A DNA stretch of 64,000 nt from Escherichia phage JN01. Of the stretch, positions 1 through 64,000 are shown piece by piece (within the stretch, counting starts at the first letter, position 1; every line of letters starts with the position of its first letter). Location: sequence record MN882542; one strand, given 5' to 3'. The position numbers were made by a program, and so were the translations under genes. The notes under the pieces are model-generated. The model saw only the letters and a list, made by a program, of their open reading frames with translations. It did not search any database and had not been told where the DNA came from.

Positions 1-1180
1 GTTGCTTAAAAGTAGCTTAAAAGTTACGTAAATGCTAGCCCCCTTAACATTTTCTTAACAATTTCTTAACAAACCCTACATAGTTATGCTTTTAAGACAC
101 TTGTTAGCAACTTGTTAGCCCCTTGTTAAATCTCTGTTAAAACCACGTAAAAGCCTTGTAAGAGCCTTTGACATAGCCTTTAAAGCTCCTGTAAAGCCCT
201 ATAAAGAGCTTTCTACATAGTTGGTGTGTAATTACTAGAAAGAGACTAAAAAGAGCTTATAAGGAGCTATAAAGGGCTTTTAAGAGGGCTATTTAAAGGG
301 TCACTAAGAGGGAAAGGGAACGATAAGAAAAGAGATAGTGACCATGTTAATAGCTTGTTAAAAAGATTAAACACTTGTTAGGAACTTGTTAATTATCTTA
401 ACAAAATAACTCTTTAAAATTAACTTGTTAGCTCTTGTTAGTCATCTGTTAAGACTCTGTAAAGACCATGTATCAACTGTTAAGAAACTGTTAAGTTCTT
501 GTTAGTTCTGTTAAGAATCTGTTAAGACCTCTGAAGAGATGTTAAGAGGATGTAGTAGCTGTTAAGAGATTGTTAAGGATATTTTAAAATTCTGCAAAGG
601 GATGGTAAGGGAGCTGTTAAGGGCTACCAAGCAGATATACATCCTAATCAGATATTTTTCAGTTCCTTCAAAGACCCTAAAAAATGACTTGATAGTCCTA
701 TTTTATAAAAATTTTAAAATTCTGAATAATTACCTAGACAGTCTTCTAAAAATACAGGCATAAACAGGCTTATAAGATACCTTGTTAGTACCGTGTTAGA
801 CCTTGTGAGATAAGGTCTGTAAAGATATTCCTGTTAAGTTTGTTAAAACAGTCTATATAGAGGCTTAGTATTTCCTAGTGAACACCTATAGAGGGTATCA
901 TAGCTGACATAGAGATTAAGAGGTGTATAGGAGCTTCTAAGAGGGTGTAGAGGTATGGTTAAGGTGATTGTATAGGTTGTTAAGAAGGCTTGTTAGAAGA
1001 GTGTTTAGAAGGGCTATACAGAGGGGCTATTAAGACCACTAGATAGATACTAAGATACTATATAGTACTATATAACTATATAGAGAGTAAGATTAAGAAG
1101 GATGTTAAGAAGGGTAGATATTTTATTCACATATGATGGTGACCCAGAGGTTGGGACAACCGATAAAATTTTATAAAAAT
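1..1180. repeat. non-coding repeat-dense region; about 30 degenerate copies of YTGTTARR (core TGTTAAG), with reverse-orientation CTTAACA copies at 45-70, plus purine-rich TAAGAGG-type motifs and short TACTATA tandems near 1040-1085
   Basis: No ORF of 60 aa or more in any frame; stop codons are built into the repeat unit; motif copies visible by eye at 101-150, 347-585, 770-850, 960-1010. Confidence 0.8.
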
Positions 1181-1205
1181 TAAAAAGCCCCCAATTAAGG
1201 AGGCT
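1181..1205 (-). terminator. rho-independent terminator ending the leftward early block
   Basis: Minus-strand hairpin GCCUCC-UUAAUU-GGGGGC followed by a U run, immediately past the stop of the 1217 gene. Confidence 0.5.
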
Positions 1206-1216
1206 CTTAAGATATT

Positions 1217-1765
1217 TTAAACCAGTGTTTCCAGAACTGTTTTCAATGATGACTTGGTTGTCTGATAAAAATGAGTAAATCCATTGTTATTATCGAATAC
1301 CTGCATCATGATATCATCTCCCTTGATTGGGTACACTCGGATATCATAGTGAAAACCATTAAAGACACAAGAACCACTACAGAATCCTCTAAAGTCATCC
1401 ACTGAGATGTACTCTTCATGACCTGTGATTTTTATACAAACACCTTTACTCGGTCTCTTAGGGTTGATATCTTCCATCACAGACATACTCTGACCACCAA
1501 GAGACACTATAGTGACCACTTTACGGTTCTTCTGTCTAAAGTACATCTTAACTTTCTGTAAAGTGTCTTCATAGAACGGATAAGACTTCTCTACAAAGAT
1601 TCCTTCTAATGGCTCTTTACCGTTTACAATACCTCTGGTATGACGTACTGCAAAGATAATTTGTTGGAGCCAATCAAAATTTTCTTCGGATAGTGCTTCT
1701 CGAATATCATTCCAATCAAGGACTAGATAGTTACCTTCAACATCTTTTAAGTTATCTTTTTCCAT
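1217..1765 (-). CDS. hypothetical early protein
   Basis: ORF-track frame; track start at 1810 is TTG, so start moved to the internal ATG at 1765 just past the upstream stop. Confidence 0.5.
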   Translation of the reverse strand: MEKDNLKDVEGNYLVLDWNDIREALSEENFDWLQQIIFAVRHTRGIVNGKEPLEGIFVEKSYPFYEDTLQKVKMYFRQKNRKVVTIVSLGGQSMSVMEDINPKRPSKGVCIKITGHEEYISVDDFRGFCSGSCVFNGFHYDIRVYPIKGDDIMMQVFDNNNGFTHFYQTTKSSLKTVLETLV

Positions 1766-1778
1766 ATCTATCACACCA

Positions 1779-2243
1779 TTATCGTAAAACTTGGTAATCT
1801 GGTACTGCAAACTTGTTGTTGTTGTTTTTAATGAGGTCTTCTTTTGTTACAAAGAATGTAAGCCCACATAAGTGTGTATAGTGGCTACCATACTCAAATA
1901 CTTTAAGTAAGTATTCGCCATCATCATAAACATGCTCTACTACACCTTTTGCAACAATCTTTCCAGTCTTGAAATCTTTAAGAGGGTATACATTACCAAC
2001 TTTAGGAACTGTTTTCATCTCAGGTTCTTTTAGCTTCTCACCAGCTTCTACATCACCTAGTAAGTGAGAACTATCAAAAGCTACATGTTGCATATAAGCT
2101 TCTGAGCATTCCCAGATAAAGCAACTTACAAGAACCTTAGCAGCATGTCTTGAACAATTCAGCTTATCACAAATCTCTTTGTACATTTCATCTTTAGTTG
2201 AGTTGTCAAGCATTGCTTTTTGGACTACTTCTTTAATTTTCAT
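1779..2243 (-). CDS. hypothetical protein
   Basis: ATG start preceded by GGAGAG Shine-Dalgarno; tightly packed in a co-directional block. Confidence 0.6.
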   Translation of the reverse strand: MKIKEVVQKAMLDNSTKDEMYKEICDKLNCSRHAAKVLVSCFIWECSEAYMQHVAFDSSHLLGDVEAGEKLKEPEMKTVPKVGNVYPLKDFKTGKIVAKGVVEHVYDDGEYLLKVFEYGSHYTHLCGLTFFVTKEDLIKNNNNKFAVPDYQVLR

Positions 2244-2661
2244 AAGCTCTCCGAATAACCCTATTAAGCATCTCTAAAGTCAGCTTTCCAGATTCTAAAT
2301 GTGGCATGATGAGTTTTAAAGCTTTTTCAACATCATGCACAACATCTATTATACCTTCTGCATAGGCTTCTACAAGGATATCTTTTACATTTTGTGATTT
2401 ACCTTTTTGTGGTATCACTAGACGCATATCAAACTCATTTGCTTGAGGATGGTTCTTACCTTGCCAATAACCATCTTTGTTAAAGCTGATGTAGTCACCG
2501 TGGTAAAAGTGTACACCATTAGCTTTAAACTTCTCCAGCACAAGGCATTGAATTGGGTATTCAGTATTCCACTCCCTGACTCCTATAACCTTCACTGTTG
2601 CGATGTACTCCTGTGTTTTTGCATCTATGATGTCAAGTTCTTGACCAGCTATGATTTGCAT
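2233..2661 (-). CDS. hypothetical protein
   Basis: 142 aa ORF with ATG start, overlapping its neighbour as in an operon. Confidence 0.6.
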   Translation of the reverse strand: MQIIAGQELDIIDAKTQEYIATVKVIGVREWNTEYPIQCLVLEKFKANGVHFYHGDYISFNKDGYWQGKNHPQANEFDMRLVIPQKGKSQNVKDILVEAYAEGIIDVVHDVEKALKLIMPHLESGKLTLEMLNRVIRRAYEN

Positions 2662-2715
2662 ATTCGCTACCTTCTAAGTTCCTACAAAGGGGCTATCAAG
2701 TAACCCCTCAAGTGA

Positions 2716-2940
2716 CTACTCAGACTTTTCAGTCTTCTTATCGGATTTCTTACTAGTCTTCTTCTCAGCTTTCTGCTCAGGTTCCTTCTCAGAAGTTACC
2801 TTGATAACCATATCAAGAAGCTCTGATAAGTCACTCTTCAGCAGAGTAACAGGCTGCTCATTGTAGAAGTTTTTGTCAAGATAAACTTTAAACTCTTCTA
2901 TAGAAGGAAATCCAAAAATTGGTACAGGTGTCTTAATCAT
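2716..2940 (-). CDS. hypothetical protein with lysine-rich C-terminus
   Basis: 74 aa ORF with ATG start; its start overlaps the stop of the small ORF upstream (TAATG). Confidence 0.5.
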   Translation of the reverse strand: MIKTPVPIFGFPSIEEFKVYLDKNFYNEQPVTLLKSDLSELLDMVIKVTSEKEPEQKAEKKTSKKSDKKTEKSE

Positions 2941-3035
2941 TACTTAGTTTCTCCATAAGCATCTTTCAAGATTGCCTTGTTAATCATTTCAGCGATTGCA
3001 AAACGAACACATACAGCTATAATTGTAGGTTGCAT
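2940..3035 (-). CDS. small hydrophobic protein (31 aa)
   Basis: ATG start; stop overlaps the next start as TAATG; translation MQPTIIAVCVRFAIAEMINKAILKDAYGETK; below the ORF-track size cut-off. Confidence 0.3.
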   Translation of the reverse strand: MQPTIIAVCVRFAIAEMINKAILKDAYGETK

Positions 3036-3520
3036 TCTTTACTTACCTCTTCAAGTTTAACCTCAGAGTCCTTAAGACGTTTCTTATGAACTCTAAACCT
3101 CATTAGTGCGATGATGATACCAACTAAAGGAACAGCATACAAGTACCAAACATCATATACCTTTGCAGTAATCTGTGTAATGGTCAAGTCTTGAGCTATG
3201 GAACTGATTGCTGATACTGCCAGTAATGTTGCTAGGAAAAACGCTAGTATCATTACCGTGCTTAAACAACCTCTGGCATGGTGTTCATGCTTAATGCACT
3301 TATTCTTTTCGTCAACAACTCTGTTGTAGTCATTTGTAAAGTCTCTGTAGAAAGCTTTCAAGTATTCTTTATTGTAGCCTTCAAAGCAACCTGTACCGTA
3401 CCAATAATCACCACCAAAATGTGCTATGATACCAGTATCCCCATTTGGTTTAGTTACTCTCAAAGATGTGTGATGACGAGTATCTTGATAGTCTATTTTG
3501 TATCTTTCTTCGTAAATCAT
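3017..3520 (-). CDS. membrane protein (C-terminal transmembrane helices)
   Basis: Track start is GTG; ATG at 3520 has a GAGAGGG Shine-Dalgarno and ATGA overlap with the upstream stop; hydrophobic stretch ILAFFLATLLAVSAI. Confidence 0.55.
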   Translation of the reverse strand: MIYEERYKIDYQDTRHHTSLRVTKPNGDTGIIAHFGGDYWYGTGCFEGYNKEYLKAFYRDFTNDYNRVVDEKNKCIKHEHHARGCLSTVMILAFFLATLLAVSAISSIAQDLTITQITAKVYDVWYLYAVPLVGIIIALMRFRVHKKRLKDSEVKLEEVSKECNLQL

Positions 3521-3735
3521 TTTCCAATCCCTCTCAATCGTTTGTTCCACTCAAGGTCAACAAGTCTTTGTAGGACTTTCCCTCTAGGTGTTACACCTTT
3601 TAAATCTGCATCATAACAATGGTAAAAGTCACCTTCAGCGTGTTTACCATAGCATTTTCTGATGTTCTGACTCCTACGATACTGCTCTAATAGGGATAGT
3701 CTGTAGTAATCTTCAACTGTAGTTAATTTTTTCAT
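3517..3735 (-). CDS. hypothetical protein
   Basis: 72 aa ORF with ATG start, in operon context. Confidence 0.5.
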   Translation of the reverse strand: MKKLTTVEDYYRLSLLEQYRRSQNIRKCYGKHAEGDFYHCYDADLKGVTPRGKVLQRLVDLEWNKRLRGIGK

Positions 3736-3818
3736 TCTTTCACCACGTATCTTCTCAAGAAACTAAAAAGGGAACTACCTCTCGATAGCTCCCATCATAG
3801 TTAATATTGTATACTCGG

Positions 3819-4400
3819 TCAAGAGTATTTTTTAGGCAGTAATGCACTACGCTTGTTACTCTCTTCACTCAATAGTGCGATAAATTCATCACCTTTCCCT
3901 TTCCACGGACTGAATGTAGGGATGTGCTCTCTGATAGCCTCAATCACTGTTTTCAGGGCATTGTTCTTTAACCACCAATCAGACACTGCCGAAGCTACAA
4001 TGTAGTAAGCACCATCATCTGTGAAGATTGGCTCAGAGATACATGGTGAAATCATAGTGGTAATGATAGAACCATTATTCATGTAGTATGTTCTTTTTTC
4101 AACCTTATCAAGAAGCTTATGAAGGTCTGCAAAGAGACTTACCACCTCTTTATGGTCAATATCTTTTTCAAGGTTTGCCCTGTATTTCAATAGTGCAGCA
4201 TCAACCTCTTTATCATTGAATTTGAAGTATTGGACTTCTTCATTCACACATACACTGATATTGTTGGTGTTTATCGTCAATTTGCACAGTTTGACTGGAG
4301 AGTTGATGTTGGTCTGGAAAAGTGCTACACAGCCTTCTACATTCCCGAAATGCTTGACTAGTGTAACTTCTGGTTGGATGTGCTCATGCTCTTCTGACAT
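3819..4400 (-). CDS. hypothetical protein
   Basis: 193 aa ORF with ATG start. Confidence 0.6.
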   Translation of the reverse strand: MSEEHEHIQPEVTLVKHFGNVEGCVALFQTNINSPVKLCKLTINTNNISVCVNEEVQYFKFNDKEVDAALLKYRANLEKDIDHKEVVSLFADLHKLLDKVEKRTYYMNNGSIITTMISPCISEPIFTDDGAYYIVASAVSDWWLKNNALKTVIEAIREHIPTFSPWKGKGDEFIALLSEESNKRSALLPKKYS

Positions 4401-4744
4401 TACAGTTTCCTCATTAAATACTTTTTAAGTTGTGTGTTAGGTTTCTCAAAAACTTCTATAGAAGATATCTTGACAGATTCACCACGCATACCAGTGTGTT
4501 TGAAAATATAGTACTCCAACATACCTATGTATTTTGCTGGTAAGTCATACTTGACGTACACTGTTACAGAATCTTCAAATTCAACAACCTTTGTACCATC
4601 TTTGTAGTTAAACTCTTTAGGATGGTTGTAATTGTCGATGTCGTACATTAAAAAGAGTCTTTTCCGTTGCATGTCAAGCTTATTGGTTAAAGACTCTTTG
4701 ATATCTGAGAAGTTTTTATAGACTATGACATGGAGCTTACTCAT
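4400..4744 (-). CDS. hypothetical protein
   Basis: 114 aa ORF; stop overlaps the downstream start (TAATG). Confidence 0.6.
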   Translation of the reverse strand: MSKLHVIVYKNFSDIKESLTNKLDMQRKRLFLMYDIDNYNHPKEFNYKDGTKVVEFEDSVTVYVKYDLPAKYIGMLEYYIFKHTGMRGESVKISSIEVFEKPNTQLKKYLMRKL

Positions 4745-5030
4745 CGTTAAACTCTCTGACGAAGAAATAGTTGACTTTGTTATTACCTACCATAAGGTCA
4801 AAGCAGGTGTTCTCAAAAGGTTTGTTGTAGGCATCATATGAAGTGTACGTATCAGCTACTTGTTTAGTATTGAGCTTTTTACTTGATGGATTTAAGAGGC
4901 CACCATACAGTTTCTTGATAGCCTCTTCTACAACAGACCAGATGATTTCGTCAGTAATTTCTTCGTACAGGTCAAGTTCACGCTCTAGTGAGAAGTCACA
5001 AATAGGGAAAATAACCTGTACTTTACTCAT
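4737..5030 (-). CDS. hypothetical acidic protein
   Basis: 97 aa ORF with ATG start; D/E-rich. Confidence 0.55.
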   Translation of the reverse strand: MSKVQVIFPICDFSLERELDLYEEITDEIIWSVVEEAIKKLYGGLLNPSSKKLNTKQVADTYTSYDAYNKPFENTCFDLMVGNNKVNYFFVREFNDE

Positions 5031-5425
5031 TAACGGATAACCTGTGTGACTTGAATTGCTTCAGTTACGGACAATTCACCTACTTTCTCTTCTTTGATAA
5101 AAGTGAAGGTGAGTTCAACAGGTTCTTCTTCTTCTTGCTCAACTGGAATGCCGTTAAGCTCATCAAAGATTGATTGAGTTGTCCAATCTTCTCCACCATC
5201 TGGGTAGTGGATTGCGTAAAGTGGAAACTCTAAATTATACCAAGCAAAAACAGGGCAACCATCTGCATCATCTCGACATCTGTGGAGATATGTGTTTGTG
5301 CCTTCAAAATGCAAATGGAGATTACCATTCTTCTCAAAGAGAAGAGCATCTTGCAGGTCTAGTTCCTCATTTTTGCTGTAACGGCTGACATCAACTTTAA
5401 CGTGAATATGACTGTTATTATTCAT
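5030..5425 (-). CDS. hypothetical acidic protein
   Basis: 131 aa ORF with ATG start; contains an EQEEEEPVE acidic stretch. Confidence 0.6.
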   Translation of the reverse strand: MNNNSHIHVKVDVSRYSKNEELDLQDALLFEKNGNLHLHFEGTNTYLHRCRDDADGCPVFAWYNLEFPLYAIHYPDGGEDWTTQSIFDELNGIPVEQEEEEPVELTFTFIKEEKVGELSVTEAIQVTQVIR

Positions 5426-5816
5426 AAAAACCTCTCTCTGCTTGTTCGATTTTTGCTCTTAAAATTTCGCAATGTTGTAAATGGTAGTTAGCTTCTTGTT
5501 CATGTGTTGCTAACTGCCTTTCAAGAACAGTTTTATAATAACCTGCAAGTTGCTCTCTTGTCAATGGGTTCTCCGAAATAATATCGAGACCACTTTCACC
5601 TAGAGTATTAAACTGCCCATTTTCATTTACATGGTAAGTTTCAAACTTGAATAAACCGTTATTAGCAGCCTCAATAGGTGAGAGTTCAACCAACTCAACG
5701 GTGAACATTGTATGCACTCTATCACCAACTGTAACAACGTTACTTCCAATGATGCGTACAAGCGAACCATTACGTGTGTACTTAAAAGTTCCAAAGTCAC
5801 TGGCCCAAAGCTTCAT
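5418..5816 (-). CDS. hypothetical protein
   Basis: 132 aa ORF with ATG start and strong AAGGAG Shine-Dalgarno. Confidence 0.6.
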   Translation of the reverse strand: MKLWASDFGTFKYTRNGSLVRIIGSNVVTVGDRVHTMFTVELVELSPIEAANNGLFKFETYHVNENGQFNTLGESGLDIISENPLTREQLAGYYKTVLERQLATHEQEANYHLQHCEILRAKIEQAERGFYE

Positions 5817-5831
5817 AATTTTCTCCTTAGA

Positions 5832-5857
5832 AAATAAAAAAGGCTCCCGAAGGAGCC
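5832..5857 (-). terminator. rho-independent terminator downstream of the endolysin gene
   Basis: Hairpin GGCTCC-CGAA-GGAGCC with a U run on the transcribed (minus) strand. Confidence 0.5.
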
Positions 5858-5867
5858 TATGAAGATA

Positions 5868-6332
5868 TTACTTTGGATATACACTGTCAAGATAAATGTC
5901 AGCTTCCATTCTACGTCTGTTTTTCAGGCCGTTTGAAGTGACCTTCTTACCCTTGACTGTAACCTTGTTCCACCACTGCATAGCTTCTGCACAACCTACC
6001 TTATTACCAGCATTGTGGCGCTTGATAAATGTAGAATCCTGCATAGCTGTGATACCGATGTTGTATGTTTCACTTACAAGTGCATCGAACTCATTCTGAG
6101 AGGTTGGAACCTTGATAGCTTTATTCACTGCTGCAACGAACTTCTCAACATCTGCAAGAAGATACTGTTCAGCCTGTTCAGCAGTAATTTTCATACCCAG
6201 CTTAACAGGTTTTCCGTCAATACGGATTGTACCATACCCGATTGTTGGGATTCCGGCAGAGTCTTCGTAAGCCTCTAACTTCAGACCTTCAAAGAACTTG
6301 ATAGCTTCTAAACCTTTTCTTGAGAGTTGCAT
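5868..6332 (-). CDS. endolysin, phage lysozyme (glycoside hydrolase family 24, P22 gp19-like)
   Basis: Motifs EGLKLEAYEDSAGIPTIGYGT and QNEFDALVSETYNIG match phage lysozyme family signatures. Confidence 0.85.
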   Translation of the reverse strand: MQLSRKGLEAIKFFEGLKLEAYEDSAGIPTIGYGTIRIDGKPVKLGMKITAEQAEQYLLADVEKFVAAVNKAIKVPTSQNEFDALVSETYNIGITAMQDSTFIKRHNAGNKVGCAEAMQWWNKVTVKGKKVTSNGLKNRRRMEADIYLDSVYPK

Positions 6333-7216
6333 TATGCCTCCCCTGTTGGGTTAACTGTAACTGTTGCTGCATTAGATGTTACAGAGCCACCTGCGCCAGT
6401 CACTACACAGGTATAGCTTCCTGCATCAGCAGTAGTTGCACCTTCTTTGGTGTAAGTTGCAGCAGTTGCGTCTGGGATGACTTCCTCACCTTTCTTCCAC
6501 TGGTAACCTGTTGCACCGGTTGCCACAACATTCAGCGTTAAGGTTTCACCTTCAGTGATTTCTTGATTTGCTGGCTGTTGAGTGATAACTGGCAAAGCAT
6601 TCACAGTTACTGTTGCTGCATCTGAGGTGACACTTGTTCCACCATCTCCAGAGACAACACAAGTGTATGAACCAGCATCAGAAGGTGCTACGGATGGTTT
6701 TGTGTAAGTTGCAGAAGTGGCACTAGGAATGTCCTCACCATCTTTCTTCCACTGATAACCAGTGGCATTAGACGCAACAACACTCAGAGTAAGTGTCCCA
6801 CCTTCATTGACTGTTTGGTTTGTTGGTTGCTGAGTGATTGATGGTGGTGTGATGGCATCTTTCAACTTAGCATTCAGCATTGAGAAAGGTTTAACTCTTG
6901 CCAGCCATTCACAGTAAATTGTGTCAACATCTTTACCGTTGATGATTGCATACTGTAAATCCATGAAGAAATCAGCAGTTCTCATCTGTGCACCAACACT
7001 GTAAAGGAGTTCATCACTAAAAGGAACTTTGTAGTCTGGTTTGTAGTCAAACTTCTTAACTTCTGCGATGTCAGCTTCAGGCCAATATGAGCTATAGGTG
7101 AGTGGTAAAATAGCTTCTTGATATGTTCTAAAATCATATCTCTTACCAGCCTTTACATTTGCGATGAAACCCTTCACAAATTCTTTGAAGTCTGGGTAAG
7201 TCTTTGCTTTAATCAT
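6332..7216 (-). CDS. protein with two tandem Ig-like domains and an N-terminal domain paralogous to the next gene
   Basis: C-terminal repeats TLTLSVVASNATGYQWKKDGEDI...GSYTCVVSG and TLTLNVVATGATGYQWKKGEEVI...GSYTCVVTG. Confidence 0.7.
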   Translation of the reverse strand: MIKAKTYPDFKEFVKGFIANVKAGKRYDFRTYQEAILPLTYSSYWPEADIAEVKKFDYKPDYKVPFSDELLYSVGAQMRTADFFMDLQYAIINGKDVDTIYCEWLARVKPFSMLNAKLKDAITPPSITQQPTNQTVNEGGTLTLSVVASNATGYQWKKDGEDIPSATSATYTKPSVAPSDAGSYTCVVSGDGGTSVTSDAATVTVNALPVITQQPANQEITEGETLTLNVVATGATGYQWKKGEEVIPDATAATYTKEGATTADAGSYTCVVTGAGGSVTSNAATVTVNPTGEA

Positions 7217-7584
7217 TTCTTTTTAGCCTCTAAACGTGCGTTTAATCTAAAATAGCCTTTATGTTGTGGAGACACATCACCAACAACGATACCTTCAACT
7301 TTATAACCTTTACCGATTACATACTGGATATCCATAAGAAATGTACCAAGTCCTACAATGTGGAACATTGGGTATAATAACTTATCTGAATCTGGGAGAT
7401 TAATATCTGGGTTGTAGGTAGGCTGTTTACTAGTAGGTGTAATATCTTCTTCAGGCCATTTACTTAGTCTCCATGTCAAAGGTGTTGGGATAACATCATT
7501 AAGATTGTACCTCCCACCATTCTCCACGGAATGGATATAGGATTGTAGGAAGCAATAAAAGTCTTTTGCACTCTTAGCTTTCAT
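7213..7584 (-). CDS. hypothetical protein, paralog of the N-terminal domain of the 6332-7216 protein
   Basis: Shared motifs KAK..DF, GKRY/GGRY, LLY, F-MD-QY; ATG start with AAGGA Shine-Dalgarno. Confidence 0.6.
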   Translation of the reverse strand: MKAKSAKDFYCFLQSYIHSVENGGRYNLNDVIPTPLTWRLSKWPEEDITPTSKQPTYNPDINLPDSDKLLYPMFHIVGLGTFLMDIQYVIGKGYKVEGIVVGDVSPQHKGYFRLNARLEAKKK

Positions 7585-7599
7585 TAAATATCCTTATAA

Positions 7600-7624
7600 A
7601 TAGATAAAGGGGCATTAGCCCCTG
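7600..7624 (-). terminator. possible terminator hairpin
   Basis: AGGGGC-ATTA-GCCCCT hairpin between convergent-free gene ends; flanking T-rich sequence is weak. Confidence 0.35.
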
Positions 7625-7631
7625 TTTATAC

Positions 7632-8222
7632 TTAAGCTTTGGTCTTAAGTAGGTTCTTAAGTTTTTTGAGATTCATGCTCTCGTCAAACTTAAAACCAAA
7701 TCCATTGACATAATCAATGAACTCGGATTTCTTACTAAGTGATAGCGCGTAACTCATATCAAAGTTATTACTGGTTTCTGCGTCTGGACTAGAGTTCACA
7801 TCAAATGAAATTTCTGTAGGCTCTTGCTTGCTACTTCTCATATTATCAATTAATAGGCATGTATAGTTCGCTGGATAGAAGTTTGCACTGCCATCAACAT
7901 ACCCATACTTATTGTTGTGAATAAGGTTTGAAAATACCTTAAGAAATGTTTCTGAGTCGTGGCATACAAGTTTGAATTGACTGCACTCTCCAAGAGCCAC
8001 TAAAGAGTAAGGGCTTTCACTATCAATGTCGTAGTTTGGATTTGATGTTGTAACCGTCACACGCATCAAGTTATTAGCGATGGTCTTCTGTTTAAAAGAA
8101 TTTGGGACATAGTGAAGACCTCTATCACACTGATTAACTAACTCTTTAAGTAGGTCATTTGCATAAGGTGAATTAATTGATACAGAGCCATCACTATTGT
8201 AATTAAAACTTACTGTTAACAT
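7632..8222 (-). CDS. hypothetical protein
   Basis: 196 aa ORF with ATG start. Confidence 0.6.
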   Translation of the reverse strand: MLTVSFNYNSDGSVSINSPYANDLLKELVNQCDRGLHYVPNSFKQKTIANNLMRVTVTTSNPNYDIDSESPYSLVALGECSQFKLVCHDSETFLKVFSNLIHNNKYGYVDGSANFYPANYTCLLIDNMRSSKQEPTEISFDVNSSPDAETSNNFDMSYALSLSKKSEFIDYVNGFGFKFDESMNLKKLKNLLKTKA

Positions 8223-8449
8223 TTTTCAGTTCTCCTGCGGTTTATAATTTTGCTGCAATAGAGAAACGAAGTAAACTCACTGGAAGAAACCATTAAGTGT
8301 TGTTCACTAGACTGAGCCATTGCCCTGAAATACATTCCAGTCAAAGCATCGTAGTGACTATTCTTTCCAATTGAGGTTATATAGCCATGACTCTTTGCAG
8401 TTTTATATAAATCTATAATATCTGCGATTTCTAATTGGGAACTACACAT
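8216..8449 (-). CDS. hypothetical protein
   Basis: 77 aa ORF with ATG start and AGAGGA Shine-Dalgarno. Confidence 0.5.
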   Translation of the reverse strand: MCSSQLEIADIIDLYKTAKSHGYITSIGKNSHYDALTGMYFRAMAQSSEQHLMVSSSEFTSFLYCSKIINRRRTEKC

Positions 8450-8592
8450 AGATAATCCTCTTGTCTTCTGTAATTTTGAAAGAACAGGTACAGACCAATT
8501 TCAGAGGATGAATAGTAGAGCAACTCTACCCTTTTTGATTCCTTACAGTGATTGGTATTTTTACCTTTCTTCGGGTTGTTTGATTTTCTCAT
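8431..8592 (-). CDS. small basic protein (first gene of the leftward block)
   Basis: Track start is TTG; ATG at 8592 has an AAGGAG Shine-Dalgarno; 19 nt overlap with the next gene leaves this uncertain. Confidence 0.3.
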   Translation of the reverse strand: MRKSNNPKKGKNTNHCKESKRVELLYYSSSEIGLYLFFQNYRRQEDYLCVVPN

Positions 8593-8637
8593 TAAGTCTC
8601 CTTTGTAGAACAAGGCAGACCTACAGCTTTAAGTAAG

Positions 8638-8667
8638 ATGGTACAGTAATCCATACAACAAGTCAAG
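8638..8667 (-). promoter_or_regulatory. candidate sigma70-type promoter for the leftward block
   Basis: Minus strand reads TTGACT, 17 nt spacer, TACCAT. Confidence 0.35.
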
Positions 8668-8691
8668 AACTATTGCAAGTTAAAAAAGTTG

Positions 8692-8732
8692 TTGACAAAG
8701 GACTTGACAAGGTGTAGGCTTATAAATACTTA
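8692..8732 (+). promoter_or_regulatory. tandem TTGACA element (TTGACA-N6-TTGACAAGGTGT) followed by TATAAAT
   Basis: Almost the same element recurs at 49848-49870; sits in the divergent intergenic region upstream of the 8842 gene. Confidence 0.4.
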
Positions 8733-8774
8733 GAAGATAACTTAAAAGGTTCCTCTAAAAAGGCTATTTAAACA

Positions 8775-8794
8775 GATATCTTTCTGGATATCTA
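8775..8794. promoter_or_regulatory. inverted repeat AGATATC-N6-GATATCT (operator-like)
   Basis: Perfect 7 bp arms in the divergent regulatory region. Confidence 0.3.
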
Positions 8795-8841
8795 TCTTTT
8801 ATCTTAAAAGCCTTTTAAGAGGTCTTATAAGAGGCATACCA

Positions 8842-15529: not shown

Positions 15530-15605
15530 AGTCCAAGTAGCTTATATGGTTAAAGCGCGTGTCTGAAAAACATGAGAAGAGGGTTCAAATCCCACTGGAC
15601 TACCA
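15530..15605 (+). tRNA. tRNA-Phe (anticodon GAA)
   Basis: Anticodon arm CGTGT-CTGAAAA-ACATG; T-loop GGGTTCAAATCCC; CCA encoded. Confidence 0.65.
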
Positions 15606-15621
15606 ATTTCAAAGGTGCTTA

Positions 15622-16356
15622 ATGAAAGAGATGACAGAACAAGGTAAGGAGATTTTTAGTCTCTTAAAAACCGGTAGAGGGTTTTCTAATCCCCTTATTA
15701 CTGGTGCAGCAGTTCTCGGTGGAACCGTAGCTGCCTCTACATCACTTGTAAGCTCTATTAGCTCTGTAGCAGACCCTACAATAAAGGATAAACTTGTTGC
15801 TGCTGGACTTACAACAGTTCTGCTTAATAGCTTTACAACGAGTCTGACAAGCACTACATCAACTACTAAGACACTGACAGATTACGGTCAAAAGTCCATT
15901 GATGAGTTTTCATCACGTATGCAGGTAGCAAAAGGGTATTCCAATGTTATGGGTGCAGCAGGAGAGCAAGTTGGTTGTACACCATTTAGTGGTATTATGG
16001 GTGTTGCTACAGAGTACGGTCAAAAAGCTATTGACACAATTAACAGTACACTAGACGGTGTTAATGATGTATTAAGTGACTTACAAGATGCTATTGATAA
16101 AGGTCTTGATACTGTTTCTGATTTAGCTAACCAAGCTGTTAGCAAGATTAATGAAGGTATCTCGAAGATTACAGCTTATGCAGATGAAGTTGTGCAGATG
16201 ATTGAAGAAGAAGCTGCCCTTATTGCAGAGTACCTTAAAACGAATATCAATGGGTTCTTAGCAGGTATCTTACCAGACTGGTTTGATGATGCTTGTAAAA
16301 CTGGTGTAATTGATACTATTGCAACACCAGAAATGAAGAACGCATTACAGAAATAA
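15622..16356 (+). CDS. hypothetical Ser/Thr-rich protein with N-terminal hydrophobic segment, flanked by tRNAs
   Basis: Track start overlaps tRNA-Phe, so start moved to ATG 15622; stop abuts tRNA-Ser; hydrophobic LITGAAVLGGTVAASTSLV. Confidence 0.5.
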   Translation: MKEMTEQGKEIFSLLKTGRGFSNPLITGAAVLGGTVAASTSLVSSISSVADPTIKDKLVAAGLTTVLLNSFTTSLTSTTSTTKTLTDYGQKSIDEFSSRMQVAKGYSNVMGAAGEQVGCTPFSGIMGVATEYGQKAIDTINSTLDGVNDVLSDLQDAIDKGLDTVSDLANQAVSKINEGISKITAYADEVVQMIEEEAALIAEYLKTNINGFLAGILPDWFDDACKTGVIDTIATPEMKNALQK

Positions 16357-16357
16357 T

Positions 16358-16450
16358 GGAAGATTAACCCTAAAAGGTAAGGGAGCAGTTTGCTAAACTG
16401 CCAGTAGCTGAGAAATCGGTGTACCAGTTCAAGTCTGGTATCTTCCTCCA
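16358..16450 (+). tRNA. tRNA-Ser (anticodon GCT), long variable arm
   Basis: 93 nt; perfect acceptor GGAAGAT/ATCTTCC; anticodon arm GCAGT-TTGCTAA-ACTGC; CCA encoded. Confidence 0.75.
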
Positions 16451-16454
16451 ATTT

Positions 16455-16530
16455 GAATCCGTGACAGAAATGGCTATGTACCTGTCTGCAAAACAGGTTT
16501 ATAAGGGTTCGAGTCCCTTCGGATTCTCCA
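16455..16530 (+). tRNA. tRNA-Cys (anticodon GCA)
   Basis: Perfect acceptor GAATCCG/CGGATTC; perfect anticodon stem CCTGT/ACAGG with loop CTGCAAA; CCA encoded. Confidence 0.8.
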
Positions 16531-16569
16531 AGTTATTTTACTCTCTCTCTCAATTAAAATAATAATAAT

Positions 16570-16630
16570 GCCCTGCTATAAGTATTCTTCCTTTCGCTAC
16601 CGAAGAGTATTTTTAGACAGGGCTTTTTTA
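16570..16630 (+). terminator. terminator-like structure after the tRNA array
   Basis: Outer stem GCCCTG/CAGGGC around an inner imperfect hairpin, followed by TTTTTT. Confidence 0.45.
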
Positions 16631-16694
16631 CAGAGTTATACTTTATAAGAAGACTTATACAGTATGTCTCTGACGTACATTGTGGTTTCTCCTT

Positions 16695-16718
16695 GACGGT
16701 CTCTGTACCGTCTTTTTT
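16695..16718 (+). terminator. rho-independent terminator
   Basis: GACGGT-CTCTGT-ACCGTC followed by TTTTTT. Confidence 0.55.
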
Positions 16719-16754
16719 AAGGAGAAACATGGTTAATTATTTGGAGAAAACATA

Positions 16755-16955
16755 ATGAGCGAGACCGTTTATAAAGAACTTTATGAAGCTAATAAGAAGC
16801 TAGAATTTATGCAGAACACTATCATGGCAATTGCAGACAGATTGTCTGTAGCAACAGGTATTGATATCAAAGAAGCCTCTATGGATGCACTTCTTGATGC
16901 TGTTGATGCAAAGTTCGAAGTTAAGAAAGAAGAGACTGCTACAGACTCTGAATAA
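16755..16955 (+). CDS. hypothetical small protein upstream of terminase
   Basis: 66 aa ORF with ATG start and GGAGA Shine-Dalgarno. Confidence 0.5.
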   Translation: MSETVYKELYEANKKLEFMQNTIMAIADRLSVATGIDIKEASMDALLDAVDAKFEVKKEETATDSE

Positions 16956-16976
16956 TTCTATTTGCGGAGGTGCTTA

Positions 16977-18578
16977 ATGGACTTAAATGCTGTTAAGCAG
17001 AAGCGAGTGGAAGATGTTAGGAAAGTCCTAGCTGGAGAGTTGGGGCTTTCTGATGAAGTAAAAGAAATTATCAAATCATTCGGTAAAGACCCCTCTAAAT
17101 TCCTTCCAACTCAAATTCTGACTTTATTAAGATACACACCAGACCAAGTTAGACTTATCTTCAAATTGATGACTGATAAGAACTATGTAGCCCCTCAGCC
17201 GGGTTCTCAAGAGGTGTTTTTAAATACTAATGCTGACTTGGTTTTATATGGTGGTGCTGCTGGTGCTGGTAAAACTGCTGCATTGTTAATGGACTCTTTA
17301 AGGTTTATTGAAGACCCTAACTATAATGCTGTATATTTCCGTCGAAATACAACACAGTTACAAGGTGGTTTATGGCCTGCTGCAAAGAAACTATTTGGTA
17401 AGTTTGGTGGGGTTCCTCACGAGCAGAAGATGACTATCACATTCCCCTCTGGGGCAACTATCAAGTTCACCTACCTAGAACTTGAAAAGCACGCTGAAGG
17501 TCATCAGGGTATTGAATACTCAGCTATCTACTTTGACGAAGGTACACACTTCTCTGCTTCACAGATTTCATACCTACAGACCCGTCTACGTTCTGGTGCT
17601 GAAGGTGACTCATACATGAAGATTTCTATGAACCCAGATAGAGACCACTTCATTTATGATTGGGTAGAACCATTCTTAGATGAAGAAGGTTACCCAGACC
17701 CTGAGAAGTGCGGTCGTATTCGTTGGTATGTTATGAATGATGGTGTGATGGTTTCTGATTGGGAAAGAGACAAGATTCTTGAAATGTTCCCTCTTGAGAT
17801 TCCTCAGACATACACCTTCATCTCTGGTACGATTGATGATAACCCAATCCTTGACTTCTTAGAACCTAAATATCGTGGTAAGTTGGAAAACAACACACCT
17901 GTAAACGTTGCAAGACTTCGTTTCGGTAACTGGAAGGCTCGTGCAGAAGGTTCAAACTATTGGCAAAGACAGTGGTGTGAGATTGTTGATTCACTCCCAG
18001 AAGATGTGTTTGATGTCAGAGCATGGGACTTAGCAGCAACTTTACCATCTGAGATTAACCCTAATCCAGACTGGACAGCGGGTGTTAAGATGGGTAAATC
18101 TAAAAAAGACGGTTGCTATTATATCATTGATGTAGTAAGATTTAGAGATAGACCCTCTGGAGTCGAAACACAAATTAATTTGACTGCTGAAAGTGACGGT
18201 AAGCGAACTGGTATTTTTATCCCTCAAGACCCAGGCGCTGCTGGTAAATCCTATGCAACATCCCTCATCAGGAAACTTGCCGAGAAAGGTTATCGCGCAA
18301 GAGCTAAACCAACAAATAAAGATAAAGTTACCCGCTTTGCGGGATTTTCTGCTGCTTCTGAAGCTGGACTTGTAAAAGTCTTGAGAGGTAGCTGGAACGA
18401 AGCTTACTTCCAAGAACTTGAAGGTTTTTGTGGTGATGGCAAAACTAAAGATGACCAAGTGGATGCTACCAGTGATGCTTTCAACAGTCTTAACGAAGTT
18501 AAATTATTCAAGCCACCATCAATGGGTGCTCATACAGACTTAGTGAGAGGAAACCCATATGAGGGGCTTAGACGTTGA
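16977..18578 (+). CDS. terminase large subunit
   Basis: Walker A-like LYGGAAGAGKTAALL; about 530 aa; immediately upstream of the portal; start at ATG 16977 after GCGGAGG. Confidence 0.85.
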   Translation: MDLNAVKQKRVEDVRKVLAGELGLSDEVKEIIKSFGKDPSKFLPTQILTLLRYTPDQVRLIFKLMTDKNYVAPQPGSQEVFLNTNADLVLYGGAAGAGKTAALLMDSLRFIEDPNYNAVYFRRNTTQLQGGLWPAAKKLFGKFGGVPHEQKMTITFPSGATIKFTYLELEKHAEGHQGIEYSAIYFDEGTHFSASQISYLQTRLRSGAEGDSYMKISMNPDRDHFIYDWVEPFLDEEGYPDPEKCGRIRWYVMNDGVMVSDWERDKILEMFPLEIPQTYTFISGTIDDNPILDFLEPKYRGKLENNTPVNVARLRFGNWKARAEGSNYWQRQWCEIVDSLPEDVFDVRAWDLAATLPSEINPNPDWTAGVKMGKSKKDGCYYIIDVVRFRDRPSGVETQINLTAESDGKRTGIFIPQDPGAAGKSYATSLIRKLAEKGYRARAKPTNKDKVTRFAGFSAASEAGLVKVLRGSWNEAYFQELEGFCGDGKTKDDQVDATSDAFNSLNEVKLFKPPSMGAHTDLVRGNPYEGLRR

Positions 18579-18594
18579 TAGCTAGGTGAGAAGA

Positions 18595-20061
18595 ATGGCA
18601 GATATTACAGAAACACAAGAAAGCTTACCACCATTTAGAATGGGTGAAGTAGGTTCTTTGGGTCTGAAGGTTAAGAATGGTAGAATCTATGAAGAACCTC
18701 GTCAGGCACTAAGGTTCCCTGAAAGTATTAAAACTTTCCAATTAATGATGCGTGACCCTGCTGTAGCAGCATCTGTAAATATTATTAAGATGTTTGTCAG
18801 AAAAGTCAACTGGAGATTCGTACCTCCAAAGGGAAAAGAGCAAGACCCTAAAATGCTTGAAAGAGCAGACTTCTTTAATTCTTTAATGGATGACATGGAG
18901 CATGATTGGGCAGATTTTATTAACTCTGTAATGTCATTCTGCACTTATGGGTTCTGTGTTAACGAAAAGGTTTATAAGAAACGTCAGGGTAAAAAAGGAA
19001 AGTATCAGTCAAAATTTGATGATGGTCTAATTGGGTGGGCTAAATTACCAATCAGAAATCAATCAACGCTTGATAAGTGGTATTTTGACGAAGACTTTAG
19101 AAAAGTTACTGGTGTCAGACAAAATCTAAGAAATGTTTCACATATTGCTGGAGCAATTAATCTTGGAGAAAGACCACTAACAAGAAAACTCCCACGAGCT
19201 AAATTCATGCTGTTTAAGTATGATGATGAGTATGGTAACCCAGAAGGTCGTTCACCATTACTTAATGCTTATGTACCGTGGAAGTATAAAGTACAGATTG
19301 AAGAGTATGAAGCTGTTGGTGTTTCAAGAGACTTAGTAGGTATGCCAAAAATTGGTTTACCACCAGACTATCTAGATGAAAATGCAGAACCTGAAAAGAA
19401 AGCTTTCGTACAATACTGCAAAACTGTTGTTAATGATATGATTGCTAATGACAGAGCAGGTTTAATCTGGCCTAGATATATCGACCCAGAAACTAAAGAG
19501 GATATCTTTGAGTTCTCATTAGTTTCTAGACAGGGTGCTAAAGCATATGATACAGGTTCTATTATTGACAGATATTCTAAGCAGATTATGATGGCATTTA
19601 TGTCAGATGTTCTTGCTATGGGTCAGTCAAAATATGGTTCATTCTCTCTTGCAGATTCTAAGACAAGCTTATTAGCAATGTCAGTAGATATTCTGCTGAA
19701 GCAAATTAAGAACGTAATTAACCGTGATTTAGTTGCACAGACTTATGCTCTTAATATGTGGGATGATGAAGAACATGTACAAATCACATATGATGATATC
19801 GAAACTCCAGACCTTGAAGCAATTGGTTCTTATATTCAGAAGACTGTTGCAGTAGGTGCTTTGGAAGTTGACAAAGAACTATCTAACAAACTTAGAGAGC
19901 ATATTGGTCTTCCTCCTGCTGATGAGTCTCAGCCAGTATCTGAAAAGCTTTCTCCGAATAGCCAAAGCCGTTCAGGAGATGGTTATAAGACCGCTGGAGA
20001 AGGTACTGCAAAGACACCTTCAGCGAAAGACCCAAGCACAGCAAATAAGGCAAATAAATAA
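18595..20061 (+). CDS. portal protein (putative)
   Basis: About 490 aa gene directly after the large terminase; start at ATG 18595 after AGGTGA; assignment by position and size. Confidence 0.6.
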   Translation: MADITETQESLPPFRMGEVGSLGLKVKNGRIYEEPRQALRFPESIKTFQLMMRDPAVAASVNIIKMFVRKVNWRFVPPKGKEQDPKMLERADFFNSLMDDMEHDWADFINSVMSFCTYGFCVNEKVYKKRQGKKGKYQSKFDDGLIGWAKLPIRNQSTLDKWYFDEDFRKVTGVRQNLRNVSHIAGAINLGERPLTRKLPRAKFMLFKYDDEYGNPEGRSPLLNAYVPWKYKVQIEEYEAVGVSRDLVGMPKIGLPPDYLDENAEPEKKAFVQYCKTVVNDMIANDRAGLIWPRYIDPETKEDIFEFSLVSRQGAKAYDTGSIIDRYSKQIMMAFMSDVLAMGQSKYGSFSLADSKTSLLAMSVDILLKQIKNVINRDLVAQTYALNMWDDEEHVQITYDDIETPDLEAIGSYIQKTVAVGALEVDKELSNKLREHIGLPPADESQPVSEKLSPNSQSRSGDGYKTAGEGTAKTPSAKDPSTANKANK

Positions 20062-20561
20062 TGGCTGAAGTTATCTCTATTTCAAATGCTACACGAGTGC
20101 ATTCGTATAGAGGTGTCCTTGTCATTACTGATAAGTTATCTGTAGAGGCTGGCTCAAGGGTCAGCCTTTCAGGTTATGTTAGTGATGGTGGAATCTCTGA
20201 CGTTTTCACTATTTGTAGGTTACTTGATGCACCAATGAGTGGAAAATCGTTTATTTCAGGAAATTGTAGTGAAATTGTTAAAATTCCATTTGACAGTTCA
20301 TGCCTTTTGGGTGTAAAGTTATATAACTGCGAGAATAAACGTGTCAATGTTAATAGCATTGAAGCCGCTTTCATTACCCTTGACACTGCATTTCAATCTC
20401 CAATGACAGTTAACAAAGAAACAAATAGACTTGAATACATTTTTTCACAAAATGATTACAAAGTACTTGTCAAAGGTAAAGTATATGATATGATTGTAAA
20501 TGTGGTAGATGAATCTGGTAACCATTCAACAGTCCTTAAACAAAAAGTAAGGTTTAATTAA
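20061..20561 (+). CDS. hypothetical head-associated protein
   Basis: TAATG coupling to the portal gene; 166 aa. Confidence 0.55.
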   Translation: MAEVISISNATRVHSYRGVLVITDKLSVEAGSRVSLSGYVSDGGISDVFTICRLLDAPMSGKSFISGNCSEIVKIPFDSSCLLGVKLYNCENKRVNVNSIEAAFITLDTAFQSPMTVNKETNRLEYIFSQNDYKVLVKGKVYDMIVNVVDESGNHSTVLKQKVRFN

Positions 20562-20893
20562 TGGGAACATTAACTATTGATGGTAAGAATAAAATCCTCG
20601 CCACGCTAACCCCAACGACTATTATTTTACACAATGTAGACCCAACGGCAGACCCTACAGCAAATAAGGTTACTCAGCCAGTGGCTATTTATTTTTCTGA
20701 ACCGGATAATGGCTTAATTGCCTCAGAAGACACAGTTAATATTACTGTCCCAGCTTCTGCAACGGTCTCACACTATAGCTTGTGGGATGCTAACGATAAA
20801 TGCGTGGCAACTGGTGCTCTTAGCAAACCTCAATTCTTTGCTGAAGAAGGTATCTATGTTATCTCTTCAGTCTCTGTAGATTTAAACAAATAG
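20561..20893 (+). CDS. hypothetical head-associated protein
   Basis: TAATG coupling; 110 aa. Confidence 0.55.
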   Translation: MGTLTIDGKNKILATLTPTTIILHNVDPTADPTANKVTQPVAIYFSEPDNGLIASEDTVNITVPASATVSHYSLWDANDKCVATGALSKPQFFAEEGIYVISSVSVDLNK

Positions 20894-20904
20894 GGTGAGT
20901 AAAA

Positions 20905-22251
20905 ATGAGTTCGAATATCTTCAGACTTGCTGATAGATTATTCAACCAACCTTTACTAGCCACTGAATCATTAGCTCACTCAGCAGCAACTTATGTGAAT
21001 AACAGATTGCTGGGTGATGTCCAAGCAGCAGTAAACTTTGATAAACCCAAAGGTGAAGCAAGAAGTCTTTTAAAAGTAAAAGATGACATTGCTATTATTC
21101 CTATTATGGGTGGTTTAACTCATCGTATGACATTCATTGATGCAATGTGTACAGGTGGTTTAAGCTCTTATGAAGGTTTACGTAGAGGCTTTGACGAAGC
21201 TTTAGCAGATGAGTCAATCAAGACTATTGTTCTGCATATTGATTCTGGTGGTGGTGAAGCTTCAGGTTGCTTTGAATTAGCACGTCACATTATGGCTTCA
21301 AGAGGCCAAAAGAAAATTATTGCTTATGTAGATGAGTTCGCTTGTTCCGCTGCATATGCTCTTGCATCTTCTGCTGAAGAAATTATTGCATCACCAGACG
21401 CAGATGTTGGTTCTATTGGTGTAATCATGGTTCATCAGGAATTGACTAAGGCATTTGAAAAGAATGGCGTAACAATTAACGTCATTAAAGCTGGTGAGTT
21501 TAAAGGTATGGGTTCACCATTCCAAGCACTTTCAGAAGAAAGCAAAGAAAGACTTCAAAAGAGAATTAATGATACCTACGCAACCTTTACAGGTTTTGTA
21601 GCTGAATCACGTAATCTCTCTGAAGAAGCTGTAAAGAATACTGAGGCGAATGTTTATTCTGCTCAGGAAGCTCTTGAACTTGGTTTAATTAACTCAATCA
21701 TGTCTCAAGATGATTTCTTAAATTACTTACAAGGTTCTGAAGAGGCTCCTGTAAGTTTAAACGTTAACAATTCAGGTGAAGAAATGACTGAACAAGAAAA
21801 GCAAGAACTAGAAGCTTTGCGTCTTCAGGTTGCTCAAATGAAAGCTAAAGAACAGGAAGCTGCTTTGTCAGATTTGACTAATAAGATTTCTGCTTCTGCT
21901 GAAGCTTTTGGATTTGATGCAAAAGAAGCTGCAACGACTATTTTAGGTGCTGGTCTTGATAACCCTCTGAGTGTTCTGTTTATGAATGCTATGGAAGGTG
22001 CTAACCAGAAACTTAATGAAACTATCGCATCCCATGCTTCTGCAATGGAAGAAAAAGAATCAGAAATTACCAAGCTGAAAGAAACTGCTGGTGCTGTTCT
22101 TGAACATTCCAACGCTATGGAAGAAGTGGGTAATGACGGCGAAGCTGATTTGGTTGAAGAAGAAAAAGAACCAGCTAAGAATGCTTCCGAAGACACCGCT
22201 GAACAACGCAAACTGGCTCTCCAGAATGCTCTAAAATCTCTTATCAAATAA
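20905..22251 (+). CDS. prohead protease (S49/SppA-like) fused to a scaffold-like coiled-coil domain
   Basis: S49 peptidase core (IIAYVDEFACSAAYALAS...GSIGVIMVH) with an Ala/Glu/Lys-rich C-terminus. Confidence 0.8.
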   Translation: MSSNIFRLADRLFNQPLLATESLAHSAATYVNNRLLGDVQAAVNFDKPKGEARSLLKVKDDIAIIPIMGGLTHRMTFIDAMCTGGLSSYEGLRRGFDEALADESIKTIVLHIDSGGGEASGCFELARHIMASRGQKKIIAYVDEFACSAAYALASSAEEIIASPDADVGSIGVIMVHQELTKAFEKNGVTINVIKAGEFKGMGSPFQALSEESKERLQKRINDTYATFTGFVAESRNLSEEAVKNTEANVYSAQEALELGLINSIMSQDDFLNYLQGSEEAPVSLNVNNSGEEMTEQEKQELEALRLQVAQMKAKEQEAALSDLTNKISASAEAFGFDAKEAATTILGAGLDNPLSVLFMNAMEGANQKLNETIASHASAMEEKESEITKLKETAGAVLEHSNAMEEVGNDGEADLVEEEKEPAKNASEDTAEQRKLALQNALKSLIK

Positions 22252-22262
22252 GGAACACAATA

Positions 22263-22640
22263 ATGGCATATCAAGGTTTTACTAAGTTAGGTAAAAGAGA
22301 ACCTCTGAATGATATCATTCTTTGGGAACAGGTTACCCCAACAGGCCACTCTCGTAAAGAGTACACCCCACAGGCATCTACAGAATATCGTGTAGGTGAA
22401 GTTCTGAAAGCAGACGGTACTAAGGTTACAGCAGGGCAAGAAGCTCAGGCTGATTCAGTATGTATCGTTAACTTTTATGCAGACCTGCAACTGTCTTATC
22501 ATGGTCAGTTGAAAGTTGTTGGTATTTACCGCGACGCAGAACTGAAAGACATGCTTACTCTTGAAGCAAGCGTTGACGCTGCCGCAGTCAAGAAAGCTCT
22601 GGCTGCCAAAGGTATTGATTTCGTACCAACTGGCCTGTAA
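22263..22640 (+). CDS. head decoration protein (putative, lambda gpD-like position)
   Basis: 125 aa gene between protease-scaffold and major capsid genes; assignment by position. Confidence 0.45.
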   Translation: MAYQGFTKLGKREPLNDIILWEQVTPTGHSRKEYTPQASTEYRVGEVLKADGTKVTAGQEAQADSVCIVNFYADLQLSYHGQLKVVGIYRDAELKDMLTLEASVDAAAVKKALAAKGIDFVPTGL

Positions 22641-22673
22641 TAACAATAATAAGACATTCTGGAGAATTTTACA

Positions 22674-23780
22674 ATGTTGACTAATTCTGAAAAAAGCAGA
22701 TTTTTCCTTGCTGACCTGACTGGTGAAGTCCAGTCTATCCCAAATACTTATGGGTATATTTCCAACTTAGGTCTGTTCCGTTCAGCACCAATCACCCAAA
22801 CTACTTTCCTTATGGACTTGACTGATTGGGATGTTAGCTTGCTTGATGCGGTAGACCGTGATAGCCGTAAAGCAGAGACTAGCGCACCTGAGCGTGTTCG
22901 TCAAATCAGCTTCCCAATGATGTACTTCAAAGAAGTTGAAAGCATTACTCCTGATGAGATTCAGGGTGTACGTCAGCCAGGCACTGCAAACGAACTGACT
23001 ACTGAAGCTGTAGTACGTGCTAAGAAGCTGATGAAGATTCGTACCAAGTTCGATATTACTCGTGAGTTCCTGTTTATGCAAGCTCTGAAGGGTAAAGTTG
23101 TTGATGCTCGTGGTACTCTGTACGCTGACCTGTACAAGCAGTTCGACGTTGAGAAGAAGACTGTTTACTTCGACCTTGCCAACCCTAATGCTGACATCGA
23201 CGCTTCTATCGAAGAACTGCGTATGCACATGGAAGACGAAGCTAAGACTGGCACTGTAATCAACGGCGAAGAAATTCACGTAGTTGTTGACCGTGTATTC
23301 TTCAGCAAACTGGTTAAGCATCCTAAGATTCGTGACGCTTATCTTGCACAGCAGACTCCGCTGGCTTGGCAACAGATTACTGGTTCTCTGAGAACTGGTG
23401 GTACTGACGGCGTTCAGGCTCATATGAACACCTTCTACTACGGTGGTGTTAAGTTTGTCCAGTACAACGGTAAGTTCAAAGACAAGCGTGGTAAGGTTCA
23501 CACTCTGGTGGGCATTGATGGTGTAGCAGCAACTGTTGGTGTTGGTCATGCTTTCCCTAACGTATCTATGCTGGGTGAAGCAAACAACATCTTCGAAGTT
23601 GCATATGGTCCATGTCCTAAGATGGGTTATGCAAATACACTTGGTCAGGAACTGTACGTATTCGAATACGAAAAAGACCGTGACGAAGGTATTGACTTCG
23701 AAGCTCACTCTTACATGCTGCCATACTGTACTCGTCCTCAGTTGCTGGTAGATGTTCGCGCTGACGCTCAAGGTGGCTGA
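22674..23780 (+). CDS. major capsid protein (lambda gpE-like family, tentative)
   Basis: 368 aa; codon usage typical of a highly expressed gene; position after protease and decoration genes. Confidence 0.8.
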   Translation: MLTNSEKSRFFLADLTGEVQSIPNTYGYISNLGLFRSAPITQTTFLMDLTDWDVSLLDAVDRDSRKAETSAPERVRQISFPMMYFKEVESITPDEIQGVRQPGTANELTTEAVVRAKKLMKIRTKFDITREFLFMQALKGKVVDARGTLYADLYKQFDVEKKTVYFDLANPNADIDASIEELRMHMEDEAKTGTVINGEEIHVVVDRVFFSKLVKHPKIRDAYLAQQTPLAWQQITGSLRTGGTDGVQAHMNTFYYGGVKFVQYNGKFKDKRGKVHTLVGIDGVAATVGVGHAFPNVSMLGEANNIFEVAYGPCPKMGYANTLGQELYVFEYEKDRDEGIDFEAHSYMLPYCTRPQLLVDVRADAQGG

Positions 23781-23800
23781 TAAACTTAGGAGGGTTATGA

Positions 23801-24250
23801 ATGTGCTATACAGGCGACCCAGCCAATAACCCTCTTGATAGAGTAAGAATCCTCTGCACAGACACCAATAATGATGAAATTCTTATTGAGCAGTCTGTGC
23901 TAGAGTGGTTCTATCTAGAATCTGGAAAGGATGAAAAGAAAGCAGCCATCAAAGCTCTTAAATATTTACTCTTTCAAGTAGCCAAGATGGGAGATGAGAA
24001 GGTTGGTGGTGTTTATTTACGTAACTCTTCCAGATTCAAATCTCTGAAAGCTGTTTATGATGACCTTGTTAAAAGCTCTGTTTCAGGACTGCCCTATGCA
24101 GGTGGTATTAATCAGTGCGATATTGACATGCGTCGTCAAAATCCTTGCTCTGTCAAGAAATACACAGAATATGGTGATGCTGCCAGATACGAAGGCAGAG
24201 ATTACTGCAACCGTGTTAATGGCGTATTTATTATCGAGCGAGATGAATAA
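23801..24250 (+). CDS. hypothetical head-tail joining protein
   Basis: AGGAGG Shine-Dalgarno 7 nt upstream of ATG; 149 aa. Confidence 0.55.
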   Translation: MCYTGDPANNPLDRVRILCTDTNNDEILIEQSVLEWFYLESGKDEKKAAIKALKYLLFQVAKMGDEKVGGVYLRNSSRFKSLKAVYDDLVKSSVSGLPYAGGINQCDIDMRRQNPCSVKKYTEYGDAARYEGRDYCNRVNGVFIIERDE

Positions 24251-24732
24251 TGGTTAAAAGGGTTATTCACCCCGCTAGAGCAAAATTAGTCGGGGCTATG
24301 AAGAACTTGCAAACGGCTAATGCTCAAGTTGGGTATTTTCAAGAACAAGGTCAACATAGCTCTGGTTTTTCTTATCCTGCTTTAATGTATTTACAAGAAG
24401 TTATTGGGGTTCCTTCAGCTTCTGGTAAAGTATATCGTAGGTTGTTTGAAATCACTATGATGCTAAACAGACAGACCTTGTTAGAGCAGACTAAGAAGAA
24501 TCTATATAAGCAACTTAGCAGTCTCAACACAGACCCTTCAAATACCTTAGAAGCATTTGCAAAGAATGCTCAGAAGGCAATTAAAAGAGGTTTTGGTAAT
24601 TCTGCTATCCTCCCTCCTAACGCACCTTCCACAGTCAAGAAAAAAGGCTTTAATGCACCTCTTGTTGAGACAGGTGACTTAAGAGATAACCTTGCTTATA
24701 AAATTTCTACTAAGAAGGGTATTAAAAAATGA
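24250..24732 (+). CDS. hypothetical head-tail protein (HK97 gp10-like motif ETGDLRDNLAYKI)
   Basis: TAATG coupling; C-terminal motif resembles tail-completion family proteins; weak. Confidence 0.45.
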   Translation: MVKRVIHPARAKLVGAMKNLQTANAQVGYFQEQGQHSSGFSYPALMYLQEVIGVPSASGKVYRRLFEITMMLNRQTLLEQTKKNLYKQLSSLNTDPSNTLEAFAKNAQKAIKRGFGNSAILPPNAPSTVKKKGFNAPLVETGDLRDNLAYKISTKKGIKK

Positions 24733-25130
24733 GGCTCTTAAACAGACACAGCTTTGTAGTAAAGCGTAAAGTCTCTGAAGACGGTTATTATAATGATGAT
24801 GGTGATTGGGTAGCTTCACAAGATATTGTAGAGGTTAACTGTAAAGGTAATATCCAGCCGTATATCAAAGGTTCTGTAAAGAATGGTACACAGATTGCTT
24901 TACCGGAAGGTATTAGGCTTACCGATACAAGAATCCTGTATACCACATATAAACTTAGAACTTCAGATGATGTAGAGTGGAATGAGTCTGATATTGTTAT
25001 GATTGATGGTCATGAGTATGAAGTATTTATGACTATGGATTGGTCACAGCAATTAGCCCATACGTCCCATTATGAATATATCATTATTAGAAGGGATAAA
25101 ATGAATGCAGTTAGAAACAGCAGAACTTGA
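24729..25130 (+). CDS. hypothetical head-tail protein
   Basis: ATGA overlap with the upstream gene; 133 aa. Confidence 0.5.
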   Translation: MRLLNRHSFVVKRKVSEDGYYNDDGDWVASQDIVEVNCKGNIQPYIKGSVKNGTQIALPEGIRLTDTRILYTTYKLRTSDDVEWNESDIVMIDGHEYEVFMTMDWSQQLAHTSHYEYIIIRRDKMNAVRNSRT

Positions 25131-25704
25131 AAAAGGTCTAGTTAGAACCTTAGTGGATGTTATTGGTCACAGACTAGCTCGTGATAAAAATAATAGACCA
25201 AATGTAATTAGAGCTTACCCTTCTGATAACTCAAATGACAAAGGTTTAAAACCTGACCAGCCATTTATTACCGTATATTGTCAAGATGCTGCAACACCTT
25301 ATGGTTGGGTTCTTGATAAGTTTGTTGAGGATGATGTAGTTTGCTACAGAATTGCTTTTCAGATTCCAGTATTAATTACGGTAAATGGTAAAGGTGCTCA
25401 CAGTATTATGCTTGAGCTTAAACAACGATTAGAGATGAGTTCAGTCAGAGATTTAATTCTTGAAGAGACAGGAGCTACAGTTCTAGATACTGGAGCTATC
25501 CCAAATGACTACACTTATCTTAATACAGATTTCGAAAATTCTGCACCTCTTGTTGTAACTCTTGTAAAAAATTCAGTCCTGAAAGATGAACGTGGAGGTA
25601 TTATTGAACGTGTCATTGTTGATGGTGAATTGGTTTACGAAGAAGGACAAGAGCCACCAGAATATACTATCCATCTAGATGTAGACTCCAAAGGGGTAAA
25701 ATAA
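25105..25704 (+). CDS. hypothetical tail protein
   Basis: 199 aa ORF with ATG start, in structural operon context. Confidence 0.5.
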   Translation: MQLETAELEKGLVRTLVDVIGHRLARDKNNRPNVIRAYPSDNSNDKGLKPDQPFITVYCQDAATPYGWVLDKFVEDDVVCYRIAFQIPVLITVNGKGAHSIMLELKQRLEMSSVRDLILEETGATVLDTGAIPNDYTYLNTDFENSAPLVVTLVKNSVLKDERGGIIERVIVDGELVYEEGQEPPEYTIHLDVDSKGVK

Positions 25705-27057
25705 ATGTGGAATCCAATTGTTAATGTAGATATTACATTGAACACCGCAGGAACTACAAGAGAAGGTTTTGGGCTACCACTATTTTTAGCTTCAACAGAT
25801 AACTTTGAAGAAAGAGTCCGTGGTTACACTTCCTTAACTGAAGTTGCTGAAGATTTCGATGAAAACTCTGCTGCATATAAGGCTGCTAAACAACTTTGGA
25901 GTCAGACTCCTAAAGTAACCCAGCTTTATATTGGTAGACGTGCTATGCAGTACACTGTATCAATTCCTGACTCTGTTACTGAAAGTACCGATTATTCTTT
26001 AACTGTAGCTGTTAGAGGTGGAGTTTCTCAACCATTCCAGTACACTTCACAGTCAGAAGATACTGCTGAGAAGGTGTTACAGCAGCTTAAAACACAGATT
26101 GAAGCAGAACCTTCTGTAAAAGACCTTGTTACTGTCAATGTAACTGGTGCTGGCGGTTCAGCAACAATGGTAATCACCAAAGCTGGCGATAATGACTTCG
26201 TGAAGGTTACTACTACAGCACAAACAGTGTCAATTGCAAGCACAACTGCTGACACAGCATCGACTGCTCTGGCAGCTATTGAAGCTTATTCAACTGACTG
26301 GTATTTCATTGCAGCAGAAGACAGAACTCAACAGTTTGTCTTAGCAATGGCTTCTGAGATTCAAGCTCGTAAGAAGATTTTCTTTACAGCTAACTCTGAT
26401 GTAGCAGCACTGCAAGGTACAGAATTAGCCAGTGCAAATGACGTTCCAGCACAACTTGCTAAGAATAAGTACACTCGTACAGTTTGCTTGTGGCATCACA
26501 CAGCAGCAGAAGATTATCCAGAAATGGCATACATTGCTTATGGTGCTCCATATGATGCAGGTTCAATTGCTTGGGGTAACGCACAGTTAACTGGTGTAGC
26601 TGCTTCTCTACAGCCATCTAATCAGAGACCTCTGACAAGTATTCAGAAGTCAGCTTTAGATGCACGTCACTGTAACTTTATTGACCTTGATGGTGGTGTT
26701 CCAGTGGTTCGTAGAGGGATTACTTCTGGTGGGGAATGGATTGATATCATCCGTGGTGTTGACTGGTTAGAATCAGACCTGAAAACTTCTCTGAGAGACT
26801 TGCTAATTAACCAGAAGGGTGGTAAGATTACTTATGATGATACTGGTATTACCCGTATTCGTCAAGTCATTGAAACCTCTCTGCAAAGAGCAGTCAACAG
26901 AAACTTCCTGTCATCTTACACAGTTAATGTTCCTAAAGCCTCTCAAGTTGCTTTAGCAGACAAGAAAGCTCGTATCCTGAAAGATGTTACCTTCGCAGGT
27001 ATCTTAGCAGGGGCTATCTTGGATGTTGACTTGAAAGGTACAGTGGCTTACGAATAA
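25705..27057 (+). CDS. tail sheath protein (putative)
   Basis: 450 aa gene directly upstream of a 148 aa tube-like gene and the chaperone and tape-measure genes. Confidence 0.6.
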   Translation: MWNPIVNVDITLNTAGTTREGFGLPLFLASTDNFEERVRGYTSLTEVAEDFDENSAAYKAAKQLWSQTPKVTQLYIGRRAMQYTVSIPDSVTESTDYSLTVAVRGGVSQPFQYTSQSEDTAEKVLQQLKTQIEAEPSVKDLVTVNVTGAGGSATMVITKAGDNDFVKVTTTAQTVSIASTTADTASTALAAIEAYSTDWYFIAAEDRTQQFVLAMASEIQARKKIFFTANSDVAALQGTELASANDVPAQLAKNKYTRTVCLWHHTAAEDYPEMAYIAYGAPYDAGSIAWGNAQLTGVAASLQPSNQRPLTSIQKSALDARHCNFIDLDGGVPVVRRGITSGGEWIDIIRGVDWLESDLKTSLRDLLINQKGGKITYDDTGITRIRQVIETSLQRAVNRNFLSSYTVNVPKASQVALADKKARILKDVTFAGILAGAILDVDLKGTVAYE

Positions 27058-27072
27058 TAGAGGTAAATTGGA

Positions 27073-27519
27073 ATGGCTATGTATCAGCAATATTCCCCTA
27101 AAGACGTTGTGTGTAGCTGGAATGGTATTGCCATTGAAGGCTTTGCCCCAGACTCATTCTTACGTCTACAGAGAACATCACCACTTGTGACACCAGTTGT
27201 AGGTGCAGGTGGTCAAGTTGCTCTGACAAGAAATGCAGACAAGACAGGTACTATTGAGATTGAGCTAATGCAGACTTCTCTCTCTAATCAGATGCTTTCT
27301 GCAATTCAAGCTAAACAAGACAATATGGAACTTGAAGAAGATATCTCTTCTAACTTCGTAATCTACGACCCATCAGGCTCTGTTCTGGCAACTGGTATTA
27401 ATGCTTGGTTGCAGGAACTACCACAGATTGAACTTGGTCGTGACCAGAACTCTAAGACTTGGATTTTTGGTTGTGAGAAGCTAGACTACACTTCTACAAT
27501 TCCAGCGTCAAGTGTTTAA
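27073..27519 (+). CDS. tail tube protein (putative)
   Basis: 148 aa; AGAGGT Shine-Dalgarno; followed by a strong terminator. Confidence 0.55.
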   Translation: MAMYQQYSPKDVVCSWNGIAIEGFAPDSFLRLQRTSPLVTPVVGAGGQVALTRNADKTGTIEIELMQTSLSNQMLSAIQAKQDNMELEEDISSNFVIYDPSGSVLATGINAWLQELPQIELGRDQNSKTWIFGCEKLDYTSTIPASSV

Positions 27520-27531
27520 TAAATCCTATAA

Positions 27532-27564
27532 GGGGGAGACTTTAAAAGGTCTTCCCCTTTTTTG
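27532..27564 (+). terminator. rho-independent terminator after sheath and tube genes
   Basis: GGGGGAGAC-N8-GTCTTCCCC followed by TTTTTTG. Confidence 0.7.
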
Positions 27565-27592
27565 TTTCTTTTAAAAGTATTAAGGAATCACA

Positions 27593-27991
27593 ATGAAAAC
27601 AGAATCTAGAGTAATTAATGGTAAGAAAGTAAATATCGTTCTGCTTGGGGCAAGAGATGGTATTAAGATGTCTATGAAGTTGGGTAAAATTGTTGTTCCA
27701 ACCTTTGCACAGATGCTGTCAAGTTTGACTGATAAAGATAAGAAAGAAGCTCCGATGGTTCCGTTTAAAGAACTTGTTGAAGCTTGTTTTGACAGAATTG
27801 AAGAAATTAACCTTGAAGAAATGGCTACCCTGTTATTTCAAGGGGCAACTGTTGATGACTTCCCACTTAATATTGATACATACTTCCAAGCAAACTATGG
27901 TGAATTTATTGATTACTTAGCATTTGCGCTGGAGGCAAACTTCGGAAGTTTTTTCGAAGCAAGCATTTTCAAAAGCCTAACTTCTCAGTAA
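27593..27991 (+). CDS. tail assembly chaperone (G-like)
   Basis: 132 aa gene directly upstream of the tape measure; slippery site near its 3-prime end. Confidence 0.55.
   Translation: MKTESRVINGKKVNIVLLGARDGIKMSMKLGKIVVPTFAQMLSSLTDKDKKEAPMVPFKELVEACFDRIEEINLEEMATLLFQGATVDDFPLNIDTYFQANYGEFIDYLAFALEANFGSFFEASIFKSLTSQ
27949..27955 (+). other. programmed -1 ribosomal frameshift site (slippery heptamer T TTT TTC)
   Basis: In-frame X XXY YYZ heptamer; the -1 frame runs without a stop into ORF 27994-28233. Confidence 0.55.
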
Positions 27992-27993
27992 AC

Positions 27994-28232
27994 ATGGGTA
28001 ACACTCTACAGACACCACTAACTGATGCTGCTGTAGAGGCAACCTATGAAGAAGCAGACGAGATGAAATTTGTGCTTGCTATTTATGGTATGGAAGGGTG
28101 TAAAGAAACACTTGACCAACTCTTTGCTATGACATTCTCTGATTTATTATCATTGAGACAATTTCTTGAAATTCAGAGGTCGTATAAAGAGGAAATTGCT
28201 TACAACGAACTTAGAAGAGCAGGAAAAATGTA

Positions 28233-28233
<1 letters not shown>
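27994..28233 (+). CDS. tail assembly chaperone T segment (expressed as G-T fusion by frameshift)
   Basis: In the -1 frame relative to 27593-27991; stop overlaps the tape-measure ATG. Confidence 0.45.
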
Positions 28234-33617
<5,384 letters not shown>

Positions 33618-33618
<1 letters not shown>

Positions 33619-35087
33619 TGGCAGGACTAACTACAACAGGATTACAAACTCTAAGATATCAGGAGATTTTTGATAATATCAAATCAAGACTTCTTAGAGA
33701 TATTTCACCAAACCTTGACGTTTCTGAAGATAGTCAATTAGGACTCTTCCTAGCTTCAATTGCAAGGTCTTTAGCAGATACCCATGAGATTCTATCAGAA
33801 GTCTATGACGGTGGAACAATTGACAAGGCCGAAGGCTTTAACCTTGATGATATTACAGCTTTAAATGCTGTATATAGATATGTTGCTCAGGCAACAAGAG
33901 GTCAGGTAGAGTTTACTGGAACGACTGGTGCTACCATTCCTTCAACAACAAGATTAAGAAGTACTGCCGGAAATATCTTTTATCCAGTTAACAACATTAC
34001 CCTAACCCCATCATATTGTGTTGAAGCTGTCCTTGAAGTTAACTCTTTACGAACTGATGCAGATTATGTTATTATTATTGATAACGTCATTTTCTCATAT
34101 AAACCAACCTCATCAGACACAATCACCACACTTCTAACAAAATTAGCAGAAGCTATTAATGGTGGTATTGTAGCAAAGGCAGAAGTCATTAATGATGGAG
34201 CATCATTGAGAGTCTATAAAGATGAGGGTGATATCATTGCCAGAACAAACCCTATGGTTGTCACTGCGACAACATTTCTGACCTTTACAAAAATTACAAC
34301 TATTTCAGATGTAGTAGCTGAAGAGGTGGGTGCTACCCCTGCTTTGGCTGGTACACTTATTGAGATTGAGACAACTGTTGATGGTCTTGACAGTATTTAT
34401 AACAGGTATGACTTAACAACTGGTAGAAATGAAGAAACTGACACAGAACTGAGACAGAGATATTTAGAATCCTTAGCAGTTACTGGTGTGGGGACTTTAG
34501 ATGCAATTGTAGCTGCTGTTAAAAGAGTTCAAGGTGTCTCAGATGCTTCAGGTGTTGAAAATGATACTGAAGAGACAAACTCAGAAGGTCTTCCACCAAA
34601 ATCTTTTAAGATTGTCGTAGTTGGTGGTCAAAATGATAATGTAGCTCAGGCAATCTGGGATACAAAACCTGCTGGTATTAGGGCTTATGGTTCAATTTTT
34701 GGTACAGCCTATGATTTAGGTGGTTTGGCACATAATATCTATTTTAGCAGACCAACACCAAAATACGCATTTGTTAAGGTGTCTTACTCACTATATGATG
34801 AAGAAAGCTTGACAATCCCTGAAGAGGATATCAGAGACAGTATTGTACAAGGTATTAATGCCTACGGAAGAACTCTTAAGGTTGGTAATGACGTTATCCC
34901 TAACAGAATCTATGGATATATCTATGACGTAATTAAAGGTATTGAGATTAATGAAGTTAAAGTAGCATTATCAAACAGTCAATCAGTTCCACCTAGTGAC
35001 GGACAGTATACTACAGCAAGAATTACTGTTGACGGTGACCAATATACTGTTTGGGAAAGCAGCCAGTATACCATCACTAAGGAGTAA
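33618..35087 (+). CDS. baseplate J-like protein (putative)
   Basis: 489 aa; position in the baseplate module. Confidence 0.45.
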
Positions 35088-35089
35088 TA

Positions 35090-35944
35090 ATGTTTGAAAA
35101 GATTGATAGTGTTTATTACAAAACACTTGATGAACGAACTGTAACACAGTTTAAAGATAAGTTTATCTACACAAGCATCTTGAAAGCAATCACTGATGAG
35201 TTACAAACACTAGAGGATGTTTGCTGGCAGATGCACACAGAGAGAAATATCAGGACATCAGTAGGTCAACAACTTGATAATATTGGCTCACTGATTAAAG
35301 TTCCTAGACCTTTAGGTGCTGATGATGAAACATATAGAGCTATGCTTTATATCCAAATCTTCCTAAGACGCTCTGACACTACTCCAACATTCTTGCAAAA
35401 AGCAATTATGACACTGTATGGTGCAACTTTCTCTCAGATTTTTGAGCATATTACTCCTAAGACTGGTGGTATCGTTATCCGTATCAACACTAGGAAAAGC
35501 GTTCTAGATGCTGCATATACACTGTCAAAGATTTCTGCAACAACTACTGGTTCTGCTGTTATCTTAAGAGATGTTACTTTAAAAGGAACTGCTTGGACAC
35601 CTGTAGAGGTTGCTGATTCAGCACTTGCTATTGTTGATGATAAAGAGAACTGGTTCGTAACTGATGCTAACAGGGGTCTTGTTACAAATAACACTGGTGG
35701 CTCTCTGGAGTCCAACCTAGTAGGGAGTCTTGCAGATGCTGGTGTTATTGATGGTTACTTTAAGGTTGACAGAACAGCAAACTCACAGAGTGATGATTAC
35801 ATGACTGTAGATAGGTCTAATAATAGTGGATATTTCATCGTTGGTAAAGAAGCTGTTGCAGGTGGTGCATACGGAATCATGGCTGAGGTTGCACAAATTG
35901 TCAAAGGCAGAAAAGATAAATCACAACAAGAAGGAAATTCTTAA
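35090..35944 (+). CDS. baseplate or tail fibre attachment protein (putative)
   Basis: 284 aa ORF with ATG start, in structural operon context. Confidence 0.45.
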
Positions 35945-36246
35945 TGGCAGTTTTAAATTGGTCTACAAATGAAGTGGATACTGATGGTAATCAGTTAAAA
36001 GTTTTACCACCACCGGAAATTCAAGAGACAGGTCTTTTAAAGGGTGAGCCTATGGGTAGACAGTGGTTCAACTATATTATCAACTACCTGCTGAATAAAG
36101 TAAACGGCACTGTTGGGGAAGTTCGCTCATATGCAACTGAGCAACCAGATTTAGTGGCTAATGGCTGGAATCTAATTAAGTCTGAGACAGGGACTGCATC
36201 AACAAGCACAAGAAACCTTTACACATATGAATATGTAGGAGCTTAA
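35944..36246 (+). CDS. hypothetical tail protein
   Basis: 100 aa; TAATG coupling. Confidence 0.45.
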
Positions 36247-36248
36247 TA

Positions 36249-37424
36249 ATGGCAGTAGGTGAAATTCAAATTAGTGCCTTGCCACAAGCGGCCTTACCAA
36301 TTGATTTGAGTGATATCTTCCATCTTAAGCAAGGTGTTGAGGATAAAAGATGTACGCTTGAACAGTTGTTAGCACCTCACACATCTTTGAGGAATAACCC
36401 TCATGGTGTAACTAAATCGCAAGTTGGTCTTGATAATGTTATTAACTCACTCCAATTGGTCGCAGCTAATAACTTGTCAGACATTGTAGATGTTGCTGAG
36501 GCAAGAGCAAATCTACAGATTATGTCGTCAGATGAAGTGAGCAGTTTAATTCAGAGACATATCGACGACAAAAGTAACCCACACAACACAACGAAAGCAC
36601 AGGTTGGTTTAAGTAATGTTCAGAACTGGACAACATCCAACCTGTACAATGAAGATGCTGATAAATATGCTACCGCGAGAGCAGTGAATAATCTATACAA
36701 AGCTATCCAAGCATCATATCCAGTGGGGACTATTCATCTGTCTGTTAACTCTGCTAACCCATCCACTTACTTGCTTTGTGGAGGTACTTGGGAGTTGGTT
36801 TCTAAAGGTAGGGCGCTTGTTGGTTATGATACAGAAGCTAGACCTGTTGGTTCAACGTTCGGTTCTCAGACTGTAGCATTAACAAATAATAATTTACCAG
36901 CACACACCCACTCTATCTATTTAACAGGTGGTGGTCACACACACTCTGCAAGCGTATCTATCTCTAGTTTTGATTATGGTTCAAAAAGTACATCAACTTT
37001 TGATTACGGTACAAAAACGACTAATAGTGCTGGTGCTCACACTCACACGTTTAGCGGCACGACAAGTAATGATGGTAACCATAACCATAGAGTACCACTG
37101 AGAGGTAATGATAGAAGTGGGGGGGATGCTATTACTGCATCTGCTTATGCTGGGGTTAATAATAATACGTATACTGATTTAGCAGGTGCTCACACCCATA
37201 GCTTCTCAGGCACAACTGCATCATCTGGTGCTCATAACCATACTGTTGCAATTGGTGCTCATAGCCACACTGTTAATATTGGTTCACACAGTCATACGGG
37301 TACTGTTACTGTCTCTAGCTCTGAACATACACACTCAGGAACATCTGGTTCTGTTGGTGGTGGTCAAGCTTTCAGTGTTGAACAGCCATCTTTTGTACTA
37401 TATGTATGGCAGAGAACAGCTTAA
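36249..37424 (+). CDS. tail fibre protein with phage fibre repeats and His-rich C-terminal tip
   Basis: Repeats NPHGVTKSQVGLDNV and NPHNTTKAQVGLSNV; C-terminal HTHS/HNHT motifs; C-terminus homologous to the next gene. Confidence 0.7.
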   Translation: MAVGEIQISALPQAALPIDLSDIFHLKQGVEDKRCTLEQLLAPHTSLRNNPHGVTKSQVGLDNVINSLQLVAANNLSDIVDVAEARANLQIMSSDEVSSLIQRHIDDKSNPHNTTKAQVGLSNVQNWTTSNLYNEDADKYATARAVNNLYKAIQASYPVGTIHLSVNSANPSTYLLCGGTWELVSKGRALVGYDTEARPVGSTFGSQTVALTNNNLPAHTHSIYLTGGGHTHSASVSISSFDYGSKSTSTFDYGTKTTNSAGAHTHTFSGTTSNDGNHNHRVPLRGNDRSGGDAITASAYAGVNNNTYTDLAGAHTHSFSGTTASSGAHNHTVAIGAHSHTVNIGSHSHTGTVTVSSSEHTHSGTSGSVGGGQAFSVEQPSFVLYVWQRTA

Positions 37425-37470
37425 TTTCTTTACAGGGGCTTTATAGCCCCTTTTAAGAGGAAAATTTATA

Positions 37471-40020
37471 ATGGCAGATTACAAATTGAGTCAATTAAAC
37501 TCAATAGACACAATTCGTTCAGAAGACCTATTGCACATCAGAGTTAAGAAAAGACCTGAAATGTTGGGTGACGAAGACCGTAGAATGACCTATCAAGACT
37601 TCTTAGCTTCCTTCAAACTAGAAAGGTTTGTTCAGATTGCTGGGAGCACTATGATTGGGGATTTAGGTATTGTCAAGTTACTTTACGGTGGCAAGGCTGT
37701 ATTTGACCCAACAGGCTCTTCTGAGATTACTATTGGGGATGTTTTAAAGACTTTTAAACTTAACGCAAATGGTCTTAAACTCACTATTGCAGATGCTTCA
37801 AGGTCAGCAACTGTTTATCATACTTTGAATAAACCAAGCCCTAATGAACTTGGTATGAGAACTAATGAAGAGAATGATGCAAGATATGCAAGGCTTGCTG
37901 TTACAAACACATTCTCTGGAACTCAGAATATTCAAGGTGATGCTAACTTACTTCGCCTTAGAAACCAAAATGCAAATAATGCACAATACATTGAAGGTGT
38001 AAACCTAGATGGTTCAGCTAGATGGTGGGTTGGTATTGGTAGTAATGGCTCTGACGAAGTAAAACTGTACAATAACAAATACAACTCAGTTTTGACTGTT
38101 GCAAGTAATATCTCTGTTAATAAGTCTTTAGCAATCACTGGACAAGTTCAACCTTCAGATTTCTCTAACTTAGATGCCAGATACTTTACTCAGACAGTTG
38201 CTAATCAGAGATTTGCACAGTTAGCTGCTAATAATAATTTTACTGGAACAAACACGTTTAGTAGAAACCTACTTATTATCAGTGATAGTGCTGCTTTAAG
38301 GTTGAAAAATGCAACATCTAGTTCCCTATTTATTCAGGGAGTTGACTCTCAGAATGCCAACAGATGGTATGTAGGGAATGGTGATAACACCGCCTCTGTG
38401 TTACTACACAACTATGTACATGGTTCAAATATTAGACTTGATAATGGGTATATCTCAGTAAACCAAAATTTCAGAATCACTGGTCAAGTCCAACCTTCAG
38501 ATTGGGCTAATATTGACTCTAGATATATTCCGGCAGCAACTTTGAATACAATTGCAAGAACCAATGCAATGAATACTTTTAATGGTGTGCAGACAGTTGT
38601 TAGTGATAACGAAGGTCTAGTTATTAGAAACTCTACTCAGAGCAAGCCATTATATATTCGTGGTGTGGACACTGCTAATGTATCAAGATGGTGGATTGGT
38701 ATTGGTGGTGCAGATAGTAATAACGTGACACTAAGTAACAGCTTTTCTGGGACTCAGATTTCTCTTGAGTCAACGTTAGTAAGTGTAAATAAGAATCTGT
38801 ATATCAATGGTCAGGTTCAACCACAAGACTGGACTAATATTGATGGGAGATACTATAACAAATCATCTGCTGATAGCAGATACCTGAGAATCAGAAGCAC
38901 TGGATTTAACAATGTTAATGGGAATAAATGGGCTAAGATTGCTACTGTCACCATGCCACAAGGAACATCAACAGCAGTAATTGAACTATTTGGTGGTGCT
39001 GGTTTCAACTATGGTATATATAACCAAGCCTGTAAAACAGAAATTGTTCTTAGTACAGGGAATGGTAAACCAAAAGGCTTAAATGTTGTTGCATGGAAAA
39101 ACGCACCGAATGATGTTGTAGGCCAAGTTGGTTATGTTAATACCTCTGGTGATAATTATGACATTTATTGCTATGTTGGTGGTTATCAAAATGCTACGAC
39201 AGCTAGGGTTCAGTCCTCAGATAATGCAACAGTACAACTGTTTGCATCCCCAGAGACATACGATAATGCTCCAGATGACTATGTTGCTGGGACAATTGCT
39301 TATTATTATACTAGTCTCTTGAAACCAACACCTACAGATATTGGTGCATACACTAAAGCTGAAACTGACCAGAAAATTGCAGAAGCAATTAGTGACTCTA
39401 CAGACCTGAATAAAATCTACCCAGTAGGTATTGTAACGTGGTTTAACAGTAATGTTAACCCTAATACAGCACTTCCTGGTCTAACTTGGACGTACCTGAA
39501 TAATGGTGTTGGTAGAACTATTAGAATTGCAGCAGCAAACGGTTCAGATGTTGCTACAACTGGTGGTTCAGATTCTGTAACGCTATCTGTTGGTAACTTA
39601 CCTTCACACACACATAGTTTCTCTGCTACCACTTCATCATTTGATTATGGTACTAAGACGACAAATACGACTGGCAACCATGCTCACGATAGAGGTAACA
39701 TGGAAATTTCTGGTGTGGTTGGTTGGTTCAGAAGTGATAACAGTGCATTCTACACTGCGAGCGGTGCGTTTCAGATGGGTAGTTCTCAGGCTTCACATGG
39801 CTTCACAGGCTCTCACTTCACTTACGGTGCTGCTGCTGATTTCCGCGCGTCAAGAACTTGGACAGGTGTAACCAACACAACTGGCAACCACGCGCACAGC
39901 GTTGGCATTGGTTCTCACAACCACACAGTTAGCGGTAACACTGGTGGTACAGGTTCTGGTTCAGCATTTAGCGTCACTAACCAGTTCTACAAGTTAATGG
40001 CTTGGGTAAGGACTGCTTAA
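37471..40020 (+). CDS. large tail fibre protein with three internal repeats and His-rich C-terminal tip
   Basis: 849 aa; three copies of an about 113 aa unit (ITGQVQPSD...RY); C-terminus paralogous to the 36249 fibre. Confidence 0.75.
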   Translation: MADYKLSQLNSIDTIRSEDLLHIRVKKRPEMLGDEDRRMTYQDFLASFKLERFVQIAGSTMIGDLGIVKLLYGGKAVFDPTGSSEITIGDVLKTFKLNANGLKLTIADASRSATVYHTLNKPSPNELGMRTNEENDARYARLAVTNTFSGTQNIQGDANLLRLRNQNANNAQYIEGVNLDGSARWWVGIGSNGSDEVKLYNNKYNSVLTVASNISVNKSLAITGQVQPSDFSNLDARYFTQTVANQRFAQLAANNNFTGTNTFSRNLLIISDSAALRLKNATSSSLFIQGVDSQNANRWYVGNGDNTASVLLHNYVHGSNIRLDNGYISVNQNFRITGQVQPSDWANIDSRYIPAATLNTIARTNAMNTFNGVQTVVSDNEGLVIRNSTQSKPLYIRGVDTANVSRWWIGIGGADSNNVTLSNSFSGTQISLESTLVSVNKNLYINGQVQPQDWTNIDGRYYNKSSADSRYLRIRSTGFNNVNGNKWAKIATVTMPQGTSTAVIELFGGAGFNYGIYNQACKTEIVLSTGNGKPKGLNVVAWKNAPNDVVGQVGYVNTSGDNYDIYCYVGGYQNATTARVQSSDNATVQLFASPETYDNAPDDYVAGTIAYYYTSLLKPTPTDIGAYTKAETDQKIAEAISDSTDLNKIYPVGIVTWFNSNVNPNTALPGLTWTYLNNGVGRTIRIAAANGSDVATTGGSDSVTLSVGNLPSHTHSFSATTSSFDYGTKTTNTTGNHAHDRGNMEISGVVGWFRSDNSAFYTASGAFQMGSSQASHGFTGSHFTYGAAADFRASRTWTGVTNTTGNHAHSVGIGSHNHTVSGNTGGTGSGSAFSVTNQFYKLMAWVRTA

Positions 40021-40099
40021 TCCCTTGTTGACTGATTGTTAAGATGGTGTTAATATTCTTTATGGGTATTCTCACCATCTTGGCTGATGAGGTGATTAA

Positions 40100-40297
40100 A
40101 TGCCTACAATCCTAGCAATTCTTCTAAAAAATCTAGGTAGCTTCTTCTGGAAACTCATTTTATCCCTTCTAAGTGAATACATGATTGAGAAAGTGTTCTT
40201 TAGGCTTGCAAGATACCTTGCGAGTAAAACAGACACACCTATCGATGATGAGTTCGTAGATAACTTAGAAAAAGCTTTTAAGGGGGAGAATAAATGA
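40100..40297 (+). CDS. small membrane protein (holin-like candidate)
   Basis: 65 aa; hydrophobic helix ILAILLKNLGSFFWKLILSLL; GAGGTGA Shine-Dalgarno. Confidence 0.45.
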   Translation: MPTILAILLKNLGSFFWKLILSLLSEYMIEKVFFRLARYLASKTDTPIDDEFVDNLEKAFKGENK

Positions 40298-40665
40298 AGT
40301 GGCTAGAGGAAGCTTTTAAAAATAATATTGGTGCAATTGTAGTTGGTATTTTTAGTGTTATTGGGATGTATACCACCATGCAAGTTTCGGAAGGTAAACA
40401 AGAAGTGTCTGTCACAACAAAGTTACAGCAGTTAGATAATTATTCCAAAAGTAATTATTCAGCTATTCGTGATTTACAGTCTGATATGAGGCTGCTTCAG
40501 CTAGGGATGGAGAACCAGAAAGTCCAGTTAGAGAATGTTAAGGGTGAGAACGCAAAACTTACCAAAACCCTTGATAAATTCTCTGATAGCGTGAACAATC
40601 TGGCTCAATCAGTATCAGCCCTCCAAGCTATTACTGAAAAGAACACAAAGAATACTGAAAAGTAA
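40294..40665 (+). CDS. membrane-anchored coiled-coil protein (i-spanin-like or holin-associated candidate)
   Basis: 123 aa; N-terminal helix IGAIVVGIFSVIGMY then coiled-coil region; ATGA overlap with the upstream ORF. Confidence 0.45.
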   Translation: MKWLEEAFKNNIGAIVVGIFSVIGMYTTMQVSEGKQEVSVTTKLQQLDNYSKSNYSAIRDLQSDMRLLQLGMENQKVQLENVKGENAKLTKTLDKFSDSVNNLAQSVSALQAITEKNTKNTEK

Positions 40666-40671
40666 AGTTTA

Positions 40672-40698
40672 AGGCTCCTTTTTACGGGAGCCTTTTTT
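40672..40698. terminator. bidirectional rho-independent terminator between convergent blocks
   Basis: AGGCTCC-N7-GGGAGCCT with A run upstream and T run downstream. Confidence 0.7.
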
Positions 40699-40701
40699 GT
40701 T

Positions 40702-41601
40702 TTATTTACCTACTGATAAAGGTGCTTCAATCTTTCCTGCATGTTGGTAATTATTAATACCACCGATAAAATCACTTGCAGTGAGATGTTTTAAGTCACT
40801 TAAAGTGTTAAGTGGGATACCAATCTCAAAAGTTGGTGCATGGAACTCTTCATTGTTCATCAGTTCATAAACCTGTTTCATATGGTTCTGATAAATCTGA
40901 GTATCTCCAAAGACACCTATCAAGTACCGTGGAGTGTATCCAGTCATCTTACAAAGAACTTCCAGAATAAAACCGTAAGATGCAATATTAAATGGAAGTC
41001 CTAAAAAGGTATCTACTGAACGCTGATACCATTGTAAATCTACTTCACCCTCATTAGTGATATAAATCTGAAACAGAACATGACAAGGTGCTAAAGCCAT
41101 TGAGTTTGCTGCAATATCTGCTGCATTCCAAGCATTAACAAGCATGTAACGGTCTGTGATATCACCCTTCATCTTTGTTACTAAGGTCTCTAACTGGTCT
41201 ACAACACAACCGTTATGGCCTTCAAAGTTTCTCCACTGAACCCCATAGATTCTTCCACCTGCATCTTCTAACCAATCTTGTTCAGAAGAATAGTTAGAGC
41301 TTAACCAGCGTTTAAAATCATCTGACCAGATAGTCCAGCGTTCCCCATCATTTTCACCCCAAGTACGATAACGGAGTTCACCAAGCTTATTCTCACCATT
41401 CAGGAACCATAAAGCTTCCCCAATAACTTGCCGTGTAAACACCTGTTTAGATGTTAAGAGCGGGAAACCAGTTCGCATATCAAAACGAAACTGAGGTGGA
41501 GCAAATGCAGAGATAACATCTCCAGTTCGTGTAGTACGCAGTTCACCAACTGATAAAACATGGTTCAGGATATTTTTGTAACTCAAATCTGCTTGTGACA
41601 T
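40702..41601 (-). CDS. thyA: thymidylate synthase
   Basis: Active-site motif APCH and conserved ThyA blocks (FLNGENKL, WNAADI); 299 aa. Confidence 0.9.
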   Translation of the reverse strand: MSQADLSYKNILNHVLSVGELRTTRTGDVISAFAPPQFRFDMRTGFPLLTSKQVFTRQVIGEALWFLNGENKLGELRYRTWGENDGERWTIWSDDFKRWLSSNYSSEQDWLEDAGGRIYGVQWRNFEGHNGCVVDQLETLVTKMKGDITDRYMLVNAWNAADIAANSMALAPCHVLFQIYITNEGEVDLQWYQRSVDTFLGLPFNIASYGFILEVLCKMTGYTPRYLIGVFGDTQIYQNHMKQVYELMNNEEFHAPTFEIGIPLNTLSDLKHLTASDFIGGINNYQHAGKIEAPLSVGK

Positions 41602-41602
41602 A

Positions 41603-42148
41603 TCAAAAGTGCCCTTTTACTTGTGGAACATAAATTTCAAAAGTTGCTTTACCATCCTCTGATGGTTTTGACTGTACCTTTGTAAATACACGACCATCAT
41701 ACAACTTCTCGAAGAAGTTTTCAAAAGGTAAATGCACAGTGACCTCTTCAGTAACTTTATGGAAAACTGTATGAAACACTACATCAGCATACGGTAAAGC
41801 ATTGACAAGGACACCTGCACCACCAATTACAAAGACATCTTCATCAATAGAGCTATCAAGATACTTCAAAAATGCTCCAAACGACTCTTTACTGGCTTTA
41901 GCATACATTACCTCATCTTTGCCAAAGTCTATGCCTAAGTATGGTACAGAGTTTGTTAAGATGAGGTTTGCACGTTCTGGTAAAGGTTTACTACCCAGAG
42001 TCTTAAAAGTCTCATTCCCCATCACTACTAAGTTATTTTTAGTGAGTCTCTTAAACTCTTGCATGTCCTGTTTATGTCGAGGCCACGGCATACCAGTTGG
42101 AGTACCAAACTCCCCATTTTCACCACTTGCAAAGATTAATTTAATCAT
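41603..42148 (-). CDS. folA: dihydrofolate reductase
   Basis: DHFR N-terminal signature IFASGENGEFGTPTGMPWP and VVMGNETF; 181 aa. Confidence 0.85.
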   Translation of the reverse strand: MIKLIFASGENGEFGTPTGMPWPRHKQDMQEFKRLTKNNLVVMGNETFKTLGSKPLPERANLILTNSVPYLGIDFGKDEVMYAKASKESFGAFLKYLDSSIDEDVFVIGGAGVLVNALPYADVVFHTVFHKVTEEVTVHLPFENFFEKLYDGRVFTKVQSKPSEDGKATFEIYVPQVKGHF

Positions 42149-42405
42149 TTTGTAAACCCTTTCTTAATGAACCAGTTGATAACATTCTTCACAGCTTTAT
42201 TGCTATGGTAGATTAAGTGTGGTGTAGGTTGGTATGAACCATAGGCCCAGAATGATAGATGCTCACCACAACCAACACATGTAGTACTTTCTTCAGCTAT
42301 ATGACCATTAACAATCACATGAACTTCACCTTGCAAGTCTGTACACCCACAATGTGGGCAACGGATAGGTGTTCCATCAGACTCATAGCAGTGTTCAATT
42401 TTCAT
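42145..42405 (-). CDS. zinc-ribbon protein
   Basis: Paired CxxC motifs (CPHCGC, CVGCGEH); ATGA overlap downstream. Confidence 0.5.
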   Translation of the reverse strand: MKIEHCYESDGTPIRCPHCGCTDLQGEVHVIVNGHIAEESTTCVGCGEHLSFWAYGSYQPTPHLIYHSNKAVKNVINWFIKKGFTK

Positions 42406-42921
42406 TTATTTAACCTCAAAAACTGGTTCAAGAACCAATATAAAGTCTACACAGTCATCTTCTTCATCCAGAATACCATCAAAGTTCTTAGGAACGAAGT
42501 CGAAGAGGCTCATAACAAAGCAGTCAGAAGTAACCCTTATAGTCCCTCCCATATTCTCTACAGTCAACACTGTACGGCTTTCTTTTACCTCTCTCAGAAG
42601 ATTACTCACAAAGTCATCTAGGAAGTACTTCATTAGTGACTTAAAACCTTTAGGGTAATCTGTACCAGAGTATGTTTCAATCTGAGGTACAAGCTTAACA
42701 TTTATACTAGTCTTTGCTAAGAACGTGCTAGAGAACATACTATCAGGTAACTTGCAAACAGTCTTTCCAGTGCCTTCATGTTCAATCTCAACAAAACCAG
42801 CTTCATCGCCACACGTAACTATTTTAAAAGATGCTTCATTCTCATACTGTGAAGCCATAAACTTTTTAAGCATGACTTTAAGGAAGTCTGCATGAGCATC
42901 TTGTAAGTAGATATCAATCAT
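42406..42921 (-). CDS. hypothetical protein
   Basis: 171 aa ORF with ATG start. Confidence 0.55.
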   Translation of the reverse strand: MIDIYLQDAHADFLKVMLKKFMASQYENEASFKIVTCGDEAGFVEIEHEGTGKTVCKLPDSMFSSTFLAKTSINVKLVPQIETYSGTDYPKGFKSLMKYFLDDFVSNLLREVKESRTVLTVENMGGTIRVTSDCFVMSLFDFVPKNFDGILDEEDDCVDFILVLEPVFEVK

Positions 42922-42934
42922 AATTCATCACCTA

Positions 42935-43294
42935 TTATGGGAACAGACACTTAATGTCATCGTTTTTGAAAACGAAGCTTGTGTAGTTGTGACCGTCAAC
43001 ATCCAGCCAAACAGCCTGAACATCTACACCATCAAGATTGTGGTAAAGCTCTTTGATGAAGTGGTCTTTCACAATCTGGCTGCTGGTTGTTTCCAGCTTA
43101 ATGTTTGAGATTGCTGAACCTACAGCCATATAACCCATTACACGTTTCTTCTCAGTATGCTTAATCTTACCATCTTTGTAAGCCATAATGAGATTGGAAA
43201 GAATCTTCACACCATAATACTTTTCAAGGTGAGTAGGTACACCATAAAAGCCTAATGCGAAGTTTTCAGAGTGGATAATGTTTTCACGTTTCAT
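42935..43294 (-). CDS. hypothetical protein
   Basis: 119 aa ORF with ATG start. Confidence 0.55.
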   Translation of the reverse strand: MKRENIIHSENFALGFYGVPTHLEKYYGVKILSNLIMAYKDGKIKHTEKKRVMGYMAVGSAISNIKLETTSSQIVKDHFIKELYHNLDGVDVQAVWLDVDGHNYTSFVFKNDDIKCLFP

Positions 43295-43295
43295 A

Positions 43296-43595
43296 TTAAT
43301 CTGCCAACCTTAAGTTAAAATTAACACCAAATTTTTCGCATACTTCCAACATAAACTCAAGCGAGACATTACCAGTGAGATTGATTATGTTGGATACACG
43401 AGCCTGAGAGATACCACAAATTTTAGCAACTTGCTCTTGAGAAAGACCTCTGGATTTAATCTCTCTCTTAAAACGATGTGCAACGAAATCTCTCATTTCA
43501 TCTACATCCATTGGACAAATATAACTCTCCATTTCAGCCTCTCTGTCAGCCTCCCAATCATCTTGTGGAGCATAAGGGTCAAAAACCTCATTCAT
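43296..43595 (-). CDS. HTH (XRE-like) transcriptional regulator
   Basis: Helix-turn-helix LSQEQVAKICGISQARVSNI; track start is TTG, moved to ATG 43595. Confidence 0.65.
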   Translation of the reverse strand: MNEVFDPYAPQDDWEADREAEMESYICPMDVDEMRDFVAHRFKREIKSRGLSQEQVAKICGISQARVSNIINLTGNVSLEFMLEVCEKFGVNFNLRLAD

Positions 43596-43800
43596 CTTTC
43601 TTCTTCCGTTTGCGTGAAGTGTCAATCAATAAATCTATGTTTGTAGCCCTAACCTTTTCACGTTCACCGTTAAGATAATCATCAAGAGCCTTTTCAATCT
43701 GTGAATCATCTTGACAGATAACTGTAAAGACTGTAAAGCCGTCTGTATCATCAATTATCTTACCATAACCGCTTCTGGGATGTAACTTTTTAAGAGCCAT
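43588..43800 (-). CDS. hypothetical protein with basic C-terminus
   Basis: 70 aa ORF with ATG start. Confidence 0.45.
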   Translation of the reverse strand: MALKKLHPRSGYGKIIDDTDGFTVFTVICQDDSQIEKALDDYLNGEREKVRATNIDLLIDTSRKRKKKDE

Positions 43801-43801
43801 A

Positions 43802-44185
43802 TCAAATACCTGTGCAGCTTCTGTTTTCTAAGAAATACTCAACACCATACATAGCTTTTTGCATCAAATCTTCTTTAAACTGGATACGATGATTAAGCAT
43901 AGCCTGTACATCAATATCGTCAGGGTGCTTCTCTTTAATATTTGCAGATTGCAGGAAATACTCTGCAAGAACACGATACTGATAGTCGGTCACCTTATCA
44001 GTCATCTCTGTCAAAGACTCTTCAGAGATTGGTTTAAGTAACTCACCATTAGCCAAAGCAACACCTTTTACAATCTGGCAAGTGTCTTCTGGAACACCTG
44101 ATAAGTCCACATTTGGGAGTTCTGTTGCATTGACTGGTAAATTCATTGCCATAACCATTGCAGCAGCTAATAAAATCTTTTTCAT
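43802..44185 (-). CDS. secreted or periplasmic protein (signal peptide)
   Basis: N-terminal MKKILLAAAMVMAMNLPVNA signal-like sequence. Confidence 0.6.
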   Translation of the reverse strand: MKKILLAAAMVMAMNLPVNATELPNVDLSGVPEDTCQIVKGVALANGELLKPISEESLTEMTDKVTDYQYRVLAEYFLQSANIKEKHPDDIDVQAMLNHRIQFKEDLMQKAMYGVEYFLENRSCTGI

Positions 44186-44229
44186 AATGACCTCAAAGTT
44201 ATATTAAATTTTGTATTACATCGAGTATA

Positions 44230-44258
44230 AAAATAAGCTATAACACCTGACTTGTCAA
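44230..44258 (-). promoter_or_regulatory. candidate promoter (TTGACAAGTCAGGTG variant of the TTGACAAGGTG element)
   Basis: Minus-strand TTGACA with TATTTT 17 nt downstream, upstream of the 44185 gene. Confidence 0.35.
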
Positions 44259-44457
44259 CAGATTTTATAGCTTATTTGGCAGATTTTTTATAAGGCTACT
44301 GCCATCCTTCCATACCATACACTACAAGACCCAACAGCACCGAGCCACACACTACCTCACTTAAAAACCCTCTTAAAAGACTCTTAAGTGATGATGGTGA
44401 GTACCCGTTGGTTTATGCTGCTCAGTATACTCACCAAATTTTCTATGTCAACAACTT

Positions 44458-45561
44458 TTATTCATAATCTCGTATAACTAGACCAACAGGGAACTGTAAA
44501 GACCCCTTACGAGTCATCTTCTGGAACTGTACCGTTAAAGGCTTCCCGATAAACTCTTCAGGATGTTCAGCAAGATACTGTTTCTTCTCATGAGTAGTCT
44601 TCCATGAGACATCCACAAAGATGTTAGGGAGAGTCTCTACAACGAACTTACCATGACCACGTTTATCGGTCTTTACACCAGTCACTTTAAACTCTTCAGT
44701 GTGCATCTTCTTATGCTTAATCAAGAAGTATGAACGGTGACAACACTCATAGAAGGAGTCTTCAGAGATTGAACGGTACATTGCACCTTCAAACTTAGCT
44801 TCAACCCACTTATCATGAGCTTCGTCGAACTCTTCCCAAGAATTTACACGACGAGACTTAACAGGGACAACTTTACAGCCATCCCTAAAGTCATTCAGTG
44901 GTGAAGTCTCAATAATATCTCTACGCTCAGGCCACGTTTTAGTACTGTCACAGATATCGTACCAGTAAAACTTGAGCAAGTGTCTGTCAGGATTGTCTTC
45001 ATTTTTAATCATGGAGACGATATCTTCTAAGTCCAACCCATGAGCATAAATCTCTCCATCAAATTCATCAACATCTTTGTGGAGCCTTAACATTGCCATA
45101 ATGTCAGGTATTAGTTCAGTAGGGATTTTGTAAACAGTATTCTCACGAGAATATGCTGTAAATACACTGCCAATACTCAAGTGCCTTGAAATCCTACAAC
45201 GGACACCATCAAGTTTCGGTTGAGCATCAGCAGGGAACTTCAGATACTTTGCATGACTAACCTTTGCAGCATCATGAGCAAGCTGCACACCTACCTTCTC
45301 AGTATTCTGTGCAGACTCTTTTGTGTAAGCATAACCTTTGCGGTCAACTTGCTTTTTATACTTAGCAGCAACTTCAAAGAGAGCTTGCTGTTCAGCGTTA
45401 CGCTCATTCTTTTTACCGATGTTTTTAGGTTCTGCTGTGTACTCTTCAAACATCATCTTGCCATTTTCTTTACCATACGTGGTAACAACTTTGTCACCTA
45501 CAGCAACGCATGACCAGACGTTGAAAGAGCCATCTTTATTTTGTTTGTACAGTATTGTCAT
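44458..45561 (-). CDS. ATP-dependent DNA ligase
   Basis: Adenylation motif I KLDGVR; start moved from track 45597 to ATG 45561 with AGAGGA Shine-Dalgarno. Confidence 0.8.
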   Translation of the reverse strand: MTILYKQNKDGSFNVWSCVAVGDKVVTTYGKENGKMMFEEYTAEPKNIGKKNERNAEQQALFEVAAKYKKQVDRKGYAYTKESAQNTEKVGVQLAHDAAKVSHAKYLKFPADAQPKLDGVRCRISRHLSIGSVFTAYSRENTVYKIPTELIPDIMAMLRLHKDVDEFDGEIYAHGLDLEDIVSMIKNEDNPDRHLLKFYWYDICDSTKTWPERRDIIETSPLNDFRDGCKVVPVKSRRVNSWEEFDEAHDKWVEAKFEGAMYRSISEDSFYECCHRSYFLIKHKKMHTEEFKVTGVKTDKRGHGKFVVETLPNIFVDVSWKTTHEKKQYLAEHPEEFIGKPLTVQFQKMTRKGSLQFPVGLVIRDYE

Positions 45562-45562
45562 T

Positions 45563-45754
45563 TTATTCCTCTGAGTGATACCAAGTGTTGCAAGCATTAC
45601 ATGCGTAAAGCTCTAAGTCATTTTTATCTGGTTTATGAAAACAGTTTGCTCCGCAGTGGCAACGAAACGGCTTTCCACCAACTGTCAGGATGAAAGATTG
45701 AACCTTTCCATCAGGAGTTCGTACAGCATTTTTATGCTTATCTTCTTTGTTCAT
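45563..45754 (-). CDS. zinc-ribbon protein
   Basis: CHCGANC...CNAC cysteine motifs; 63 aa. Confidence 0.5.
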   Translation of the reverse strand: MNKEDKHKNAVRTPDGKVQSFILTVGGKPFRCHCGANCFHKPDKNDLELYACNACNTWYHSEE

Positions 45755-45957
45755 TTTCTCTTACCACCAATCTCTACGTCAATAACCTGAACATCACCAG
45801 CAACATCAAACTTGTGAATGATGCTTTCCACAGTGTAAGTCCAACCCTCGATGCGAACCAATTCACCTTCTCGTGGAACTATTGGGTTACGTTGAGCTAC
45901 GGTTGTAGTGGAGTGAACAACATCATAACAATAGATATAGTTTACTAGGACTTTCAT
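45751..45957 (-). CDS. hypothetical protein
   Basis: Track start 46056 is TTG and overlaps the lipoprotein gene; ATG 45957 with GAGG upstream chosen. Confidence 0.4.
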   Translation of the reverse strand: MKVLVNYIYCYDVVHSTTTVAQRNPIVPREGELVRIEGWTYTVESIIHKFDVAGDVQVIDVEIGGKRK

Positions 45958-45967
45958 CGTGAAAACC

Positions 45968-46204
45968 TCACTGAATAACCGTAGTGTGTGATTGACCATT
46001 TTTGCCATAGCTATAAGATGTTGTTGTTTGAGAGTTTGGACATCTGACAACAACAATATCCCTGCTTATGGCATCACCATGTAACTTATAGACTTTGCAA
46101 TCTTGCATCTCTGGTGGGAGGCTATAAGAAGCGTTTTTGTCCTCGTAAGAGGGATTACAGCCAGATAGAAAAATAACACCAAGCGCAATTACTGCTTTCC
46201 ACAT
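45968..46204 (-). CDS. small lipoprotein (lipobox LSGC)
   Basis: Signal peptide MWKAVIALGVIFLSGC with cysteine at the cleavage position; 78 aa. Confidence 0.6.
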   Translation of the reverse strand: MWKAVIALGVIFLSGCNPSYEDKNASYSLPPEMQDCKVYKLHGDAISRDIVVVRCPNSQTTTSYSYGKNGQSHTTVIQ

Positions 46205-46218
46205 AATACTTCCCCTAT

Positions 46219-46374
46219 TTACTGTTCACGATGTTCTACTTCTCTGTACGTTCGTCGATAGTTTATAATAAGCTGTGCTAATTCGTTGCTTTTAACATCT
46301 GAACGTAGCAGTTGCCAATCAAAACCTTTACCGACCCTTCCATATAAACTAAAGAGTTTTACTTTGCGTTTCAT
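46219..46374 (-). CDS. small basic protein (51 aa)
   Basis: Fills an otherwise empty 150 nt gap; ATG start; weak Shine-Dalgarno. Confidence 0.3.
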   Translation of the reverse strand: MKRKVKLFSLYGRVGKGFDWQLLRSDVKSNELAQLIINYRRTYREVEHREQ

Positions 46375-46391
46375 TTTGGTGTTCCCAATAC

Positions 46392-46604
46392 TCAGATGTC
46401 AATGCTAATACGTTCACCTTTAAGGACTCCTGTGCGGTCCCTTGCAATCTTACCGTCAACAATAAGGATATGCGCAGACCTTAAAGATTCACTGTTAAAA
46501 CCTTTTACGAACTTGCTAGGCATCACCACAATAAGCATTTCTTGAATTAACTCTGGAGTATAGCAGTTGTCGTGAAGTTGCTGAATAACGTCTGAAAGTG
46601 TCAT
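46392..46604 (-). CDS. hypothetical protein
   Basis: Track start is TTG; ATG 46604 with GGAGA Shine-Dalgarno and ATGA overlap. Confidence 0.45.
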   Translation of the reverse strand: MTLSDVIQQLHDNCYTPELIQEMLIVVMPSKFVKGFNSESLRSAHILIVDGKIARDRTGVLKGERISIDI

Positions 46605-46810
46605 TTTTGATGTCTCCAATACTCAATATCAATAAGTTCTTGTGCAATGCTTTTCAGATTACCTTTCAAGAAAACCTTCTCAGAACCTGAAAGAGATGAA
46701 TTGTCAATTAGCCTGTTCATTCTCTCAAACAACTTCTGCTTACGATTCTTGATAGTTTCCTTTGAAGCACCTTTCATCATCGCTGCATGGGTTCTTCCAC
46801 GGTGGCTCAT
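46601..46810 (-). CDS. hypothetical basic protein
   Basis: 69 aa ORF with ATG start. Confidence 0.45.
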   Translation of the reverse strand: MSHRGRTHAAMMKGASKETIKNRKQKLFERMNRLIDNSSLSGSEKVFLKGNLKSIAQELIDIEYWRHQK

Positions 46811-46855
46811 AGTAAACTCTCAATATTTACATGCTCACCTTTTAAGTAGCCTGTC

Positions 46856-47026
46856 TTATCTTTTGCGATTTTTTCCTCCAGCAATAAAGATATCTACTCT
46901 ACGTAGAACTTCAGGATTTACCTTCAAATTCCTACAGCTACTGCAAAGAACAATAAACATCCCTTCAATCTCTTTTTGAGAATAACCTGCACATTGCAAC
47001 TGAACTTCAATCTCTGAAAGTGTCAT
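46856..47026 (-). CDS. small protein (56 aa)
   Basis: ATG preceded by AGGAGG Shine-Dalgarno; below the ORF-track cut-off. Confidence 0.4.
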   Translation of the reverse strand: MTLSEIEVQLQCAGYSQKEIEGMFIVLCSSCRNLKVNPEVLRRVDIFIAGGKNRKR

Positions 47027-47039
47027 GTGACCTCCTATA

Positions 47040-47071
47040 TAAGATATTGTATAAGGTACTCTTCCATGAGC
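47040..47071 (-). promoter_or_regulatory. candidate promoter carrying the TTGACAAGGTG element
   Basis: Minus strand reads ATTAGTATTGACAAGGTGCTC; lies between the polymerase stop and the 47026 small gene. Confidence 0.35.
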
Positions 47072-47087
47072 ACCTTGTCAATACTAA

Positions 47088-49787
47088 TTAGTGTACTTCA
47101 AGCCAGCTTTTACCAACCTTACCAGTACCTGTAACAAGTGTTTCTTTCTTAAGACCTAAGTTTTTAGAAGCTTGTCCATAATACCAGTCAGTAACTGCTT
47201 TCACATCTGCCGTCATACTTTCTGGACATTCCCAGCTTGTTTCATCGTGATATGCGCAGAGCAAACGAGCACCAATAGCTGGTTGACGACCATTCAACTT
47301 CATCAAGCCTTCGTCAATCATACGGCGACAAGCAAGGTTAATTGCCTCATTTTGAATCTGAGCCTCTGAACCCATCAAAAGATAGTTCAACAGTTTGTGT
47401 GGAGATTTACACCACAACCAAGCTCCAGCAACCTTTACAAACCCCCCTTTAGAGATTGCAGCAGTCTTACCAAACACCTCTTCAAGTGCCTTTTTAGTCG
47501 CTTTGTAGTCAGCTTCCAAGTCATCTAGTAGCTTCTTAATCTTAGGCAAACGAATAAAGTAAGTCTGTTTAGTCAGTGCACCTTCCTGAGTAGTTGCAGC
47601 TTTAATCGTCTTAGCAAACTTCTCATCACCTGCACCGAACAGCAGTGCATAGATACCATTCTTAGCTTTCTTACGACCCTTGCTAATCTCATGGAGAAGG
47701 TTCTCATCCTGAGTAGCTCGACAAGTTAAGATATCTTGCTCATCATTCAAGCTAAAGTAAATACTGTTCAGTGTGTGTGCATCAGTCCCTGAATAGACAA
47801 CGTAAAGGTCGTTCTCAGAGTCATAGCGAAGGTACTTATCAATCTCTGGATTGAGGTACTCATCAAAGTGTTTGCAGTAATATCGTCCATCTTCTTGACG
47901 AATAAACTCAATCTCTTCTTTACCTTGCGTTACCGCTTTGGTGAAGTCTTTGTCACCCATAAAGTTACAAAGGAGAACTAGCTGGGCTGAGTTCATATCT
48001 ACAGAGACAACGTTAGTACCTTCCTCACAAATCCACACTGCCCTCATTGGTTCCCCATAGACAGCAGCACCAGACGGTACGTTTACAATACCATATTGTG
48101 TCATACGTCCAGTTGAAGTACCAAATACCATTGCACCAGCACTAAGGCGACCATCAGGACGAATCTGGTTCAACCAACCTTTTTCATCATCCTTTGAGTT
48201 CTCAATAGTTCTGCGTCGGTGCATCAAAGTATAGTACTTAGCAATCTTCTGTCCAAGCTCACCTTCAATCGTATCATAAGATGATTCAGTAAGTTTTGGT
48301 GAAGTACGGATTAAGCAAGGCTCAAGCAAATCTGTGTACTTCTTCACAGACCAGTTATGCTCAATGTACTGGACACCTTCATGTTCAACATAACTCAAAC
48401 CACACCGTTCAACCATCTCCTGCCACTTAGGATGCTTGGTAATCATCTTTTTGTTGTCTTTGAAACGACAAACCTTAACAGGACGACCATCTGAGTCTTT
48501 CTTGTAGTTCCAGTCATCTGGAATCCAACCAACTGATTTCAAGTAGTCTTTCACAACTGCTACCTGAGTCATACGAGAAACTTCGAACTCAATTGGTGTA
48601 TATGGTGCATCAATCAAACCTGTGTAGCGACTTGACTCAAGTTCAAAGTGGTTAACAACATGACTGTTATAGTACTTCACAGTCTTAACTGTTTTTACTG
48701 GCTTCCAGTCTTTGCATTTCTTACCAATCTTTGCATTCAACTCATTGCAAATTGCACGAGCATCCTTCATTGCTACAAAACCTTCCTTGTACTCTTCACC
48801 AGTTACAGAGTTGGTTGGTGTATAGCAATTCCGCTTTTCAATGTTAAAAATCTTTGTAGTTGGCTTACCAAATGGCTTGATTTCATATGTCTGCATCTCA
48901 CCGTTACGTACCTGCTGACGATACTTTGTCTTAGGGTACTTGGTAATTCTCTTCAGTCCATCTGCATGACCAAACGCTTCAACATACTCATTCCAAGCTT
49001 TTGCAAATTCTTCTCCAGTGACTTTACCTTTGGTCTTAATAGTTGGTGGAAGGTGTGGTTCAACTTCTGAAGCAAGCTCATTAGTCAACTTGTCAAGTTC
49101 CTTTACATGAAACTCCATAAGCTCTTTATCAGCTTTCCAACCATTGATAGCCTGTTGACTCATCCAGAAAGATGTTTCTTTAGCTCGCATGTAGGTTTCA
49201 TAAGTGTCTACACCACACTTCTTTAACTTCAGATATTCATTATCCAGTGCACGTTTAGTTTTGGCGTTAATACGGATATCTTCTACAACACGAGTGAAGA
49301 TTTCTGCATTCCACACACCCCAATGTTCAATCTCTGGTTTACGTACACCAACACGAGCACCCCATGCTGCCAAGCCATGAGCACCTTTATAGCCCTTTGG
49401 AGTTGGTCTATCCATCCACTGAACACGAGACTGGATAAGAGAATCCTGAAAGAAATTACCCCACGGCTTACACTTTGGATTATCAAAGTTCCACAAATCA
49501 GGTGCAATGTGATTGAAAACCCACCAGTCATACCCCAGACCATTATGGATGCAGAGTCGTTTTGCCTTTAACGCAAACTCAATACCTTCACGTAAGCCAC
49601 CCTTAATGTACTTGGTATACTTGTGACCGAGGATAGGCTCATCTGTAAATACCCATACAGGTGGCTCTTCATCGTCAGATTTATAGTCTGCGAAAGCCAT
49701 TACGTGCACTTTAGTGAACTCAAGGAGTAAACCATCAGTTTCTGTATCACCAACTAAATGTAAGTTTTTAAAATCTACGTTTTCCAT
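47088..49787 (-). CDS. DNA polymerase, family A, with 3-5 exonuclease domain
   Basis: Exo I motif DTETDGL; motif B KKAKNGIYALLFGAG; motif C YHDE; start at ATG 49787 with GAGGGAG Shine-Dalgarno. Confidence 0.9.
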   Translation of the reverse strand: MENVDFKNLHLVGDTETDGLLLEFTKVHVMAFADYKSDDEEPPVWVFTDEPILGHKYTKYIKGGLREGIEFALKAKRLCIHNGLGYDWWVFNHIAPDLWNFDNPKCKPWGNFFQDSLIQSRVQWMDRPTPKGYKGAHGLAAWGARVGVRKPEIEHWGVWNAEIFTRVVEDIRINAKTKRALDNEYLKLKKCGVDTYETYMRAKETSFWMSQQAINGWKADKELMEFHVKELDKLTNELASEVEPHLPPTIKTKGKVTGEEFAKAWNEYVEAFGHADGLKRITKYPKTKYRQQVRNGEMQTYEIKPFGKPTTKIFNIEKRNCYTPTNSVTGEEYKEGFVAMKDARAICNELNAKIGKKCKDWKPVKTVKTVKYYNSHVVNHFELESSRYTGLIDAPYTPIEFEVSRMTQVAVVKDYLKSVGWIPDDWNYKKDSDGRPVKVCRFKDNKKMITKHPKWQEMVERCGLSYVEHEGVQYIEHNWSVKKYTDLLEPCLIRTSPKLTESSYDTIEGELGQKIAKYYTLMHRRRTIENSKDDEKGWLNQIRPDGRLSAGAMVFGTSTGRMTQYGIVNVPSGAAVYGEPMRAVWICEEGTNVVSVDMNSAQLVLLCNFMGDKDFTKAVTQGKEEIEFIRQEDGRYYCKHFDEYLNPEIDKYLRYDSENDLYVVYSGTDAHTLNSIYFSLNDEQDILTCRATQDENLLHEISKGRKKAKNGIYALLFGAGDEKFAKTIKAATTQEGALTKQTYFIRLPKIKKLLDDLEADYKATKKALEEVFGKTAAISKGGFVKVAGAWLWCKSPHKLLNYLLMGSEAQIQNEAINLACRRMIDEGLMKLNGRQPAIGARLLCAYHDETSWECPESMTADVKAVTDWYYGQASKNLGLKKETLVTGTGKVGKSWLEVH

Positions 49788-49847
49788 TTTTACTCCCTCT
49801 AAAATCATTAACCTCATACATTACTGCAAAAAATTATAAAAAGCAAG

Positions 49848-49877
49848 TTGACAATGTGCTTGACAAGGTGTTAATCT
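49848..49877 (+). promoter_or_regulatory. tandem TTGACA element (TTGACA-N6-TTGACAAGGTGT) with TAATCT
   Basis: Near-identical to the element at 8692; divergent region between the polymerase and the 50045 gene. Confidence 0.45.
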
Positions 49878-49983
49878 TTGCGAAGTGGGTTTTTACTTAA
49901 AAGGTTACTTAACAGTTTAACTATACAGATACTTTAAAACTCTTAAAAGATTATTTAATAGCTTTTAAAAAGCTTTAAAGTAT

Positions 49984-50000
49984 AACGTATAGAATACGTT
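49984..50000. promoter_or_regulatory. palindrome AACGTAT-AGA-ATACGTT (operator-like)
   Basis: Perfect 7 bp arms between the promoter element and the 50045 start. Confidence 0.35.
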
Positions 50001-50044
50001 AAGATAAAAGATTAAAACTTAATAGTTACTTAAAAGAGGCTTAC

Positions 50045-50467
50045 ATGCAGAAAATGTTTGTTCACCCAGACATAGCTGACTTTGTTAGAGCTTTGCAGAA
50101 GTTGGAAGAACTTGACATTGCTGCTCAACGGGAATATGCTCACCATCACAGGAGAATGGTTGATATACAACATGAAATAGAGTTGTCTGAAAACTATGAA
50201 GATGACTTAAAATGCTCTGTGTTTGAGCATATGAAAGATGTTGCTACAGCGAGACGTAAAGCTAAAGACACAGTTGCTTTACTAGATTCTCTTAAAAAGA
50301 GGTTGCAAAGTGGTACAGACCTGTGTAATCTAGCGTCACTGATTAACGATGTTGAAACTTCTTGGGATAGACATTACTATCCACGTTCTGAAAAGACACT
50401 TGACTTTTCTTCATCAGAAAACTTAAAATGTTCTAGAAAGAAACTTAACCAACTGAGAGAGAAATAA
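50045..50467 (+). CDS. hypothetical protein
   Basis: 140 aa; ATG with AAGAGG Shine-Dalgarno. Confidence 0.6.
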   Translation: MQKMFVHPDIADFVRALQKLEELDIAAQREYAHHHRRMVDIQHEIELSENYEDDLKCSVFEHMKDVATARRKAKDTVALLDSLKKRLQSGTDLCNLASLINDVETSWDRHYYPRSEKTLDFSSSENLKCSRKKLNQLREK

Positions 50468-50468
50468 T

Positions 50469-51281
50469 ATGAATACTACTGTAGACCAGATGCTTGAAGA
50501 AAAAGGTATTGACGAAGCATTCTTAATCAATGCCGTAGAAAGCATGGCTATGATTCTTCGTGGAAACAACTACACAGAACAGTTTATGCCTGCAAGCTAT
50601 AACTTGCCTAAAGACAAGTCTGATAACGGTGCTTTTGCAGAACAGGTTAATATGATGCTGTGTGATAAAACACTTGCTTTAGCATCTATCGTTGTAGGTG
50701 TTGATGCTCTTGCAGAGTTCATTTTCTATGAGATGCAGAAAAATGACTATATTGCCATGACCTCTGAAGAAAAAGACTCGCTACTGCTCTTAGGTTATGA
50801 TGAGCTAGTTGACCTGTTAATTTCGTCAACAAGTGCTGTTATGGCTGCTCTTGAGAAGCGAATGGAAGAGAAGCTGTCACGATATGAAAAACTTGATTGG
50901 GGTGTAGAAGAGTTAAACCCACGAATCAAAGAGATTATCCAGCAAACTAAAGACTCTTTAGCAGAAGCTGTGAAAGATGATTCTGTAGCTGATGTAGAAC
51001 CACTACAGGTGAAGGTTGCTCTGATGATTCCAGCTATCTCTACAATGATGAATATCGTTGCACTAATCCAACTTTCTCAGATGTTGGGTGTAACCATTGA
51101 GTTCGTTGAGGAGATGACTGGTGGTGTCAGTATGCAAGCAATCAATGATGTTTTGGTAAACATTGGCGCTTCAATCATTGAAGAGAAGCTACGTATCAAC
51201 TTCGGTGATGATTTTGTGAAGCAAATCTCAGCTATTGCTGAAAAAGAGCACTCACAAATTACTAGTGACCAACTGCACTAA
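50469..51281 (+). CDS. hypothetical protein
   Basis: 270 aa ORF with ATG start. Confidence 0.6.
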   Translation: MNTTVDQMLEEKGIDEAFLINAVESMAMILRGNNYTEQFMPASYNLPKDKSDNGAFAEQVNMMLCDKTLALASIVVGVDALAEFIFYEMQKNDYIAMTSEEKDSLLLLGYDELVDLLISSTSAVMAALEKRMEEKLSRYEKLDWGVEELNPRIKEIIQQTKDSLAEAVKDDSVADVEPLQVKVALMIPAISTMMNIVALIQLSQMLGVTIEFVEEMTGGVSMQAINDVLVNIGASIIEEKLRINFGDDFVKQISAIAEKEHSQITSDQLH

Positions 51282-51299
51282 GTCTTTATAAATCTTACA

Positions 51300-51323
51300 A
51301 GCCTCCTTAGTTGGGGGCTTTTT
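51300..51323 (+). terminator. rho-independent terminator
   Basis: AGCCTCC-N6-GGGGGCT followed by TTTTT. Confidence 0.6.
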
Positions 51324-51342
51324 AGTAATTAAGGGAGATAAA

Positions 51343-52086
51343 ATGAGTAGTATTATTGCATTTACTGGAAAAGCACGTTCTGGAAAGGACACCTCATGTT
51401 CTATTGTCAAGAATATCTTAGAAGATGAGTATGGCTACAATGTTGCAGTAATGGCCTATGCAGACAATCTTAAGCTATCTGCATCAAAGATATTTGACTT
51501 GACGTGGAATGACCTGTACGGAGAAACTAAAGAGACTCCACAGGTTTTTGATTTATCATACCCTGAACTTATGAGTAAAGTTACAGAAGCTATGGAGTTC
51601 ACCTTCAGAGATGAACGTTACCATATGGACTTTAAGCTTATGTCAGAGTTAACCGGACGATTAATCATGGAACTTAAGAAGGTTGCTAAGCCAACTCTAT
51701 TGACACGTCTGGGATTTAGCAAGAAGTATAAATTCTCATCAAGACAAATTCAACAGATTTGGGGTACTGAAGTTATCCGTAAAGTTATGGGTGACAAGTT
51801 CTGGGCTAAAGACCTTGAAAAAAGAATGGTAAACTTCTTTGACGTTTGCTCACTTAGAAATCAAGAAGGTGTTGTTTTAATCAGTGACTTAAGGTTTGAC
51901 TCTGAAGCTGAGTGGCTGAGCAGATTTGCACACCAAATTATTGAAGTAAAAAGAGACAATTTGGACAAGGTTTCATCACATGTTTCAGAAAATGGAATTT
52001 CTACCAAATATGCGCGTGACATTATTCATAATAATGGTACTCTTGAAGACCTTGAAAGCAAGCTAAGAGCTATCCTGAAAATTTAA
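51343..52086 (+). CDS. deoxynucleoside monophosphate kinase (T4 gene 1-like), putative
   Basis: P-loop FTGKARSGKDT at the N-terminus; 247 aa. Confidence 0.6.
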   Translation: MSSIIAFTGKARSGKDTSCSIVKNILEDEYGYNVAVMAYADNLKLSASKIFDLTWNDLYGETKETPQVFDLSYPELMSKVTEAMEFTFRDERYHMDFKLMSELTGRLIMELKKVAKPTLLTRLGFSKKYKFSSRQIQQIWGTEVIRKVMGDKFWAKDLEKRMVNFFDVCSLRNQEGVVLISDLRFDSEAEWLSRFAHQIIEVKRDNLDKVSSHVSENGISTKYARDIIHNNGTLEDLESKLRAILKI

Positions 52087-52094
52087 AAGAGAGA

Positions 52095-52295
52095 ATGAAG
52101 ATGAGAGTAAAAGATAATTTTAAAGTTATTGACCATCGTTTAGTGGAACTCTCATCTCTTTCCAATGAGGTAATGATTGAACGTCTTAAGAGAGTTGAAT
52201 CACGAAGGAAAGAGATTGCAGATGAAATTCATGAACTGGACAAGATTGAAAATGGATTGAAGGCAGAACTACAACGAAGAGGTGCTAATGTCTAA
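52095..52295 (+). CDS. hypothetical small coiled-coil protein
   Basis: 66 aa ORF with ATG start. Confidence 0.45.
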   Translation: MKMRVKDNFKVIDHRLVELSSLSNEVMIERLKRVESRRKEIADEIHELDKIENGLKAELQRRGANV

Positions 52296-54273
52296 AGGTC
52301 GTAAATTGAAAGAGGCTGGTCAGTTTATTGGTCATTGTGCATGTCCACGTTGTGGTTCATCAGATGCTGGTTCAATCTACCATCATGACGATGATTCTTA
52401 TTCGATGACTTGCTTTAGCTGTAACAAAGGTTTCCCAGAGTGGGATTTTGATAAAGGACAAATCGTGAGCACTTATTCTACTGGTTCAGATAATAAAAAC
52501 CGTACTTTCCGTGGAATGGATTTAGACGATGTAAAAGAAAACCTAGAAGCAATGGACTTGAAAGACAGGAAGATTCCTGCAAAAGTCCTCGAACGCTTAG
52601 GTATCAAGGCTGACATTGACAGTGACGGCGAAATTGACGCACATTTCTATCCAACTTACAAACGTAATGAAGATGGCAAGCTAGAACATGTTGGCTATCG
52701 TGTTCGTCACCGTTACCCAGAAGACCATCCAAAAGAACACCTACGTGGTAAGTTAAAAGACTTTTCAGGTGGTGTTGGGGACATTAAAGGTGAACTGGCA
52801 ATGTTCGGTTCATGGATTGCTCCAGAAGGTGGTAACCGTCTATTCATTTGGGAAGGTGAGATGGAATGTGCCACAGCAATCTACATGACTTCTCTGGCGA
52901 TTAAAGATAAGTCTCGTCGTAAGAATTACTGTCACGTATCTGTTCCATCAGGTGCAAACATTAAGTCTATCAAAGACAACTATCAGTACATTACATCATT
53001 TGATGAGATTTACTTGTGCTTTGATAACGATGAAGCAGGTGCTAAAGCTACCAAAGAGGCTGCTGGCATCCTACCTATTGAGAAGGTTCGTTTATTCCAG
53101 TATCCAGAAGGTGTAAAAGACCTTAACGAATGGTGGACAAAGTTCTATAAAGAGAAAGACACAGTTCTGGAAGGATTTAAACAGCGTATCTACAACGCAC
53201 CTCGTTACTGTCCTGCTGGTATCAAGAACTTCGCAGATGGTTTTGAGGCAATGAAGAATCGTGGTCAGATTCCTTTGATTCCTTTCCCAGAATCTTTCGG
53301 GGATTTGAACAGGTTGACTTATGGTGGTTATGGTTTAGGTGAGATTACAACTCTGGCAGCACCATCTTCAGTAGGTAAATCAGCATATACCCGTGAAATG
53401 ATTTACACTGCTTGGAAGGAAACCGATTATAATATTGGTGTAATTCCTGTAGAAGATACCTATGAAGAGTTGATGGAGATGCTCTGTGCAATTCATCTGA
53501 GCAAGCAGATTTCTGAGATTCCTTATGACGAACGTGATTGGGATGAATTAAAGGAAGCACACGCAGAACTATCTAAAGGTCGTCGTATCCACATCGTAGA
53601 CCATCAAGGGGCAATTGACCAAGATAACCTGCTGGAATTTGTTGACTATCTTGTTAACAGTTTAGACTGTAAGATTATTATTCTTGACCCTATTACGTTG
53701 GCTCTGTCACGTTCAGATACGGATGAAGAGGAAGTTTTGTCTGAACTATTGCGTCGTTGCAAACGCTACCAGTATGCGCAGGTAAACGTATGTCACGTTC
53801 GTAAGAGTGCAGGTGGTCAGAAAGCTAACTCTGAAGGTGGAGATATCTCTGAAGAGGATATTAAGGGTTCTGGTGCATACTTCCAGATTTCCATGAACAA
53901 CATTCTGTTAATGCGTAACAAGGTTGACCCAGACCCTGTTAAGAAAAACTTGACAAAAATCAAGTTAACTAAGTGTCGTCGTCATGGTAAGTCAACAGGT
54001 ATTGCTGGTCATACTTGGTACAATCCAGATACAGGCCGCCTTATCAAAGCTTCTGGATGTGGTGTTGACATTGATGGTGCAGCAGAAAATATTCGTCAAC
54101 AGTTTGGCATTGGTGAAGCTGAAGACCATTACGATGACTCTTTACCTCATTATGAGGATGAAGTGTTTGACCGTGAGACTGGTGAAGTCTATACTGAAGA
54201 ACAGCGTCAAAGTTCAACAATTCCACCTGTATTAAGCGAGGATGCAGATGACTGCCCGTTCGAAACTGAGTGA
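52288..54273 (+). CDS. bifunctional DNA primase-helicase (T7 gp4-like)
   Basis: N-terminal zinc finger CPRCGS...CFSCNKGF; Walker A LAAPSSVGKS in a DnaB-like helicase domain; start at ATG 52288. Confidence 0.85.
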   Translation: MSKGRKLKEAGQFIGHCACPRCGSSDAGSIYHHDDDSYSMTCFSCNKGFPEWDFDKGQIVSTYSTGSDNKNRTFRGMDLDDVKENLEAMDLKDRKIPAKVLERLGIKADIDSDGEIDAHFYPTYKRNEDGKLEHVGYRVRHRYPEDHPKEHLRGKLKDFSGGVGDIKGELAMFGSWIAPEGGNRLFIWEGEMECATAIYMTSLAIKDKSRRKNYCHVSVPSGANIKSIKDNYQYITSFDEIYLCFDNDEAGAKATKEAAGILPIEKVRLFQYPEGVKDLNEWWTKFYKEKDTVLEGFKQRIYNAPRYCPAGIKNFADGFEAMKNRGQIPLIPFPESFGDLNRLTYGGYGLGEITTLAAPSSVGKSAYTREMIYTAWKETDYNIGVIPVEDTYEELMEMLCAIHLSKQISEIPYDERDWDELKEAHAELSKGRRIHIVDHQGAIDQDNLLEFVDYLVNSLDCKIIILDPITLALSRSDTDEEEVLSELLRRCKRYQYAQVNVCHVRKSAGGQKANSEGGDISEEDIKGSGAYFQISMNNILLMRNKVDPDPVKKNLTKIKLTKCRRHGKSTGIAGHTWYNPDTGRLIKASGCGVDIDGAAENIRQQFGIGEAEDHYDDSLPHYEDEVFDRETGEVYTEEQRQSSTIPPVLSEDADDCPFETE

Positions 54274-54529
54274 TAGTTATAAAAGAGAGGGGTTTATACC
54301 TTTCTTTGAAGAAAAAAGTTTAAATGAATTTCAGGAAGAGTGTTTGACAAAGATTGATAGGTTCTATAGAATGCTCCTCATGAAATGCAATGGGGAGGTT
54401 GAGATAAAAGAAGATTTCTACCAAAGCACGATTACAGTCATCGTTGCACTGCCTAAGCATAATATCAGTTGGCTGTTTATAATTAAAGAAAATGTGTTTG
54501 AATATCAAGTATATCGGAGAATATCATGA
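54248..54529 (+). CDS. hypothetical protein
   Basis: Overlaps the primase-helicase 3-prime end by 26 nt; start uncertain. Confidence 0.3.
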   Translation: MTARSKLSDSYKREGFIPFFEEKSLNEFQEECLTKIDRFYRMLLMKCNGEVEIKEDFYQSTITVIVALPKHNISWLFIIKENVFEYQVYRRIS

Positions 54530-54675
54530 AACACTCTAAAGCATTTGAAAAAGTTTTTGGGGATTCCTTAAAAGCCACTGCTGGCAAACCAGCAAAATAC
54601 TATGAAGAGAAGCGTGTAAGAACTGGAAAAACTGCACGTAAAGCAGCTTCTAAAGATAAGCACAACTTCCAGTAA
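54526..54675 (+). CDS. small basic protein (49 aa)
   Basis: ATG with GGAGA Shine-Dalgarno 5 nt upstream; lysine-rich. Confidence 0.35.
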   Translation: MKHSKAFEKVFGDSLKATAGKPAKYYEEKRVRTGKTARKAASKDKHNFQ

Positions 54676-54682
54676 TTAATGT

Positions 54683-54711
54683 TTGACAATAGAGTATCAA
54701 CAAATTAGAAT
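54683..54711 (+). promoter_or_regulatory. sigma70-type promoter (TTGACA, 17 nt, TAGAAT)
   Basis: Consensus -35 and 5 of 6 -10 at ideal spacing, upstream of the SSB-like gene. Confidence 0.55.
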
Positions 54712-54747
54712 TGGTACTCTTCATAAATTGAGATAGAGGTTTAAATA

Positions 54748-55605
54748 ATGTCTAAAGTTGTTAAAATGAAAGCTCCGGTAGAGAAGTACAACGGTACTGA
54801 ACGTCAAACTCTGCGTTACCTTCTGAAAGATGTTTGGTTTTATTACCTGAACACTTCACCACGTCCGGGAAAAGGTAAATCCATTGATAAGAAATTCCCA
54901 GGCAAAGACTGTAACTACAGTGTTTCAATTCTGGCAGAAGATGGTAACAAGCTGTTTAAAGAGTTCACTAAGTCTAAGAAAAACCCAGAAGGTTGGGATA
55001 AAGTTACTACTGAAGCAGTTGATGCAGATGACTTTGAAGAGAAGTTTGGTTGCAAACCACCATTTGAAGCAGACACTTACTACATCTTGAAAGTAAGTCG
55101 TGCAGCAGCTTATAAGGATGGTGCTGTGTGGACAGCTAAACAGTCATTCCCTGTAATGCTGATTGAAGAAGTAAATGGTAAGCGTGTAGCTGTTAAGCAG
55201 CCGATGAAGAAAATCAAAGCTCAAGCATCTGATAAGCATGAAGATGACAAGAACTATGATGTAATTCATCCAGATATCGCAGTTGGTAACGGTTCTTTTG
55301 GTAGTGTGATTCTTTCTACTCACTTCTACACTTTTGAGAACAATGTTCTGACAAAACCTATTCAGGAACAGTTTATCATTGATACTCTTGTACCTTACAC
55401 TGGTGGTAACGGTGCTAATGGCGAACCTGAACTGGATGAAGATGAACTGGCTATGCTTGGTCTTGATGGTGTTGAAGATAACGGTGAAATCACTGAAGAA
55501 GATGCAACAGACCACAAACCTTCGAATGCTTCTGATGATGGTGATGATGAAGACTTGCCAGACCCAGATGACGAAGAAGATGAAGACTTCGATACAGAAG
55601 ACTAA
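54748..55605 (+). CDS. single-stranded DNA-binding protein (putative) with acidic C-terminal tail
   Basis: C-terminus DDGDDEDLPDPDDEEDEDFDTED; sits between primase-helicase and exonuclease. Confidence 0.55.
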   Translation: MSKVVKMKAPVEKYNGTERQTLRYLLKDVWFYYLNTSPRPGKGKSIDKKFPGKDCNYSVSILAEDGNKLFKEFTKSKKNPEGWDKVTTEAVDADDFEEKFGCKPPFEADTYYILKVSRAAAYKDGAVWTAKQSFPVMLIEEVNGKRVAVKQPMKKIKAQASDKHEDDKNYDVIHPDIAVGNGSFGSVILSTHFYTFENNVLTKPIQEQFIIDTLVPYTGGNGANGEPELDEDELAMLGLDGVEDNGEITEEDATDHKPSNASDDGDDEDLPDPDDEEDEDFDTED

Positions 55606-55623
55606 TCTCTAAAAGTTACTTTA

Positions 55624-55650
55624 AAGCCCTGTACTTAGTATGGGGCTTTT
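55624..55650 (+). terminator. weak terminator-like hairpin
   Basis: AGCCC-N13-GGGGCT followed by TTTTTC. Confidence 0.35.
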
Positions 55651-55667
55651 TCATATGGAGAGTCACA

Positions 55668-56708
55668 ATGGAGAAGTATACACTAACAAAACTTCCCGAT
55701 TCAGTTACACATGTCTTTATTGATTCTGATAGTATTGCCTATAAAGGTGCTTGTGTAGTTGAGAAAGCAAAATACAAATATGTCAATAAACTCACAGCAG
55801 AAGAATCTGAACCATTTGATAATGCAAAAGATGCTGCAAGATGGTTAGCAGACCAGAGAATCCTTGTAGAAGAGCTTGGCCTAGCATTTGATGAAGATGA
55901 ATGGGAAAGACAGACTTGGAAAGAAGCTAAGAGTGAAAAAGAAGCTATAATGGCGACTCAGCAGGTTCTTCAGGAATGGCTTAAGGTTGTTGGTAAAGAA
56001 AGAACTTGGGTAGGTTACTTAACAGAGAAGGGTGTACATAAACATAAAGACATTAAAGGTCTTGAGCACCAATATCAAGGTAACCGTAAAGAGGCTATCA
56101 CACCAACACACTTAGTTGCTTGTCGTGAATATCTTTTATCCAGACCAGAGTTCAAGCTCTTAAAGGGAGGCTTCGAAGCCGATTCCATCGTAATTGCTAA
56201 AGCTGAAAAGATGGGTAAGAAGGCTGCTCTTATGAGTATTGACAAAGACCTTCGACAAGCTGAAGGGACTTATTGTATTGATATGACTTATGAAAAGTCA
56301 CCACTAATTTTTATTGCTGATAATAATGTTGGTGATATCTGGGATTGTCCTATCAAATCAAAACCAAAAGCTGCAAAAACAGTTGGTGTAGGTTTTAAAT
56401 TCTTGTGTTATCAGGCTGTTGCTGGAGATAATGCAGACAACTACTTCGGCCTCAAAGGTGCTGGCAAAGTAGCTGTGATGAAGGCTTTAGATGGTAAAGA
56501 GACCTACAAAGAGTGTCTCGATGCTATCTATGAACTCTATGCTAAAAAAGAGTCTTACACCTATGTATCATGGGATGGACAGACTGTTACAAAAACGCCA
56601 TTAGAGTTAATGGAACAGCATTTCTGGATAGCATATCAAGAGAGAAATCCAAAAGATAATTTCTCTTTTAAGAAATATAATTGGGAGCCGTGTATGAATG
56701 AAGATTAA
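55668..56708 (+). CDS. 5-3 exonuclease (T7 gp6-like)
   Basis: Blocks SIDKDL and GDNADNYFGLKGAG parallel T7 gp6 SCDKDF and GDITDGYSGIAGWG. Confidence 0.65.
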   Translation: MEKYTLTKLPDSVTHVFIDSDSIAYKGACVVEKAKYKYVNKLTAEESEPFDNAKDAARWLADQRILVEELGLAFDEDEWERQTWKEAKSEKEAIMATQQVLQEWLKVVGKERTWVGYLTEKGVHKHKDIKGLEHQYQGNRKEAITPTHLVACREYLLSRPEFKLLKGGFEADSIVIAKAEKMGKKAALMSIDKDLRQAEGTYCIDMTYEKSPLIFIADNNVGDIWDCPIKSKPKAAKTVGVGFKFLCYQAVAGDNADNYFGLKGAGKVAVMKALDGKETYKECLDAIYELYAKKESYTYVSWDGQTVTKTPLELMEQHFWIAYQERNPKDNFSFKKYNWEPCMNED

Positions 56709-57195
56709 AGGATTTGGCAATTGTCCTACCTATGGTCATTGGGTATCTTTATGCGGGGAAGTTGACCCCGCTAAACATTTTGGTTTTGTCTATTTAGTAT
56801 ACTGTAAGAAAACCGGACAATATTATATTGGAAAGAAACAGCTTAATAGCGTGACCAAAAGAAAAGTTGCTGGTAAGACTCGGAAGAAGGTAGTCACTAA
56901 GGAGAGTGATTGGATGACTTATGAGACTTCTTCTGAGTATATTAAAAAAGATATCGAGAGCTTTGGAAAAGAATTTTTTGACTTTTACATTATCCAAACC
57001 TACTACACAAAAGGTGGTCTAGTTTATGGTGAAGCAAACCTCCAACATAAATTCGATGTAATGACAAAAAGGATTGACTCTAAGCTCAGACTCTTCTACA
57101 ATGCCAATATTGCAGCAATTAAGTTTATTACTAAAGAAACTTATGAAGATGCTGAAAAAAGAATCCATAAGGTAATGAAAGCAAACTGTGCTTGA
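56698..57195 (+). CDS. GIY-YIG family endonuclease (putative homing endonuclease)
   Basis: GIY-YIG-like motif FGFVYLVYCKKTGQYYIGKK; free-standing between replication genes. Confidence 0.6.
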   Translation: MKIKGFGNCPTYGHWVSLCGEVDPAKHFGFVYLVYCKKTGQYYIGKKQLNSVTKRKVAGKTRKKVVTKESDWMTYETSSEYIKKDIESFGKEFFDFYIIQTYYTKGGLVYGEANLQHKFDVMTKRIDSKLRLFYNANIAAIKFITKETYEDAEKRIHKVMKANCA

Positions 57196-57216
57196 TAACT
57201 ATTGAGAGAGAATAAA

Positions 57217-57447
57217 ATGTTTAACAAAAGTAAAGCTGTGAGTCATGTAGCAAAGGTTGACAGCAAGATAGAAGAACTTGAGCGCATTCTTGCAAATGCC
57301 AGAGAGTCAATAATTAAAGAAGTTGAAGCTGTTGAATCTCAAATGCAGCACCTAATGCTTAAACGTCAAGAGTTACGTGAGCATCTGGAATATATTGAAA
57401 CACGAGAGCTAAAAGTTAACAGATTTTTAAGGAGTCCGAATGTTTAA
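57217..57447 (+). CDS. hypothetical small coiled-coil protein
   Basis: Track start is TTG; ATG 57217 with GAGAGAG Shine-Dalgarno. Confidence 0.45.
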   Translation: MFNKSKAVSHVAKVDSKIEELERILANARESIIKEVEAVESQMQHLMLKRQELREHLEYIETRELKVNRFLRSPNV

Positions 57448-58195
57448 CTCAAGAGAATCAGTAAAAAACTGGAATCTTCGTTGCGGAAACACCCAAAAGC
57501 AACCTTACAGTGATGAGTATTGGGAATCTTTGAAATCCCAGTCTCTGTGTATGCTTGAAGAAGCAAAAGAGCTTGTAAAAGCAATTGAAGAGAAAGACCC
57601 CATTGAGACACTGGATGCTCAGGCAGATTTGCAATATGTTCTTGACGGTCTAATTTATCTGTCACAACATGACCACAATGGCGCTATGGAAGCTGTTTGC
57701 CATAATAATGACCTGAAGTATACAGACGACTATGAAGAAGCTTTAAAGCGTCTTGCAGATGTTGAGAAGCGTACTGGTCAAGAGTGTATCATCAGAATGT
57801 CAGTGGTTGATGGTAAAGAGTGGTATGCGATTGTCCGTGCAGCAGATGGGAAGATTATGAAGCAATCAAATCTCCCTAAAGTACAGCTTGGTGAATACAT
57901 TGTAGAACTTGAAAGCCAAGAACTTTTTGTGGTAGTATCTGACACATGCGTTATCTGCAAAGGTATTGTATGTAGCTTAAAGGATTTGGGTGTAGATGGT
58001 TTTGTAGAAGTTAATCCAATTACCTCTAAAGCAGATAAAGATTTCTGTAAAGAGAATGGACTATGGATTGCAGATATTGTCTACTATGATGGTGAGCAGT
58101 TCCATGTAACCTCATACCCGAAACTGAATTATGATGCTAATAACCTGAAGTGCTGGTTAAAAGGGGTTGGTTATAATGGATTCACAGAACATTAA
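57440..58195 (+). CDS. hypothetical protein
   Basis: 251 aa; AGGAG Shine-Dalgarno. Confidence 0.55.
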   Translation: MFNSRESVKNWNLRCGNTQKQPYSDEYWESLKSQSLCMLEEAKELVKAIEEKDPIETLDAQADLQYVLDGLIYLSQHDHNGAMEAVCHNNDLKYTDDYEEALKRLADVEKRTGQECIIRMSVVDGKEWYAIVRAADGKIMKQSNLPKVQLGEYIVELESQELFVVVSDTCVICKGIVCSLKDLGVDGFVEVNPITSKADKDFCKENGLWIADIVYYDGEQFHVTSYPKLNYDANNLKCWLKGVGYNGFTEH

Positions 58196-58499
58196 TAAAG
58201 AAGGTGTGGCTCAGAAGAGCCACTTCTCAAACTACAATATTTCTATGACGGTGTTTATGTATGACCCGTTACTTGAGAAGTATGGTGAGACTCCAGATAC
58301 ACTTCTGGATAATGAACAAGTTTTAAAAGCAGTCCTGTACAAATATGGGATTGATATCGAGAAAGAGTATTCCTTTGAAATCTGCCAACACAGAAATACT
58401 TTTGGTAAAGTTGTGATGGCTCCACTCTTCATGGGTGTAGAAAGAACCGACTATGGTTGGTTATACCTAAAAAGAAACTTGGAGAAATACCGTGTCTAA
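58176..58499 (+). CDS. hypothetical protein
   Basis: Start moved to ATG 58176. Confidence 0.45.
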   Translation: MDSQNINKEGVAQKSHFSNYNISMTVFMYDPLLEKYGETPDTLLDNEQVLKAVLYKYGIDIEKEYSFEICQHRNTFGKVVMAPLFMGVERTDYGWLYLKRNLEKYRV

Positions 58500-58836
58500 A
58501 GCAAAAAAGTTATCTTATGATGACATTATCTCAGGTGCTAAGTTAGGTGTTGACAGTATCGGACAAGACGTTAAGCACGGAGACACAGTTATGTACTGTG
58601 ATGACCGAAGAGGGAGAAGTGCAATCTTGTTTGGAAGAATTGTTTGCAAGATGCGAGGTAATTACGTTGTTGCAGACATGGATGTGAACGTCACACAAAA
58701 ACTTGAAACACTTATGGATGATAATACATCATCATCATCATGGTTCTTCCTGAATTGTATGCACACTTCTTCAGTCACAAAAGTAAGTGATAAGTTTTAC
58801 GATATGTGGCAGAATGAGCAAATTTTCAAGATTTAA
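58492..58836 (+). CDS. hypothetical protein
   Basis: GTG start 5 nt after GGAGAAA; no in-frame ATG nearby. Confidence 0.45.
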   Translation: MSKAKKLSYDDIISGAKLGVDSIGQDVKHGDTVMYCDDRRGRSAILFGRIVCKMRGNYVVADMDVNVTQKLETLMDDNTSSSSWFFLNCMHTSSVTKVSDKFYDMWQNEQIFKI

Positions 58837-58842
58837 ACTAGG

Positions 58843-58864
58843 GAGCCTCTTCTGAGGCTCTTTT
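58843..58864 (+). terminator. rho-independent terminator
   Basis: GAGCCTC-TTCT-GAGGCTC followed by TTTT. Confidence 0.65.
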
Positions 58865-58882
58865 CACCTGTAGGATTTAAAA

Positions 58883-61117
58883 ATGATTAAGACAATTAAA
58901 AAATCAAACGGTACAGTAGTAAACTTTGACCCAGAAAGATTGAATAAGTGGGCATCATGGGCAGATAAGCGTGGTATTATCTGGTCAGAAGTCACTATGG
59001 AAGCTATGAAACGTGTCTATGAGGGTTGCACCACAAAAGAGATGCACCAAGCCATGATTGATGTCTGTGTTGATAAGCAAACTCAAGAGTACTCAGACAT
59101 GGCTGGACGGCTACTTCTGGGAATTATCTACAAAGAAGCCTTTGGAGGCTTTACTAAGGTTCCTACGCTGGTTACCTTCGTTAAAAATATGGAGAGAGCA
59201 GGACTTTGGGAGAAGATGGACTATTCTCAGGAAGAGCTTGAATATCTGCAAGGGTACATTGTGCACTCAAAAGATATCTCTTACGGTTATGCAGTCCTGA
59301 AACAGTTCAGAGACAAGTATGGTATCCGTGATATTAAAACGGGAAGACTTTTTGAGTCACCACAATTTATGTTTATGGGTATGGCTATGAAAGCCTTTGA
59401 GAAGCAACCAAAGCACCGTAGACTGCAAGATGTTATCAAACTGTACACTTACCTATCTGACCTGAAGATTAACGCTCCTACGCCTTATCTGAATGGTTTA
59501 AGAGCTACTAAATCAGGTTATGCGTCATGCTGTTTGATTAAGGCTAATGATACCGCTGAATCACTTGGTATTGCTGCAAAGGTTGCTTATGATATGACTA
59601 CAAAGCAAGCTGGTATTGGGATGCTGATGGAGACTCGCACTATTGGTGATGGTATCCGTCAAAACACTATCGAACACATGGGTAAACTACCTTATTACAA
59701 GCTTGTACGTTCATCTGTAGAGGCAAATAAACAGAAGAGTCGTGGTGGTTCAGCTAACAACTTCTACACTGCTCTAGACCCGCAGATTGAAGATTTACTA
59801 CGTTTGAAGCACCCTACAACGGTTCCTTCTAAACGTATTAACGAGATGGACTACTCATTTGGTACAAATGATTATTTCTGGCAGTGTGTTCAGTATGATA
59901 CAGATTGGTTGCTATTCTCTTACAAGGATGCACCAAAACTTTATGATATGTTCTACACCGCATCTGCTGATGAGTTTGCTATGGCAGTTGGTCACGCAGT
60001 ACATTCTGGTGTTAAGCACAGACGAGTAAAGGCTCGTGAAATTGCTAAACTGTTTATCCAGCAGCGTTATGCAACAGGTCGTGTGTATCCATTCTTCACA
60101 AATAATGCAAACACACATACACCATTTAAAGAACCTTTGAAGATGTCAAATCTTTGTATGGAAATTGTGTTGCCAGTGTACGGATTTGAGAAAGAGACAG
60201 ACCTTTACAGAGACGATGCTGTGAAAGAGGATGGTGAGGTAGCTCTTTGCTTCCTAGCTAGTTTGGTTGCAGGGAGAATTTCAGAAGATGAATACGCTGA
60301 CGTTGCTTATTATGCTCTTGCAATGGTTGACTCCGTTATTGACCTTATGGATTATCCGTATCCGTCGATGCGCAACCATGTTCAGAAGCGTCGCTCTGTT
60401 GGCATTGGCCTTACAAATGTGGCTCATTACCTTGCGAAAAACTATGTGAACTACTCTTCAAGAGCAGGTAAGACGAAGCTTCATGAGCTTGCTGAAATGC
60501 ACTCTTACTACTTACACGAAGCTTCTTTAAGACTTGCTAAAGAACGTGGTGTACCTGAGTATATGCAGTTCACTAAGTATCCTGAAGGTTGGGTTCCTCC
60601 GAAGACAGCTAACAGGAAGATTGATGAGAAGCATGATGCAAAACTTCGTTATGATTGGGATGACTTAGCACAACGTATTAAAGAAAATAGTGGAATCCGT
60701 AATTCTGTATTAGAAGCTTACATGCCTAATGAGAGTTCTTCACTGGCAACTAATACGACAAATGGCTTGTACCCAATTCGTGACTTTATTTTAACTAAAA
60801 AGTCTGCAACTGGTAACGTACTGTTTATTGTTCCAGATTACGAAGAGTTGAAGTATGTCTATGAAATTGCTTGGGATATTGACACCTTTGACCTGATTGA
60901 TTGTTATGCAATTGTTCAAAAGTTCACTGGTCAAGCTATCTCTTCAGATTTCTATGTTGACTACGCAAAAGCTAAGAAGGTATCATTGGCTCAAGCTTTG
61001 AAGTACATGATTTATGCCAACTCAGTGGGTATGAAAACCATGTACTACCTTAACAGTCGCATTGGTGTAGGTAAATCTGCACTGCAAGATGCTTATTGCG
61101 AGGGTTGTGGTGTTTAG
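58883..61117 (+). CDS. nrdA: ribonucleotide reductase class I large subunit
   Basis: 744 aa; active-site NLCMEIVLP; C-terminal cysteine pair CEGCGV. Confidence 0.9.
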   Translation: MIKTIKKSNGTVVNFDPERLNKWASWADKRGIIWSEVTMEAMKRVYEGCTTKEMHQAMIDVCVDKQTQEYSDMAGRLLLGIIYKEAFGGFTKVPTLVTFVKNMERAGLWEKMDYSQEELEYLQGYIVHSKDISYGYAVLKQFRDKYGIRDIKTGRLFESPQFMFMGMAMKAFEKQPKHRRLQDVIKLYTYLSDLKINAPTPYLNGLRATKSGYASCCLIKANDTAESLGIAAKVAYDMTTKQAGIGMLMETRTIGDGIRQNTIEHMGKLPYYKLVRSSVEANKQKSRGGSANNFYTALDPQIEDLLRLKHPTTVPSKRINEMDYSFGTNDYFWQCVQYDTDWLLFSYKDAPKLYDMFYTASADEFAMAVGHAVHSGVKHRRVKAREIAKLFIQQRYATGRVYPFFTNNANTHTPFKEPLKMSNLCMEIVLPVYGFEKETDLYRDDAVKEDGEVALCFLASLVAGRISEDEYADVAYYALAMVDSVIDLMDYPYPSMRNHVQKRRSVGIGLTNVAHYLAKNYVNYSSRAGKTKLHELAEMHSYYLHEASLRLAKERGVPEYMQFTKYPEGWVPPKTANRKIDEKHDAKLRYDWDDLAQRIKENSGIRNSVLEAYMPNESSSLATNTTNGLYPIRDFILTKKSATGNVLFIVPDYEELKYVYEIAWDIDTFDLIDCYAIVQKFTGQAISSDFYVDYAKAKKVSLAQALKYMIYANSVGMKTMYYLNSRIGVGKSALQDAYCEGCGV

Positions 61118-61172
61118 TTTTAATAACTATGAGGGTCGTAAAAGACCCTCTAAAATTAACTTTGGAGAAACT

Positions 61173-61430
61173 ATGAAAGACCTAATAGAAAAACATGAGA
61201 GACCCATATACTTGTTCTACAAACCCCGCAAAACATTATACTACGTGAGCAGCACAGGCATCATGATAAAGCAGAATGATGACTTATGGGTCACTGGAGC
61301 CTCTTACATCTCTACAGCAGATGGTAAAATCTACGCAAGACCTTATGAGATGTTCAATGAAGAAAATTGGGAAGTTTTAGACAGAAAACAAGCCTTAGAG
61401 ATGATAAAGAAAGGAGAAATCACACTATGA
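61173..61430 (+). CDS. hypothetical protein between nrdA and nrdB
   Basis: ATG 61173 with GGAGA Shine-Dalgarno; ATGA overlap with the nrdB start. Confidence 0.45.
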   Translation: MKDLIEKHERPIYLFYKPRKTLYYVSSTGIMIKQNDDLWVTGASYISTADGKIYARPYEMFNEENWEVLDRKQALEMIKKGEITL

Positions 61431-62500
61431 TTAACCAACACCCAATCTTTTTAGGTGGTGAGAGAAAGACATTTGACTCACTTAACAAACACTACCCAAA
61501 AATCTTTGAGCTATATAAACAACAAAAAGCACAAGACTGGTCAGAAGATGAGTTCCCTTTTGAACAATCACGTCTTGATTTTGAGAGTGTACCAGCATCA
61601 ATGTCAGGTGTAATGCTTGAGATTCTTAAGTGGCAGTGGGAAGCAGATACCCAAGTTGCTAAGAGTTTAGCATTTGCCTTTGCACCATTCATCTCTGATG
61701 ACATTTATGCAACTGCAATTATGAAGCAGTCTGAGATTGAAAACCTACATGCTCTTACTTACTCGGAGATTGTAAGACAATGTATTAAAAATCCTGAAAC
61801 AATCTTAGATGAGATTAACCAGAACATTGCTGTACAAGACCGATTAAAAACTGTGAATCGTGTTCTTGAAGAATTACTGGATGAAGGTATAAATTATCGA
61901 CTGAGTTATGTCCGTGACTCGCTTCTGGACAAAGACCCTTTGCACTTCCATAAAGTGATTCTAAAAGGTCTATTTGCAGTGACTGCACTTGAAGGTATTT
62001 CTTTTATGGCATCCTTTGCATGTACTTTTGCACTTGATGCTCAAGATAAATTTCAAGGTATTGCTCAAGCTGTCCAGAAAATTATGCTTGACGAAATCCT
62101 TCACACTAAAATTGATATTGAGGTTTTAAAAGAAACTTTAAGAGATGATGAGTGGCAAAAAGCTTTCCAACAAATTCTTCCAGAGATTAAAGTAATCTTA
62201 GATGAAGTAGTTGAAAGTGAAGAGAAATGGTCGTATTATATCTTCTCCGAAGGACGTGCTGTAGTTGGGCTAAATACAAAGCTTCTTCATGAGTGGGTTT
62301 ACTATAATGCTGCCCCACTGTATGATATGTTTGGCATTCCCAGAGATTTTGTAGCTCCTAAAGAACCACCTTTGAAGTATATGATTAAGAAGATGGAAAT
62401 TGATAAAGAGCAGAATGCTAATCAGGAGCAACAGAACGGTGCGTATTTATTGAATACTGTTGTAGATGATTTGAATAGTGGATTTTTAGAGGTTCCTTAA
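61427..62500 (+). CDS. nrdB: ribonucleotide reductase class I small subunit
   Basis: Diiron ligand motifs ENLHALTYSE and DEILHTK; about 357 aa; adjacent to nrdA. Confidence 0.8.
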   Translation: MINQHPIFLGGERKTFDSLNKHYPKIFELYKQQKAQDWSEDEFPFEQSRLDFESVPASMSGVMLEILKWQWEADTQVAKSLAFAFAPFISDDIYATAIMKQSEIENLHALTYSEIVRQCIKNPETILDEINQNIAVQDRLKTVNRVLEELLDEGINYRLSYVRDSLLDKDPLHFHKVILKGLFAVTALEGISFMASFACTFALDAQDKFQGIAQAVQKIMLDEILHTKIDIEVLKETLRDDEWQKAFQQILPEIKVILDEVVESEEKWSYYIFSEGRAVVGLNTKLLHEWVYYNAAPLYDMFGIPRDFVAPKEPPLKYMIKKMEIDKEQNANQEQQNGAYLLNTVVDDLNSGFLEVP

Positions 62501-62742
62501 TGACTTATGTAATTTACTCCAAAACTGGATGCCCTCAGTGTGAGACTGCAAAGAATTTTGCGAAAGCTCGTGGTATTGACCATGTTGTGAGAATGTTAGG
62601 GCAGGATTATGAACTGTCAGACCTGATGGATATTGCACAGATGCCAGTTCGTCAGATGCCATTCATCATGAAAACTGACGGTCAAAACCTAAAACCTGTT
62701 GGAACGCTACAGAATTTTATGGCAGAGGTGAATAATGCTTAA
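62500..62742 (+). CDS. nrdH: glutaredoxin-like protein (NrdH-type redoxin)
   Basis: CPQC active-site motif near the N-terminus; 80 aa; TAATG coupling to nrdB. Confidence 0.7.
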   Translation: MTYVIYSKTGCPQCETAKNFAKARGIDHVVRMLGQDYELSDLMDIAQMPVRQMPFIMKTDGQNLKPVGTLQNFMAEVNNA

Positions 62743-62941
62743 ACGCCTTTGGGAAGGTTTGGTTGTTGATGCACCAGCTATTGTGATTGGTATGCTTGTT
62801 GTTAACCTATTTACTGATTTTGAACAAGGTTCATTGTTTGGAGCCATGTTACTATGGGTTATCTTTGAAATATTAGAAATACAGTTAGGCATCACTGAAA
62901 AACTAAGAGAACTCTTTTCGAAGTTTTCTAAAAAGATTTAA
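62735..62941 (+). CDS. small membrane protein
   Basis: Hydrophobic IVIGMLVVNLF and LFGAMLLWVIF segments. Confidence 0.4.
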   Translation: MLKRLWEGLVVDAPAIVIGMLVVNLFTDFEQGSLFGAMLLWVIFEILEIQLGITEKLRELFSKFSKKI

Positions 62942-62949
62942 AATGAAAG

Positions 62950-62970
62950 GGTCTCTTCGGAGACCTTTTT
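62950..62970 (+). terminator. rho-independent terminator with UUCG tetraloop
   Basis: GGTCTC-TTCG-GAGACC followed by TTTTT. Confidence 0.7.
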
Positions 62971-62989
62971 AGCATGTAAAGGGGCAATA

Positions 62990-64000
62990 ATGAACAAAGT
63001 ACAAATTATTAAAAAGAATGGCTCACTTGAAGAACCGGATATCAAAAAAGTTTTAGCAGCAGTAACTAAGTCAGCTAACAGGGTTGGATATAAAGAACTT
63101 CCACCAGATGTTACCCAAGCTCTTGAGTCAGCATTTATGAGGATTCTGGTAAAGTCCACTAAGCAGAATAACTTACTTATCTCGGTAAACGATATTCACA
63201 GTATTGTTGAGGGTGCTTTGGCAGAAGTCAATCACGAGATTTATGAATCTTATTCAACATACAGAAATTACCGTAAAGAAGTTGCTCAAAATTGGGATGA
63301 GCTTTACCAAAAGACCAGAGACACACTCTTCTTAGGTGACCGTGAAAATGCTAACTTTGACAGCAGTTTAATTTCTACAAAAGGTTCAATTATTCGTGGT
63401 TATCTGACTAAAGAAATCTTTAAACAGTACCATTTAACACCCGAGGAACTTGAATCCATTGAAAAAGGGTTTATCTATATCCACGATTTAAGAGACCTGA
63501 TTTTTGGTGGTATTAACTGTTGCTTGTTTGACATTGGTAAAGTACTGGAAGGTGGCTTTGAAATGTCTGGCATCGAATACTGTGAACCAAAGTCTGTACT
63601 GTCAGCCTTACAAGTTATCGGTGATGTAGTTCTTTCAGCAACTGCACAGCAATTTGGTGGATTTACTTTAGCAGAGATTGATAAGGTGCTTGTACCGTAT
63701 GCTAAGAAGTCTCTACGCTATCATGCTGAGAAAGCAGCATCTTACGGTATTCCTAAAGAACATTACCATAACTATGTCATGGAGCAGCTACAGATTGAAT
63801 TAACTCAAGGCTTCCAGTCACTAGAGATGAAACTAAATACTGTACCTTGCAGCCGTGGTGATTTTGCATTCACAACTTTAACATTTGGTCTACTTGACTC
63901 AGACATGTCTAATGAAGACAACCGGCTACAATACATGATTGCAAACACCATTCTTGATGTTCGCATGAATGGACAAGGTAAGAGCAAGAAGCCTGTTGTA
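62990..64000 (+). CDS. nrdD: anaerobic ribonucleotide reductase (class III), 3-prime partial at window end
   Basis: ATG 62990; open frame to the window edge; N-terminal ATP-cone-like region (MNKVQIIKKNGSLEEPDIKKV); not in the ORF track because no stop is reached. Confidence 0.75.
   Translation, partial: MNKVQIIKKNGSLEEPDIKKVLAAVTKSANRVGYKELPPDVTQALESAFMRILVKSTKQNNLLISVNDIHSIVEGALAEVNHEIYESYSTYRNYRKEVAQNWDELYQKTRDTLFLGDRENANFDSSLISTKGSIIRGYLTKEIFKQYHLTPEELESIEKGFIYIHDLRDLIFGGINCCLFDIGKVLEGGFEMSGIEYCEPKSVLSALQVIGDVVLSATAQQFGGFTLAEIDKVLVPYAKKSLRYHAEKAASYGIPKEHYHNYVMEQLQIELTQGFQSLEMKLNTVPCSRGDFAFTTLTFGLLDSDMSNEDNRLQYMIANTILDVRMNGQGKSKKPVV

What the first reader, a model, noticed from the sequence alone, without database searches (positions are those of the whole stretch)
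45968..46204. Small lipoprotein in the replication block, a candidate receptor-blocking or superinfection-exclusion factor
The 78 aa ORF has a clear signal peptide and lipobox (LSGC) and lies away from the lysis and structural genes. Small phage lipoproteins in this kind of location include T5 Llp and the Cor family, which inactivate the outer-membrane receptor to block superinfection and protect progeny. An o-spanin is less likely because no adjacent i-spanin is present and the protein is not proline-rich.
Basis: partly seen in the sequence, partly recalled or inferred. Interest (0 to 1): 0.55.

Follow-up and report, generated by a model that had tools for sequence, protein, structure and literature searches.

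The report
Widespread small phage lipoprotein, function unknown
This is a real, conserved gene for a tiny membrane-anchored lipoprotein made by a Felix O1-type phage; it belongs to a large, uncharacterised phage family (DUF4884), is not related to the known receptor-blocking lipoproteins Llp/Cor and is not a lysis spanin, so its suggested role in keeping out rival phages is plausible but unproven.

Summary
ORF 45968..46204 (-) encodes a 78-aa protein with a canonical lipoprotein signal peptide (lipobox LSGC, Cys16), a Shine-Dalgarno site and tight operon packing. It lies in the DNA polymerase-to-ligase block of a Felixounavirus (97% identical to Escherichia phage HMD-P10) and is under purifying selection (dN/dS about 0.15).

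It belongs to Pfam DUF4884 / phrog_902, function unknown. That family has at least 488 clusters at 50% identity, about 90% with a lipobox, and a conserved Cys36/Cys55 pair. Members occur in Ounavirinae, Vequintavirinae, T5-like Vibrio phages, T4-like Aeromonas phages, jumbo phages, a P22-like prophage and two bacterial islands that carry defence genes.

It is not an o-spanin, because the lineage has its own i/o-spanin pair elsewhere. It is not an Llp/Cor member:
- only the signal peptide aligns with T5 Llp;
- it falls in a different PHROG, with no fold match;
- it is not next to a receptor-binding gene;
- its mature domain is much better conserved than the tail fibres;
- Felixounaviruses use the LPS core, not a TonB-dependent transporter.

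Best guess (about 0.4): a stand-alone periplasm-facing outer-membrane lipoprotein that binds a conserved envelope component and gives receptor-independent exclusion or protection. No experiment or structural analogue supports a specific target. Interest is moderate.

The parts
45968..46204 (-). Complete coding sequence (78 codons plus TGA) of the prolipoprotein, a DUF4884 / phrog_902 member
   Evidence: ORF list and sequence. phrog_902 at E=5e-17. PF16225:DUF4884 tag on homologues. dN/dS 0.15.
46160..46204 (-). Signal peptide, residues 1-15 (MWKAVIALGVIFLSG), predicted to be removed by signal peptidase II
   Evidence: Rule-based lipoprotein signal. Pfam LPAM_1 lipid-attachment-site hits in 27 family members. 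Cleavage is inferred, not shown.
46157..46168 (-). Lipobox L13-S14-G15-C16. Cys16 is the predicted lipidated N-terminus of the mature protein. Asn at +2 predicts Lol sorting to the outer membrane in enterobacteria.
   Evidence: C16 is invariant in 117 aligned sequences. 152 of 160 members have a lipobox. The +2 sorting rule is established knowledge, and localisation was not tested.
45971..46159 (-). Mature 63-aa domain: a linker of about 15 residues, then a small antiparallel beta-sheet
   Evidence: AlphaFold2 models with pLDDT 70 and 68 and strands at 19-22, 37-42, 50-55, 58-66 and 69-75. Independent BFVD models of relatives superpose with TM 0.78-0.81.
46097..46099 (-). Cys36 codon (TGC), one half of the predicted intramolecular disulfide
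   Evidence: Invariant column. It sits at the start of strand 2, opposite Cys55 at the end of strand 3. The disulfide is inferred.
46040..46042 (-). Cys55 codon (TGT), within the family signature VVRCPNSxTTT
   Evidence: At least 90% conserved. The motif was used to retrieve 31 viral loci.
46209..46216 (-). Shine-Dalgarno-like AGGGGAAG, 4 nt upstream of the ATG
   Evidence: Sequence. The Center for Phage Technology (CPT) annotators mark a ribosome-binding site at the equivalent place in Citrobacter phage Maleficent.

Best explanation
Shown:
- The gene is real and constrained.
- It encodes a 78-aa prolipoprotein of the DUF4884 / phrog_902 family.
- It sits in a co-directional run of small genes between the DNA polymerase and DNA ligase genes of a Felixounavirus.
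- It has no co-conserved phage partner gene.

Inferred. It is transcribed with the early/middle replication genes and exported by Sec. It is lipidated at Cys16 and cleaved by signal peptidase II. [quoted passage not shown] There a linker of about 15 residues presents a 50-residue beta-sheet domain, stapled by a Cys36-Cys55 disulfide, to the periplasm.

The same domain is conserved in unrelated phages of very different hosts, and it does not track tail-fibre divergence. I therefore propose that it binds a broadly conserved envelope component rather than the phage's own receptor. Candidates are a periplasmic or outer-membrane machine, or peptidoglycan.

The most likely pay-off is receptor-independent protection of the infected or carrier cell against further phage or DNA entry, that is, superinfection exclusion in the broad sense. 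It works like Llp/Cor only in being a periplasm-facing lipoprotein. It is not a member of that family, and the target is unknown.
For: - Real gene and lipoprotein.
- Family and spread: phrog_902; DUF4884 tags; 488 clusters; 586 phage records across Ounavirinae, Vequintavirinae, Demerecviridae of Vibrio, Acinetobacter and Klebsiella phages and jumbo phages; T4-like Aeromonas phages and Vibrio JSF10.
- Stand-alone: across 21 loci from different lineages the lipoprotein is the only shared gene.
- Not coupled to receptor-binding proteins: against Maleficent, tail fibres are 49-66% identical, the mature lipoprotein 82.5% and the polymerase 94%.
- Contexts that fit a protective accessory ('moron') gene: an island inserted in comM of Hylemonella gracilis beside an ABC-3C / PDC-M68 candidate defence system; an island with AbiEi/AbiEii; the nin-like region of a P22-like prophage between DnaB and YbcO/RusA; a T4 Imm-type superinfection-immunity gene 4.5 kb away on a jumbo-phage contig.
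- Precedent: small periplasm-facing phage lipoproteins that act on envelope proteins to exclude phages (PMC9586334).
Against: - There is no experimental datum for any member of the family (literature searches).
- The model confidence is only moderate (pLDDT 68-70).
- The defence-island associations are three single cases found by a motif-restricted scan. They are not a statistical enrichment.
- An early periplasmic lipoprotein could equally serve host takeover, envelope stabilisation, lysis timing or counter-defence.
- About 14% of family members have Asp at +2, so outer-membrane anchoring may not be universal.
Confidence: 0.4

Rival explanations
1. Another envelope-directed function that is not exclusion. 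The lipoprotein would bind a conserved periplasmic or outer-membrane host factor to favour the infection itself. Examples are blocking an envelope-stress sensor or periplasmic protease, inhibiting a cell-wall hydrolase, stabilising the envelope against premature lysis or lysis from without, and neutralising an envelope-located defence.
For: The anatomy is the same as for the best explanation: early block, stand-alone, periplasm-facing, and a domain conserved across hosts. A second exported early protein of unknown function lies 1.8 kb away (43802..44185), which suggests a wider envelope programme. Most carriers are virulent phages with short latent periods.
Against: Copies in bacterial islands next to defence genes and in a prophage are easier to explain by a benefit to the carrier cell than by host takeover. 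There was no match to known inhibitor folds such as lysozyme inhibitors. No PADLOC match was found either, which is neutral.
Confidence: 0.35
2. One reading: an Llp/Cor-type factor that inactivates the phage's own outer-membrane receptor. This would block superinfection by the same phage and protect progeny from debris.
For: The size, lipobox, intramolecular Cys pair and early expression resemble T5 Llp (77 aa).
Against: - No homology beyond the signal peptide.
- A different PHROG, 902 against 1119.
- No fold match.
- Not adjacent to a receptor-binding gene, whereas llp abuts pb5.
- Much better conserved than the tail fibres.
- Shared by phages with unrelated hosts and receptors.
- The Felixounavirus receptor is the LPS core oligosaccharide, which a 63-aa periplasmic lipoprotein cannot jam the way Llp jams the FhuA plug (PMC13196588; PMC9586334).
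Confidence: 0.07
3. A lysis component: an o-spanin or u-spanin, or an accessory lysis regulator.
For: It has a lipobox. One distant relative gives a weak hit to phrog_456, 'Rz-like spanin', at E=1.7e-5, confined to the signal-peptide and N-terminal region.
Against: - Ounavirinae carry a separate overlapping i-/o-spanin pair near rIIB. CPT annotates it in Maleficent, and it is conserved in 299 records including Felix O1.
- CPT labels the homologue of this gene only 'membrane lipoprotein'.
- There is no adjacent membrane protein.
- The mature part is 6% Pro.
- The gene lies in the early/replication block, 5 kb from the holin and 40 kb from the endolysin.
Confidence: 0.05
4. Not a functional gene: a chance ORF with a fortuitous lipobox.
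For: None beyond its small size.
Against: Purifying selection, a ribosome-binding site and operon packing, hundreds of homologues with a conserved lipobox and Cys pair, and a reproducible predicted fold.
Confidence: 0.01

Closest known systems
Pfam DUF4884 (PF16225) / PHROG phrog_902, uncharacterised small phage lipoproteins
   Same: Full-length profile match (phrog_902, E=5e-17). It shares the lipobox, the conserved Cys36/Cys55 pair, the LPxE(L/M)xDCK and VVRCPNSxTTT..GK motifs, the 75-90 aa length and the predicted beta-sheet fold.
   Different: Nothing sets it apart. It is an ordinary member. The family has no assigned function, and the PF16225 model is absent from the local Pfam copy, so that tag could not be re-derived.
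T5 Llp and the Cor lipoproteins of T1, phi80 and N15 (phrog_1119), superinfection-exclusion lipoproteins that jam FhuA from the periplasm
   Same: Small size (77-78 aa precursor), a lipoprotein signal, an intramolecular Cys pair, early expression and a likely periplasm-facing outer-membrane location. It may work in the same general way, by binding an envelope protein from the periplasmic side.
   Different: The mature domain shows no sequence similarity. It is in a different PHROG and has no fold match. It is not adjacent to a receptor-binding gene and does not co-vary with the tail fibres. Its carrier phages use LPS or unrelated receptors.
o-spanins (lambda Rz1 type)
   Same: A small outer-membrane lipoprotein encoded by a phage of a Gram-negative host.
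   Different: It has no i-spanin partner, is not proline-rich and lies in the early block. The lineage has its own spanin pair elsewhere.
T4 Imm and Spackle (Sp), early envelope proteins of a virulent phage that block DNA entry or tail lysozyme of superinfecting phages
   Same: This is a functional analogy only: an early-expressed, stand-alone envelope protein of a virulent phage that would act independently of the adsorption receptor. An Imm-type gene lies 4.5 kb from a family member on one jumbo-phage contig.
   Different: There is no homology. Pfam gave no Imm_superinfect or other hit. Imm is an inner-membrane protein and Sp is a soluble periplasmic protein, not lipoproteins (own knowledge).
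Lambda Bor and other prophage 'moron' lipoproteins
   Same: A small lipoprotein carried as a stand-alone accessory gene. One relative sits in the nin-like region of a P22-like prophage.
   Different: No sequence match to any Pfam family, including Bor. Most carriers are virulent phages.

Membership tests
DUF4884 / phrog_902 | Significant full-length match to the family profile | tested here: met
   phrog_902 at E=5.3e-17 over residues 1-76. Close and distant homologues carry the precomputed PF16225:DUF4884 tag. The Pfam model itself is missing from the local library.
DUF4884 / phrog_902 | N-terminal lipoprotein signal with an invariant lipobox Cys | tested here: met
   Cys16 is invariant. 152 of 160 and 218 of 252 members pass lipobox rules.
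DUF4884 / phrog_902 | Conserved Cys pair and the DCK...VVRCPNSxTTT...GK signature in a mature domain of about 60 aa | tested here: met
   Alignments A1 to A3.
Llp/Cor superinfection-exclusion lipoproteins (phrog_1119) | Sequence homology of the mature domain to Llp or Cor | tested here: not met
   BLASTP and hhalign against T5 Llp align only the signal peptide. Llp matches phrog_1119. The target gave no phrog_1119 hit even at E<=10.
Llp/Cor superinfection-exclusion lipoproteins (phrog_1119) | Gene adjacent to, and co-varying with, the receptor-binding protein gene | tested here: not met
   llp abuts pb5 in T5. Here the gene lies between the polymerase and ligase genes, 6 kb from the tail-fibre genes. 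It is 82.5% conserved where the fibres are 49-66%.
Llp/Cor superinfection-exclusion lipoproteins (phrog_1119) | The carrier phage uses a TonB-dependent transporter (FhuA or similar) as receptor | tested here: not met
   The window is a Felixounavirus. Felixounaviruses need the LPS core (PMC13196588). This comes from the literature, not from an assay of this phage.
Llp/Cor superinfection-exclusion lipoproteins (phrog_1119) | Structural similarity to Llp | tested here: inconclusive
Llp/Cor superinfection-exclusion lipoproteins (phrog_1119) | Binds and inactivates the receptor; blocks adsorption | not testable with these tools
   Needs expression and adsorption or plating-efficiency assays.
o-spanin | Encoded overlapping, embedded in or adjacent to an i-spanin gene within the lysis gene set | tested here: not met
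   Both neighbours lack membrane helices. The lineage's true i/o-spanin pair lies near rIIB and is absent from the window.
o-spanin | Outer-membrane lipoprotein signal | tested here: met
   Lipobox LSGC with Asn at +2.
o-spanin | Short, proline-rich, largely unstructured mature part | tested here: not met
   4 Pro in 63 residues. A beta-sheet domain is predicted.

The most novel reading that the evidence does not exclude
DUF4884 would be a pan-proteobacterial family of phage lipoproteins that exclude rival phages, or other incoming DNA or toxins, independently of the adsorption receptor. It would do this by jamming one highly conserved envelope machine from the periplasmic side, for example TonB or Tol energy transduction, Lpt or Bam, or by binding peptidoglycan. 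The family would have been repeatedly captured by prophages and bacterial defence islands as a one-gene defence.
Probability: 0.2. Interest if true: 0.7.

Novelty: new variant of a known kind. Interest (0 to 1): 0.4.

Why it matters
Only a few small phage lipoproteins have been characterised: Llp, Cor, Bor and the o-spanins. The exclusion examples are tied to one receptor.

This gene represents a much larger family with no known function. The family has at least 488 sequence clusters, occurs in at least six phage lineages whose hosts range from Vibrio to Acinetobacter, and has occasional copies in prophages and bacterial islands. Its conservation pattern argues for a shared envelope target rather than a receptor-specific one.

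Finding that target would reveal either a generic exclusion or defence mechanism or a new point of vulnerability in the Gram-negative envelope. Felixounaviruses, Vequintaviruses and T5-like phages are common in therapeutic and biocontrol cocktails, so an exclusion factor that acts across phage types would also matter for cocktail design.

For this window on its own, the gene is an ordinary member of a catalogued family.

Tried and rejected
1. Pfam, NCBIfam, PADLOC and a PDB sequence search with the protein and its relatives gave nothing beyond lipobox-type hits. The precomputed PF16225 tag could not be reproduced because the model is not in the local Pfam copy.
3. Two giant proteins, P0024 and P0099, looked as if they carried repeats of the domain. 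P0024 is low-complexity repeat sequence, which I judge a spurious match. P0099 was not inspected.
4. I looked for a conserved partner gene across 21 loci and found none.
5. The promoter and terminator scan of 42000-50500 found no more sites than shuffled sequence, so the transcription unit is inferred only from gene orientation and spacing.
6. I looked for diversifying selection. The overall dN/dS of 0.15 is similar to that of the neighbouring small genes. Site-wise tests were not run.
7. Literature searches with the terms Felixounavirus + lipoprotein, DUF4884, PF16225, phage-encoded lipoprotein, and superinfection exclusion + lipoprotein found no functional study. The BME3 paper's spanins belong to a different genus.
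8. The first attempt at search for related loci with the 117-sequence alignment failed because it had no conserved stretch. A 13-sequence alignment worked.
9. A homologue search seeded with the Hylemonella protein added nothing.
10. The copy in the UNVERIFIED record GE_vB_B3 appears frameshifted and I ignored it.

Full report
**1. What is there**

The window is part of a Felix O1-type myovirus genome. Region 43000-50000 is 97% identical to Escherichia phage HMD-P10, and 261 phage records match it, almost all Felixounavirus or Ounavirinae.

It lies at 45968..46204 on the minus strand, with an ATG start, a TGA stop and 78 codons.

The N-terminus MWKAVIALGVIFLSG|C has these features:
- a basic residue, K3;
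- an uncharged hydrophobic core;
- the lipobox L-S-G-C with Cys16, and Asn at +2.

It satisfies a PROSITE-type lipoprotein rule, which I wrote from memory. With a hydrophobicity filter it is the only lipoprotein-signal ORF in all six frames of the 64-kb window.

An AGGGGAAG Shine-Dalgarno site lies 4 nt upstream of the ATG. The preceding gene stops 14 nt upstream of that ATG, and the following gene starts 10 nt after the stop. The gene is therefore embedded in a tightly packed, co-directional run that extends from the DNA polymerase gene (47088..49817) to the DNA ligase gene (44458..45597) and beyond. A consensus promoter and terminator scan found no more sites than shuffled sequence. Co-transcription with the replication genes is therefore inferred from layout only.

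**2. It is a constrained gene of a large family**

Nineteen distinct alleles from Ounavirinae genomes give a pairwise dN/dS of about 0.15. That is comparable to the neighbouring small genes (0.07-0.15) and to the polymerase (0.085).

The protein matches PHROG phrog_902, 'unknown function', at E=5e-17. Its homologues carry the precomputed Pfam tag PF16225, named DUF4884 by the tool. I could not reproduce that tag with the local Pfam library, which appears to lack the model. NCBIfam, PADLOC and PDB sequence searches found nothing.

An exhaustive HMMER search of 1.84 billion representatives found 488 clusters at E<=1e-3. Nearly all are 75-90 aa long and align over the full length. One of two giant proteins that matched (P0024) is low-complexity sequence, which I judge a spurious match; the other (P0099) was not inspected.

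In a 117-sequence alignment the lipid-attachment Cys16 and Cys36 are invariant. P30, C55, P56, T60 and K68 are at least 90% conserved. The signature reads LPxE(L/M)xDCK(V/I)(Y/F)xL ... VVRCPNSxTTT ... GK. A lipobox is present in 152 of 160 members and in 218 of 252 by the stricter rule.

**3. Structure**

Two AlphaFold2 runs, on the precursor and on the mature form, used 117 and 150 homologues. Both give a moderate-confidence small antiparallel beta-sheet of five strands behind a linker of about 15 residues (pLDDT 70 and 68). Cys36 opens strand 2 and Cys55 closes strand 3 of the same hairpin, so a disulfide is geometrically plausible. This is an inference.

Foldseek against the BFVD viral models returned only relatives:
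- a Yersinia jumbo-phage protein (TM 0.81);
- 'lipoproteins' of the T4-like Aeromonas phage Aeh1, Vibrio phage JSF10 and Acinetobacter phage ME3;
- an uncharacterised protein of the T4-like Aeromonas phage phiAS5.

This supports the fold and widens the host range, but it gives no functional lead.

**4. Distribution and context**

A tblastn search of 50,697 phage genomes finds the gene in 586 records:
- Felixounavirus, Mooglevirus and Erwinia Ounavirinae;
- Vequintavirinae (A5-4, and Pectobacterium CB7, where it is annotated 'putative lipoprotein');
- T5-like Demerecviridae of Vibrio (295 records);
- Acinetobacter and Klebsiella myoviruses;
- 350-kb jumbo phages.

A T1-like coliphage, Henu8, also lists a DUF4884 protein (PMC12210894).

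In each lineage the gene sits among small early genes. Across 21 loci from different lineages it is the only gene they share. It therefore works without a dedicated phage partner encoded nearby.

It is not confined to virulent phages:
- One relative lies in the nin-like region of a P22-like prophage, between DnaB and YbcO/RusA.
- One lies in an island with AbiEi/AbiEii.
- The single hit in 185,579 species-representative bacterial genomes came from a motif-restricted scan. It lies in an island that interrupts comM of Hylemonella gracilis, next to an ABC-3C / PDC-M68 candidate defence system.
- On a 233-kb jumbo-phage contig, a T4 Imm-type superinfection-immunity gene lies 4.5 kb away.

These are anecdotes, not statistics. 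They fit a gene that benefits the cell carrying it.

**5. What it is not**

o-spanin. Citrobacter phage Maleficent (Ounavirinae) was annotated by the Center for Phage Technology (CPT). It has an overlapping i-/o-spanin pair near rIIB, and its homologue of this gene is labelled only 'membrane lipoprotein'. That spanin pair is conserved in 299 records, including Felix O1 itself. It lies outside this window. The flanking ORFs here have no membrane helix, and the mature protein is 6% proline.

Llp/Cor.
- T5 Llp was retrieved from NC_005859. It aligns with this protein only over the signal peptide, both by BLASTP and by profile comparison, where 18 columns aligned.
- Llp falls in phrog_1119, 'Cor superinfection exclusion protein'. 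The target gave no such hit even at E<=10.
- llp lies directly beside the receptor-binding gene pb5. Llp acts by binding the FhuA plug from the periplasm (PMC9586334).
- This gene is 6 kb from the tail-fibre genes. Against Maleficent its mature domain is 82.5% identical, while the two tail fibres are 49-66% and the polymerase is 94%.
- Felixounaviruses depend on the LPS core oligosaccharide rather than on a TonB-dependent transporter (PMC13196588).
- A domain this well conserved in phages of Vibrio, Aeromonas, Acinetobacter, enterobacteria and a betaproteobacterium cannot be tuned to one receptor's loops.

**6. Most likely mechanism**

Steps shown: a real gene, a lipoprotein signal, family membership, an independent (stand-alone) gene, and decoupling from the receptor-binding proteins.

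Steps inferred:
- Sec export, lipidation at Cys16, signal peptidase II cleavage and Lol sorting to the outer membrane, because residue +2 is Asn (established sorting rule);
- DsbA-type formation of the Cys36-Cys55 bond;
- periplasmic display of the beta-sheet domain;
- binding to a broadly conserved envelope component.

I rank the outcomes as follows:
- receptor-independent exclusion or protection, about 0.4. This rests on the precedent of Llp, Cor, Imm and Sp and on the prophage and defence-island contexts;
- another envelope-directed role, about 0.35. Examples are a stress-sensor or hydrolase inhibitor, envelope stabilisation and counter-defence;
- an Llp-like block of the phage's own receptor, about 0.07;
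- a lysis role, about 0.05;
- a chance ORF, about 0.01.

No tool result identifies the target.

**7. Novelty and verdict**

The gene is an ordinary member of a catalogued but uncharacterised family. Relative to characterised systems it is a distinct family of small phage lipoproteins, and it fails the Llp/Cor membership tests. I therefore rate it a new variant of a known kind.

Interest is moderate (0.4). Nothing here would astonish a specialist. The family's breadth and its conserved signature do make it a good and cheap experimental target: one 237-bp gene, expression with a phage-panel assay, and a multimer-prediction screen.

Noticed in passing
window 43802..44185 (-): A second exported early protein. 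It is 127 aa with a classical signal-peptidase-I type signal (MKKILLAAAMVMAMNLPVNA|TE). It matches phrog_4332 (unknown function), is conserved in Ounavirinae and shows strong purifying selection (dN/dS 0.07). Together with the lipoprotein it suggests an early programme aimed at the periplasm.
   Followed up: partly
window 46392..46619 (-) and 46856..47026 (-): Two small genes just upstream of the lipoprotein (75 and 56 aa) both match phrog_4230. They appear to be near-tandem paralogues of unknown function, separated by one small gene (46601..46810).
   Followed up: no
window 44186..44457; L001 4187..6145: This is a 272-nt gap between the ligase gene and the exported-protein gene. It holds the best sigma-70-like site of the region (TTGACA-16-TATACT on the minus strand, 44451..44424). 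In HMD-P10 the same gap carries about 1.7 kb of extra DNA with two hypothetical genes, so it is an insertion/deletion hotspot.
   Followed up: partly
window 45563..45754 (-): A 63-aa ORF with CxC and CxxC motifs (zinc-ribbon-like), immediately upstream of the ligase gene. It overlaps the ligase ORF as listed from its first ATG by about 35 nt. It is annotated 'DNA ligase' in HMD-P10 but matches phrog_5768, unknown function. This is probably an annotation carry-over.
   Followed up: no
L042 5800..13300 (Hylemonella gracilis ATCC 19624, NZ_AEGR01000062.1): The comM (Mg-chelatase-like) ORF ends after 355 aa. It is followed by an island holding an HTH regulator, a second putative lipoprotein (257 aa), the DUF4884 lipoprotein (7983..8261), a secreted Exo_endo_phos protein and an ABC-3C / PDC-M68 candidate defence system (MC6, CTD10, DUF2326).
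   Followed up: partly
L043 6437..6697 (GCA_000438925.2, AUSC02000007.1): A DUF4884 lipoprotein in a P22-like (pro)phage, between the DnaB helicase gene and ybcO/rusA. This is the classical nin-region site for accessory genes. It shows the family is not restricted to virulent phages.
   Followed up: partly
L006 3552..3779 (JGI 3300026473, 233-kb contig): A T4 Imm-type superinfection-immunity gene (PF14373) lies 4.5 kb from the DUF4884 gene on a presumed freshwater jumbo-phage contig.
   Followed up: no
family-wide: The +2 residue after the lipid Cys varies widely: N 25, S 23, E 22, D 21, T 20, G 15 and others. About 14% have Asp, the enterobacterial inner-membrane retention signal. Which membrane anchors the protein may therefore differ between members or hosts.
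   Followed up: no
L002 (MG969406.1, Salmonella phage GE_vB_B3, UNVERIFIED): In this record the lipoprotein, ligase and polymerase genes are split into several frames. These look like sequencing frameshifts in a 109-kb 'Ounavirinae' record.
   Followed up: no
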